A stretch of 64,000 nt of DNA from Octopus sinensis (taxonomy: Eukaryota): positions 10,292,001 to 10,356,000 of the forward strand of contig NC_043003.1 in assembly GCF_006345805.1 (NCBI RefSeq). Direction: 5' to 3'. Of the stretch, positions 1 to 64,000 are shown piece after piece. The notes below the pieces were generated by a model. The model saw only the letters and a program-made list of their open reading frames with translations. It ran no database searches and was not told where the DNA came from. Position 1 is the stretch's first letter. The number at the start of each line of letters is the position of its first letter. Position numbers and translations under genes: made by a program.

Positions 1-295
1 GAATGCGAGGGAGCGTCTTTTCGAACATTCAGATTCGGATGTAAGCATCCGAGTTCGGAATACGTTTATTCAATTTAGCGCTAACTTTTACAGGTGTGTT
101 TTGCATGACAAAAAATGTCATTTAAATGTTTCATTTTCCACATTCAAGTCTTAGAATGTGAGTAAAGTTTTATTTGTTGTTATAGCTACAAGGAAGAATT
201 AAATTTACGTGATTCTTCTTTCCACGAAAGTCTTTTTAATTGCAACATTTGTAACCGGTCGCTATCATTTGCATTTTATATCTCTTTCTCTTGTG

Positions 296-411
296 CGGAT
301 ATCGGACGAAGATAGGGCAAGGCTGGTTGGCGCATTGGAGGGCCATCAAACCTGAAACTAGCAAACACATTTGGTATTAAAATGGGTACTGCTCGATCCG
401 TAGTAGCGACC
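296..411 (+). pseudogene. Degenerate N-terminal HTH of a Tc1/IS630-like transposase
   Basis: Hand translation with one frameshift gives RISDEDRARLVGALEGHQ/LKLANTFGIKMGTARSVVAT, resembling the HTH start of invertebrate Tc1/IS630-type transposases. It ends where the Chapaev3 relic begins. Confidence 0.5.
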
Positions 412-420
412 GCCTTCAAT

Positions 421-972
421 TATTTAGGATACAAAATAACAGTCGTCACGTGATTATAGGGCTCCAGCCATACCATTGGTATAGCAAACCTCATACTTTA
501 CCTTGTCCTTTTAGTCCATTGTCGCAAATGTTCTGTACATTGTTTGCAGACACCATATGGTGCCCAGTATTTATCTTGGTCTCCCAGCTTGACCCCAAAA
601 TATGCCATATACGCTCCTTCAACAAAATCAGTGATGTTTTTTTCGTTTTTCAGGTAATGTATATTCTCCACAAACATAACGAAATATATTTGGAGAATTA
701 ACGCAACACTTTCTTGAAGAGGACATCTTGCTCATTTTCAACTACTTAGTTCATCACAACATCTAAAAAAAGAAAAAAAACCTTGGAATTAGAATAAGGT
801 AACGAACACTGCGTACTGGACGTACACACATACATAGTGGCTATAGGGATGTTAAATTACTTAAAGAATAGATCTGATAGGTCAAAAAGAAGGTTATATT
901 TGGATTCAGGAAACCGATTTTGTACAGGAATGATATCTATTTCCTAAACACCAGAAACCTTGTAGATCAGTG
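421..972 (-). mobile_element. Chapaev3 (CMC) DNA transposon, 5' end with frameshifted transposase N-terminus
   Basis: Minus strand from ATG at 735 reads MSKMSSSRKCCVNSPNIFRYVCGEYTLPEKRK/ITDFVEGAYMAYFGVKLGDQDKYWAPYGVCKQCTEHLRQWTKRTR*SMRFAIPMVWLEPYNH/DDCYF, the hallmark Chapaev3 Cys-rich motifs. The terminus CACTG at 972 is flanked by TAA, a TWA target. Confidence 0.85.
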
Positions 973-974
973 TA

Positions 975-1125
975 ATAAATTAGTGGAAATAGAACTGGTG
1001 AGTATGCTTGATAATAAGGTATTAAGACATTATGACGCTCTCCATACACCACAAAATTTACTTCAGCACACGAATCCACATAAAGAATCTTGCAAGCTAG
1101 ATGCAAAGACGAAATATGTATGTGC
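975..1125 (+). repeat. Diverged copy of the repeat forming the 4086-4420 foldback
   Basis: Similar to 4283-4420 (gtggaaat...tgac(g)ctctcc...cttca(g/a)cacacgaat(c/t)ca...taaagaat(c/t)ttgcaa). Confidence 0.6.
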
Positions 1126-1355
1126 ATTTATATATATATATAACAACTTGCATGAGAACATGCGTGCACGTCGCTCCAGGTTTCTATATTCATCAGCTCT
1201 CGACTACAGATCACAGCAATTGCATCATATTCTCACAGATGGACTTCATGCAGCAGGGCCGAACATCATTGCTATACAGAATATCAGGGTTCTTTTAGTC
1301 CACACCATCGATACAACCTTGCAAGCGCTTACTCAGCAATTTTTACTAGGGCATA

Positions 1356-1872
1356 TCTCTATATATAAAACTGTAGTTGTGTGAGTGTCTATCTCCTACG
1401 ATTTAGATTCCTAACTCCTCCCACATTTTGCGGTGCAGTTTAACCAAATTCGGGTATCTTATAGTCGTGATTAATATCAAGCCCGTCTGGCTATTAGCGC
1501 GCGTCTACGATGAGTCTACGATTTTAAAAATAATTTAACATCATATTTTATTCCATTTTAATGCATATTTTTTCGTGTGTCGATGGCGGCGGAGTTGGCG
1601 TCCACGCTCAAACACCTGCACCCGTGTTTGCTTCTCCCCCTTCTTCCCTCCCTCGTGAAGCTGTGGGGAAGGGAGTTTAAGGAAATCAACGTCGTAATGC
1701 GTTGTCAAGGAGACCAGCGTTCTTTTAGAACAACGACTTCATGGCTTGAAGACACCAAAACAGAAATGGCTAAGAAAGCCCGAATTGGCATCTATAAGGG
1801 AAGTAACTCTCTAAAAATGCTTATATAGTTATTTCCCTTACAAACCCGAGCAACGCCGGGCGATACTGCTAG
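1356..1872 (+). mobile_element. Non-autonomous Helitron
   Basis: A|TC 5' end, subterminal hairpin CCCGAGCAACGCCGGG, CTAG|T 3' end. The same 3' end occurs in three other copies. Confidence 0.85.
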
Positions 1873-2214
1873 TTTTTTCATAAAAACGAGACGATTCACT
1901 TGGTCACCACTCAGAGCATTTCAATATATTTGCGTGATGAGATATGATCTGCTTTGTTGTCTTACAATAGAAATAAGTGTTAATCCCCCGTAACATTTAA
2001 AATAGTCACAAAAGAAACATTAAACTTAAATAGGGTGTGACATCCACCGATCTTTATAATTTCGTCATTGTTTGACTCTGACTCTGTTTATTTCATAATA
2101 AATTTGATACGCGTCTATCGTAACAGCTGCATGAAACCAAAGTACGTTAGTCAATCCGTTTCTTTCAATTCTCTTTGTATGTGAAAGCATGTATGTACTT
2201 ATCTTTTTTTTTTT

Positions 2215-2410
2215 TTTTGTTACAGACATTTGACTGCGGCCATGCTGGTGCACCGCCTTTAGTCGAGCAAATCAACCCCCCAGGACTTATTCTTTGTAAG
2301 CCTAGTACTTATTCTATCGGTCTCTTTTGCCGAACCGCTAAACTACAAGGGACGTAAACACACCACCATCAGTTGTTAAGCGATGGTGGGGAGACAAACA
2401 CAGACACACA

Positions 2411-2473
<63 letters not shown>

Positions 2474-2522
2474 GACGGGCTTCTTTCAGTTTCCGTCTAC
2501 CAAATCCACTCACAAGGCTTTG
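2215..2522 (-). mobile_element. SINE family A, head-less copy
   Basis: Matches the body and tail of the full copies (17150-17555, 54224-54677); internal (TA)n. Confidence 0.85.
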
Positions 2523-2860
2523 CTCCTTTGTCCATTCTTTGTCCATACTTACATGTATTTCAAAATTGTGTTATTTCTAGTAAACTGACTCAGTATTGCA
2601 TATTTATTCAGCTACAATGAAGTGCCAGCCCTTAGGCAAAATTAAGCATCTTGGTTAATTTTTATGAACAAACTTTTGCGCTCTGTAAAATTTCGTTCAA
2701 GTGAGATGTCTGGTGATTCTAAGACATTAGATGTTTGCACTCACTAGGCTTTGGGTAGTATACTAGAATGAAATCTATCCCAAGAATATCCTTTGGTAAC
2801 AGAGTCGTATCAAATTAAAGAAACTCAGTTCCATGGAGAGACCTGTCTCAAATTTATACT

Positions 2861-3236
2861 GAAGAGTGGCTGTGTGGTACACATGGTTCCGGATTCGGTC
2901 CCACTGTGTGGCACCTTGGGCAAGTGTCTTCTACTATAGCCTCGGGCTGCCCAAAGCCTTGTGAGTGGATTTGGTAGACGCAAACTGAAAGAAGCCCGTC
3001 GTATATATGTATGTGTGTGTGTGTTTGTGTGTCTGTGTTTGTCCCCCTAGCATTGATTGACAACCGATGCTGGTGTGTTTACGTCCCCGTCACTTAGCGG
3101 TTCAGCAAAAGAATCCGATAGAATAAGTACTAGGCTTACAAAGAATAAGCCCTGGGGTCGGTTTGCTCGACTAAAGGTGGTGCTCCAGCATGGCCACAGT
3201 CAAATGACTGAAACAAATAAAAGAGTAAAAGAGTAA
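2861..3236 (+). mobile_element. SINE family A (tRNA-derived head, CCTTGGGCAAGT core, internal microsatellite, CR1-like tail)
   Basis: GAGTGGCTGTGTGG...GGTTCCGG head; tail GGTGCTCCAGCATGGCCACAGTCAAATGACTGAAAC followed by (AAAGAGTA)n. Confidence 0.9.
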
Positions 3237-4085
3237 TATAGGAAAATTTAGCAACGTGTTTAATTTACTCTAATTAATAAGAGAATTCTTTTCATGCAGC
3301 AAAGAACTATATCATCTTACTCATTAGACGTTCTGAGGTTTCGGTGAATGGACTATGCTTTGCTGAGGAGGTAGGATATACTAGAAACATGTGCGGAGTT
3401 ACCGTAGCTGTTAAAGTTCAAGTAACCCCCTGCATAAATCCATGTAACTTTTGAAATTTTGGAAGTTCTCTCCCTTCAATAGTTCATGCACAATTCATGT
3501 CTAATTGATTTCTTCTTCTTTCCATTACCGTTAAAATTTCATTACGGTTGCAATTTCATTTGATTGAACATCATTTTCGGTTCACCACATCTATTACATT
3601 AATCTGTACTTATCACTATGCCCTTCACGCAGACGACACTCTTGAAAAATTCTTCAAACGTCATTATGTTTATTTGTATGTGAGCGTGTCAGTATATGAA
3701 TGTGTGTCTGTATGATTTGTGTGTGTGTGTGTGTGATGTGCACTTGTGTATATGTTGTAGTAATTAAATAAACTTATTGCGGTAATTATAAGGAACAGTA
3801 AAACATGGTTGAGTTATTTGCCGCAGGTGACAGTTGAAGGATTGTCTGAAATTTTAATTAACATTAAAGAGAGGAAGACATTTTATTGATTATCACTAGA
3901 TCAAGTTTGTACATTCAACTTGTCACCTGTTTGTGATTTTTGTTTTAAATGTAGGACTATAACAGAGAAATAATATTAAAGTTTGATAAAACGAACGTCT
4001 GTACCAAATCGATAAACCGAAACTTTCTCCCAACGATTAACATTTTCAAGCTGAAATACAGATTTGTATTGTATCATTATTTCTG

Positions 4086-4420
4086 CTGTTGTGTCTGGGG
4101 AGAGTCATTTTCTTTTTGTGCCTTATAATGTAACACACTCACCGGTAAAATTTCCACGCATTTCTTATTTTTATTTTCCTAAAATTTTCGTTGCGTCTTG
4201 CAACCTTTTCAATAGTCTTGACTCTCATATTGAAAAGGTTGCAAGACGCAACGAAAATTTTAGGAGAATAAAAATAAGAAAAAAGTGGAAATTTTACCGA
4301 TAGGTGTGTTACATTATAAGGCACAAAAAGAAAATGACTCTCCCCAGACACAACAGAATATGCTTCAACACACGAATTCAAATAAAGAATTTTGCAAACC
4401 AAATCCCAAAACGAAAATAT
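4086..4420. mobile_element. Penelope-like foldback relic with hammerhead-like motifs
   Basis: Inverted arms 4086-4214 and 4228-4356 with a 13-nt spacer; the right arm continues to about 4420. Confidence 0.7.
4179..4215 (-). ncRNA. Minimal hammerhead-like motif, U3:A8 variant (mirror copy about 4228-4262 on +)
   Basis: CUA-UUGAAAA-G-GUUGC-AAGAC-GCAAC-GAAA-AUU-U-UAG: 3-bp stem I, 5-bp stem II, palindromic AAUU stem III. Confidence 0.5.
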
Positions 4421-4747
4421 TTCTGCTATTTTCTGTTATAAAGGCGCGTGACATAGTGACTAAGGTTTTACACTGACGACAATGTGATCTCGGTTTCGAT
4501 TATTACCGGAGCAAAATACTTCTTTTCACGTTGGTCCAATCCACTCAACAGCAAATGAGTAACATCTCAACACACTTTTGTCCCGTCCAAGGCGGCTGAT
4601 CTGCTTTAGGTTGCTTATACGCAATGGAAACCGGGTAACCAAGTCCATGACTTTTTCGACTCAAGACAGGGGATTTACCTTACCCTTTTAATTTGCTGTT
4701 ATTTCCCTGATGTTTATATCTAAACTGTGAATGCGAATAGCTTATTG

Positions 4748-5035
4748 GTTTGGGTATGCGGTTCCCGATCGTAAGATCGTGTGTTTGATTCCTGGTGGCG
4801 CATTGTGATACTTTATTTCGTGTTATTCCAGTTCACTCAGCTGGCAAAAATGAGTTGTACCTGTAATTCAAAGAGGTCAGTCTTGTCACATTGTGTCATG
4901 CTGAATCTCCCTGAGAACTACATTAAGAATACCCGTGTCTGTGGAGTGTTCATCCACTTGCACGTAAATTTCACGAGCAGGCTGTTCCGTGCATCGGACC
5001 AAATAAAGCAAACGTCCTCGTAACTGACGCAATTC
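4748..5035 (+). mobile_element. SINE family B-related, degenerate
   Basis: 3' half matches 12350-12525 (gctgaatctccc-gagaactac...cacgagcaggctgttccg). Confidence 0.75.
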
Positions 5036-5321
5036 GTTTATATAAGTGTAATGTAATTTGAGACACTGTACCGTTTCGACCTTATTGTGTGTCTCCTAAG
5101 GAGCCTCCCAATCAAGGATTCTAACTGGAGTACTGTTTCTATAGAACTTAGCGATCAAAATATTTGCTGCTGTGTACTGATGACTACCAAATGAATAATA
5201 ATCTTTGAGATGCACGCTGAGAAGCAAGAAATATACAATAATGTGTCTTTTCATAAGCTGTAGGAATAAGGAAACTGCATGTAGTAACTGACACTTTTTG
5301 GGATACAGTGACGAGGGCTCC

Positions 5322-5582
5322 AATTGATGCGATTAACGGAACAGCCTGTTCGTGAAATTAACAAACAAGTGAACCCTTAATGTAGTTCTCAAGGACTTTC
5401 AGCGTGACGCAGAGTGTGACGAAGTTGGCCCTTTAAAATATAATCACTACTCAGTTTTGCCTGCAGAATGGACTGGAGTAATGTGAAATAAAGTGTCTTG
5501 CTGAAAGACACACGCATCGCCGGGAATTGAACACACGACCTAACGATCGTGAGCCGAATACCCTGACCACTAAGCCATGTAC
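5322..5582 (-). mobile_element. SINE family B-related, degenerate
   Basis: Reverse complement of a tRNA-like head and the family B 3' half. Confidence 0.75.
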
Positions 5583-6717
5583 CTAAGATCGTGCCAGACT
5601 CTCACAAAGTCGCACAATAGGTGTAAGTGTAACGAAAAGATTTCGGCGAGGAAATCGAGTTGCCATGTAAATCTCGTCCATCTGATAATTTCTCTCGGCA
5701 CCAGTTATGCGAGATTTGCAATAAATACCAAATCTGAAATACGTTACTTTCCTGATTGAAAAAAAAAGAAAAGCGCCTGTCAAAGTAGATGGATGTAGAA
5801 TATTGGGAAGGTCTACTCTGCTGACATTGAAATGAGAAACTATAAAATCAATGTTATTATCTAAGCCTTGAGTAAACTACACATTAAAGCGAGGATTATG
5901 GCCAAGAAAAGCTTTTGCCTTCAAACCTAATTTGCGAGTTTGTACCACCCCAAGCTTGCTCTCTATGTTTAAGCAAGACATTAAAACCACTCCAATCCAA
6001 ATTTATGGAATTGTTAATATGGTTAAGGAAGATTATTGAGAACATAAAATACCGGATTTTGCCTTTCATTACGATATAATCGATGTTGAAAACATCAATA
6101 ACACTTTGCGAATGATGTGATCAGTAATGTACCTTTGTAAAAATAGTTACATCGGGTGTAAATAAAATATTCGGCTAATCTACTTGACAAGAGACATACT
6201 TAGTGTCGAAGACAAACTGACCACAATGCTAAATTGACCACAGAGCAAGCTGATGATATTGTTAAGTTTAGTTATTGTAAAAAAATGTTTTTTAATTATT
6301 TCTCTTCCTGAAGATATTGTTCGATAAATTAACATCTGAATAGTTGCAAACAGTGAGTCGTATACAGTTTATCTTTATACCTATGGGTCCAAGGGATATT
6401 CTGGGTGACAATAAAATGGTGACTATACCAAATTCATTATACTATATTCAGTACTCAACCATGAATACTATCTATTTATCTCTTTGTCTATCTGTTCCTC
6501 TCTCTGCCTGTTATCTATCAATACGTATGTATATGTATATATATATTGTATGTATATACATACATATATACATGCACACTCACACACAGGCACACACATA
6601 TGCTTAGTTCTATACATACGTACCTACATGTGTGTTGAATGTACCATAATAGGTTTGGTGTAAATATCATATAGGTATATATGTAATATATATATATGTA
6701 AGTGTGTGCGTGTATGT

Positions 6718-6771
<54 letters not shown>

Positions 6772-7359
6772 TTTATTTATATTTATATATATTATATATG
6801 TGCGAACCTTTTCTATTCTGTTTGTATATGTCTTTAACACGGCGTAATGACTAAGAAAAACAACCGGTTTTATCTATTATTCTCTTCAACACTAAGTCCG
6901 ATATTTATTCGGCTCTAGAAATAAATGTTAGTTAATGAAACCTCTATACAGCAATACAATTTTGACAACCACTCTCAATCTAAGCAGGAATGACTCAATT
7001 ACTGTTTGAAGTATTTACTTTCTTACTATAATCTTAATCTAATCTGACGATTTCTATAAAACAAGGCAGCTACAAAATGGCGGTATTTAATATTAGATGA
7101 AGTGTGATGCAACAGATGTTTAGTAATCGAAAGGAAACATGATAAAATGTACATGAAATTTTTCTATGATTTTTTTCGCATATTTTCTTGTTCAAGACAT
7201 TGGACCACGACCATTCTGGGGCACTGCCTTGTTTATTATCTTTCACTGCTAATTTACGGGCGCATAAACGTTGCCAAGTAGAAGTGGGGAAAATCACAAA
7301 GACACATACATATACACGTGTGTAGACAAAAATATGCCTATATATGCAAGTGTGGCATA

Positions 7360-7478
7360 TTGGGGAAGTGTCTTCTACTATAGCCTCGAGCCAATCAAAG
7401 CCTTGTGAGTGGATTTGGTAGACGGAAACCTGAAAGAAGCCCGTCGTATATATATATATTTATGTGTGTGTGTGTGTG
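7360..7478 (+). mobile_element. SINE family A fragment
   Basis: aagtgtcttctactatagcctc...gaaagaagcccgtcg motif. Confidence 0.8.
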
Positions 7479-7479
7479 T

Positions 7480-7636
7480 ATCAGGAAATGTGTAAAACAA
7501 AAAATACGAAGTACGAGTACATTGAATATGAACTATTTTTTGAACAACGAAAGGCACGAATGGAAAACAAGACAAACAACTTTAAAAACGACCCTTCATC
7601 AGTTGTTGGCTGTTTTTCTACTCTCGTATTTCGAGC

Positions 7637-7640
<4 letters not shown>
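7480..7640 (-). mobile_element. Penelope-like pLTR fragment
   Basis: Minus strand GCTCGAAA...ACAACTGATGAAGGGTCG; homologous to 22470-22615; abuts (TA)n. Confidence 0.55.
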
Positions 7641-7685
<45 letters not shown>

Positions 7686-7924
7686 CATCGTCAGCTTTAT
7701 ATATCGTATCCGAGAAGTTAGCTTCTTCCATGGTGATACTTTTCTCGCATAGAATAATTGCAATACCAATTCTTGCATAGAAGGTATCATAGAAGACTGC
7801 ATGGTAATGCTAATGGAGGACGTGGTTTTATTTTGTCGAGACTCTCTCCTGACATTTAATATATGTATGTACATATATATATATATATATATATATAGTA
7901 TATACAAGTAAAAAAAATATTATA

Positions 7925-8300
7925 ATATTTTGGTTTGGTTTACAAGATTCTTGATGTGAACACGTGTTTTTACATCTAGAATAGTTTGTTTTATCTTGGG
8001 AGGGCCATTATATCAATAATAAACACATGCACTGGATCTATTTCAGTTCTTTTTTTCTTTCTTACAGGTCAGTTAGTTAGTATTTAACCAATTGTCTAAT
8101 TAATGGTTTGAAAAATAGTTTATGATTCATTACGCGAGACATTAATCAAACAATCGATAGTTAATTGTTCAAATATTAATTGACTGGTAATAATAAAGGA
8201 AGTGAAATAAAACCAGGCCCTATTTTTATTATCGGCGTTACGGCCCTCCCAAGATGCTATAAAATACTTGATACATGTTAAAGGAATTTTTATTTCATAA
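7925..8300. repeat. Degenerate foldback related to the 975 and 4300 repeats
   Basis: atcttgggagggcc (about 7993) is inverted relative to ggccctcccaagat (about 8241); flanks are also loosely inverted. Confidence 0.5.
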
Positions 8301-8879
8301 CAAAGAATGGATTTCGGTTGAATAACCACGAATTTGTATGGTTGAAAGAAACAAATGCGGTTTTGGTCTGTACAACGATTTAATTACTCTAAGCCTTTCA
8401 GACTTGAGAGAGGAATAAAGAACAAAAGCAACAAAGCGAGATCGATTCGATAATGTAAGAGAACAAATTAGAAATTGATTTTCAATTTGGTTGTTTTACG
8501 GATGTGAAAATTATCTTAAAATGAATCGAAAGGATTTCAAATCGGTAGCGAAACACAATCTATTGATTCAACATTATCGATTATAATTATTTACAATTTG
8601 TCTTTAAAGCAGAAATTGCCGCTGAATACGTAAAAGATACGGTGCTTCTTTATCAAAGGCGTAAAATAAAGTAAGAACATCAAATAAGAAGTGACACACA
8701 AGAATTTCAAAAGAAAATATGGTGTTGAATTTTGCTGAGCTAAAGCAACTGAGATTATTTACAAGACACATAGAAGACATCAAATGTTTACAATCGAATA
8801 TCGATGCTATTTGATTTTTATGTTATCTGTACAGGACAGCATGACTTTCACTGGTGACTCATTAAAATATATTGATGAA

Positions 8880-9510
8880 GTATTCTTTTCTACTTTAAGC
8901 ACAAGGTCCGAAATTGTGGGAGAGGGGGTGGGGGCAGTCGATTTGATTGTCCTCAGTACGCATCTGGTACTTAATTTATAGATCCCGAAAGGATAAAAGG
9001 CAAAGTCGACCTCGGCGGAATTTGAACTCAGAACGTAAAGACATAGGAAATACCTATTTCTTTACTACCCACAAGGGGGCTAAACACAGAGGGGAGAAAC
9101 AAGGACAGACAAAGGAATTAAGTCGATTATATTGACCCCAGTGCGTAACTGGTACTTATTTAATCGACCCCGAAAGGATGAAAGGCAAAGTCGACTTCGG
9201 CGGAATTTGAACTCAGAAAGTAGCGGCAAACGAAATACCGCTAAGCATTTCGCTAACGTTTCCGCCAGCTCGCCGCCTTCGTATTGACGAAATATTCTTT
9301 TCCTATTCTAGGCACAAGACCCGAAATTTTGGGGTAGGGTGCCAGTCGACTAGATCGACCCCGGTACGAAACTGGTATTTAATTTATCAACCCCGAAAGT
9401 ATGAAATGCAAAGTCGACCTCGGCGGAATTTGAACTCAGAACGTAAAAACAGACGAAATACTGCTAAGCATTTCATCCAGCGTGCTAACGATTCTGCCAT
9501 CTCGCCGCCT
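8880..9510 (-). mobile_element. Array of SINE family C copies
   Basis: Three GTCGACTTTGC(C/A)TTT...GGGGTCGA cores, head GGCGGCGAGCTGGC, two alternative tails. Confidence 0.9.
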
Positions 9511-9840
9511 TGTCCCGTAAGAATAATAGCTAAAGATGGTCTTAGAGTGATTTGAATTCAGCCCAGAGTGTAAATTATCGAAAAAAAATATCACAATGCA
9601 TTCTCTGCGACAAACTAAAAATTCTGCCAACTTAACTCACTTCAGTAAATTTCACTTCGAGTGGAATCTATTTAACAGCCAAGTGGACTGATAAGTGTCT
9701 TTGTCAAGTGCACAAAAGTGATGTTAGTAACAGGATACATAGCTTTGAGTACACGAATCAGATACGTTTCCAATCGATTTTTTTCTTTGTTAGCTACATT
9801 TACAGTAGCTTTAGTTATAATAATAGACAGCAACCAGATA

Positions 9841-10055
9841 GGAGGGGCTGCTGAAAAGTTCCTGGCTTTAAGGGTGTCATGAAAGGCCTGGTTGGTGGCC
9901 CAATCTTTTGAGTTCTTTTGCGGAGCTTCGAAAAACTGAAGGACCACTGCAATAAGTGTGTGAATCTGAGCGGGGAATATGTTGAATAAAATCATAATTA
10001 ACTGATCTTCCTGTAATTTTTTTTAGCCAGAGCCAAAAACTATTCAGCACTCTAC
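9841..10055 (+). mobile_element. Mariner-derived MITE
   Basis: TA-flanked imperfect TIRs (GGAGGGGCTGCTGAAAAGTTCCTGGCT / AGCCAAAAACTATTCAGCAC); internal EKLKDHCNKCVNLSGEYVE* is a mariner transposase C-terminus. Confidence 0.8.
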
Positions 10056-10558
10056 TACACATTTACACATATATAAAGCAAACACGCACACGCACATTGC
10101 TTTCGTCTCTAAATTCTGTCACTGGAACGTGGCCAGGCTGGGGCATTGCTTTTAGCACTTATAGTCGATTATATCTGAACCAGGAATTTGTCAGGTAGTT
10201 ATTTTCTCGACACATATTAAGCTGAGAGAAAGACAAAGTCAACACAGGACTAAGTATATATGTAACCATATATGACGAAGGACGTCATCTATTAATTCTG
10301 TAACTTTATAAATAGGACCGAAACTGTGTAGCGTTCAGTAGCTTATTGATCTGTTTGATCTGTTTGTTCAGCGCCTACTCTGCATTGTCTGTGTTTTTGT
10401 CTTCGTGTAACTGTGTGTGTGTGTGTGTATTCTTTTATTCGTCTATTCTTTTATATGTTTCAGTTTTGAGGCTGCGCCGATGCTGGGGTACCGCCGGGGA
10501 AAAAGCTGCAAAGCATTTTGGCTGGCATGCTAATGCTTCTGCCAGCTTGCATGTATGT

Positions 10559-10618
<60 letters not shown>

Positions 10619-10713
10619 TGTGTGTGTGTATGTATGTATGATTATGTATGTATATATATATATAGAGAGAGAGAGGAGAGAGAGAGAAATAAGTAGATAA
10701 ATGTGCGTATCTA

Positions 10714-10760
<47 letters not shown>

Positions 10761-10855
10761 TATATGTATGTATGTATATTCATATATATATATATACATA
10801 CATTATATATATGTATATATATATATTTATATGTATTATATATATATACATATGT

Positions 10856-11035
10856 AGTAAAGATTATTTGCCAACATTACGTGGCAGTCCTGGTTAGGAC
10901 GAATGTTACTGTTATTAATCCCCAGGAATCATCGTCTCCAGCTGGTTATACGGCACACTGGAGCCCTGTGACTAAATAGCAATAACATTCGTCCTAACCA
11001 GGGCTGCCACGTTATGTTGGAAAATAATGTTTGCT
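10856..11035. mobile_element. Short foldback (hairpin) element
   Basis: About 60-bp inverted arms, 10856-10916 and 10975-11035; the spacer shares CATCGTCTCCAGCTGG...GGCACACT with 53905-54136. Confidence 0.75.
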
Positions 11036-11363
11036 CTAGAGTACTGTCACTGAATTTCTCTCGTTGAGAGAATTACAAACTCTAATTTTGTAGCATATAT
11101 ATATATATATATATATAATATATATATATATATATAATATATATATATATATATAATTACAAAATGAGAAAAAAAAAGGCAAAAATTGTCAATAACCATT
11201 ATAATTTATGCGTCTCGAAACAAACTTTTTTTCGGCATATTTGGCAATAGAATTTTTCTTCTGCCCTCATTTTGTAAATTATTTATAAATTCAAAGGTAT
11301 TTTTTGATATGCTGACCATTGATAAATTTTTTTTCCCGAAAAAAATTTTATCCTACATTAGGT

Positions 11364-11398
<35 letters not shown>

Positions 11399-11399
11399 T

Positions 11400-11770
11400 C
11401 TTTTCGTCTTCTTTTACGTGTTTCAGTATTAGAATGCGCCAATGCTGGAACAGCGCTTGAAGAATTTTAGTGGAATGAATCGACCACATTAATTATTTTT
11501 TAAGCTTGGTACACATTCTGCCGGACTCTTTTTCCGAACCGTAGACGCACCAGCAATGGTTATCAAGCGTTGGTCAAGGACAAATTCACACACACACACC
11601 ACACACACACACATGTGTATGAGATTGGCTTCTCTCAGTCTCCCTGTATCAAATTCCTTCACGAAACTTTGGTCGGTCCGAGGCAGTAGTAGAACACACT
11701 TGACTAAAGTGTCACGAGGTGGATCTGGACCTGGAACCACGTGACTCAGAAGCAAGACTCTAACCACGCA
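11400..11770 (-). mobile_element. SINE family A, old diverged copy
   Basis: Colinear similarity to the family A copies throughout. Confidence 0.75.
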
Positions 11771-12148
11771 GACCGTTTTATCTTTTGATTATTTTTATGG
11801 TGTCCTTGAGAGTTCTGCTTTCTGAGCTCTGTACGGTATATAGTCCGAATAATTTCAGGCTCATCAATGTAATAAATTGGTACAGATAATATAACGAAGA
11901 AAAGTCTAATTTATCCATAATAACACAATGAAGAGTATAATTCGCATTTTATATCTTTGTTCAAATGTGTTTATCAGAGCAGTACAGCAGGGACATTGTC
12001 TAGAAACCGAATGTTTCTGCCACTCGTTATTTCAATTTCTATACGTAATTAATTAATTTAGATTTTATTGAGAGATACGAAAATAAATAATTGCTTTAAT
12101 TACATTCATTTTGGTGTATCGTACCGACAATAAGAGTACTTTGGGATT

Positions 12149-12535
12149 GTGGAGGCGCAATGGCCCAGTGGTTAGGGCAGCGGACTCGCGGTCATAGGAT
12201 CGCGGTTTCGATTTCAAGACTGGGCGTTGTGAGTGTTTATTGAGCGAAAACACCTAAGCTCCACGAGGCTCCGGCAGGGGATGGTGGTGATCCCTGCTGT
12301 ACTCTTTCACCACAACTTTCTCTCACTCTTACTTCCTGTTTCTGTTGTACCTGTATTTCAAAGGGCCGGCCTTGTCACTCTCTGTGTCACACTGAATATC
12401 CCCGAGAACTACGTTAAGGGTACATGTGTCTGTGGAGTGCTCAGTCACTTACACGTTAATTTCACGAGCAGGCTGTTCCGCTGATTCGGATCAACCGGAA
12501 CCCTCGTCGTCGTAACCGACGGAGTGCTTCCTCCC
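12149..12535 (+). mobile_element. SINE family B, full length (Arg-tRNA-like head)
   Basis: A box TGGCCCAGTGG, anticodon-like ACTCGCG, B box GTTTCGATT; 12-bp TSD TACTTTGGGATT (12137-12148 and 12536-12547). Confidence 0.92.
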
Positions 12536-12914
12536 TACTTTGGGATTAAGCTATCACTTTAAACGAATTGTTTTTGTAAGTATAAACTGAACTTCAACGT
12601 TTTCTTCCGTGAACGAGAAATAGCTACGCATTCGTTTGTGTGTATATACACGGCTGTGGTTGAGCGCTTGGATTTACAAATGTATGTAACACATGTATAT
12701 CCGTATCTGTGTGTGTTACTGACTGTGTGTGTACATATCTATACATATATATTCACTCATATACATATATTGAAATGTTAACCATTAGCTTTTTGGTGGT
12801 ATAAATTGTACATTACGGTAACATTAAATATTTGTCTGGCAGTGTAATTCACATTTTATATCTTTATTCAAATATGTTGATCAGAGCAGTACAGCAGGGA
12901 CATTGTCTAGAAGA

Positions 12915-13092
12915 GTGGGCTTAGTTGATTACATCGATCTTAAATCATACTTTATTTTATCGACCCCGAAATAATGAAAGGCAAAGTTGACCTCAGCGGT
13001 ATTTGAAATCAGAATGTAAAGAGTCGGATGAAATATCGCGACGCATTTCTTTTTCTTGCCGACGCGCTAACGATTCCGCTAGCTCACTGCCT
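12915..13092 (-). mobile_element. SINE family C, degenerate
   Basis: atcgaccccgaaa..atgaaaggcaaagttgacctc core. Confidence 0.75.
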
Positions 13093-14233
13093 TATTTTGA
13101 GCCAATGTTTTTTCAGTTGTGTCTTCCCTCTTTACCGAATAAAATTTTTTTCGTTAGAGTCGCGATTCTTTGGACGGTATTCATGCTTCCCTGTGCCAAG
13201 CTTCTTACTCTAGTATTGAATTCATCAATCAATATCCTCTTATACTCTTTTTCATCCTTTTCATTATATCATTACAGCCATTAATTGCATTTTTATGTAG
13301 TCCTAAGAACACGTCATGTGTATCATTCAAATTTGGCCAACATCCCAACGCTAATATTATTCGTGACGCCGAATTTTCGAAGTCGTTACATACTAAAATA
13401 ATTCAAGTTCAATCGATTTTCCGGAACCTTTGATTCCAAAGCCTTACCAGATTACTAATTTTCCTGAACTAGGGGTGGTCCTCTTGATCAACACACTCTA
13501 AGCAGATATTAAATGTGCTCAAATGATTAAATGAAATACAGTTATCTTTACAGTAGTGTAGGTGCGGATTATAAGAGATTCCCAACCATTAGTGTCTGGA
13601 AAGTTGGTGTTGTACCTGGATTATATTTTCCAAAGATTTCTCTCCTTTCTCTCCAATGAAGTTACTCTCCTTCCTATGATCTGGACTGCTCCTTAAAATT
13701 AACATTAACCATATGTTTTCCTGTGCATTCTTCGGATTAATTACAATAACTGAATAACCAGTTTCGGGGTAATATCACACCATATCCTTAAAGATAGTTT
13801 ATTTCCAAACTTTTAAATTTTATCAAATAGTTTAAACGGATTTAATTACTGGCAGCAAATACTGTTTAATCAGGGATTTAGACTTTGTCTTCATTGATTA
13901 TAGAATATCTTAAATATGTGAGCAAATTTTCAAAGAAAATCAAGTTCTATATAATTTTATCTTGTGAATATTTCTTCATCGAATTTAGCGGAATAATTCT
14001 TGAGCAGAACATAAACCTATGAGGTAGAAGTTGGTGAGTAGGCAACATCGGACAAAAAGGAAAGCAGCATTTCTTCCGATTTTAGTTTTTTTTTAGTTTC
14101 AAATTCTGTAATGGCTGACTTTGCTTTTCATCCCATTCGAGGTCGATAAAATAAGTTCCAATTGAGCACTAAGGTTGAAGTATCGATTAAAACCCTACCT
14201 GAAAATTTCAGGCCTTGCAATTTATGATATATA

Positions 14234-14604
14234 CACGTGGCACTCCGTCGGTTACGACGACAAGGGTTCCAGTTGATCCAATCAACGGAACAGCCTCCTC
14301 GTGAAATTAACGTGCAAGTGGCTGAGCACTCTACAGGCACGTGTACCTCTTAACGTAGTTCTCGGGGAGATTCAGCGTAACACAGAGTGTGACAAGGCTG
14401 GCCCTTTGAAATACAGGTACAACAGAAACAGGAGGAAAGAGTGAGAGAAAGTTGTGGCGAAAGAGTACAGCAGGGTTTGCCACTACCCTCTGCCGGAGCC
14501 TCGTAGAGCTTTAGGTGTTTTCGCTCAATAAACACCCACAACGCCAGGTCTGGGAATACGACCGCGAGTCCACTTCCCTAACCACTGGACCATTGCGTCT
14601 CCAC
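14234..14604 (-). mobile_element. SINE family B, full length
   Basis: Reverse complement of 12149-12535; 11-bp TSD TATGATATATA (14223-14233 and 14605-14615). Confidence 0.92.
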
Positions 14605-15086
14605 TATGATATATAGCACTGATATATGTTATGTAAGGAAGTTGGAGTTTTCTCTGCCTGATCTGAATCTTCTAGTGCGAGAGAGAAAAATACAAAGCAG
14701 ATAAGTGGCCTCAGATGACAGAAACTTTAGTGGTCACTAAAAGATTGGATTTGGAGATGAACAATTGTTATTCAAGTTTGAATTAACAAAATAACATAAG
14801 TAATTTTCTGTTTGTATACACAAAAGTCTTATTTTCAATGAAATGGACTTCAACTGTTATTAATACGATTCGTTTCATCGACTCTAGAAAGAAGAGACAA
14901 CCAACTTTGTTATTATTTGATTTTGCATTGAATATTGCTGTCTCTTTGGGCAGATGGCTTTTCTGTGTCTCAAATTGCTTGATCGAATTCAGAATCGAGT
15001 TGCTAATATTGTGGATCCGCTTCTTTCGATTATGTTGTTGAAGTATTTGGCTCATCGTCCAAATATATATACATGTACATATAGGA

Positions 15087-15130
<44 letters not shown>

Positions 15131-15132
<2 letters not shown>

Positions 15133-15308
15133 GGAGAGTTTACGAAAAATCAAAAGACGAAGACAGGTGGTATACAAAACAAACAGATTTATTAGTATAA
15201 CGCTCAGGAATAGGAAGTCTTTTACGTTTCGAGCCGACGCTCTCAACAGAAAGGGACACAGAAAAAGCAAGGAGAGAAAAAAAATGTATGCAGTGGCTAA
15301 CGATCTAT
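15131..15308 (-). mobile_element. Penelope-like pLTR fragment inside (TA)n
   Basis: Carries the motif at 15219-15253; homologous to 22360-22440 on +. Confidence 0.65.
15219..15253 (-). ncRNA. Minimal hammerhead-like motif (A6U variant)
   Basis: CUUU-CUGUUGA-GAGC-GUCG-GCUC-GAAA-CGU-A-AAAG; stems I and II pair perfectly; palindromic ACGU stem III. Confidence 0.6.
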
Positions 15309-15371
15309 CATATATATATATATCATATATATATATATATATATATATCATATATATATATGTATATATAT

Positions 15372-15413
<42 letters not shown>

Positions 15414-15479
15414 TATATTATATATATATATATGTATATATATATATCTATATATATATATTATATATATATATATATC

Positions 15480-15510
<31 letters not shown>

Positions 15511-15674
15511 ATATCATATATATGTCATATATATATATATCATGTATATATATTATATATCATGTATATAATATATATATCATGTATATATATATATATA
15601 TATATATCATATATATATTATATATATATATATATATTATATATCATATATATATATATATATCATGTATGTAT

Positions 15675-15707
<33 letters not shown>

Positions 15708-15708
15708 C

Positions 15709-15754
<46 letters not shown>

Positions 15755-15852
15755 TGTATATATATATATATATATATATATATCATGTATATATATATAT
15801 ATATCATGTATATATATATATATATATATAATATATATATCATATATATATA
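15309..15852. repeat. Long interrupted (TA)n tract
   Basis: Seen directly; recurring TATCATG interruptions. Confidence 0.95.
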
Positions 15853-17149
15853 AGGAGAGACAGACTGACAAACAGAGAGAGACAGAGATACATACACATA
15901 CATACTCAAGCACACACACACAACACACATATATATATATAAAGAGAGAGAGGAGACTTCCTTTCGGCTTCCGTCTTACGTCCTAAAAATTCACGACAAA
16001 GAATTGTTCATCCCGGAGTAACCGGGTCTCTAGCTTAAGGCCCTTGCCCAGAGTGCCTCACAGTGGGACTGAACCCAAAACCACGTGATTGCAAAGCAAG
16101 CTTCTTAACCTCATAGCGATGCCTGTACCTATTGTTAAGTATATTGTAATGGGAAAACGCTTTGATGTTCGGTAGATTGACCACTATTTCTTAAATAAGA
16201 ACATTGAAATTTCATCATAGTTACCACCCAGCTAGATATCATTATTTTTCTCCTAATATAACGGGTATCAAATGATGCCGTCTTGCCAAAAAACAAAAAA
16301 CATTATTTAATCTAACATTAAGAATATTTATAATTGAAAGATTAGATTAATGGAAGTAAACAGTCTGTGGGACTTAAATATTATTTCAATAGATCGGATA
16401 ATTTACGTTTACAGAGGGTTAAAAGTTACTTTTTACAGACAAATATATTTATTTTAACAAAAATTATGAGGCAAAAGCCCACAACACCATTTTGTATATA
16501 TATATAGATAGATGTCAGCAATAAAATAAGATTTCTGAAGAAAAATAATTTTTAATTTCCAATTATGAAATTGCTTAATTCGATAGAATTGATTTATTGA
16601 TCAAACTTTATATTTTACCATTTTATTCTTAGAGCTATACAATCATACTTTATTGATATTTATATAGTGCTTCTCCACCACTGTGTCTTGTACACATCGA
16701 TCTACAGAACATCTGGTTAGTACAGATAAATGAACACCGATAATTTTGATGCTGGCTTTTATTCTCTTTTTGTTATTGCCTGCCTTTAAAAAAATCTTGA
16801 AGTTGGCTGAGTTAATAAGTTATCAGACAATCATAGTTCGGAAGCCTACCATTTCTTTCTCGCTCTACCCCTGATCTTGTGCTGGGATTTAAGTCAAGCC
16901 GTTTATGCACGCGTCTGCTTTTACGGAACTAGGTGTAAGGGAAAACAATAGAAGATTCGGGCATGGCTGTGACTTTAAGAAGCTCACTTTTGCAGCCATT
17001 TGGATTCAGGTTCAGTTCCCCTGTGCGGCAATTCGGGAGAGTGTCTTCCATTATAGACAGAGACTAACCAATGCCTTGTAAGTGAATTTTTAAGAAAGGA
17101 ACAGTATGGATGCTCTTCGTATACAAGTAACATCCTGGTTTACCCTGGT

Positions 17150-17555
17150 TCTCTTTTACTCTTTTACATGTTTCAGTCATTTTACTGTGGCCATGCTAGA
17201 GCACCGCCTTTAGTCGAGCAAATCGAACCCAGGACTTATTCTTTGTAAGCCTAGTACTTATTCTCTCGGTCTCTTTTGCCTAACCGCTAAGTTACGGGGA
17301 CGTAAACACACCAGCATCGGTTGTCAGGCGATGTTGGGTGGACAAACACAAACACACAGATATATACACACACATACATATATATATACCTATATACGAT
17401 GGGCTTTTTTCTGTTTCCGTCTACCAAATCCACTCACAAGGCTTTGGTCGGCCCGAGGCTATAGCAGAAGACACTTGCCCAAGGTGCTACGCAGTGGAAC
17501 TGAACCCGGAACCATGTGGTTTGTAAGCAAGCTACTTACCACACAGCCACTCCTG
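17150..17555 (-). mobile_element. SINE family A, full length
   Basis: Head to tail intact; older degenerate copies at about 15955-16130 and 16960-17130. Confidence 0.92.
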
Positions 17556-17963
17556 GTTCCATGACATTCACTATACATCTTTGTAACCGTTGGTTGCTTT
17601 GCGGTGGTTGCTATCGAGGAAAATTGTATGTTTCAGTAGTAAGAGTAATGAGTGTGTATCTTTTGTGCGTATTCATTGTGGAATGGATGTATTAACGTGT
17701 GTCTTGAATAAGACATGTTTTAAGCTGTTATTTATATATTATATATGCAATAAGATCATAGTTGACTTTGTGGTTAGGTGAGTATCACAAACAGCGGAGA
17801 ATCGCGTTGATCGTTAGTAGAAGTAAAAGAAAGGGAAGAGAGTGGAAGAGATATACTGAGAAAGTGAAAGTAGATAGAAAAGGGGAGAGAGGGAGGAGGG
17901 AGATACAGAAGGAGACAGCTAGCAGGCATCAGACGGAGAGACAATTAGCTAGCTAGACAGATA

Positions 17964-18530
17964 TGTTTCTTTATTAGCCACACAGGGATGAACACAGAGG
18001 GGACAAAATACAAAGTAGAGCTTTTCTTTTTGGCAAGAAGAGAAAAAAAAGTGGGTCAAATTTCGATCAAAAGGGATCGTGAAAAAAATGCCGATCAATA
18101 GGGATCGTGTATCACAGAAATGTTAATGTAAAAAGGGAAAACAGATTAGGTTTATCCGTCGAAAGAAAGGCCTACGATAAAGACCACGGTAACCTTAGGC
18201 AATAATGTCATGCAAAAAAGAAAACACATTACAGTAAGTAGTGTGCCATCCTTGCTACATTCACCCATTTTTTTTTAAACATTCACTAGACAAAACTTCC
18301 CTCTCTACTCTCACTTTCCTCTTCAAGTGATACTTGAAGAAGTTGAGAGATTCACCAGAGAGGAAAGTGTTTGTCTCTAGACCTTTCACTAGATGAGTCC
18401 ACCATACACATTCTTTCGCCATAGCCACAAGTACGATGAAAATGGCTCTTCCTTCCCGTTTCAAGGAAGGCGGCACGACAATATTCACGATAGACTCGGT
18501 TGATATACTGACCCTTCCAACACACGATAG
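17964..18530 (-). mobile_element. Tx1/L1-clade LINE 3' fragment (ORF2 C-terminus and 3' UTR)
   Basis: ORF 18261-18488 (...FIVLVAMAKECVWWT...FFKYHLKRKVRVEREVLSSEC) resembles Tx1 ORF2 ends. The UTR ends in AATAAAGAAACA. Near-perfect flanking duplication TAGACAGATA / TAGTCAGATA. Confidence 0.65.
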
Positions 18531-18535
18531 TAGTC

Positions 18536-18585
18536 AGATAGATAAATAGATAGGTAGGTAGGTAGATATGTATGTATGTATGTAA

Positions 18586-18616
<31 letters not shown>

Positions 18617-18771
18617 TGTATGTATGTATGTATGTATGTATGTTGGTATGTAGGTAGGTAGGTAGGTAGGTAGCTAGCTAGCTAGCTAGATACATAGATA
18701 GATAGATAGAGCGACAGACAGACAGACAGATAGATAGATAGACAGAGAGACAGACAGACAGATAAATAGAG

Positions 18772-18866
<95 letters not shown>
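18536..18866. repeat. Compound (TAGG)/(TATG)/(GACA)/(GATA)n microsatellite
   Basis: Seen directly. Confidence 0.95.
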
Positions 18867-19364
18867 CGGAGATCAAAAGAAATGCGAAAGTGACGGCTAT
18901 TAAGTTAGTTGGTAGCTTTATCGAATCAATAACAAAAATAAGTAACGAAATGGAAAACAGAATACACACATACGAACAATGACTGCATGAACACAGCGAG
19001 ATCTTTAACTTCCATAGCACTAATCAAAGGCACTCACAGAATATCCATACACATTTTTAGTCTGGTACTAATCGAATAATTTCTATTTAAAAATAAATCG
19101 AAATTATTTTACCCTGTTCACCTTTTACAAAATAATCCTGAAAATACGGAAACGAAAGTAAAATTGTTATATCATAGTTGTTGAAAATCAATATTTACAA
19201 GAAGAGGGTGACGATTGATAGAGTCATAGCGTGCAGAGTCTTCTTGTCTTCTGTATGACTTCGCTTTTAGTGGCAGCTATTTTGTCTTCACACCTACACT
19301 ATATAGATTCTTGACAAATATCATGGTATTCACGCAATCTCATTTTTCTTTCTCTCCTATATAA

Positions 19365-19706
19365 GTGGCGCATGGCTCAGTGGTTAGAGCGTCGAGCTTA
19401 CGATCGTGAGGTTGTGAGCTCGAATCCCGGACCGGGCTGCGTGTTGTGTTCTTGAGCAAAGCACTTTATTTCACGTTGCTCCAGTTCACTCAGCTGTAGA
19501 AATGAGTTGCGACGTCACTGGTGCCAAGCTGTATCGACCTTTGTCTTTCCCTTGGATAACACTGGTGGCATGGAGAGGGGAGGTTGGTATGCATGGGCGA
19601 CTGCTGGTCTTCCATAAACAACCTTGCCCGGACTTGTGTCTAGGAGGGTAACTTTCTAGGTGCAATCCCATGGTCGTTCATGACCGAAGGGGGTCTTTAC
19701 CCTTTA
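19365..19706 (+). mobile_element. tRNA-derived SINE with a CORE-like domain (family D)
   Basis: TGGCTCAGTGGTTAGAGC and GAGCTCGAATCCC boxes, followed by TTCTTGAGCAAAGCACTT...CAGCTGTAGAAATGAGT. Confidence 0.85.
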
Positions 19707-19968
19707 TACCCAAGCAAGAAACTGACATAATTTACAGAGATAAGAGCATGTGAATCTAGTATAGACATAACCTCCGCATCAGCCGTGTACGGAATATCGC
19801 AGATTCAATTTCCAGCTTTGGCCAACAGTTATGTCAATTACTCATGAAAAACGAACATACATATACCAACTTATTTCTTTCCAAATGTATAAATGTAAAG
19901 CCTTGTTACTATACAAAGAAATCGATTTACGTATTAAGACCGATTCTCCTGTAGAGCCATGTTATTAA

Positions 19969-20352
19969 TCTCTCTCTATATAAACGGCAGTTTGTCTGTG
20001 CGTGTTTCTGTGTGTCTGTTTTCTCGTACCCTCACTCTGACCACGGCTTTCAACTGATTCTCATGAAACTTGACACACACATAGCACAATGTCATAATTC
20101 AAAACTAACGCAGCGAAAATTTTGAAAAGTTCCTCCAGTTCTGAAAAAAATCGATAAATTCGACATGGAGTCGAGAATCAGAAACCCAAACCACAGACCG
20201 TCTAGGGGACGCAACTCCACCTTTTTTAACTCTCAAAAAAATTTACCATCATTTTTTTTCCATTTTTTTGCTATTTTTTGGCTATAACTCTCTAAAAATG
20301 CTTTATAGTTATTTCCCTTACAAACCTGAGCAACGCCGGGCGATACTGCTAG
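19969..20352 (+). mobile_element. Non-autonomous Helitron
   Basis: A|TC start, GC hairpin, CTAG|T end; near-identical to 58931-59293. Confidence 0.88.
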
Positions 20353-20694
20353 TGTTAGAATAAAATTGATTGAAAACTAAACCAATTTTAGAGCGAAGTT
20401 AAAAGAACATTAAGCTATTTTTTTTTTTAATTCTGAAGGTGAACAAATGTCAGTTAACGTTATATTTAGAACGTTGAGGGAGAGCGTAACAAATATATAC
20501 GCTCGTATGTCTCGTTGCAACTTATCTCTTTTTCTTCTTTGTTGTGAAAAGAAAGGGAAGGCATGTAGCTTTCTTTTCCTTTCGATATCTTTAATTCCGT
20601 CGTATCAAATTCAATCTATTCTTTAATCTGAGATAAAGCTTTCGTCTAATATTAAAATCTATAAGAATTACGCAAGTTCGATTCGATAACGTTG

Positions 20695-20952
20695 ATTGTG
20701 TTGATGATGACAACAACGATGCAGCGACGATGATGATAATAGTGATGATGATGATGATGATGATAACGAGAAGGAGGAGGAGGATGGCAGGAGAAGGAAG
20801 AATAGTGCGATGGGGGCGTCAGTAAAAAGTGGTGGTAGTGGTGTTGTCAATGATGATAATGACTATGATGATGTCTGCTATGTCGATGACGACGATAAGG
20901 AGAGGAGGGGGAGGAAAAGGAGGAGGAGAAGAAGAAGAAGAAGAAGAAGAAG

Positions 20953-20984
<32 letters not shown>

Positions 20985-21235
20985 GAAGGAGGAGGAGAAG
21001 AAGACAGGGAGGGGAGGGGAGGAGGAGGAGGAGGAGGAAGTGAAAAATGTGTGGGAGGTGGTGTTGGTGTTAGAATAGGGGGCTGGTAGTTATATTGGTG
21101 GTGGTGATGGTGGTGGTGGTGGTAGTCGGCATTGTGGCGATGATGGTGAGAAAGATAATGATGATAGTGTTGATGGTAATGCAGGGGTGATAATGATGAT
21201 GATGATGACGATGATGATGACGGCGATGATTGCGA
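20695..21235. repeat. Compound trinucleotide low-complexity tract (GAT/GAA/GGA/GGT)
   Basis: Seen directly. Confidence 0.9.
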
Positions 21236-21487
21236 AGACAAAATTGAAATGCACCTCCACAAAATTTCAGAGATAGACAATATGAGCGTAGAAAACAGAA
21301 GCGCCATTATTGAGGGCTAATAGCTATTTACAAAGAGTTGGATAATTGGTTCCCTCAACACAAAAAAAGATAACACATCTAATCTAATATATATAACGGA
21401 GCAATATGTTTATGGAATGTTTATTCTAGCAAAGTTTTGTTTATTCTCAGCCGAGTGGTAAAATCATAAAAGTTCTAATAGTTACAA

Positions 21488-22098
21488 ATATTCTTTTCTT
21501 CTCTAGGCATAAGGCCCGAAAATTTTGGGGGAGGGGGCCAGTCGATTAAATCGACCCCAGTACGCAACTGGTAGTTAATTTATCGACCCCCGAAAGGATG
21601 AAAGGCTAAGTCGACCTTGACCTCAGAACGTAAAGACAGACAAAATACCGCTAAGAATTCCGCCCGGCGTGCTACTGTATCTGCTAGTTCACCGCCCAAA
21701 ATATTTATTTCTTTATTGCCCAAAACAAGGGCAGACAAAGGGGATTAAGCCAGTTACATCGACACCAGTGAGTAACCGGTACTTATTTAATCGATCCCCG
21801 AATGGATGAAAGGCAAAGTCGACCTGGGCGGAATTTGAACTCAGAACTTAACGGCAGACGAAATACCTATTTCTTTACTACCCACAAGGGGCTAAACACA
21901 GAGAGGACAAACAAGGACAGACAAATGGATTAAGTCGATTATATCGACCCCAGTATGTAACTGCTATTTATTTAATCGACCCCGAAAGGTTGAGAGGCAA
22001 AGTCGACCTCGGCGGAATTTGAACTCAGAACGTAGGGGCAGACGAAATACCGCTAAGCATTTCGCCCGGCGTGCTAACGTTTCTACCAGCTCGCCGCC
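21488..22098 (-). mobile_element. Array of SINE family C copies
   Basis: Three cores with nested tail-to-body junctions. Confidence 0.9.
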
Positions 22099-22359
22099 CT
22101 CTAATTGTTATAAATATTTTTACAGAAATGTAGTTTTTATGGTCCCCCTTCCATGTCAGGCTTTCAAATTCATAAGCAATTCGGAAAATTATTCTCCAAT
22201 CGCTATGACATCTACTTTCAGTCTTCATCTTTGAACATATTCATGAAATTTCCAGTGATCACTAAAATTATATGCGCGTATTTAGTTTTTACTTTGATAC
22301 ATGACACGGACATGCATTCACCATATTGAACTATTAATCCCCACACATCTATTTTTTTA

Positions 22360-22870
22360 TTTCTCGTTCTTTTTTATCGAAGAGCATAGGCCAGAAACGT
22401 CAAATACCTTTCCATTTTTCCTGAGCGTTAAACTAATACACTTAATGCTGTTCAGGACGTCAACAACAGTAAACAACATGAAATACGAAAACAAACAAGT
22501 TCAATAAGTTCAATACGCAAACAACGAGAGAAACAAATGGAACACAGGACAAGTAACATAAAGAACGACCTTTCATCAGTTGTCGGCCGTCTATCTGCTC
22601 CTCATTTCGAGCATTCAACGACAATATGAGTCTTCGAAGACAGTTGCTCTCATATGCACCAAAATAAAATTTGGGATTTATGGAGGGTGATAGTTGAGAA
22701 CAAAAACAGGACACAAGGAAACTGAACGAAAACATGCATGGAGGGTCGTTAGACCAGAACGAGGGTAAAATAGCGAAATAGAGAAATATTTTGTTTGACA
22801 GGAGAAAAGATCGAAGAGGGGGATGTGTTACGTCCAGTCCTTAGGACAGACCTGAAAGAAAAGAAAGATG
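22360..22870. mobile_element. Two opposed Penelope-like pLTR fragments
   Basis: 22360-22440 (+) is homologous to 15180-15260; 22470-22615 (-) is homologous to 7490-7640. Confidence 0.55.
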
Positions 22871-23242
22871 ATATAATGTATTTGTGGAAGACTGACTGGA
22901 AAAGAATTAAATATGTACAATATAAAACAATCGAATATTATTTCATCGATGGATTCTGTCTCAAACGAGGAAACGAATCCACTTTGTTGAACGTAATTGA
23001 AGAAGATTTAATTAGTCATTTTGCTTTCTTTTAGTTCTTTTTATTTCTAGTCAGGAAAAAAAGACCAAGATTTGTGAATATTCAATAATTCTCTAAAGAC
23101 CATTGCAGAATTAGCCGTATCAACAATAATAAGAAGGAACATACTAGCCTTTTGCAATATAGAAAAAGTTGCTGTTATTTAATCAAGCAATCGCTTAATT
23201 AATTGATTAGATGCTAATGAAGAGACAAATCATAATACTAAA

Positions 23243-23457
23243 GGTTTCAAATATTGGCACAAGGCCAGCCGTTTCTATGGAGGGGATAGGTCGATTTCAT
23301 TGGCCCCCAGTACTCAGCTAGTACTTATTTTATCGATCCCGAAAGGAGGGAAAACAAAGTTCAGCTCACTAGGGTTTGAACTCAAAATGTAAGGACGAAC
23401 GAAATGCAGCTAAGCAAGTTGCCCAACGTGCTAACGATTTTACGCACTCGCCGCCAT
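23243..23457 (-). mobile_element. SINE family C, degenerate
   Basis: Colinear with the family C copies. Confidence 0.75.
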
Positions 23458-23511
23458 TTTAAAATATTTCTGTAGCCTATTTCACTTTATAATAATAATA
23501 ATAATAATAAT

Positions 23512-23755
23512 AATAGGCACATTTGGTATGAAAATATTCAGACAAAAACATAAAAACACCAAGACTAACAAATATATATATCATACAGAAAATACCACTA
23601 CTAGGCACCGCACACATCCTCCGTAAGACACTTCCAATACAGTGACAATAAGGGCATCACAACAAACCACAGCACATACCCAAGGCACACAGAGCTGCGC
23701 TCGGTAGTGAAGTGAAAGCACGTGATAAAAATAAGACTATTGAATGATGATGAAT
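23512..23755 (+). mobile_element. R4/Dong-type non-LTR retrotransposon 3' end, in (TAA)n
   Basis: ...TNIYIIQKIPLLGTAHILRKTLPIQ* matches the QK..LLGTA.ILRK C-terminus of RLE-bearing elements; preceded by (AAT)n. Confidence 0.75.
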
Positions 23756-23756
23756 A

Positions 23757-24297
23757 AATGCCCTGATGCAGTACCAGGCAGTGGTTCTCATGGTTTCTGA
23801 TCTTAACTGGTTGGAAGTGTTACCACGTACGTTGTTTTGTCTTGGTATAAAAGATGGGCTACAGCAAATATTCTGCTCAATACTTCAAATTTACTTGTTA
23901 GTTGACCATGTTCCTTAGTGGCTGACGATATGTGAATCTTTGATCACAGGCAGAAGTAGTGGGGGATCATCATAGCCATGTGTTGAGAGAAATTCTTTGG
24001 TGATTGAATAATTCACCTCTGGAAACATGGGTGTTTCATTCAACATCCTTAAACAAACCTTATTAAAGGACATTTTGAGCGGGTTGGGTCACTCGACCTG
24101 AAGAAAATTCTAACTGGGCTCCACCTGCAAGATAATGCGCGGTTTATCTTGGTATAAGATCACAATGTCGCGCACATATAGTTGTGATGCATGGGCCTGG
24201 TGTACCCTTATCAGACGGGTTGTCATGATGTGTATATTGGGCTTCGTGTAATTTTAACCCGGTGTCACTTTGATGGCATACGCTGCTCTCTCATTCA
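23757..24297 (+). mobile_element. About 540-bp non-coding element ending in an (AAT)n tail
   Basis: More GC-rich island with no ORF, bounded by the R4 tail and a long (AAT)n run. Only one copy is in the window, so its repeat status is inferred. Confidence 0.5.
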
Positions 24298-24300
24298 GTA

Positions 24301-24386
<86 letters not shown>

Positions 24387-24780
24387 CGATGATGATAATG
24401 ATAATAAAGATATAAAACAATGGAGTGAATTAGACTGGCACTAAAACCAGTGTACACGAAGGTAGGTGTAGACCCTCAGAGCCTTGGCTAGTGATGGTGT
24501 CATGATAATAACAAATTTGGTTGCACAACCTTACAAATGCTACTTCTAAATAAGTAATGTCAAAATTAAATAACAACCACAACAGTGCTAACGAGATTGG
24601 AATGGTTAACAGTGAATGTGACGCGCACAGCAGGTAGGGAGTATCTGTTGAAGCTCCGGCAGGTCGTCATCAAGTTATCAATCTGGATCAAAATCGCAGT
24701 CAAAAATGCAATATAAAAAGGATGAAGAAATGGGGATAAGATGTAAGAAAATTAGTAATAGAATGCCGCCTCAGAAGTGA

Positions 24781-24970
24781 ATAGAATACCCGGTAGAGCT
24801 CCTACTGAAAGCTTGTCGCTTAAGGACAGCAAGGATTATCAGGAGGGCTTTAAGCACTTGAAAGACTGCTGGAAACTTGTTGATATATAAGGTTACAGGC
24901 AGAAATCTGCAACCCACATAAATCCTACCAGGAATAAGACTGAACCTGAGCCAAACCGAAATAATAATAT
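24781..24970 (+). mobile_element. Second, older R4/Dong-type 3' fragment
   Basis: IEYPVELLLKACRLRTARIIRRALST* followed by a UTR ending AATAATAAT. Confidence 0.6.
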
Positions 24971-25628
24971 AAGAAGTGAAATAGAACAGAGCGTGGGTTT
25001 ATTATTGGCGCAATGACCTTCTCAAGAATTAACAAGTTCATAATGTTTACATATAGTTTACATACAGAATAGTAACTGTTTCCAGGAGAATTCTAAGAAA
25101 AATTGAAGAGAGGCTTGATAGAAATAACTTTAAAACATTTTAATAAATTTAATAAATTTGTAAGAAAAGAAACCAAAATTTAAAAAAAACGTGTGAAAAA
25201 GGAAGCGGTTTAATGGTGGTTTATGCGAGAAAGGTGGGTGTTGTTGTAATGCTGTAGGTCAATGTTGACTGAAATTACACTTTAGCAGTTGTTCTTATAA
25301 CGCAGCCAGCTATGGTTTGCAATAAGACACCTACGGCGCGGTTTTAATGACACGGATCACTGGTTTTAGTGACAAAGCGCACCCCAGTGTAAATTTTGTT
25401 GATTCAGTTAATAGGTGTTGCAGAAATTCAATCCGTTAGATGTTATAATGAAACACTTCAATAGTGCTTTTGTTCACAGAGGTCAGCAGTGATCAACGCC
25501 AGGCGAACGCGCACACACACAGACACGTACGCAGACACACATACATACACACACATACACACACACGTATACACACACACACGGACACGCACGTGCACAA
25601 ATATGTTTAAGTTGCAATTACAAAATGT

Positions 25629-25797
25629 AGGCGCAGGTGTGGCTGTGTGGTAAGTAGCTTGCTTACCAATCACATGGTTCCGGGTTCTGTCCTACTGCGT
25701 GGCGCCTTGGGAAAGTGTTTTCTACCATAGCCTCAGCGTGACCAAAGCCTTGTGAGTAGATTTGTTAGAAGGAAATTGAAATAAGCCCGTTCTTTAA

Positions 25798-25833
<36 letters not shown>

Positions 25834-26508
25834 GGCGGGCTTAATGCCTTTAGTTTAAGCTCTTAGCCCAACTGGTTTCGAGTAGTATCGAAGAGAATTG
25901 GGCGAATCTACGTGGACAATCCAGATTCTGACTGAAGAAGCAATTGGCTGCGAATGATCTGTGTGTCCTGTTTGCCGTTGTTGTACCATCGTCTTTTACC
26001 TGCTTATGTTTTGACGATTTCTTTTTGTTGTGTTCTTTTTTACCTTTTATGTATACTATCTATCTCGCTTTTATTCTTTTATTTGTTTCAGTCATTTGAC
26101 TGCGGCCATGCTGGAACACCGCCTTTAGTCGAGCAAATCGACCCCAGGACTTCTTCTTTGTAAGCCTAGTACTTATTCTATGGGTCTCTTTTGCTGAACC
26201 GCTAAGTTACGGGGACGTAAATACACCAGCATCGGTTGTCAAGCGATGTCAGGGGGGACAAACACAGACACACAAATACACACACACACACCACACACAC
26301 ACACAAACACATACACACACACATATATATATACATATATATGACGGGCTTCTTTCAGTTTCCGTCTACCAAATCACCTCACAAGGCTCTGGTCGACCCC
26401 AGGCTATAGAAGAAGACACTTGCTCAAGGTGCCACGCAGTGGGACTGAACTCGGAACCATGTGGTTGGTTAGCAAGCTACTTACCACACAGCCACTCCTG
26501 CGCCCATG

Positions 26509-26563
<55 letters not shown>

Positions 26564-26800
26564 ACGTTTGTATATATGTGTATGTATATGTTTGTGTGTC
26601 TGTGTTTGTCCCCTCTCCAACATCGCTTTACAACAGATGATGGTGTGTTACGTCCCCGTAACTTAGCTGCTCGGCAAAAGAACCCGATAGAATAAGTACT
26701 AGGCTTACAAAGAATAAGTCCTGGGGGCGATTTGCTCGACTAAAGACAGTACCCCAGATGGCCGCAATCAAATGACTGAAACAAGTAAAAGAATAAAAGA
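25629..26800. mobile_element. Cluster of SINE family A copies (25629-25800 +, 26070-26505 -, 26507-26800 +) around a PLE-like fragment (25860-26010)
   Basis: Direct similarity to the family A copies; CTGAAGAAGC...GCGAATGA motif at about 25932. Confidence 0.85.
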
Positions 26801-27001
26801 ATGTATGTAGTTGTAACGAGTTCTTACCGGTCGCTGAAATGACACCACACTGTGACGAGGGCAATGAAATAACAACACAAATTCAATTATATAAATCAGC
26901 TTTGATTGTAATGTCACAGCTGAACAGTAATTATGACTATTGAAGTTATCGTTACAATAAAAAGTTGTGTTAATTTGAATATTAGTATTACTCTTATTAT
27001 T

Positions 27002-27227
27002 AAGGTGGCTAGCTGGCTGAACAGTTAACACGCCGGACAAAATAATTAGCGACATTTAAATTTTGAGCTGAATTTTCATCCAGGTCGACTTTGCATTTCA
27101 TCTTTCCGGGGTCGGTAAAATTAGTACTAGTCGAGCACTAGGGTCTGTGTAATGAACTTACACCATCCCGCCAAATTCCTGGCCTTGGGCCAAAAGTTTA
27201 AATTATTATTACTACTATTATTATTAC

Positions 27228-27272
<45 letters not shown>

Positions 27273-27705
27273 GGCGGCGAGCTGGCAGATTCGTTACTGC
27301 GCTGGACGAAATGCCTAGCGGTATTTCGCCCGTCGCCACGTTCTGAGTTCAAATTCCACCGAGGTCGATTTTGCCTTTCATCTTTTCGGGGTCGATTAAA
27401 TAGGTACCAGTTACGCATTGGGGTTAATGTAATCGACAAGTCCCATTCCCCAAATTTTCAGGCCTTGTACCTTTATTAGGAAGGATTATTATTATTATTA
27501 TCGTTATTATTATTAAGGCGGCGAGCTGACAGCACCGTTAGTGTGTCGGACAAAATGCTGAGCGGCATTTACGTTTTGCTGATATCGACTTTGCCTTCCG
27601 TCCTGTCGTGGTCAATAAAATAAGTACCAGTCAAATACTGTGTCAAAGTAATCGACTTCCCCTCCCCTCAAAAACACTAGGGCCAGTGCCAAGATTTGAA
27701 AGGAT
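27002..27705 (+). mobile_element. Three tandem SINE family C copies separated by (TTA)n
   Basis: Heads at about 27002, 27271 and 27515. Confidence 0.85.
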
Positions 27706-29174
27706 TGTCATTGTCATTCTTAGTTTGTCATTCTCTAGAGTCGATCTTATTGCTTAACTCCGTTCCCTCAAAATCGTTAGCGTAAATCAGAAACAGTTAT
27801 TCTTGATATAATAAGGGCGATGGCTCTGGTCTTTAGTAGTTGTAGTAGCAGTCTGTAAATGAAGCTGCATTAATATGAAGGCTTTTAGCAACCAACAATT
27901 CCTAAAGGATGGCATTTAAAAAATATATATCACTTATGTCTGACCATCGTGTCACGTGAATGTTGTAAAGCAATGTTATTGGTTACCAAGTTAAATATGA
28001 AAAAGTGCGCAAGAAGGAGTAAGGATTTATTGCCGAATCATTAGGACTTACACTGTAAACTTTAAAAACCGTAACGAATCAGACAAATTATAAGTTACCA
28101 TGCCAAAGGGAAGTTAGCCTGACGCCGCTAGACTAGCATGGGCGAGGAGTGATATTATGCAAATAGGGACAAAAAATATCGAGTACTTAGGTGGAAAATA
28201 TGTTACGAATCAGTCACTCATAACCCAAATTATTGTCCAGAGAAAGTTGTTAATTAATTGAAATAAAAACCCTGGAGTCAATCTAACGTTTGTTGTTGCT
28301 TGTGAATGAGTTGTTTTTTTTTCCTTAATTCAAGAAGTTATCAAGTCTCCATAGCATTCGAATTAATCGGGAATCGACATATAATCAACTGGAATACTCG
28401 TCGTCGCAACCGACGCAGTGCCACGATATTATATCGAGTTGTTATTATGACAGAAGGTTGTTGTTGGTGTTGATGGTGGTGCTGGTGGTGGTGGTGGTGC
28501 TGGTCGTCGTGCTGATGCCGTTGGTGGCATCGGCAGCGGTGGTGCTGGTAATGGCAGTGGTGGTCGTAGCAGCAGTGTTGACGGTTGTGGCACGGACAGT
28601 AATAGTGATGGTGTTAGTGATTGTCTGTGACGTAGGCTTTTATATTTATCACTATTGTTTGCGTTTAATACTAATTACTATATATTCAGTTTTATTTATT
28701 CGTTTTATTATCTAGAATGAATACAAATGTTTATCATTTTTCAGTTATTTTATATCTATATTTATTCATTTATTCATTTTGTTATTTTTTTCTTTAGTTG
28801 TTTGATGTAGAGAATTATTTTTTTTTGTTTGGGAATTTATTGAATAGAAACTTGACTCTGTTTTTTTTTATGAAGTTCGCTATTTATGGCGTGTAATTAC
28901 GGTTATATACTTTTTTATGCGGCCTCGCGGACGACTTGTAGCTTCGCTAATAATTATTTTGTTGTGCGGGCGTGTGTTTGTAGCAGTATGTTTATATTTA
29001 GTGAATTCTGGGTGTGGGCGGTTTCTGACAAATTTCCATTATGTTTCTTTCGATTGCGCTTGTTTGAAGTTTGTAAAAACGGTTTTGCTTTCTTCATTGA
29101 TGTGTCTGTGCGTTGTGCCGACAATTGGTAGATGGTCTCAGGTAACTTAGGCAATTGTTGGCTAAGCGGTTGTG

Positions 29175-30050
29175 ATATCCTTTTCTACTCAAGGCACAAG
29201 GCTCGAAATTTTGGGGGAGGGGGCCAGTCGATTAGATCCACCCCAGTACGCAACTGGTACTTAATTTATCAACCTCGAATGGATGATCAGCAAAGTCGTC
29301 CTCGGCGGAATTTGAACTCAAAACCTAGAGACAGACGAATAACCGCTAAGCATTTCGCCCGGCGCGATAACGTTTCTTATTTCTTTATTGCCCACAAGGA
29401 GCTAAACATAGAGAGTACAACAAGGACAGACAAAGGGATTAAGTCGAGTACATCGACCCCAATGTGTAACTCAGAACGTAAAGACAGAAGAAATACCGCT
29501 AAGCATTTCGCCCGGCGCGCCACCGTTTCTGCCAGTTCACCGCCTAAATATTTATTTATTTATTGTTCAAAACAAGGACAGACAAAGAGGATTGAGTCGA
29601 TTACATCAACCCAGTGCTTAACCAATACTTATATAATCGACCCCGAAAAGATGAAAGGCAAAGTCGACCTCGGCGGAAGTCAAACTCAGAAAGTAAAGAC
29701 AGACGAATTACCTATTTCTTTACTACTCACAAGGGGCTAAACACAGAGGGGACAAACAAGGACAGACAAAGGGATGAAGTCGATTATAACGACCCCAGTG
29801 CGTAACTGGTACTTAATTTATCGACGCCGAAGGATGAAAGGCAAAGTCGACCTCGACGGAATTTGAACTCAGAACGTAACGGCAGACGAAATACGCATTT
29901 CGCCCGGCGTGCTAACGTTTCTGCCAGCTTGCTGCCTTAAGAAATCTAAATATTCTTTTCTACTCTATGCACAAGGCTCGAAATTTTTGGGGAAAGGGCC
30001 AATCGATTAGATCGACTCTAGTACGCAACTGGTACTTAATTTATCGATCC
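29175..30050 (-). mobile_element. Large nested array of SINE family C
   Basis: Five or more partial copies with repeated cores and tails. Confidence 0.9.
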
Positions 30051-30223
30051 CAGTAGGAAAAAGAATACTGCAGAGGACTGCAACAGCCGTAGTATACAGA
30101 AACCATTCCGTTTAAGAGAAAGCTTACTTTAGCACATGTTTCATCTATAAGGTTCCGCTAGATAAATAAAATTAACTAGCAATTAAAAATATTTGCATTT
30201 GTGTGCAAGCATATATGTATATA

Positions 30224-30642
30224 GGCATAGGAGTGAGTGTGTGGTAAGTAGCTTGCTTACGAACCACATGGTTCGGGTTCAGTCTCACTGCTTAGCACAT
30301 TGGGCAAGAGTCTTCTACTATAGCCTCGGGCCGACCAAAGCCTTGTGAGTGGATTTGGAGACGGAAACTGAAAGAAGCCCGTTGTATATATGTATATATA
30401 CATATATGTACGTGTGTGTATATATACATATATGTACGTTTGTGTTGGTTCCCCCAACATCACTTGACAAACGATGCTGGTGTGTTTACATCCCCGTAAC
30501 CTAGCGGCTTGGCAAAAAAACAACGATAGAATAAGCACTAGGCTTACAAAAAATAAGTCCTAGGGTCGATTTGCTCGACTTAAGTCGGTGCTCCAGCATG
30601 GCCACAGTCAAATGCCTGAAACAGGTAAAATAGTAAAAGAGT
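30224..30642 (+). mobile_element. SINE family A, full length
   Basis: Head to tail match to the other copies. Confidence 0.92.
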
Positions 30643-30658
30643 ATATATATCAATAAAT

Positions 30659-30659
30659 T

Positions 30660-30698
<39 letters not shown>

Positions 30699-30707
30699 TG
30701 ATGGATG

Positions 30708-30758
<51 letters not shown>

Positions 30759-30759
30759 G

Positions 30760-30852
<93 letters not shown>

Positions 30853-30853
30853 G

Positions 30854-30914
<61 letters not shown>

Positions 30915-30924
30915 ATAGATAGAT
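30659..30924. repeat. (GATA)n microsatellite
   Basis: Seen directly. Confidence 0.97.
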
Positions 30925-31639
30925 GCACGTTTTGAAAAAAAAACAGGGTGTGGAACAGAAGATCGAGAGTCAAGAAATGAAAATGTGTGAGGAGGTGTGT
31001 GTTTGCATTTATGCAACTTCTTGTGTAATGGGTGTAGATGCCTGCAATATGCACAGAACTGTAAACGAATTGGCAGCTTGTTACAATTATGACAGTTTCT
31101 GTTTGTTTATGTTAGTAATGTACTCGTGCGATAGCAGAGAATCTTTCTTCGAGACTATACTAAAACACCAAATATAAATAAGCATAAAATTATGTGTATG
31201 TATGTGTGTGTGTATGACTATCTATGTTTTTGTGAGCGTGTATATGTTTGTCAGCGCACACACAAACTCACAAACACACAGATACAAACAAATGTTCACA
31301 GAACATATACATACTCATACATACACACGAACACTCAACCGGTGTCGATATACGCATTAAACATTTCCATATTCGTGTTTGTGGCACAAAACTGCCTGAA
31401 TATATTAAAATCATAATCGACAGATGTTTTCTCACATACAAAATACGATGCATATTCTTAAAACACTCGATGAAATAAATATATTTTAACTAGTGTAAAA
31501 TTCGTGAAAACTTCTCTGTATACATGTCTAGGAAATGATTTTAACAACAAAAGTGGTAATGGGATGTCAGATAAAATCATTCGTTTATTTTCAAACTTAC
31601 AATTAAAATGAGCAATATTTTTATTGTAGTGTTTTATGT

Positions 31640-31675
<36 letters not shown>

Positions 31676-31682
31676 AACACAA

Positions 31683-31732
<50 letters not shown>

Positions 31733-32401
31733 TAATATATATATATATATACGCATACACACACATACATGCATACATACATACATACATACATACATAA
31801 ATGTATATGTATATATCTTATTTAAATCTTATTTAAAGGACAGAATTAAATAAATAATATTTATCTCTCACCAGAAGGAGTATTTTTTTATAATTTTCTA
31901 TCATTCAACAGTACATTAGATATATGTGCGTTTGTGTGTGTATGTGTGTGTGTGTGTGTGTATACATGTACATGCATCTCTCTCTACATAAATATATATA
32001 TATATATATAATATATATATATATATATTATATATATATATAATATATATATATATATAGCTCTGTTCTTCCTCAATAAATTTTGTGTATCGTTTTTTGA
32101 AATCTGTATAAATTCTCCATCTCATCAAATATATAATGAAGGAATGCCAAATATAAAAAAATTGTCACACTTCAAGAAGAGGAAATTCGACCTTACAGAC
32201 ATTTCGAGTTCCGCCAATCCACATATTCATTGGTCCAGCAGATGAAATGCTCTCATGATACCGTCGCTTATGATCTCCACTCGACGAATAAGGTTCAAAT
32301 GCTCGATGAAATTATGCCACACATTTGAACGTTTGAAATAAACGAGAAAAAAAACAACTTTGTCTGCCAACATAATATTTCTGTTTAAAGTTTATCAGAC
32401 A

Positions 32402-32793
32402 CTAGCAGTATCGCCCGGCGTTACTCGGGTTTGTTTCGACACTTTAGATTTAAAATTTTTGAAAAGTAAAAATTCTGCATTATGTAGCTTATTATTCTCT
32501 TTAAGTGAACATTTTTCTGGTTGAAATGCACCGACAAATAGTGACAGAGCAGTCACAAAATCGTAAAAAATAGGGATTTTCATAGAAAAAAAGCACCTTT
32601 TTGATGTAAATAAGTTTTGGTTTTAACATGGTCCGATTTGAATTTTTTCTTCTACAGAAGGAAGAGCACGACTTCTTCTATCATACTCTTAATTTTGGTC
32701 AACTTGCGCCGCAGGGTCTCGGAGGAGATAGTGTTAGTTGAAGGCTACCAAACTTGCCATACACAGACAACTTCAGCTTTATTTATAGAGAGA
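32402..32793 (-). mobile_element. Non-autonomous Helitron, third internal type
   Basis: Minus strand starts A|TCTCTCTATAAATAAAG and ends CCCGAGTAACGCCGGGCGATACTGCTAG|T. Confidence 0.85.
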
Positions 32794-33289
32794 TTAATGT
32801 TCCGAAAAATCGAAATATATACTTCCATAACATTGCACACCATCAGGTGCCAACTTTTTAAGCACAATATACACAAATGGAGACGCAGAGACTACTTTAT
32901 AAAAAAGTTTTCGATTCTATAAAAGAAGAAAGAATTATGTGATCATCATGTGATTGAAAACAGTCCCAGCCATATATATGATCGATGTGAATCGATCAAA
33001 TATTTAATGATCAATTAAAATATATTCGTCGATTGATTTGTTTCGATAGAATTCTTTCAGGATTTTTTCTATAACATGCTCTTGGTCATCGATCGAGTTA
33101 AATATCGACGGAAAATAATTTTAAATCGCTTGGAAGTGTTAAATCTTGAAGACAATCAATTTAGCATCGCTATTAGTTCGTGTTGCTGTTGCTGCTGTTT
33201 CTTTGTTTAACCCTGGTCAACATTGATTTAACCGGAGCCATGATCAAAGATATTTCATTTGTGACGTTACCATCCTTCATTGAGTCTTA

Positions 33290-33720
33290 ATCTCAGTTCC
33301 TCCAGCACAGTTTTCCTGAACATCGGGAATCAAGAAATCTCCAATCATTCCGATTTTGAACATATTCACCAACGTCTTCGCAGGTGGTGCTAAGTTGCTT
33401 CAGATATTCTTTAAAAGGGGTACGCCATGTCTTCTTGGGTCTCCCTCTCTTCCTCCGCTCCTCTGGTGGAATCCATTGTATAATTGCCATGTGTATTCAT
33501 TCTTCTTGTAATCAGAAAACATGACTTGCAAACCTCACACTTCTTTCCGCCTCGCTCCACTGCAGGTTGCGCAGTGTGGCTGCTCACGTAACTTTTGATT
33601 TTGTGATTCTCTCTCTGTAAGATATCTTGACCATTCTGCAAAGACGCCGTTTGTGGAATACATTCAACCTGACTGCGATCCTGCTAGTTATATTCCAATG
33701 TAGAATTTGAGGAAAATTTA
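33290..33720 (-). mobile_element. RTE-clade LINE 3' fragment, decayed
   Basis: RLNVFHKRRLCRMVKISYRERIT... and WIPPEERRKRGRPKKTWR...NRNDWR match the RTE ORF C-terminal pattern. Confidence 0.8.
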
Positions 33721-33996
33721 CCAACGCGTAACTGTGTAGTAAGAAGCTTGCTCCCCAACTACATGGCCTCATTATGTGGTACCCTCGGCAGATATTTTCC
33801 ACTTTCTCCTCGGCCTGACCAAAGCCTCATCAGTGGGTTTGGTAGATGAAAACTGAAAGATAGCCGTTATATGTATATATACGCGAAGTGTGGAGGTTTA
33901 GTTCCAAGTGGCCTAAACGGTTAGGTACGCTAGGTAAGTGCTGTAACGGATTACTGGCCTCCAAGGTTATAGCCGAGGCGGTAGTTATGGAGGCAT

Positions 33997-34228
33997 AAGG
34001 CGGCGAGCTGGCAGAAATGTTAGCACGCCGGGCGAAATGCTTAGCGGTATTTCGTCTGCGTTACGTTGTGAGTTCAAATTCCGCGGAGGTCGACTTTGCC
34101 TTTCATCCTTTCGGGGTCGATAAATTAAGTACCAGTTACGCACTGGGGTTGATGTAATCGACTTAATACCTGTGTCTGTCCTTGTTTGTCTGCTCTGTGT
34201 TTAGCCCCTTGTGGGTAATAAAGAAATA
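33997..34228 (+). mobile_element. SINE family C, full length, Tx1-like tail
   Basis: 17-bp TSD GGTAGTTATGGAGGCAT (33980-33996 and 34229-34245). Confidence 0.93.
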
Positions 34229-34266
34229 GGTAGTTATGGAGGCATTGAAGATTTTTGATGCAGGGG

Positions 34267-34638
34267 ATATATAATTGTTAAAGAAGACAACAAACGTTAA
34301 AACAAGGTAAACATCTCAAGTCATATGCATTATTATTATTGGAAAAAATTCAACGTCTTACAGCTGTTTCTGGGATATCCCTGAGTATGGGATATTCCGT
34401 CATCAGAGACAAATAGGGAACGATAGGGTAAATAAGAATGGTATATATTAATTAGTGGACGACATAGAGGAAGGGAATAAATGAATAATGAGATGGAAAG
34501 AAAGAAGAAAAGAAGTATAAAAGTTCACAGTTCAGCTTTGCGACGTCATAGAAACAAGAACGTAAGTCCTTTCCAATAGTAATATTGTATACGACTTGAG
34601 ATGATTGCCTTGCCTTACTGTTTGTTGTCCTCTTTGAC

Positions 34639-34646
<8 letters not shown>
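34267..34646. mobile_element. Diverged Penelope-like foldback
   Basis: 34267-34370 is an imperfect inverted copy of 34550-34646; contains the hammerhead at 34355-34410. Confidence 0.7.
34355..34410 (-). ncRNA. Type I minimal hammerhead ribozyme motif
   Basis: GUCU-CUGAUGA-C-GGAAUAUCCC-AUACUCA-GGGAUAUCCC-A-GAAA-C-AGCU-GUA-AGAC. Confidence 0.75.
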
Positions 34647-34669
<23 letters not shown>

Positions 34670-35021
34670 GATAAGAAAGTTTGTTTGGTAAAGCACGTGG
34701 GTGAATATATAAGAAAATAGTAAAGTGTGAAAAAACGACAGAAGGCTTAAATGTTAAAAAATATATATATTTGTGTCAAAATGTCTGGAGAATATTGGAA
34801 AAATTTTTTTCCTTTCCTTAAAATGACATAATTTTAAAATTTTAAAGAAATTACCGGTTTCGCGTGTAGCTTTTCAAATTTCTTGTGACGTTATGTTTAT
34901 ATTGCATGGAATTATCGTTGTTTTTATTTCCAGGAGATTTCTAAATAAGGGGAGGTAGTGAGTGATTTTTTCGGTGTAGGGGAGAGATCGCTTTTTAAAA
35001 ATTTTTTTTCCCATTTCCTTG

Positions 35022-35387
35022 TTAATTTCTCTGTGTCAGTATGTTCGGATGGTTGAGTCTGGGTTTGTACTTTTCAATGAAGAATGTTTCCTTGTTCAGT
35101 CTCATTTGTGTTGATGATCCGAAAGCACATTGGTAAAATGGGAAGATTAAAAATTGTGGCAGTAGTTGCTTTGCGCATTTCTCAATGTGCTCACTAAAAG
35201 GTATCATTCTATATTCTGGGAATGCAATCTGTTGTCGATGCAGTGTGCATCTGCGCCTGAGTGATAGTCCCGTGGAACCCACGTAGTCTTGGTGGCAGCC
35301 CGAGCATTTAATAACATAAATTATGTTTTCAGAGGCACAAGTAAAGTTAGATTTGATCTTAAATTTCTGTCCCTCTTTAAAGAAGAA
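35022..35387 (-). pseudogene. GIY-YIG endonuclease domain of a PLE (open frame, truncated)
   Basis: FFFKEGQKFKIKSNFTCASENIIYVIKCSGCHQDYVGSTGLSLRRRCTLHRQQI...RLNKETFFIEKYKPRLN; IIY-CxxC-YVG is the Neptune-type motif. Confidence 0.88.
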
Positions 35388-35524
35388 AATGGGAAATGGG
35401 AAAAAAATTTTTTAAGCGATTATCTCCCCTACACCGGAAAAAATCACTCACTACCTCCCCTTATTTAGAAATCTCCTGGAAATAAAAACAACGATAATTC
35501 CATGCAATATAAACATAACGTCAC

Positions 35525-35564
35525 AAGAAATTTGAAAAGCTACACGCGAAACCGGTAATTTCTT
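35525..35564 (+). ncRNA. Minimal hammerhead motif with U3:A8 covariation (mirror copy 34845-34884 on -)
   Basis: AAGAAAU-UUGAAAA-GC-UACAC-GC-GAAA-CCGG-UA-AUUUCUU: 7-bp stem I, palindromic ACCGGU, GUA triplet. Confidence 0.7.
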
Positions 35565-35695
35565 TAAAAATTTTAAAATTATGTCATTTTAAGGAAAGGA
35601 AAAAAATTTTTCCAATATTCTCCAGACATTTTGACACAAATATATATATTTTTTAACATTAAGCCTTCTGTCGTTTTTTCACACTTTACTATTTT

Positions 35696-35749
<54 letters not shown>

Positions 35750-35841
35750 CATGTATATATATAATATATATATATATATATATGTATGCATGTATGTGTG
35801 TATGTATATATATATGTATATATATATATGTATATATATGT

Positions 35842-35884
<43 letters not shown>

Positions 35885-35976
35885 TGTATGTATATATGTA
35901 TGTATGTATATATATGTATATATATATACATATATATATATTATATATATATTATATATATATATATATATATTAT

Positions 35977-36011
<35 letters not shown>

Positions 36012-36029
36012 TATATACCTATATATACG

Positions 36030-36260
36030 TGTGTGCATGTCTTTGCGTCTGTGTTTTTCCCCCACCACCGTTTGGCAACCGGTGTTTGTGTGTTTACATC
36101 TCTCTGATATAGCGGTTCGGCAACAGAGACCGGTAGAATCAATACTAGGCTTAAAGAATAAGAAGTTCCTGGAGTCGTTTTGTTCGGCTAAAAAAAACCC
36201 TTCAAGGCGGTGCTCCAGCATGGCTGCAATCAAATGACTGAATAAATTAAAAGATAAAAG
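36030..36260 (+). mobile_element. SINE family A, 3' half
   Basis: Ends in AAGGCGGTGCTCCAGCATGGCTGCAATCAAATGACTGAA. Confidence 0.8.
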
Positions 36261-36717
36261 ATATCCTATCTTCGTAAGATTATTGACCAGCTTGAGGGGC
36301 TCCATTATTGGGTCTTGCTCTTTCCAATATAATACCACGATCGATTCAGTCGAAGACATAAGTCTCCCATTCCGAAACTTTCCCCTTGTCCTGAATTCAA
36401 AAGGTTATCAGAATTATAATAATCATTAGGTTCTTAGACTCCACAAGACACGTATTTACTAAGATCGAACTGAATGGTGATCGATTCAATTGGTTTGAAC
36501 GTATTATTGGTACTTAGGTTACTAATCTGAGAGGTTAAAAGCTATAAAGAAATTGAGTGGAATTTCATCTCAAAAACCGTTCGAATCAAACTGAATATTG
36601 TAATCTAGAGTCAGGAAACGTTACAGTTTTTTGATTGTCGACAATGATGCGAAAATAAATAATAAATATTAATTATATTATTAATTATATTATTAATCAT
36701 TAACAATTATTGTCTTT

Positions 36718-37890
36718 GATCTTGATGACATTGAAAATGAGGAGGACGACAAGAGCGACAATGACGAGCACGTTGATGATGATGATGATGATGATGATCG
36801 TGGTAATGACGACAATGATGACAACAATGATGGTGATGATCATGACGACGATGATGACGTCGACGAGAACAACGTTGATAATGAAGGTGACGATGATGAT
36901 GATAACGACGACGACGATGATGATTATGATCATGATGATAATGATGATGACGATGGTGATGATGATGATGATCGCGGTAATGATGACAATGATGACAACA
37001 ATGATGATGATGGTGATGATCATGACGACGATGATGACGTCGACGACAACAACGTCGATGATGATGATTATGGTGATGACGATGATGAAGGTGACGATGA
37101 TGATGATAACGACGACGACGATGATGATCATGATGATAATGATGATAATGATGACGATGATGGTGATGATGGCAACGATGATGACGACGGCGGCGATGAT
37201 GATGATGATGATGATAACGATAATGATGACGATAATGGTGATGATGAGAAGGAGGAGGAGGAAGAGGAGGTGGAGGAGGATGACAATGATCATGAAAATG
37301 ATGACGACGACGATGATTATGATGATGATGACATTGGTGGTGATGATCATGATGATGATGATGACGTCGACAACAACAACATCGATGATGATGATTATGG
37401 TGACGATGATGAAGATGACGACGATGGTGAAGATAATGATAACGACGACGACGACGACGACAACAACGATGATGATGATGACGATGGCAACGATGACAAC
37501 GACGATGAAGATGATAATGACGATGACGACGACATCGATTATGACGATAATGATGACGATGATGACAATGATGATGATGATGACGGTGATGATTGTGGCG
37601 AAGATGATAATGATGATGATGATAATGATGATGAGGATGTTGACGACGACGACGATGATGATGATGATGATGATCATCATCATCATGACGATAGCGACTG
37701 CCTTTATGTTGTTCATTATTTTCCTTCTGTGATTCTCGATGCATCAATGTCTGTTCTTGTTATTCACGATGCTCTTCTTTTTTCCCTTGGTGTTTCTGTT
37801 GATGTTATACTACTGCTGCTGCCGTTGCTGCTGCTGCTGCTGTAGTTGCTGTTGTTGTTGTCGGTGTTGTTGATTATGATGATGATGTTG
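36718..37890. repeat. About 1.1-kb imperfect (GAT/GAC)n tract with higher-order units, then (CTG/GTT)n
   Basis: A unit containing GGTGATGATCATGA...GACGTCGAC...ACAAC recurs at about 36830, 37010 and 37340. Confidence 0.9.
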
Positions 37891-38350
37891 TTAACTTACT
37901 ACGGCTGCTCTTTATTAATAACTTAAATGTTTGAAAACTGAATACCTTAATCAGTCGCAGTCTTCAAATATCTTATATAATTTCCTTTTCCTTATACTTA
38001 ATATCCCAGCAGGAACCAACCATCATTATTAAATATAATATCGCCAGCCAAAGATGAAGAGAAAATGGTCGCTAGGAATACAAAATGCTGTTGGTCACTA
38101 TAGTCGAACTATTTTTGGTGTCTCAGCAGGAGGAGAAAGCTATACTGATAAGATTCGTGGAACCATTCTTGGTCGTTGGGTGCTGACAAATGTACAGTAG
38201 AAGGCTTTCGGTGCTCCAAGTGGAAGATCCTGTTTCATTTCCGCTTTTATTTCCCAGTAAGCTAATTTCATTTCTCGTACAATTCTTATATATTAGGTAT
38301 GTTTAGAACTGATATAAGCATCCCAACAAAGATTTTTATATATACATACA

Positions 38351-38386
<36 letters not shown>

Positions 38387-38428
38387 TATACATATATACT
38401 CACATATATATTATATATATATATATAT

Positions 38429-38488
<60 letters not shown>

Positions 38489-40307
38489 ATATACATATAC
38501 ACTCACATAGATATATATCCATATTCCTATATATTATATATATATATACATACATACATACATACATAGATGCACATATATATACAGATATATACATATA
38601 CAAACATGTATATATGTACATATACACTCACATATATATATACATATATATATGTATATATATACATATGTATATGTAGAGAGAGACACACGTATATATA
38701 TATATATAATATATATATATATATACCCACACACTCACACATATTTATATATGCCTGTGAGTATATAGTGCATGTGTGTGTGTGTGTGTGCTCACACTGC
38801 GACTTCTTAATAGATACTTCTTATTAGGAATCTTGAAATAATTTAAACTATATTATAGAGAGCAATTAGAGAGTAGTTATACTTCTGCGTGTGGGCGTCT
38901 GCTTGTGTGTGTTTAAGTGAGAACGGGTATGTTCATGTGTGTATGTGTACCTGTCTCAGTATGTGATCGGAGCAGAAATAGATGTATGGCTCAGAGTTCA
39001 CGCTTCCTAGACATGTGCTTCTGACTTCTTCGATCCCGAAGCGAAACCGTATAACAGGTTTCTTCTAGTATAAACTTGGCCAGTTTGGTGATTTACGGGT
39101 TGAACTTTGAAAAACGGAAACTGTATTGAAGCCTGTCATATATGTATGTATATGGGTGGTGGTCTATATTTTATTTATCGTGTGACAAATTGTCTGCTAA
39201 CTTACCGATCGCCAAACAGATTTGATCAAATGAAGAGAAATTTGCAACGCTTAAGAAATGTGAAAATGCTTAGACTACAATCATCCAATCACGTGGGTGG
39301 GTAACAGAATGAGGTTGTAAATTAAAGATTAGTTAAAGGCAAATTCTGCAGATAGCAGATAGCAGGCACCAAGCAAAACATTTGACCCTATCAAAGCATG
39401 TTCTAAGACAGCTGCCGAAGTTCTTCTAAAAAAACATTTACTGCGTTATATTTTTAGTACAACAAAGGAATGACATGGTTCATAAATTGCAGCGTTGCTT
39501 ATCCATTTACTTAATTTATCTTGATTAAATTCTTTCGATTAATTACTGCAGAACTGATAGAACATTAACTTTAATCAATGGGCATCCTGCTAATTATAAT
39601 TCAGGGGAAATAACTTAAAGAGAACGTGTTTAGCGAATGCCTCTGCAAAATGTCAGAAGGAAAAGGGAAAGAAATAACTGATGTGTAGCGATGGCCATTC
39701 TTACAGTTTCAGCAATCATAACTTAAAAATACTTAAACAGAAGCAGACAAGAATAAATCAAATAAAGTGGTCAGCACATTGACAGAAGGGAATATTGGCA
39801 TAAATAAATAAATAGCCATACTAGACTAATGAAAATAGTTTAAGCAATAATGAGTACCCACATAAAAATACAAGTTAAGGCTAGTTGAATACCGAGAGTT
39901 ACAGAGACGAATTATTTTGTTATAATGAAGTTATAGGTTGAAAGGAAAAACAGAACTGATCTTCCAAATAAAAAGAATACGAGAAGAGGCCCTGAATGCT
40001 AAAGTTTCCATTTACCAATAATGCTCCAATATTATTTAGAATAAAGATAATCACTACTATAAGTTAAAATTATGTATTGTTATAAGAAAATGATTATAAG
40101 TTCCATAAACGTTAATAAATGCTAAAGGAATTTATAGGATTATAACGAATTATAGAGAATAAAACTCGTAACTAGAGAAGATTAAGTAAATATTAATATA
40201 GCCTAAGATTACAAGCATGCTGAAGAAAACTGTTAAATTAAATTATCTAAAATATCTATTATATGAAATTACAGTAACAGCTATCTGTTGTTAGCATATA
40301 ATATGTA

Positions 40308-41172
40308 CGAGATCTGATCAATAAGTATCCGAACTGTTGTCATAGTAACGAATCTAAGACACGCAGAGTAAAGCCGCCTGTCAAAACTTGACCTTGAACT
40401 CTGCTGTGCATGTGCACTAAGTTTTAACGTTTTGGATTACTTCCGCTGTTTACAGCAGTGATCGTCACACTGACCATGATAGAGAAAGTTGTCGTGGTGA
40501 TACCAGCTCAGAATCCAACGTAAAGTTGCATAAAGTGTATGGAAAGGAGTAAACAGCACACAAGTGCACGAGTGGTTCAGACATTTCCAAGTTGGCCAGA
40601 AAGATGTCGATAGTGACGAATGTTCTGGGAGACCAGCAACCAGCAGAACAGAGAAAAACATCGCAAATGTGCATGCAGCTGTGAGGGGAAATCGTCGAAT
40701 CACCATCCGTGAATTATCAGAGGATGTGCAGATTAGTTACGGTTCAGTTCAGTTCCATTATCACTGAAGATTTGGGTACGAGAGTCGTGTCTGCCAAGAT
40801 TACGCTAAAACTGCTTTCAGCTGACTAAAAAGACACTCGGGTTCCAGTTGCTCAATATCTCCTTGATTGTGTCGAGAAAGATGAAAAATTTGTGAAAACT
40901 TTGTGTAGGCCTCTGAGAAGGTATCGCCAAGCTCTTGGCAAAATTCGATGTAGATCCTTTTCTCAACTGTCTCTTTTAGGCTTAATGCGACGATCACACG
41001 CTACACGCCTTTCTCCCAAGCACTGATGTAAACAGTGGAAGTGAGCTAGAACATTAAAACTTAGTAGGCATAAACAGCAGAGTTCAAGGTCACTCCGTGC
41101 CAAGCAGCTTCCCTCTGCGTGCTTTTGCTTCCTTACTATGGCATCACTCCAGATACCTATATACCAGTTCCT
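40308..41172. mobile_element. Mariner derivative built from two inverted 5' ends
   Basis: TA|CGAG start; long imperfect TIRs. Plus strand gives HEWFRHFQVGQKDVDSDECSGRPATS...NRRITIRELSEDVQISYGSV; minus strand gives a second N-terminus, EKRIYIEFCQELGDTFSEAY. Confidence 0.85.
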
Positions 41173-41218
41173 TATCCAGAATTGCATTCATCTCGTTTAA
41201 CATTTTTATATTTAAACA

Positions 41219-41532
41219 GTTGTTGTTGTTGTTTCTTCCTTCTCGAACCACGCCTGGCTCATAAGAGCCGGTTTCCCGGTTTCCTTGGCGTGTAGCTTCC
41301 CCACCTGGACGGGACGCCGGTCTGTCGCAGGTGAGCTGCAAGATGCAGGAGGAAAGAGTGAGAGAAAGTTGTGGCGAAAGAGTCAGCAGAAATTCGCCAT
41401 TACCTTCTGCTGGAGCAGCATGGAGCTTAGGTATTTCGCTCATAAACACACACATCGCCCGGTCTGAGATTCGAACCCGCGATCCCTCGACCGCGAGCCC
41501 GCTGTTCTAACCACTAGGCCATGTGCCTCCAC
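41219..41532 (-). mobile_element. SINE family B head with an alternative 3' half and (CAA)n tail
   Basis: Shares the head through CTCTTTCGCCACAACTTTCTCTCACTCTTTC, then continues CCTGCGACAGACCGGCGTCCCGTCCAGG. Confidence 0.85.
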
Positions 41533-42189
41533 ATATTCAAATAAACAGTACTGAAAAGAAATTATGAATTAAAATTACTTTTAGATATCTCTGTAATTCT
41601 CTTACCATTATCATTCGCTCTGTATTGCCAATATTGTAAATACTGAAATCCAATATTCCACATTTTCTATATTGGTACTTTAAATTGTCTATTAGAAGGA
41701 AATTTGCCATTTGAAGAAAGAATCAAAGTAGATATCTCTATTATTATTGCTGACTAGCTTATTGCTCATTATTCGTGCTATGCTGTTGGTATTGACGTTG
41801 TTTTCATTTAGCTCCAGACCAGATATTGCAGTGACACGTATCCTGATATTTTTAGGGAAATATTATCTAATAATATCTTCATTTTAAGAGAGTATGGTAC
41901 AATTTCAGAAATACTTGATTATTATTTCTCACAGATGCAGTTATCACATACCAGTACCCTTCTTTTACAACAGGTGCTGTGAACATTTGATCAATTGATA
42001 TTAATAAATATTATATCTAATATTTGTAGATTTTGCACTAGCCACATACATATACCGTATCACAGAGATACATGTTTTAGTTAAATGTTTTCTTTCAAAA
42101 ATTTATACTGTCCCTATATATGTGCGTGCGTATTTGTCTCTCTGTTTGTCTGTCTCTGCGCAAATATACATACATACATACATATATAT

Positions 42190-43298
42190 TTATTATTTTA
42201 TTTATTTTTATCTTATGTTAGCTAGTTTCAGCTCACGAGCTGTGGCCATGCTGGGGCACCGCCATTTGGTGTTGCTACATGATTTTACTTCACGAATGCG
42301 TTTTAGCAATTGCCATTTGGTGCATGAGAGAGTTCGATGCAGCTGCCCTCATCTGCACCTCCTGCCCTGAAGTTGGTTCATCTGGGACACCTGACAGGAA
42401 GAGATCCAGTTTTATTTTAAAGACATCTGCATTCACCCCATGCAGGTCTCTCAGGTTCTTCGGGAGGATATTGAAGAGCTCTGGGCCTCTGAAGCCCAGG
42501 CTATCACAGTATCTTGTCCTACACCTTGATGGCAAATTTGGTGTCCTTGGCACTATGCAGTGGCGCCCAGTTCTAGCATTTGTGTAACTCTCGATGCCAT
42601 AATTTGGGACAATTCCTTCATGGATCTTCCAGATGTATATTATGGCATATCTTTCTCGCCTACGCTCTAAGGAATAGAGTCTTAATCTCTTGAGTCTTTC
42701 TTCAGTAGCTAATATGCTGCACAGAGGCTATCTTCTTCGTGTAGCTTCGTTGGATCGCCTCAAGTTCTGTGATTAACTTGACACTGGATGGTGACCATAT
42801 CTGAGAGCAATAGTCAAAGTGGCTTAGGACAAGTGTCCTCCAGCAGACCATCATGGTTTCCTGGTCTCTTGTTCTAAAGATTCTAAGAATCCATCTAGTC
42901 AGCCGCCTACATTTCATTGCCAATTAAGCAACATGCACATGAAAGGTTGCATCATCACTCATGTAAATACCCAGGTCTCGCATTGATTGTGTCTCTGGGA
43001 TTGCGATCCCTCCGGGTCCAGTGTTATTTATTCGGTATGCATTTAGTTTTTGCATGCTGATAGCATTAAAGATTGAATGAAACTTTTCCATTGAACTGCA
43101 TGCTATTCTTTTCAGCCCACTTGTATATTTTGTCCAGTTCACATTGCAGGTGCTTAGTGTCTTCAGGTTCTGTATTGCCTGTGAAAATTTTGTATCATCT
43201 GAACTTGTGATCGTGGTTCTCTGCGTGGCTGAGGCATGTCTAGAAGGGCGATTATGAAGTAGTGGTCCCAAAACAGTGCCTTGCGGAACACCGCCCAC
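42190..43298 (-). mobile_element. CR1-group LINE, 5'-truncated (RT C-terminal half and 3' UTR)
   Basis: GVPQGTVLGPLL, DDTK, RDLGIYMS, HFDYCSQIWSP, LEAIQRSYTK, LYSLERRRERY and GPELFNILPKNLR across frameshifts. Confidence 0.92.
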
Positions 43299-44957
43299 TA
43301 TTTGTGTTAATATATATATATATATCTATATATATATATTATATATATAATATACATATATATATACACGCATACATATATACATACATGCATATATATA
43401 TATATAATATATATATATAATATACGCGAGAAAGAAGCAACAAGAATGGATAGGTTTTTAGTACGATCGTTTCATACAAGGACAGGTTTTATTAAAAGTT
43501 GCAAAGATTACAGCATATAAACGAGTCCCGTACTATCAATCAGCTAAAATACATGTAAGTTCTCTAGACATCCTAGTGTTTGAGGCTATACTCATGAAGT
43601 AATGTAGATAATTAAACAGATTTCTAAAGTTCATTAAAGTTCCTTAAAGATGATGTATAGTCTTATCACAGAATTTTAAAAAAGTTTTGATAGCATCACA
43701 GAGAAGGTGACCTAATCCATATGAATTTCCATAGATATGATGAGGGATTATATACTCACAGAAGACAAATTTATCCATTGTTATTAGCATTACAGAGAGG
43801 GTGAATTAATCCTTTGTATATATGCACAGATTCCAATGGTGTAAATGTAAATTTCCAGAGAAATGGAGATGAATTTCATATTCACAGGCGATAAATTTTA
43901 CAATGGCTGAACACAATGAGGTAGGTACCAATCCTTGTTATATGATTAGGTGTTTGCCATATTAATCACACTACTGCTATTCACAAGAGGCTGTAGCTAT
44001 TTAACTCTTAAAGGTTGAAGGGCTTACTAGATCGGCCAAGAATAGAGAAGGGAATAGAAGAAAAGAGAGGAAAATAATGGAGGAGGGAGCAAAAAAAAGG
44101 GGGGGGGGAAAGGGGGACTAAAAGAGAAGAGAAAAGGAAACAGAGAATAAGAAGAAGAAAAAGAAGAAAGAAAGAAAAGAAATAGGGAAAGAAGGGAAAA
44201 AAGAAAAAGAAAAAAGAGGGTTCTAGTTATACAGAAGAGCTAGTAGACTGTAAGTCTGGTTTTAATCAACAGGATCTAGGAACTGGAGGGGGAATATTAT
44301 TCTTTGACCAGTAAACCGTTAATTTATTGCTGTTGAAATCAGCTATGAGTTTAAAGAGAATCTAAAGAGAACACAGTCAGGGGTTAAGGGGTCAGATGCT
44401 AAAATCACCAGAAATACATTAGGAAAATCTAAGTATAATCTTATCAAAAAGTCATTAAAAATTTACTTATTTAATTTATTCATTTTATTGTCTTAAGGAG
44501 TTGTCGTTATTATTCATACATGACCGACTACAGGTCAAATCTTATAAGATCATTTACAAGGTGTTAGGGGATTGTCTATCCTAATGAAGATAATCATATA
44601 TCACCGAGGGAATAGCCTTATTTATTTAATTATGAAATAGAATTATGGGGCTTACAGTAACTAATTATAATTTATTAGAGTTATGCTATTTAAATTAGAT
44701 TAAGTTAGGAATTAAAATTAAATATTACAATTAAGATTTAAAATTAAGAATTTAAAATTGCGAGTTTGAAATTAAATAAAGCCTCAATTAAGTAGCGAAT
44801 AAGTACTATTCATTTCCTGTTCTCAAAAAACTGATGTAGATATAAGGAAAAGGATAAAGATAACTGTAATGTGAGAACTCTTAGTTATCTACTTAAAAGC
44901 AGTGCTATACTAGTAGAAATCAAGTTATATCTATCTATCTAGTTATGAATATTCCAA

Positions 44958-46600
44958 TCATTTAAAATATTTTAAAGTCTTCAATTTAGCGTGGACACAA
45001 AACTTGACCTAGTTCGATATGGTTATTCAATAAGTTTCTATGTTTACTATGCTTTAGAATTTCGTACGTCTCCATGGAGCATAGTTGACAACCAACCCTA
45101 CTATTTTTATACGGAATTGCTCTCCTAACTATTTCCCAATTAAGGTATAATTTTTGTTATTATTTTTGAGTTCCCAGATTTTGTTTGAAAGTGTGGTGGT
45201 ACCAGCTTTATGACGTAATTTAAAAGTCGAGATGTGATTTCTAACTCTGGCTAAAAAATTATTGTACAGCCAATTGTAAAAATATTGTTATTCTCCGTGG
45301 ATATGGTACATTTATAGATTACATTATTTTCCTACATAGACCAGGTGCGGGCATTTTGATTTTATTCTACACTTACACACAGGAGGAACAACTTCAGGCC
45401 TTGGATTATTCCTGGGTAGATGTTTAAGGTTCCTATTATTTTGATTATCATTTCTATAGTTGGTACTGATATCTAAAGTATTGCTATTATTTATTGATCC
45501 TTCCGTTTCATCATTTAGGTGTAAAGTCCTACCAAGATTTCTTATTATTCGTAATGTTATTATTATTGTTAGTCTTTTATCCAACTGTATATTATTGTTA
45601 TAGATATCACTGATATTTTCATTCTCCCTATTTTCACCATTAGCCTTATTTCTATTATTTCTATTATTAACAATATTACTTCTATAATATCGGCATTGTT
45701 ATTATTACTATTAATGTTAATGTTATTAGTCATTCTGTGGTTACTAATTTCACCTATGTTGATAGTTCATATTGCTGTTTTTTATTGTTGTTGGTAGTAT
45801 TATTGTTATGCTATTGGTATTCATTCTGATAATATTATTTTTATTTCTATCTTTCCTGGCTAGTTTAATGTTGTTATTTTAATTTTAGCTATTAAAGTGG
45901 ACATATTTGGGAGGGTTGAATAAGAAATCCTAACTGTTTTCCTAGAAATAATTCTATGATATCTATGAGAGATAGGGAAATTTTTTTCCAGAATTACTTT
46001 GAATTTGTTCTGTATATCCGATTGTATCGCACAGTTGAAAGGAATATTCAGCCATAATATATCTTTTTATAAAATTTAGGGTTCGTAGAATTACTACTAT
46101 TCATCTCACCGGAGAGTATTGTATTTATTACCATTATTTTTATTTTTATTTGTGTGCATCTTAGGTTTATCTACTTCAATCTTATCCGAGTTACCTATGT
46201 TCTGGTCAATGCTTCTATTTGAATTGTGGGCCTGTACTCTAGATTAGCGTTTACCGTTAATTTAATTCTACTTTTATTTCGGGTTTGGTCTTTTTTGCTG
46301 CTTATTGATTAATGATAACTTCATTATTAGGAATAGGAGTTCTCCCTATCAACGAATGTGATCTTTTGGTTGTATCCAGCCTTAGTTAACGCCGCATTAT
46401 AATGCTCAGAATGGGAGTTAAATATATCCTTATTGGATGATAATTTTGAAATTCTTAATGAAATATTTCTTACTAAAGATTCTATTATATTTGGGGGATG
46501 ATTTGATAATTTATTTACGTAATTCGTGACTTCGCCTTCCTTTCTAAATGGGTAATGTAGCTTGGAGTTAAGGTCTAGGGTAATATCTAGGAAATTAGCT
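44958..46600 (-). pseudogene. PLE ORF remnant: RT C-terminus/thumb, Asn-rich linkers, GIY-YIG endonuclease
   Basis: NFLDITLDL...SNHPPNII...; WLNIPFN...RISYSTLPNM; CKCRIKSKCP..GLC...NVIYKCTI...IGCT...NHISTF...TTLSNKIWELK...WEIV...CQLC...CVH, with several 1-bp frameshifts. Confidence 0.88.
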
Positions 46601-47146
46601 TTTTTTGCTCCCTCCTCCATTATTTTCTCTCTTTTCTTCTATTCCTTCTCTATTCTTGGCCGATCTAGTAAGCCCTTCAACCTTTAAGAGTTAAATAGCT
46701 ACAGCCTCTTGTGAATAGCAGTAGTGTGATTAATATGGCAAACACCTAATCATATAACAAGGATTGGTACCTACCTCATTGTGTTCAGCCATTGTAAATT
46801 TATCGCCTGGAATATGAAATTCATCTCCATTTCTCTGGAAATTTACATTTACACCATTGGAATCTGTGCATATATATACAGGAGGAAATTCACCCTCTCT
46901 GTAATGCTAATAACAATGGATAAATTTGTCTTCTGTGAGTATATAATCCCTCATCATATCTATGGAAATTCATATGGATTAGGTCACCTTCTCTGTGATG
47001 CTAGTCAAAACTTTTTTAAAATTCTGTGATAAGACTATACATCATCTTTAAGGAACTTTAATGAACTTAGTAAATCTGTGTTAATTATCTACATTACTTC
47101 ATGAGTATAGCCTCAAACACTAGGATGTCTAGAGAACTTACATGTA

Positions 47147-47237
47147 TTTTAGCTGATGAGTACGGGACTAGTTTATATGCTGTAATCTTTGCAACTTTTA
47201 ATAAAACCTGTCCTTGTATGAAACGATCGTACTAAAA
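47147..47237 (+). ncRNA. Type I hammerhead ribozyme motif with a long stem II (mirror copy 43456-43549 on -)
   Basis: UUUUAG-CUGAUGA-GUACGGGAC...GUCCUUGUAU-GAAA-C-GAUC-GUA-CUAAAA; predicted cut after A47231. Confidence 0.8.
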
Positions 47238-47381
47238 ACCTATCCATTCTTGTTGCTTCTTTCTCGCTTATAATCACCCCACATTACTGTATTGTTAAAT
47301 CAGTATAGTTCTTTTGGTGCATCTAAGTTAGGTACCATATTCAAGTAAATTTTTAAATTAACTTGAATCTTTATTGCTCTT

Positions 47382-47423
<42 letters not shown>

Positions 47424-48461
47424 ATATATTGAAAAAAAGTCGTCAGAATTTTGGGAAATATTTTTTTTATTATTATATCTTCATTTTCATTGTTTGTGTT
47501 TTGTTTTGTTTTTCTTTTTCAAAGTCTAACCCCCAAAAAAACAAAAAAAAACAACGTTCTCTTATAAAGAAAATCCGCCTGCTAAAAAAATCTGTTTTAT
47601 ATAAATAAGCAAGATATCTGTATATTCACAGAATTGTAGTTGACAAGTTCGAAAGACGAACGAAAGCGTTAATATGAAAATGAAGATATAACAATAAAAA
47701 AAGTTCTTTCACAAACCCTGAGGGCTTTTTTTCAATATTCAATTCCGTGCACCACACCTAACACTCTACACACACATACATATATATATTATATATAATA
47801 TAGGACAATCAGTATATTTATATATATATATTATATATATATATATATATATAGATATATATATATGTGTGTGTGTGGTGTGTGTGTGTGTGTGTGTGTA
47901 TACATACGTATGTTTGTATGCATACATACAGGGAGGGAGAGGAACAAACAGACAAACAGAGCGAAAGAAACCTACATACCATACATACATGCATACAAGT
48001 GTATCTATATAGACACATACGTATGTATATATATATGTATATGTATGTATGTATATGTATGTATGTATATATACATTCATGTGTATACAGACATACACAC
48101 ATACACACACACTCACGCACACATATATGTATATATATAGATATATATGAGCAATAATACCCAAATATTGCAGTCCACTTCACAGCTCTCTCTGTATTAA
48201 AAACCGACCTAAATGTCTGGGGAATCTCATACATAGGTATTTCTTCTGTGATTACAAAGAACTATTCGCAGCAACAACAACAACAACGACAACTCACCAA
48301 CCTAACAGAGCGACGTCGTTAAATATAAAATACACAGAAACAGATTTCCCGTTTGTATTTAATGTTTTTCATTTCAGTTCATCTGAAAAGGAAACCACAA
48401 TTCTCTACGTTCTTAACAGACGAGACAATCGCTGTTGTTGAATTTTCACACTTTTGCTATC

Positions 48462-48508
48462 GTCGTGGTCGTCGTCGTCGTTGTTGTTGTATTATTATTA
48501 TTATTATT

Positions 48509-48540
<32 letters not shown>

Positions 48541-48563
48541 TATCATCATTATTATTATTATTA

Positions 48564-48615
<52 letters not shown>

Positions 48616-48700
48616 ATATATTATCATCATCATCATCATCATATCATTATTATTATTGTTATTATTATTATTATCATCATTATTCCAATCGTTGTTGTTT
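48462..48700. repeat. (TAT/CAT)n compound microsatellite
   Basis: Seen directly. Confidence 0.95.
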
Positions 48701-49524
48701 TAGTTTTGCTGTACGCGTTCTAGTCCGAGTTTGATTCTGGCGCTGCTGATCTATGATTGTAGGCACTTTTCCGGGGTAATCGAATCGTATTTCCATGGAC
48801 ATTGCACCTTGGACTGCTTTATCATATGTACTATCCCGGTTTGGTTTTAAACATAGCAAAGAGAAACTCAGTGAAAATTTGGCTGCTATTTCTAACAGAA
48901 TGAGAAACTGCCCAAAGGCTCTTTGGTTCTGTGTTAAGCACAAGCGCAAAACAACAAATCTTCGTTTCATAATGCATCACAATTACTTGATGATTGATAT
49001 TACATAATATTGATTTCATAGAGAGGAACATGACTAGATATTTATGGATGAAAAAAGAGATGAATTTACTGTCAACAATACTTCACAAGTGCAAATATGA
49101 AAGCCATGGAGGATCTTCACTAAATACCGAAAGATATTTTGGCAAACGTAGAGATTAAAGTGCGTATTTCATTTCTTATGATATAATGCAATTAGCTTTA
49201 TAATCATTACTTATAATGGTAACGTAATAGTGCTTGTAAAGATTATATATATATATATATAATATATAATTATATATATTATATATATATATATGTGTAT
49301 ACATAAGTTGTTTTTTTTATGGTAGAGTACTCAGCCGGTATCTAAGGGGACCGGTTCGATTCACGTACCCACGCATTGGGGATTTTTTCCCTCGAATAAG
49401 CGTAGAATATTCAATTTTTCTCTGCTGTTTTCACAGCTTCACTGCATTTGAATTCTACTTTCTTGTTTGTAAAATACCAAACACATTCGACGGTTCCAAA
49501 TTTGTGATATACGTATAACAATAG

Positions 49525-49728
49525 TCGCAGGAGTGGCTGTGTGGTAACTAGCTTGCTTACCAACCACATGGTTCCGGGTTCAATCCCACTGCGTGACACC
49601 TTGGGTAAGTATCTTCTACTATAGCCTATAGCCTATAGAATAAATCCTAGGGTCGATTTGCTCGACTAAAGGTAGTGCTCCAGTATGGCCGCAATCAAAT
49701 GACTGAAACAAGTAAAAGAGTAAAAGAG

Positions 49729-49730
<2 letters not shown>
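49525..49730 (+). mobile_element. SINE family A, internally deleted
   Basis: Head is joined to the tail at ctatagcctatagcctatagaataa. Confidence 0.85.
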
Positions 49731-49760
<30 letters not shown>

Positions 49761-49765
49761 CTCTC

Positions 49766-49808
<43 letters not shown>

Positions 49809-51002
49809 CTCTCTACTATTCATATATGTATAAATATATATTTATGCGTATATATACATATATGCGTCCCTTATTTTACTATTAGTATGCAAAACGCATC
49901 CTTTTTAGATCATAATTCATTCAATTTTCCTGCAGTCCTAAGGAACATCATATAAAACTGGATTATTCTTGACAATCCACTCTGCTCTCGCAAGAAGTGC
50001 TGATCTTTTCCTTGCTGAGCTCTTGTTTGTGGTATTTGTCTGTCCTGACTTTTAAGGCTACAATACACAACATCCAATTATTCCTTGAATTGCTCACGAT
50101 TCACTTTCGCCTCATTTTCTACCCACACAGGAAGTCCCCCTGTTAATGTCAGAAACAAATAGGTTTTGGCATCAATGATATTGCAATGTTGCGAAAAACA
50201 TTCCGACAGCCATACGTTTTGAGTGTAGTATAATATTTTTCCATCACACGAACCGCGATCGCTGTAACTTTGTAGGATATTTTTTCGTCAATATCCAGGT
50301 ATTTACAATGCTCCTTGTTTGAAACAAGGAACAGAGCGATAGAGAATTGTTATTAAATGTTTTTCGTTTGGAAATGATTTTCCTACAAACAACGATTATG
50401 TATAAACATTTCCTTCGGCCAAACTCCATCCCAAAAACCACTGGAAATGCAGTTATTAAATCCAGCTGTTTCTTATTATGGATATATCCAGAGTAGATTC
50501 TTAAGTATGAACAAAGAAATTATTAGTTACCTTCCTGGTTCTTGTTGTAGATTCAATAATGTAACCATTGGATTTACTGCCAAAACAAAGTGTTTTCTTA
50601 GAAAAGAAAAACAGAGTGTTTTCTTAGAATATTCCTTTTGAAAGATTTATGAAATCAGAAACAATGGGAAGAGTATTTATTTATCTATGTATTTATTTAT
50701 TTGTAAACCTTTCAATGTCAGCTATTATGACAGCAGATACTTTCAGCAAGAGCACTAATCTCGGCAAATATTTATAGGGAATAAAATGGATGTCTTTTCC
50801 GTAATCATGCCGTACAATCTAAAGAACTTCTCTGATTTTGTCTTACATCAGACGACGAAACTTTATTAATTATACAGTAACATGCACAATTCCTTGAAAT
50901 ACCTTTATTTCTAATACCTGCTTGTCAGCCAATACTTCTCTGAAGTCGTAATGTTCTGTGCAGAATTGAATAAAACAGCTTTTATAAATCTTATTCATAT
51001 TA

Positions 51003-51346
51003 GGCACAGGTATGACTGTGAGGTTAAGAGGCTCGATTTACAACCGCGTGAGTTCGAATTCCGTTGCATGCGCAGCTCAAAGGCAAGTATCTCAATTGCC
51101 CCGGTTTACCAATGGCTTGTGAGTGAATCTGGTAAATGGAAACTATGTGGAATCTTGTTATGTGTGTGTGTCTTTGTGCTTTTGTTTTCCCCCACCGTCA
51201 TGGTTTGTTTATCACCCGTAACATAGCGGTTTGGTAATAGTGACTGATAAAATAAGTAGCAGGCTATATAGAAATAAGTACTGATGTGGAATTCTTTGAC
51301 TGAAACCTTCAGGTGTGTACTCCAGCTTGGTCGTTGTTCAATGACT
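51003..51346 (+). mobile_element. SINE family A, old copy, followed by (GATA)n
   Basis: Weak colinear similarity to family A. Confidence 0.7.
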
Positions 51347-51367
51347 CTAGGTAGGTAGGTAGGTAGG

Positions 51368-51467
<100 letters not shown>

Positions 51468-52371
51468 GATCGAAAGAATGTGGAGAGATAGCAAATGAAA
51501 TATACGTGCACAGGTACAAACTTCTTTGAACGGGGAGCATGAACTCTGCTCTTCTTTAAAATTTTCATCGTCTACACACTCTCAGACAAAAGAAGCAACC
51601 CTGTAGACATATCCATAATAAAGATATGCACACGAACATATGCATATTACACAATTTCCTAGTTTGACAGAGTTGTAATCCCGCCATTAAAGTTGAGACA
51701 ACCAGTAACAAAACGACGCCATTAATCTCGTAAGTCTTGTGATTTTATACTATTCAACCGGCAGAATTTAGTCTGCTCTCCGTCTCTGTTGCTTCATTTA
51801 TTTTTATCGCTGAGGTTAGAAGTTGGCTGTACCTGGAGATGTTAATGTTATTATTCTAATAGTTCTTGTTCCGGATCATTTAAATGGAATTTCAGTCAAA
51901 TAATACTAAAAGGGATTATGCGGATTAATGTCAAAATATGATTCAAACTTTTAATCGCTTTCTATTAGGGGTTTCTGTTAAATATAATATTGTGTGTAGA
52001 TGATACACGCAGTTTTTGACATAATGTCAGTCACTATAATACATATACAATACATAACAAACTGTTCTTCAATCACGTTTGAATTTCACTTTGGGCTGGG
52101 GTATTTTTTTTTATAGGTAATCATTCACGAGTTCTCAATTTCAAATATACAGACACAAAGTATTTCGGCATATAGACAGATATGAACAAGTGTGAAGGGG
52201 AAGGAGGAAGTAGAGTATTCGTGACTATAAGTTGAATGTGGCAATTTACTGCAAGTCGAATTTTCACAAGTCTTTCACAAGTTGTTCGTCGTACAACTCA
52301 GCCAATTATTAAAATATAAAATAAATTTAAAGTGCAAACTTAAAAACGTATTTAATAATATATATATATAT

Positions 52372-52581
52372 AAAATGGGACAAGAACACAAAACATCTGG
52401 AGAGTTAAGTGATAAAAAAATGGGACAACAAAACATCCAGATAGACGATACAAAGAAAACAAGGACGGGTCATTCGGAGTTTTCTTTCCTCAGTCGAGTA
52501 CCAGATTATCTTCGCAATTTCGGTTGATTATACTCGAGATTGCTCCAGTCTGGCCAGCCCCAAGGAAAAACTAAGCTAAGA
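52372..52581 (-). mobile_element. Penelope-like pLTR fragment
   Basis: Minus strand CCGAAATTGC...GACTGAGGAAAG...CCGAATGACCCGTCC; same layout as 25900-25970; set in TA runs. Confidence 0.45.
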
Positions 52582-52918
52582 TACATATATATGTGGGGTG
52601 GGGTGTTGTAATTTACTTATGGAATTTATTTATCGATACGGTTGCACATTGGAAAAATGTGTTTGAAAGTTGGAGTTTCTTTGGTTTGTTCCCAAACAAC
52701 ACTTATTTAAGTGCTGTTGACACCAGTGAATTGAAAGGTGTTGCCCAGGTATCAAAACAATAATAATATCCGTGGGACAGCTGATGACGGTGGTATGTTG
52801 GATTATTGGTATGACTGTGGAATAGTATTATGACATTTCTTTTTGATATATATGTACATATATATATATGAGTGTATTTGTGTATATGTGTATGTATGTA
52901 TGTATGTATGCATGCATG

Positions 52919-52963
<45 letters not shown>

Positions 52964-52984
52964 ATGTATGTATATTTGTATGTC

Positions 52985-53290
52985 GTACGCGGACAGGATG
53001 CTGAATGCACTTTTCCCGACGGACAAGAAGCCGGACGGACATAAAGCCGAACAGACAACGCTGAACGGGTACAACAAAAAGAAAAAGAAACATTCCTACC
53101 TAAATAGTTTAATGACCAATTTACCAATTTGGTACTTAAGATTTAACGAGATTAAATTTTGATTTTTATATTTCTTTTCTATATCTTGTCCATTCGACTT
53201 TATGGTCCTTTCGGCATTGTGTCCGTACAGCTTCTTTGGCTTCGGCTTCTTGTTCTTAGACAAAGTGCATTCGGCACCCCGCCCGTGTAC
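52985..53290. mobile_element. MITE with about 29-bp TIRs and about 15-bp subterminal repeats
   Basis: GTACGCGGACAGGATGCTGAATGCACTTT versus the reverse-complemented right end GTACACGGGCGGGGTGCCGAATGCACTTT; internal GACAxxAxGCCGAA repeats are mirrored. Confidence 0.75.
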
Positions 53291-53904
53291 CTTGGATTTA
53301 TGTACGTATATATGCACTTACATATACATACATACATACATACACACATACATGTGTGTGTGTGTATGGGTACATATTAATTGCTGTTAGGGACACCGTA
53401 GTTCATTTTGCCACCATAATGCCATAATATACTACCATTATGACACACAGAACGTGACCAGTGTTTCCCCTTGAAATACAATAAATGAACTGAAGCAACA
53501 GGAAACAAAGCGTCTTGCTTGCTCAAGACCACAACACACCGGTAGGTATCGAACGCACAACCTTACAATCGTCAGACGAATGCCCTAACCACTCACCCAA
53601 ACGCCTTCAGTATATGTGTGTATCACTCACTGTTTCTCTCTGTGTATATTTCAGTGCACGTGCATGTGTGAATGCGTGTGTGCTTATATGTGTATGTTTG
53701 TGTGTTTGCCTCTGGTGCCAAAAAGTACTCTCAGCAGAGCTGACGGAAATTTCCAATCATCTGAGCAATATCATCTGCATCGAAACAGCTACAACAAATC
53801 GATCCATTCCCACAGATGAGCTGTTATATAAGTAATCAATCATAAATTAAGCTAATTCCATCGCGGATAACTAATATCAATTTTATGTACAACTATGTAC
53901 ACTA

Positions 53905-54136
53905 TGAGGTATACTTGCCATCTCAGTATGGCTAACCACTAAGGGTGGGTGTTACTGTAGCTTGTAGCCCCAGAACATCGTCTCCAGCTGGCTTTAGGCA
54001 CACTTTCTGTGCTCTTATGGTTTTTGCACAGAAAGTGTGCCTAAAGCCAGCTGCAGATGATGTTCCCCTAGGGCTACAAGCTACAGTAACACCCACCCTT
54101 AGTGGTTAGCCATATTGAGATGGCAAGTATACCTCA
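53905..54136. mobile_element. Near-perfect foldback element
   Basis: Arms 53905-54012 and 54026-54136 with a 13-nt loop. Confidence 0.85.
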
Positions 54137-54223
54137 CATTGTCATGCAGTTACTATTTATACCTCGTTCAGAGATTTATTATGTACACTATGTAGATCAG
54201 AAATGAAATATATATATATATAT

Positions 54224-54390
54224 AGGCGCAGGAGTGGCTGTGTGGTAAGTAGCTTGCTAACCAACCACATGGTTCCGGGTTCAGTCCCAATGCGTGGCAT
54301 CTTGAGCAAGTGTCTTCTGCTATAGCCTCGGGCCGACCAATGCCTTGTGAGTGGATTTGGTAGACGGAAACTAAAAGAAGCCTGTCGTTA

Positions 54391-54442
<52 letters not shown>

Positions 54443-54677
54443 GTTGTGTGTGTGTGTGTATGTGTGTGTTTGTCCCCCTAGCATTGCTTGACAACCGATG
54501 CTGGTGTGTTTACGTCCCCGTAACTTAGCGGTTCGGCAAAAGAGACCGGATGAATAAGTACTGGGCTTACACAGAATAAGTTCCTGGGGTCGATTTGCTC
54601 GATAAAAGGCGGTGCTCAGCATGGCAGCAGTCAAACTGACTGAAACAAGTAAAAGAGAAAGAGAAAGAGAAAGAGAA
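54224..54677 (+). mobile_element. SINE family A, full length
   Basis: Head to tail match to the other copies. Confidence 0.93.
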
Positions 54678-55217
54678 TATATATATAATATATATACAAA
54701 TAGTAAATAAATGGCACAACAAAGTACCGATATTTACTGGAAATAGCGAACGTAAAAATACGACGCTAAAGTGTAGCTTCACCGCGTATGTATTAGTAAA
54801 AAACGTGTGTGCAACAAAATAGAGAAAAAAAAAACGTCTTACCTCCAGGGAGAACATCTGAAAGATGATGAAAACACCCGAAAATGGATAATGTGGTACC
54901 TGCAGGTTTCAGGTTTTGCAAGATATGTCTCTCACCCATATTTGCTTACCTCTTCAGCCAAACATATACCAAGGACGAAACTACGAGTTACCACTAATAT
55001 AACACACTCGACTGAAATACGGAACGCTAACAGACGAGAAACGGTTGAAGAAGTTAAAAATATCAGTAATGCAATACAAAGTATTGCCTTCCAGTAAAAA
55101 GTAGCCCGTGAGGGAAAAATACATATATATATTATATATATATATATATATATTGATAGAAATGTTAAGACAACAACAGAATAAAAGAGACTGCTATATT
55201 ATGTAAATAGAGGAATT

Positions 55218-55474
55218 TATCTGTAAATATATGTGACAATTATTCGGTAGCCATGATAAAACTCCGAGTTTCGGATTTCGGGACGGAAACATACGCCGCC
55301 ATCTCTTCAGTTATCCAGCCATCGAAAAAATGCTATGAAAATCTCATAGCATTTCATAGAATTTTTTCGAAGGCCGGATAACTGAAGAGAGGGCTGCGTG
55401 TGTTTCCGCCCCGACATCCGAAACTCGGAGTTTTATTATGGTTACCGATTAATTGCCGCATATATTCACAGATA
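55218..55474. mobile_element. Penelope-like foldback with a hammerhead-like motif in each arm
   Basis: Arms 55218-55342 and 55351-55474; GAUAA-CUGAAGA...GAAA-CUCGGAG-UU-UUAU(C/U) at 55255-55315 (-) and 55377-55437 (+); related fragment at 59928-59975. Confidence 0.75.
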
Positions 55475-55528
55475 TATATATTTTTGTGTGTGTGTGTGTG
55501 TGTGTGGTGTGTGTGTGTGTGTGTGTGT

Positions 55529-55837
55529 GTGGAGGCGCAATGGCCAAGTGGTTAGGGCAGTGGACTCGCGATTGTAGGATCGCGGTTTCGATTCCTAGAC
55601 CAGGCCTTGTGAGTGTTTATTGAGCGAAAACACCTAAAGTTCCACGAGGCTCCGGCAGGGGTGGTGGCGGTCCCTGCTGTACTCTTTCGCCACAACTTTC
55701 TTTCACTCTTTCTTCTGTTGGCCTGCTCGCTTAGCCAGCGGGGGGTGGCCTCATTGAAGGCTTAAAACAATGCGAAGCGCATTGTGACCAGCGATGTGTA
55801 GCAACATCTGATAGCCTGGTCGGTCACGGTGATCACG

Positions 55838-55841
<4 letters not shown>
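55529..55841 (+). mobile_element. SINE family B head with a third type of 3' half
   Basis: Head is near-identical to 12149; diverges after CACTCTTTC and ends (TCACGGTGA)2. Confidence 0.88.
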
Positions 55842-55889
<48 letters not shown>

Positions 55890-55904
55890 ATATATATATA
55901 TTAT

Positions 55905-55956
<52 letters not shown>

Positions 55957-56506
55957 TATTATTATTTATTATTTTAGTAATTTTTAGTAGTTTTGACCGC
56001 ATTGGTCCCTCTTAGCGTGTTGGTATCTACGTATAGTAGTACCCTCAATATAATATAAAAGTATATATATAATATATATATATATATAATGGTAGCTCAA
56101 AAGTAGGTTTACTGTTATTCAACTCTATTTCGCATTCATATATAAACGGTTTAGATCTTAATTATAAAAAAATGTGAAACCATTATTCTATGCTAATTTA
56201 GTAAATTTTGTCAAGCTCCCTTCTCAGTTTGTAAGATAGAAATTTAAATGTAATAAAATGTTTTGAAAGAAATTTAAAGTGCCTACGTTATAACTGTAAA
56301 CTTACTTTTGGACCACCCAGTATTATTATAAAGCCGCACAATATTTGAGAATTAATATAAACACATACTTTCTATGCTATATAATACTGTTGTTACAGTG
56401 AAGGAACTTGAGTTCAACCAGTTATAAAGCTTGTTCAGGCGCTCAATAGGATGAACATAAATATCTTGTTGTTCTTTCACTTTGTTCTTCTACACCTCTC
56501 TCTACA

Positions 56507-56509
<3 letters not shown>

Positions 56510-56561
<52 letters not shown>

Positions 56562-56717
56562 AAATAGATAGATGGATACATACATACATACATACATACA
56601 TACATACATACATACATACATACATACTGACAGACAGACAGAAAACTATAAATGCGTGTGTGCGTATATGTGTGTATATATATAGATAGATAGATAAATA
56701 GATAGATAGATAGATAT

Positions 56718-56803
<86 letters not shown>

Positions 56804-56992
56804 GTACGTAGGTAGAGAGATACATACATACATACATACATACATACATACATACATACATACATACATACAGACAGACATACGTACGTACGTACGTACG
56901 TACATACATACATATATACATACATACATACATACATACATACATACATAAATTCATACATACATACATACATACATACATACATACATACA

Positions 56993-57022
<30 letters not shown>
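56510..57022. repeat. Compound (CT)/(CATA)/(GATA)n microsatellite
   Basis: Seen directly. Confidence 0.95.
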
Positions 57023-57023
<1 letters not shown>

Positions 57024-57461
57024 GCTTATCTAAAATCGCAGAGGAGAAAAACAGCTATTATCGGTTAACATGAAACATCAAGTTGCTTTTTTGTTGTTTT
57101 TTTTTCTTACCAAGGTATTTGTTAACTGGCATTTATAAGCTTACTTTCATATCTCTTAATCCTCAGCGAAGTAGACAGTATAAGAATCTGGTACAATGTA
57201 ATGTATCCAGTGCAATGAAGAGGTGTTGAACATTCTTTAGAGTAAGAATCAAAATAAATTCCTTGGCGATTAGTTAATAAACTGAAGAGTTTGTAACCTG
57301 AAGATCCTGAAAATATTTCAATTGGAAGTCATTCATAGCAGAACGGCGGCACACACACTCAAGCCCTATACGTTTACATATGTGTGTGAGTGTCAGAGTA
57401 TGTGTGTCTGTATGAGCATGTATGTATGCGTGTATATATATACATACATACACACACAGAG

Positions 57462-57532
<71 letters not shown>

Positions 57533-57710
57533 TAGTTAAGATAAATTGAATTTTAGATAAAATGTTTATTTAATTTAGTGATTTTTAGAATAATATTTAT
57601 TATAATATATTTAAATTCTTTCTATATGATTTATTATAGATAATATCTTTCACTATTAACTGAATTACTTAATAGAGATTTTGACTCTTAATTCTGTAAA
57701 TATATATATT

Positions 57711-58454
57711 AGGAGTGGCTGTGTGGTAAGTAGCTTGCTTACCAGCCACATGGTTCCGGGTTCAGTCCCACTGCGTGGCACCTTGGGCAAGTGCCCTCTA
57801 CTATAGCCTCGGGCCGACCAAAGTCTTGTGAGTGGATTTGGTAGACGGAAACTGAAACAAGCCCGTCGTATATATGTATATATGTGTGTGTTTGTGTGTC
57901 TGTGTTTGTCCCCCCAACATCGCTTGACAACTGATGCTGGTGTGTTTACGTCTCCGTAACTTAGCGGTTCGGCAAAAGATGCCGATAGAATAAGTACTAG
58001 GCTTACAAAGAATAAGTCCTGGGGTCGATTTGCTCGACTAAAGGCGGTGCTCCAGAATGACCACAGTCAAATGACTGAAACAAGTAAAAGAGTAATATAT
58101 ATGCGCTGGATGTGTTCTAAGAATTTTGCTTCCCAGCCACAAGGTTCCATGTTCAGTCACACTGCGTAGCACCTTGGCCGTGTGACTTTTAAGATAACCT
58201 GGAGCTGACCAAAGCGTTTGTGAGTAGTTTTGATAGACGGAAACTGAAGGAAACCCGTTTTACATCCATGTACTATAATTATCATTTATATATATATTAA
58301 TATTGATATTTAAAAACTGGCACGACCACCCAAATGTTATATTCAAAAAGTAAAGAAACAGACATTTCTTAAAACAGACGGAATTGAGCATGTTATAATT
58401 TTTTCTCTATGCACCTGTTCCCCATTTTATATATTATACGTATATATATATATC

Positions 58455-58488
<34 letters not shown>

Positions 58489-58893
58489 ATTATATATATA
58501 TATACATACATGGGCTGTGTGTGAGTAGCTTGCTCACGAACCACATGGTTTCCGGGTTCAGTCCCACTGCGTGGCACCTTGAGCAAGTGTCTTCTACTAT
58601 AGCCTCCCGGGCCGACCAAAGCCTTGTGAGTGGATTTGGTAGACGGAAACTGAAAGAAGCCCGTCGTATATATGTATATATATATATATATATTTTATAT
58701 GTTTTTATGTTTGTCCCCCAACATCGCTTGACAACCGATGCTGGTGTGCTTACGTCCCCGTAACTTAGCGATTCGGCAAAAAAGACCGATAGAATAAGTA
58801 CTAGGCTTACAAAGAATATGTCCTGGGGTCGATTTGCTCGACTAAAAGGTGGTGCTCCAGCATGGCCACTGAAACAAGTAAAAAATAAAGAGT
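57711..58893 (+). mobile_element. SINE family A copies (57711-58095, 58100-58260 degenerate, 58510-58893)
   Basis: Match to the other family A copies. Confidence 0.9.
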
Positions 58894-58930
58894 ATATAAT
58901 ATATATATATATAATATATATATATATATA

Positions 58931-59293
58931 CTAGCAGTATCGCCCGGCTTTGCTCGGGTTTGTAAGGGAAATAACTATAAAGTATTTTTAGAGAGTTGAT
59001 AGCCAAAAAAATGGTAAAAAAATGATGGTAATTTTTTTTTAGTTAAAAAGGTCGATGTGCGTCCCCTAGACAGTCTGTGGTTTGTGTTTCTGATTCTCGA
59101 CCCCATGGCGAATTTATCGATTTTTTTCAGAACTGGGGAACTTTTCAAATTTTCGCTGCGTTAGTTTTGAATTATGACATTGGGCTATGTGTGGTCAAGT
59201 TTCATCAAATCGGTTGAAAGCCGTGGTCAGGTGAGGGGTACAACCTAACAGACACACAGAAACCACAGCAACACTGCCGTTTATATAGAGAGA
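58931..59293 (-). mobile_element. Non-autonomous Helitron
   Basis: Reverse complement of the 19969-20352 type; TC...hairpin...CTAG. Confidence 0.88.
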
Positions 59294-59344
59294 TATATAT
59301 ACATACATACATATATATAATATAATATATACATATATAATATA

Positions 59345-59751
59345 CTCTTTCACTTGTTTCAGTCATTTGACTGCGGCCATGCTGGAGCACCGCCTTTAAT
59401 CGAGCAACTCGACCTCGACCCCGGGACTTATTCTTTTGTAAGCCCAGTACTTATTCTATCGGTCTCTTTTCCGAACCGCTAAGTAACGGGACATAAACAC
59501 ACCAGCATCGGTTGTCAAGCAATGCCAGGGGGACAAACACAGACACACAAACACACACACGCATATATATATAATATAATACATATATACGACGGGCTTC
59601 TTTCAGTTTCCGTCTACCAAATCCACTCACAGGCTTTGGTCGGCCCGAGGCTATAGTAGAAGACACTTGCCCAAAGTGCCACGCAGTGGGACTGAACCCA
59701 GAACCATGTGGTTGGTAGACAAGCTACTTACCACACAGCCACTCCGCGCCT
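59345..59751 (-). mobile_element. SINE family A, full length (partial copy at 60277-60440)
   Basis: Match to the other family A copies. Confidence 0.92.
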
Positions 59752-59776
59752 ATATATATATATATTACATATATAC

Positions 59777-59881
<105 letters not shown>

Positions 59882-60016
59882 CACATCACATTATATATAT
59901 ATGTACATATATGTAATATATATATATGTGACAATTATTCAGTTGCCATATAGGGTCCGAGTTTCGGATGTCGGGTATGTATATATATATATATATATAT
60001 AATATAATATATACAT

Positions 60017-60068
60017 TTCGAGTATATTTTTTTTACCTGTTTCACATTTATGTGCTTACTATGGTAAT

Positions 60069-60139
<71 letters not shown>

Positions 60140-60270
60140 ATATATATATGTAATATATATATATCTATATTATACCATAGTAAGCACATAAATGTGAAAC
60201 AAGGTAAAAAATAGTACTCGAATACCGGAGGTAAAGTAATATGCTTTAGTAATAAAGCTACAAAGACAAT
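60017..60270. repeat. 50-bp inverted repeat split by (TA)n
   Basis: 60017-60066 versus 60173-60222 (ttcgagta...tttcacatttatgtgcttactatggta). Confidence 0.75.
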
Positions 60271-60450
60271 ATATATTCTCTTTTACTCCCTGTTATTTCA
60301 GTCATTTGACTGCAGCCATGCTGGAGCACCGCCTTTAGTCTAAGAAATCGACCCCAGGACTTATTCTTTTTAAACCTAGTACTTATTCTTTAACCGAACC
60401 GGTTGTCAAGTGGCTGTGGTGGGAGAACAAACACAGACATATACATATAC

Positions 60451-60484
<34 letters not shown>

Positions 60485-61148
60485 ATGTGTGTGTAATGTA
60501 TAAAGAGATGAGGAAGAAGTGTATAGAGAAAAATTTGCAAAATGCCCCGTTTTTTCTTTTCAAAGTTTCCATGTTTTCTGCGTCATTTCAAGACATGTCT
60601 GCTTCTGTGGTTTTCCAATATAATATTTGGGTGCTCGTGTCAGTTTTTAAATATCGATTATTATTTTTTTTAGCTGAACACAGAAACTTTGACAACAGTT
60701 TTTTATTTAAAATTTCAGAATTAGTTTTGACTAAGATTGTGTTTAGACGTGCAAGTCATCCTAATTGTCAGATAATCTATCATGGATTGTAAAAATTACA
60801 ATTTTCATTTTTACCAGTAACAATAAATGTCATAAATTTTATAAAATATTTGAAAGATTTTAATATGAAATCTTTTTAGAAATATTCTCAAGTGACATAT
60901 TTTCAATATTTCACAATCTAGTTTACATTTTATTTTTTTTCTATTTATCTATCTCCCTGTTTATTTGACTTTCTATCTATCTGACTGTCTAACCGTCTAT
61001 CTACCCCACTATCATCTATCTGGCTGGGTATGTATTTATGTTTATATACAAATACGTATAGAATGAGAGAGGCCAAGAGGCAGTGACTGAGAAAGGAGAA
61101 ACTGATAGGAAGAGAGAGGGTGAAAAGTTTTAAAAAGACAATAAATTA

Positions 61149-61740
<592 letters not shown>

Positions 61741-62567
61741 GAGAAGCGATGAGGTAATAACTTTCATATGAATCATTTATTGAAAACCTGTCTCTTACAC
61801 TTACACGCACGCACACACACACACACTCACACACACACACTAATAGCAGTTCAAGCCGATGGTTTGGATACACAGTACACACATATAAACACTTAGTTGT
61901 GAATATGTATGACTGTATGAGCATAAGCACACACACTTATAATATACACTCAGACATCACACACGCTCACATGCGCACCCTCACACATATGTATTTATAA
62001 ACATTCATGCGTACTCGCGCGCGCATACGTGTTTGTGTGTGTGTGTGTGTGGAGAGAGAGAGCGCGAGAGAGAGAAAGAAAAAGAGTGGGAGGCAGAGGG
62101 AGAGAGAGAGAGAGAGAGAGAGAGACGGAAATAGAAGGCGAATTTTAAGGACGTGAAGTAAATTTTCCGGTTACTCTCTTGGTTTTTAAAACAAATTTTA
62201 TCCCACTTATATCATACATCATATCTTAATCTCCCGGTAACGATTTACAGTTGTGGCATTTCCGTATTTACGGCAATATAAAACGCTCAAGTTTCAATCT
62301 ACAGCAGGTTTTGGTCACTTACGAATCTCTCTACGTGCTTCAGAGACTCATAATAGCCACCATTAACTCTATATTCAGTGTCATTAAGACGCTGCTCTAT
62401 TTCTAATTCGATGGGTATGTTCAGTGACAGTAAATTGATAATTGGTTAAACCAATTGAGTTTATCGCAGTTCATACACTGCTGTAAATGATCTCTGCGTC
62501 CCATGATTTATTTCTTGTTGCTTCTGTTTTCCCGGCATGATAACGGCTTCAAGTTTTGGCACAAATG

Positions 62568-62799
62568 AAGGCGGCAAGCTGGCAGAAACTTTAGCACGCC
62601 GGGCGAAATGCTTAGCGGTATTTCATCTGCCGTTACGTTCTGAGTTCAAATTCCGCCGAGGTCGACTTTGCCTTTCATCCTTTCGGGGTCGATAAATTAA
62701 GTATCAGTTACACACTGGGGTCAATGTAATCGACTTAATCCATTTGTCTGTCCTTGTTTGTCCCCTCTATGTTTAGCCCCTTATGGGCAATAAAGAAAT
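62568..62799 (+). mobile_element. SINE family C, full length, nested in an older inverted copy (62545-62995)
   Basis: 14-bp TSD AAGTTTTGGCACAA (62551-62564 and 62800-62813). Confidence 0.92.
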
Positions 62800-63204
62800 A
62801 AGTTTTGGCACAAGACTGATAGTTTAAAGTTTGTGGTGGGGGGGTTCAAATGGTACATATTTTATCAATTCGAAGGAATGAACAGCAAATTCGAACACGG
62901 GGCGATTGAACATCAAAGCCGAATGTAATAAACCGGAAAAAAGCTGCTCGGCAATTTTGTTCGGTGAGCTAACGATTGTTCTAACTCGCCGCTTTTCTCA
63001 GCATAGTAATAGATAGAGCTTAGAGGAAAACCAACGAAGGATGAAGGATTCCCTTCATCTGGGAGATATATAACAGCCACATTACCATCAAATTATATCC
63101 TGACGTCGCCAAAGATAGACAGACTGGTTGGCCAGTATGAATCTAGATTTAAGAAGACGAACCGATTGGAATAACTTTATTGATATGTCTAACAGTTAGA
63201 GATA

Positions 63205-63485
63205 CAAGTAAAATTAATGGCATGGACATGTCAAAAGAAGCTCCAGTCAAGTAAAGATAATCCTGCACGTTACAGTGGAAGGTGGATGAAGCAAGGCAGG
63301 CCGAGGAAAAGATGAGCTTGTAACATCCATGAGTGGACGGGCCTCATTTTTGCCGACTCACATAGAGCACAAAAGTCGGAGAAAATTGAAGAAATCTTGT
63401 TGTGACGTCATCACCGATCACACGGTAGAGGGATAGGATGGGATAGGGTGGATAGGATGAGACAGGATGGGATAGGATAGGATAT
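63205..63485 (+). mobile_element. RTE/BovB-type LINE 3' fragment with (GGATA)n tail
   Basis: GHVKRSSSQVKIILHVTVEG.../QGRPRKR*ACNIHEWTGL matches the RTE C-terminal pattern. Confidence 0.75.
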
Positions 63486-63811
63486 ACCTGGAGCAGGGCT
63501 AGTCTCAGGATAAACAACAATATTTCAAATCCAAAATAGGCCCCTGTCTCTGCAAAATATCCTTTCCTCTTCTAAGTAGGCGATTTAAAAATCCATAATC
63601 ATAGATTGCATTTTGTGAAGTAGCATACATAAGACATATAAAAAATTAAGAGGGTGTATCAGAGATACATGGGATTGTATGAAGTGTAAAGCAATCCTAA
63701 TAAATGTACAATAGTGTGTTGGGAACATTATTCGTCATAAAACAGTTGTCCTCCGATTACGAAACAAAACAGCAATTAACATATTCAGGTCCGAAGAAGC
63801 TTGAGCATATT

Positions 63812-64000
63812 GGTTTCAAATTTTGGCACGAGGCCAGCAATTTCGAGGCAGAGAGTAAGTCGATTCGATCGACCCCAGTGCTCTACTGGAACTTATTTGG
63901 TCGACCGCGAAAGGGTAAAAGTCAAAGTTGATAGAATAAGTAATAGGCTTCAAAATAAAAACCCCTCGGGACGATTTCTTCGACTAAAACCCTTTAAAGC
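63812..64000. mobile_element. SINE C (-) and SINE A (+) fragments
   Basis: gtcgattcgatcgaccccagt, then gatagaataagtaataggctt...cgactaaa. Confidence 0.7.

What the first reader, a model, noticed from the sequence alone, without database searches (positions are those of the whole stretch)
17964..18008. SINE family C shares its 3' tail with a Tx1/L1-like LINE in this window
Seen: the LINE end (minus strand) TTTGTCCCCTCTGTGTTCATCCCTGTGTGGCTAATAAAGAAACA versus the SINE tail at 62757-62800, TTTGTCCCCTCTATGTTTAGCCCCTTATGGGCAATAAAGAAATA. SINE copies with this tail have 14-17 bp TSDs. Known: SINEs borrow the 3' tail of the LINE that mobilises them, but L1-clade partners usually need only poly(A). Inference: a stringent Tx1-SINE partnership, which is rarely reported in animals. 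Family C has a second tail (GGCCTTGTGCCTAG...GAAAAGAATA) implying another partner.
Basis: partly seen in the sequence, partly recalled or inferred. Interest (0 to 1): 0.72.

Follow-up and report, generated by a model that had tools for sequence, protein, structure and literature searches.

The report
Octopus SINE borrows Tx1/L1 hairpin tail
An abundant short mobile repeat (SINE) in what is likely an octopus genome ends in the same 43-base, poly(A)-less tail as a high-copy L1/Tx1-type jumping gene, so it likely rides on that lineage by mimicking a small predicted RNA hairpin, a pairing that the papers searched list for L1-type elements only in plants and an alga.

Summary
Confirmed. Window 17964-18537 (-) is a 5'-truncated LINE whose last 43 bases match the SINE tail (34-35 of 43; 28.3 bits against at most 8.6 in 50 shuffled windows). 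The tail belongs to the LINE: contigs of other copies bridge UTR and tail. The window holds no RT, but full-length relatives (73% over the fragment) are L1/Tx1-superfamily; narrow Tx1 placement is likely, not resolved. New here: the SINE's second tail matches the true 3' ends of the sister LINE lineage in unrelated host DNA (8 of 8 sister ends, 0 of 23 other LINE ends). All tail types align on a small C-CUYGU-G hairpin with compensatory stems, without poly(A). Both tails therefore likely come from one Tx1/L1 lineage. Against: single tails fold no better than shuffles; the LINE copy sits in (TATC)n while tail-1 SINEs do not, so the mobiliser may be a sibling family; stringency is untested. The scan noted hairpin-ended L1-like ends in another genome (e1-7633483), without a SINE. 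Repbase and Dfam were not checkable. New variant; interest 0.62.

The parts
17964..18537 (-). 5'-truncated L1/Tx1-superfamily LINE copy (end of ORF2 plus about 280 nt of 3' UTR), no poly(A); the 5' junction is approximate
   Evidence: tblastn 73% over 89 aa to P0007 residues 1040-1127; high depth of related copies in 4 of 4 runs
18244..18533 (-). ORF2 C-terminal remnant, downstream of the zf-RVT motif, frameshifted near 18270
17965..18007 (-). 3' tail shared with SINE family C (tail 1), ending in AATAAAGAAAC
   Evidence: bridged in other copies
17976..17989 (-). predicted small hairpin of the LINE tail; this copy has a stem mismatch at 17988, where 91-99% of laid depth (LINE and SINE contigs mixed) reads the SINE-type base
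   Evidence: inference
18540..18870 (.). (TATC)n/(TACA)n/(TACC)n microsatellite at the LINE's 5' junction; a degenerate TATC-like run also follows the 3' end
   Evidence: possible 9-bp TSD with 1 mismatch, ambiguous inside the repeat
62568..62800 (+). SINE family C monomer: tRNA-like head (inferred), UCON3-like body, tail 1; 14-bp TSD
33997..34228 (+). SINE family C monomer with tail 1; 17-bp TSD
21490..22101 (-). compound family C element: tail 1 internal, tail 2 terminal; imperfect TSD (22 bp, 3 mismatches)
8882..9280 (-). family C dimer: tail 1 internal, tail 2 terminal; TSD 18 bp with 2 mismatches
29176..29938 (-). compound family C element with two internal tail-1 copies and terminal tail 2; no TSD found
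9294..9511 (-). family C monomer with tail 2; no TSD found
29952..30051 (-). 5'-truncated family C copy with tail 2
27001..27706 (+). three older family C copies with tail-2 variants inside (TTA)n
23240..23455 (-). old family C copy (25% from the majority) with a tail-2 variant
63808..63931 (-). old truncated family C copy whose tail-2 variant closely resembles the end of sister LINE L081

Best explanation
Family C is a SINE that shares its last 43 bases with the 3' end of a high-copy L1/Tx1-superfamily LINE and likely acquired both of its tails from LINEs of this one lineage, whose reverse transcriptase likely recognises a predicted small terminal hairpin rather than poly(A). Shown: tail 1 is the true 3' end of many LINE copies; neither LINE nor SINE has poly(A); tail 2 matches the 3' end of the sister LINE lineage; all tail types align on a C-C-U-Y-G-U-G core with complementary flanks. 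Inferred mechanism: the SINE is transcribed by Pol III from its tRNA-like head. ORF2p of a lineage member binds the hairpin and the AAUAAAG-type end, nicks the target with its APE endonuclease and primes reverse transcription there, leaving 14-18-bp TSDs. Tails were swapped by template switching, which also gave the multimers. The family that moves tail-1 SINEs may be a sibling of the window's LINE rather than that family itself.
For: Tail match far above chance. In one search, three listed contigs of other copies (X2 record 17, X9 records 25 and 26; 16-18 other letters each) cover UTR plus the whole tail, two of them running on into other flanks; only 32 of over 22,000 pieces were shown. At 18008, 489,046 of 648,444 depth in X1 (116 contigs) reads a base that is not the SINE's. 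Relatives P0007 and P0010 have APE endonuclease, RT and zf-RVT; the best PDB match is human L1 ORF2p at E 1.5e-53 against R2 at 2.7e-19. Trees join the octopod clade (it includes an Argonauta hians protein) with a sister clade at full support, among U2- and 5S-inserted elements. Sister LINEs end in pyrimidine tract, A-run, AGGC-CUYGU-GCCU hairpin, a second hairpin and AATAAAG; an array start lacks this module and a 5'-truncated unit keeps it. The tail-2 HMM built before those loci were fetched hits 7 of 8 sister 3' regions (4.6-15.5 bits) and none of 23 other LINE 3' regions above 0 bits; the broader HMM hits 8 of 8 (9.7-18.8 bits) and 0 of 23; 1000 shuffles each of 3 regions never reached 12 bits. 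Hairpin: 89% of cells paired, 3 of 4 pairs changed on both sides, slid controls 27-54%. Precedent for stem-loop recognition: PMC4176376 (passages), PMC3747384 (passages).
Against: Single tails fold no better than shuffles (z -1.2 to +1.2, 11 of 11 sequences). The covariation rests on only three or four tail types, the structure was read off the same alignment, and the window's LINE copy does not pair in the SINE register (6-nt loop, one stem mismatch). Tail 1 differs from this LINE copy at 8-9 of 43 bases, while tail-1 SINE bodies are 2-8% from their majority. The LINE lies in (TATC)n and other copies are followed by TATC repeats (loose ends at 17946), but the two tail-1 monomers are not in microsatellites. 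The tail-1 HMM does not hit any of the 8 sister ends. No octopod LINE with tail 2 was recovered; that match is cross-species. The broader tail-2 HMM was built after I saw the match, and many of the 23 control 3' regions are short (56-900 nt). Tree backbone is weak (SH-aLRT 93; composition warnings). No assay.
Confidence: 0.7

Rival explanations
1. The tail was captured from this LINE lineage long ago but is now a passenger or only a polyadenylation-like signal; the SINE is moved by relaxed recognition or by another LINE.
For: 15-20% tail difference; target mismatch; weak folding energy; 4 of 6 tail-1 copies are internal; the tail holds AATAAA.
Against: No poly(A) on any copy; young monomers end exactly at the LINE's 3' end with TSD next to it; stems keep pairing across tail types; three tail-1 copies have AGTAAA instead of AATAAA.
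Confidence: 0.15
2. Reverse direction: this octopod LINE family took its 3' end from the SINE (tail 1 arose in the SINE).
For: Tail 1 has no significant match in sister LINE ends; the SINE is abundant.
Against: Sister LINEs in other host DNA already end in the same hairpin core plus AATAAAG without any SINE body (body HMM: 0 hits in sister loci); homology stops at 18007 and includes no SINE body.
Confidence: 0.07
3. Tail 1 is from this lineage, but tail 2 comes from another clade (for example R4/Dong, given copies in (TTA)n) and resembles the sister LINE ends by convergence.
For: Three tail-2-variant copies sit in (TTA)n; Dong-R4 is the most numerous recently active LINE group in O. vulgaris (PMC13282606 Table 1); that Dong targets (TAA)n is recalled, not checked. 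The match is about 33 nt and cross-species.
Against: The match is on the right strand at the 3' end in 8 of 8 sister regions and 0 of 23 others; shuffles do not reach it.
Confidence: 0.2
4. A SINE fragment happened to insert at the end of this one LINE copy.
For: SINE contigs also lay on the tail (loose ends at 17966), so depth there is mixed.
Against: Other LINE copies bridge UTR and tail with different flanks, in runs of three organism labels.
Confidence: 0.02

Closest known systems
L1-clade SINE/LINE pairs of plants and algae: ZmSINE2/ZmSINE3 with LINE1-1_ZM; SINEX-3_CR with L1-1_CR (Ohshima 2012 PMC3472496, passages; Ohshima 2013 PMC3747384, passages and Table 1)
   Same: SINE shares a short 3' end (about 45 nt in the monocot case) with an L1-clade LINE; hairpin with compensatory changes; read as stringent recognition.
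   Different: Animal host; no poly(A) or poly(T) end; different loop (CUYGU); two interchangeable tails. [quoted passage not shown]
SINEU and Tx1-Mar of crocodilians (Kojima 2015 PMC4494074, parts 1-3 of 5 read)
   Same: Animal SINE proposed to be moved by Tx1.
   Different: That link rests on shared target and snRNA-derived heads; SINEU has poly(A), and the paper found no LINE similar to the SINEU-1 3' half. Here the link is a shared 3' tail.
Stringent L2/CR1/RTE/Nimb SINE-LINE pairs (UnaL2, ZfL2; bivalve SINEs) (PMC4176376 passages; PMC11481361 section 13; PMC4824008 part 2 and passages)
   Same: 35-61-nt shared tails at 72-95% identity; tail swapping on a conserved body; stem-loop recognition.
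   Different: Partner clade: the bivalve partners named are CR1, CR1-Zenon, L2 and Nimb, not L1/Tx1.
UCON3-domain SINEs (Kojima 2020 PMC7245038, passages and Fig. S2 rows)
   Same: The family C body matches the UCON3 domain at about 36-37 of 48 bases (by-eye comparison with two rows); these SINEs swap tails.
   Different: The 21 rows seen are chordates, nematodes, cnidarians and xenacoelomorphs, no mollusc; their named tails are RTE or CR1.
Octopus OK, OR1, OR2 SINEs (Ohshima and Okada 1994; seen only as cited in other papers)
   Same: tRNA-derived octopus SINEs; family C may be one of them.

Membership tests
L1/Tx1 superfamily LINE | ORF2 with N-terminal APE endonuclease, RT and C-terminal zinc finger; RT closer to L1 than to R2-type | tested here: met
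   On relatives, since the window has no RT: P0007 has PF03372, PF00078, PF13966; human L1 ORF2p E 1.5e-53, R2 2.7e-19; window fragment 73% to P0007.
Tx1 clade (narrow sense) | RT phylogeny groups with Tx1, Keno, Kibi, Koshi apart from vertebrate L1 | tested here: inconclusive
   Own well-supported branch (100) in an unresolved group (93) with U2-inserted and 5S-inserted elements and two unnamed L1-like rows. RT identity 41% to U2-inserted elements against 31-33% to those two rows. No named Tx1 or mammalian L1 sequence was in the tree.
Tx1 clade (narrow sense) | Target preference (microsatellites, RNA genes, other repeats) | tested here: inconclusive
   Window copy in (TATC)n; other copies followed by TATC repeats, which could also be a terminal repeat; one bridging contig is not so followed. 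Sister family forms tandem arrays.
Tx1 clade (narrow sense) | ORF1 with CCHC zinc knuckle (recalled feature) | tested here: inconclusive
   Found in sister ORF1 of L082 (E 1e-5), not in L081; the octopod ORF1 was not recovered.
Stringent SINE-LINE pair | Shared 3'-terminal sequence at the true end of both elements | tested here: met
Stringent SINE-LINE pair | Conserved stem-loop with compensatory changes | tested here: inconclusive
   Covariation above both controls but few independent events; single-sequence folding not above shuffles.
Stringent SINE-LINE pair | Tail required for retrotransposition or bound by ORF2p | not testable with these tools
   Needs an assay.
Stringent SINE-LINE pair | Co-activity and shared TSD length and target logo | tested here: inconclusive
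   SINE TSDs 14 and 17 bp (n=2); sister LINE spacers about 11-17 nt; LINE TSD ambiguous; contexts differ; no genome held.
tRNA-derived SINE (SINE2) | tRNA-derived head with A and B boxes | tested here: inconclusive
   A- and B-box-like motifs by eye; ARAGORN and Rfam found nothing in the window.
UCON3-domain SINE | About 50-nt UCON3 domain between head and tail | tested here: met
   By-eye match 36-37 of 48 to two rows of Fig. S2 of PMC7245038; no statistic computed.
MetaSINE | 66-bp Meta domain | tested here: not met
   No resemblance by eye to BivaMeta and BivaMD sequences; three body motifs absent from that supplement.

The most novel reading that the evidence does not exclude
An unnamed animal Tx1/L1 sub-lineage, present in octopods and other animals, uses a conserved poly(A)-independent C-CUYGU-G hairpin as its reverse-transcription signal, and one of the octopus's major SINE families has captured that signal twice from two members of the lineage. 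This would be the first animal SINE with an L1/Tx1-derived stringent tail and an animal example of the stringent state proposed as ancestral for the L1 clade.
Probability: 0.45. Interest if true: 0.78.

Novelty: new variant of a known kind. Interest (0 to 1): 0.62.

Why it matters
Mammalian L1 moves any poly(A) RNA, and whether the L1 clade was once sequence-specific is open; the tail-sharing cases in the papers read are plant and algal. An animal L1/Tx1 lineage with a short, covarying, poly(A)-less 3' signal and a SINE that copies it gives a direct test in animal cells (mutate and rescue a 4-bp stem). It would also name the engine behind part of the octopus SINE expansion (SINEs are 11.6% of the O. 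vulgaris genome and almost all recently active ones are unclassified; PMC13282606 part 1).

Tried and rejected
No genome is held for the window, so no genome-wide consensus, target logo or age profile. No DNA of the octopod LINE family itself was found: metagenome and genome scans with the C-terminal alignment and three viral scans found nothing; two searches gave only more distant relatives. No RNA holder was listed; X15 is only guessed to be RNA, so nothing is claimed about expression. Rfam and ARAGORN: nothing in the window. The Atlas gave only generic endonuclease/RT clusters without taxa; cluster names gave no Tx1 label. My first guess that the SINE body is a Meta domain was rejected. Self-targeting of family C into itself was rejected in favour of compound elements, because single TSDs flank two whole multimers. 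The idea that the sister module is an inserted SINE or a 5' UTR was rejected. Trees used 87 of 237 RT rows after redundancy pruning and 36 hand-picked ORF2 rows. Literature: nine searches showed no paper reporting an animal SINE with a Tx1/L1-derived tail; 'Tx1' has no occurrence in the main text of PMC4824008, PMC11481361, PMC5786205 or PMC7245038. Repbase, Dfam, SINEBase, the O. vulgaris repeat library, Ohshima and Okada 1994 and figures or supplements not held as text could not be seen and may already record this pair.

Full report
Observation. The last 43 bases of the element at 17964-18537 (-) match four ungapped SINE tails at 34-35 of 43. A profile of six SINE tails scores the LINE end at 28.3 bits, E 7.5e-8; 50 shuffled windows gave at most 8.6 bits. 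The element is a 574-bp 5'-truncated remnant: about 95 codons of ORF2 C-terminus, frameshifted, then about 280 nt of UTR, with no RT and no poly(A). Named homologues are from Octopus bimaculoides and Argonauta hians, so the window is likely an octopus genome (inference). No assembly was held.

Is the tail part of the LINE? Yes. Contigs of four public runs (three organism labels, four studies) were laid on 17890-18545 at 80% likeness. Depth over the LINE body reaches 1e5-2e6, against 26-77 for the single contigs listed for X1 and X2; the tool warns that this is no copy number, but it shows a high-copy family. Three listed contigs of other copies (X2 record 17, X9 records 25 and 26; 16-18 other letters) span UTR and the whole tail, two of them continuing into different flanks; several more cross the junction. 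Only 32 of over 22,000 pieces were shown. At 18008, the base just before the shared stretch, most depth reads a base that is not the SINE's. SINE contigs also lay on the tail, so depth within it is mixed.

What LINE is it? The fragment is 73% identical to P0007, a 1148-aa ORF2 with APE endonuclease, RT and zf-RVT, whose best solved relative is human L1 ORF2p (E 1.5e-53; R2 2.7e-19). Octopod-clade proteins are about 70-90% alike, so several sibling families exist. Related loci gave functional markers: elements inserted in U2 snRNA genes (L003, L005, L007, L008) and before 5S rRNA (L011, L119), targets listed for Tx1 families in PMC4494074 (parts 1-3). Trees of the RT (87 of 237 rows) and of whole ORF2 (36 rows) put the octopod clade with a sister clade at full support, inside a weakly resolved group (93) that holds those markers and two unnamed L1-like rows. 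RT identity is 41% to the U2-inserted elements and 31-33% to those rows. L1/Tx1 superfamily is established; Tx1 in the narrow sense is likely but not shown.

The SINE. Family C has a tRNA-like head (by eye; no ARAGORN or Rfam hit), a body matching the UCON3 domain (about 36-37 of 48 by eye against PMC7245038 Fig. S2) and two tail types. Of six complete tail-1 copies, two are monomers with perfect 14- and 17-bp TSDs; four lie inside dimers or multimers that end in tail 2, two of which have imperfect 18- and 22-bp TSDs. Tail-1 bodies are 2-8% from the majority; tail-2 monomers and variants 11-26%.

The second tail. The sister clade is represented by tandem arrays in a GTDB MAG (L081-L118, L121, L124; ORF2 41-44% to P0010; likely animal host DNA, host not determined). 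Their units end in a pyrimidine tract, an A-run, AGGC-CUYGU-GCCU, a second hairpin and AATAAAG. This is the 3' end: conservation stops just after AATAAAG, an array start (L088) lacks the module, and a 5'-truncated unit (L111) keeps it. The tail-2 profile built before these loci were fetched hits 7 of 8 sister 3' regions and none of 23 other LINE 3' regions above 0 bits; a broader profile built afterwards hits 8 of 8 and 0 of 23; 1000 shuffles of each of three regions stayed under 12 bits against 18.8, 12.8 and 11.2 observed. The eight regions are subfamilies from one genome, about two independent families, and many control regions are short. The SINE body does not match them, and the tail-1 profile does not hit them.

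A shared signal. MAFFT aligns the LINE tail, tail 1, tail 2 and sister ends on one core. A 4-bp stem around a 5-nt loop pairs in 89% of cells; three of four pairs change on both sides (C-G in tail 1, G-C in tail 2 and sisters), the closing C-G is nearly fixed, and slid controls pair in 27-54%. Against it: the changes reflect three or four tail types, not 23 events; the structure was read off this alignment; single tails fold no better than shuffles; the window's LINE has a 6-nt loop and one stem mismatch, at a base where most laid depth reads the SINE-type letter.

Mechanism. Most likely the SINE captured LINE 3' ends by template switching and is copied by target-primed reverse transcription when ORF2p of this lineage recognises the hairpin and A-rich end, as shown for L2 elements (PMC4176376, passages). 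Recognition and direction of capture are inferred. The exact mobiliser is open: tail 1 differs from this LINE copy by 8-9 of 43 bases, and the LINE is tied to (TATC)n while the two tail-1 monomers are not, so a sibling family is as plausible.

Known or new. Ohshima counted three SINEs with L1 tails among 58 pairs, all plant or algal (PMC3472496 passages; PMC3747384 passages and Table 1). SINEU is tied to Tx1 by target and heads, not by a tail. Bivalve SINE partners are CR1, CR1-Zenon, L2 and Nimb (PMC11481361 section 13). The octopus repeat papers list L1-Tx1 and mostly unclassified SINEs, with no partner analysis in what I read (PMC13282606 part 1 of 3 and supplement search; PMC8967140 passages). 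Nine searches found no animal Tx1/L1-tailed SINE; Repbase, Dfam, SINEBase and the 1994 octopus SINE paper were not visible and may record it. Verdict: real, a new variant of a known kind, interest 0.62.

Noticed in passing
window 21490-22101 (-), 29176-29938 (-), 8882-9280 (-): Family C forms compound dimers and multimers with the same junction (tail 1 followed by the body from about position 50); two have single flanking TSDs, so they likely moved as units through tail 2.
   Followed up: partly
window 62645-62710 (+) and other family C bodies; L019 763-821: The body matches the UCON3 SINE domain, for which the rows seen in PMC7245038 Fig. S2 include no mollusc.
   Followed up: partly
window 17151-17562 (-) and about 20 other matches: A second, 400-bp SINE family with a CORE-like motif (recalled) and an internal (TA)n; its end shares a short stretch with the family C body and a TGACTGAAA motif with the bivalve MetaSINE tail, hinting at a different partner (possibly Nimb).
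   Followed up: no
window 17964-18870: The LINE copy lies at a (TATC)n microsatellite, and other copies are followed by TATC repeats: possibly a GATA-microsatellite-targeting Tx1 family, or a terminal repeat.
   Followed up: partly
L081-L118, L121, L124 (handle G001): A GTDB MAG titled Arenicella holds at least 40 matches to an L1/Tx1 element end in head-to-tail arrays of about 6.5 kb units; likely host-animal contamination of the MAG. The second terminal hairpin varies in sequence but keeps pairing.
   Followed up: partly
L003, L005, L007, L008; L011, L119: Metagenome and MAG contigs hold U2-inserted (Keno-like) and 5S-inserted Tx1 elements; P0005, named as a Herbaspirillum protein, is likely host LINE contamination.
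   Followed up: partly
P0104 cluster: Patella caerulea relatives have consecutive locus tags on one contig, suggesting tandem or target-specific insertion.
   Followed up: no
window 27001-27706 (+): Three older family C copies with tail-2 variants cluster in (TTA)n repeats, which may mark a further mobiliser.
   Followed up: no
window 19361-19700 (-): A further repeat of about 340 bp with partial matches at five other places; not classified.
   Followed up: no

Follow-up and report, generated by a model that had tools for sequence, protein, structure and literature searches.

What element does the hammerhead motif at 47147–47237 of this 64,000-nt stretch of Octopus sinensis DNA (the window) belong to, and does its unusually long stem II promote cleavage? 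The preliminary description, made from the letters alone, placed a full hammerhead core here and suggested that the extension supplies tertiary contacts allowing a monomer to cleave. The forward strand does hold a complete type I layout of three stems, core, palindrome, and GUA, and every part named in that description lies where it was placed (table 1). The motif is very probably a genuine type I hammerhead shared by a whole family of Hydra-type Penelope-like elements (PLEs) in octopus.

Table 1. Features of the hammerhead motif and of the PLE insertion that carries it.
Positions	Strand	Feature	Remark
47147–47237	+	Type I hammerhead motif, intact core	Sequence and descriptor search
47147–47152	+	Stem I 5′ strand, 6 bp	Partner of 47232–47237
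47153–47159	+	Core CUGAUGA (CTGATGA)	No variant listed at ≥10% in 4 runs
47160–47219	+	60-nt stem II region, exactly 60 nt before GAAA	Same length in family
47160–47174	+	Segment able to pair alternatively with 47221–47232 (GAAA, palindrome, cleavage site) when 47170 is C	A in window copy weakens pairing
47220–47223	+	GAAA	
47223–47230	+	Palindrome ACGATCGT, stem III/loop 3	
47229–47231	+	GUA triplet	Predicted cut 47231/47232
47232–47237	+	Stem I 3′ strand	
46600–47272	+	Inverted 5′-truncated copy of the element's 3′ end	Joined to RT truncation point (~46600–46605, short T-rich overlap)
47273–47383	+	~110-nt 3′ tail, on this arm only	Family sequence; contigs reach 47380
47384–47430		(TA)n tract, right end of insertion	
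43421–46605	−	Decayed 5′-truncated Hydra-type PLE, ~3.18 kb	
46330–46605	−	RT thumb remnant	87% identical to Octopus sinensis P0001
45887–46066	−	Conserved block after thumb	35–36% to P0003, P0004
45351–45377	−	CxCX5C linker motif	Definition from PMC8557442
44986–45330	−	Frameshifted GIY-YIG-type endonuclease (EN) remnant with CxxC	21–30% to P0004 C-terminus, E 4e-7
43421–44097	−	Element 3′ end	660/680 columns identical to 46600–47272
43456–43549	−	Second hammerhead copy, 3 extra core bases	Private to this copy
43311–43424		(TA)n-rich tract, left end of insertion	

Around the core, stem I is 6 bp and open, the base of stem II is 7 contiguous bp, and stem III is either 2 bp with a tetraloop or an 8-bp helix in a dimer. 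Folding predicts a G10.1-U11.1 closing pair for stem II, followed by nine firm lower pairs with a bulged U, a 2 × 2 internal loop, and a weak upper helix with a hairpin. The firm portion is limited to these lower 9 bp; the upper part is largely open in the centroid and weak in a shuffle control (z −0.9 to −1.6). As a whole, the 60-nt region folds at −10.1 kcal/mol (z −1.38), a stability reached by 40 of 500 shuffles. A tight descriptor (stems I, II, and III of at least 6, 7, and 2 bp), tuned to the 47147–47237 match itself, had no matches in 100 Markov-randomized windows. A looser one (5/4/2) matched in 1 of 100 randomized windows and, in the real window, at 47147–47237 alone. Another candidate, at 23922, was dismissed for its 2-bp stem II. 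Rfam has no match in the window at gathering score, this hammerhead included, and none of the 28 matches at E ≤ 10 over 43000–48000 is a hammerhead. The miss is likely due to the long stem II insert, as Rfam models are not built for 60 nt.

The motif lies in a 673-bp inverted copy of the 3′ end of a decayed element encoded on the opposite strand. Searches with tblastn using P0004 matched the thumb, post-thumb block, and EN in that order. In a tree of relatives and three Octopus proteins, based on 84 columns and with many forks open, the thumb clusters with those three proteins (support 100/98); named Hydra RTs were compared by eye in the alignment of PMC8557442. Thumb identity to non-octopus relatives is 41–49%. 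The RT core, to which the RWK and DKT motifs (with no IFD) of Hydra elements would belong, is absent from the window's copy, cut off by 5′ truncation, and we place the truncation point at 46605 because contigs that depart from the window sequence there continue into RT matching P0001. Hydra ENs are marked by CxxC and CxH and have no CCHH; in this decayed copy, the EN retains CxxC, and the CxH position reads CPR before a stop. Pfam at cutoff found nothing in six window fragments and four relatives; the relative P0032 has a subthreshold GIY-YIG match (E 0.017) and the window fragments have not even that. A search with the EN fragment returned one candidate, and none was scored. Linkage of the EN to the 1.55-kb 3′ region is known from this single locus.

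Insertion into (TA)n at both element ends is as in the Hydra clade. The truncated copy alone is 3.18 kb, above the <3 kb that is a tendency of Hydra elements rather than a strict criterion, because it has Asn-rich inserts and a long 3′ region. Other assignments were rejected. Naiad is ruled out by the C-terminal position of the EN, and a non-LTR retrozyme by the lack of tandem 150–400-bp repeats, the locus having two inverted copies only. Identity with Hydra-1_oBim is also ruled out: motif and thumb differ, and two motif strings of the element have no occurrences in the available supplement of PMC8557442.

Several features of the element and its relatives are recorded in their own right. Asn-rich low-complexity expansions follow the RT thumb (45380–46330, minus strand) in the octopus Hydra lineage, and the 3′ noncoding region (43421–44985, minus strand; ∼1.55 kb) is long for Hydra elements. 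A pyrimidine-rich tract occupies 44060–44230, and the inverted copy starts at its end. The Octopus proteins P0001, P0006, and P0007 are PLE fragments annotated as kinase-like or uncharacterized DDB-like. To the left of the insertion, decayed LINE-type RT sequence (42800–43310, minus strand) is, by eye, interrupted by the left (TA)n tract. Candidates for related loci numbered 105 in metagenome contigs, 117 in viral contigs, and 53 in genome contigs, of which 3, 0, and 0, respectively, were retained. No hammerhead was found 3′ of the ORF in two of these loci (L001 and L002); in the third, a metagenome contig, a hammerhead-like motif with short stems precedes a Hydra-type RT (L003:326–378, plus strand).

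Elsewhere in the window, a second and unrelated type I hammerhead occurs at 55254–55315 on the minus strand, with a CTGAAGA core, 31-nt stem II region, near-palindromic stem III, and GUU site. Rfam at gathering score misses it as well. A diverged inverted copy lies ∼60 nt away (∼55375–55440, plus strand), between microsatellite tracts, and the pair looks like a very short PLE 3′-end inversion. A near-perfect inverted repeat (34720–34990 and 35420–35690; core of 141 nt, 99%) ends at a (TA)n tract and has a PLE-like inversion layout, with no Hydra protein match there.

An alignment of the two arms of the hammerhead-bearing insertion shows 6 substitutions and 12 gap columns. At 29 of the 35 sites that vary in the family, both carry the reference base, and they thus derive from one template; away from the core, departures from the family are mostly in the 46600–47272 arm. 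The many indels between arms suggest assembly noise in the fold-back region. The preliminary description had also reported extra bases in the core of the inverted copy at 43456–43549, and we confirm three. This insertion is either a mutation or an assembly error, and the broken core is private to that copy, as no core change is among the family variants listed at ≥10%.

Family variation was read over 46540–47380 (841 bases) from the contigs of four runs, out of 24 listed, that represent four organisms, with a 10% floor for variants and with alleles unphased. Run X1 contributed 3250 contigs and X7 596; the other two, X13 and X18, gave 2 and 1, and X18 may be RNA. Among the variants listed at ≥10%, no substitution or indel affects stem I or any of the 13 bases of the core, and none of the indels changes the length of stem II, in any of the four runs. 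An intact core and a 60-nt stem II are thus the family norm, which disposes of the concern that the family consensus might have the disrupted core. Neither full-length nor tandem copies of the family were seen among contigs of the four runs, and no head-to-tail joint was found among those placed on 46540–47380, where contigs can show presence but not absence.

Five sites vary within the motif, and none breaks a modeled pair. C at 47170 (A47170C) stands at ∼100%; the A is private to the 46600–47272 arm, the other arm having C. T47183C changes a U-G to a C-G pair, A47206G changes U-A to U-G, and C47187T is in the apical loop. C47228T, at a CpG site, changes G-C to G-U in the palindrome and accounts for 22% of summed contig depth in X1 and 71% in X7, depth not being equivalent to copy number. 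All three paired-site variants retain pairing, although three are too few to count (∼1 in 6 by chance, by our estimate). No two-sided compensatory changes occur among the contig variants of the four runs.

The same contigs describe the 3′ end of the family. In X1, 19 contigs end at 47272 in (TA)n and others run through the next 110 nt, giving two 3′ ends with the tail between them. Summed depth in X1 increases approximately fourfold over the last 180 nt (47091–47272), as expected if many copies hold little beyond the hammerhead. Relative to an X18 contig, the 46600–47272 arm has 26 differences in 46641–46892 and none in 46893–47068, and contigs break at 46911 and 47081 into other sequence. On sequence evidence, this pattern and the breaks represent subfamily mosaics with a common 3′ end.

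Stem II had been called atypically long for a PLE hammerhead, and published elements bear this out. Counted from the table in file S2 of PMC8557442 (Craig et al. 2021), the span between core halves is 12–26 nt (median 14) in all 25 Hydra families given there; the octopus region has 2.3 times their maximum length. It is not the first long stem II in a PLE: PLE-X1_sMoe has ∼54 nt (counted by eye), and the example at 55254–55315 has 31 nt. The spike moss elements PLE-X1_sMoe and PLE-X1_sTam, flagged as noncanonical in the same file, resemble the octopus motif in this respect but are EN-less plant elements of another clade, with the motif near the 5′ end and a long unpaired loop; cleavage is only predicted there, as it is here.

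Other likenesses to the Hydra elements of PMC8557442 are a type I motif near the 3′ end, a palindromic stem III, and cleavage after A, which is common among them; a G-U closing pair of stem II, also present in Penelope-13_HM and -17_HM; the CxCX5C linker, C-terminal EN, and (TA)n target; and an inverted 5′-truncated copy, as in Penelope-13_HM, with one-sided tails also described. The octopus element differs in that its truncated copy exceeds their full length (<3 kb), its tail is ∼110 nt rather than 30–40, and it has the Asn-rich expansions and 1.55-kb 3′ region.

Comparisons with hammerheads of other elements bear on mechanism. Minimal PLE hammerheads share with the octopus motif a short palindromic helix III suited to dimers (PMC4209133; PMC6765202; PMC7761336) and a helix II longer than canonical, with no clear loop–loop contact in the available part of Cervera and de la Peña (2014; PMC4209133). 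However, their helix II is 6–8 bp with a short loop versus ∼22 bp predicted over 60 nt in octopus, and the octopus motif lacks their extra base between A9 and 10.1. The hammerhead of PAc, an anole Poseidon element, is likewise followed by two alternative 3′ ends with a tail between them, and two RT start sites flank this tail in PAc (PMC11167929). The first octopus 3′ end is also followed by AC-rich sequence (47273–47287). PAc belongs to another clade, and its ORF begins in stem II, whereas in the octopus motif the reading frames that start at two ATGs last just 2 and 5 codons. The canonical type I hammerheads of animal non-LTR retrozymes share the 6-bp helix I and the 2-bp helix III with tetraloop (PMC7229834), but the octopus motif has neither their 4-bp helix II with a terminal loop nor their tandem repeat, and it is part of an RT-coding element.

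We favor, with a probability of roughly 55%, the reading that this is the 3′-terminal type I hammerhead of an octopus-lineage Hydra-type PLE, which would be slow or silent alone, would cut at 47231/47232 as a dimer or with protein, and has a 60-nt stem II that is tolerated rather than activating. To judge from sequence, the RT thumb, CxCX5C linker, EN remnant on the minus strand, and (TA)n at both ends are all Hydra traits (PMC8557442), which argues for this reading. In PLE hammerheads, a short palindromic stem III goes with cleavage as dimers and with low rates (PMC4209133; PMC6765202; PMC7761336), and the hammerhead of PAc requires protein for cleavage and is dispensable for insertion in vitro (PMC11167929).

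Predicted energies fit the PLE dimer model for the window copy, less so for the family. Self-pairing of the palindrome between two copies is −10.0 kcal/mol, and an active double hammerhead of the window copy is −33.4 versus −28.2 for two monomers. With majority alleles, the active dimer (−32.8 and −28.6) is predicted barely to beat two monomers (−32.0 and −28.0) and to lose to an inactive dimer (−40.7 and −36.7), which argues against cleavage as a dimer. C47228T weakens the palindrome duplex from −10.0 to −5.8 kcal/mol and leaves monomer stem III unaffected, yet it is the majority allele in X7; this is unlike strong selection for dimers, though the site is a CpG. A lone hammerhead fold (−9.3) compares with a minimum free energy of −14.1 kcal/mol, a share of ∼1e-4 that cannot tell monomer-active from monomer-inactive motifs because the nearest-neighbor model had no positive control and ignores tertiary contacts.

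Under the favored dimer- or protein-assisted reading, the lone RNA is predicted to be slow or silent, and cleavage would await either the pairing of two motifs by way of their stem III palindromes or refolding of the motif by a protein of the element itself. In tandem full-length elements, a read-through transcript would have two motifs that could pair as a double hammerhead, trimming the RNA at a point ∼41 nt short of the main 3′ end. Reverse transcription initiating at two sites downstream of the motif, as in anole PAc, may account for both 3′ ends (47272 and ∼47383). The family-wide stem II extension would be tolerated and is likely no activator. The present locus may have arisen in one insertion event with inversion at the RT truncation point. 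Because its arms point apart, no transcript of this locus would have two sense motifs, and one across the whole unit would, from the layout, lock the motif in a 670-bp duplex. The window copy is most likely an inert relic.

A monomer made efficient by docking of its long stem II on stem I or the flanks, a reading in line with the preliminary description, is unlikely on the models. The 6-bp stem I and a stem II bulge after 4–5 bp correspond to the canonical 6/4 register (PMC4209133), the extension is at full length in four of four runs, and the common C47228T weakens the dimer only. A 2-bp stem III with a tetraloop also works as a monomer given tertiary contacts, for example in invertebrate retrozymes; cleavage of monomers is 22% in axolotl Amex2 and efficient in coral retrozymes (PMC7229834). 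However, one added stem II pair lowered activity in a pseudoknot hammerhead (PMC3088659), and viral type I hammerheads with a longer helix II are read as free of loop–loop contacts in the available text of PMC13725137. The 4-bp helix II capped by a helix-I-contacting loop that marks canonical tertiary-stabilized type I hammerheads is absent here: helix II continues past the bulge, with no terminal loop 2 close to the core. The canonical loop–loop contact of hammerheads has U at position 1.7, and the octopus motif has A. The upper stem is weak, and the longest extension-to-tail pseudoknot pairings, of 5 bp, are at the level of chance (matched by 1193 and 1136 of 2000 shuffles). With no terminal loop 4 bp from the core, tail pairings at chance, and a predicted competing fold over the core, the proposed tertiary contacts are unsupported, a verdict that comes from secondary-structure models blind to such contacts.

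The competing fold raises the alternative that the extension is a selected, built-in lock whose 5′ strand covers GAAA, palindrome, and cleavage site until a protein or partner RNA opens it, which we consider doubtful. With the family's C at 47170, pairing of 47160–47174 with 47221–47232 is predicted at −10.7 kcal/mol, matched by 8–10 of 2000 shuffles of the middle part of the extension and 79–128 of 2000 of the whole; C47228T retains it as G-U. In the 91-nt motif with majority alleles at 37 °C, its share is about that of the stem II fold (0.37–0.38 vs. 0.40–0.42). However, these majority alleles were combined with phase unspecified, significance is lower for the X7 majority alleles (59 and 117 of 2000 shuffles as good), and with 47170C alone (X13, X18, and the other arm) the share drops to 8% at 37 °C and 1% at 15 °C, and to ∼0 in the window copy. 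No compensatory change was seen among variants of the four runs, and the likeness between the two segments may be a by-product of an old fold-back duplication. We therefore treat the masking fold as a post hoc lead of modest significance that is possibly inhibitory. A related and similarly doubtful proposal, also drawn from these models, is a two-state switch in which the 5′ strand of stem II would alternate between completing the ribozyme and masking its core, with RT or a partner RNA deciding whether the RNA is cut.

Least probable is that the motif is irrelevant as a ribozyme and kept as an RT-bound structured 3′-end landmark or by hitchhiking in a young family: PAc inserts normally with dead hammerheads and, in the available part of that study, its cut site is not the end of any RNA-seq read (PMC11167929), variation is low across all of 47091–47272, beyond the motif, and inclusion of flanks brings many competing folds (stem II share 0.01–0.15), but the 13 core bases, NUH triplet, and three stems are all intact, a state that would be difficult to maintain without selection since the split from other Hydra families (thumb identity 41–49%).

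Judged by sequence, then, the octopus hammerhead is a modest structural variant of the well-known association of PLEs with hammerheads. In the literature, we found neither an account of the octopus family nor a metazoan PLE described with a 60-nt stem II, although a prior listing, for example in Repbase or Dfam, is possible. PLE hammerheads are slow, dispensable in vitro, and perhaps protein-dependent. With its many copies and its stem II fixed at 60 nt, the family is a natural subject for a deletion test that asks if the arm is activating, inhibitory, or without effect, and natural alleles at 47170 and 47228 separate the masking, dimer, and monomer models. The locus also exposes a blind spot in searches: Rfam missed the 47147–47237 motif, and the core-only search by Craig et al. 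used a 7–17-nt spacer (PMC8557442), shorter than 60 nt. PLE families now called hammerhead-less may hold long-armed motifs, because such motifs escape both Rfam and short-spacer searches.
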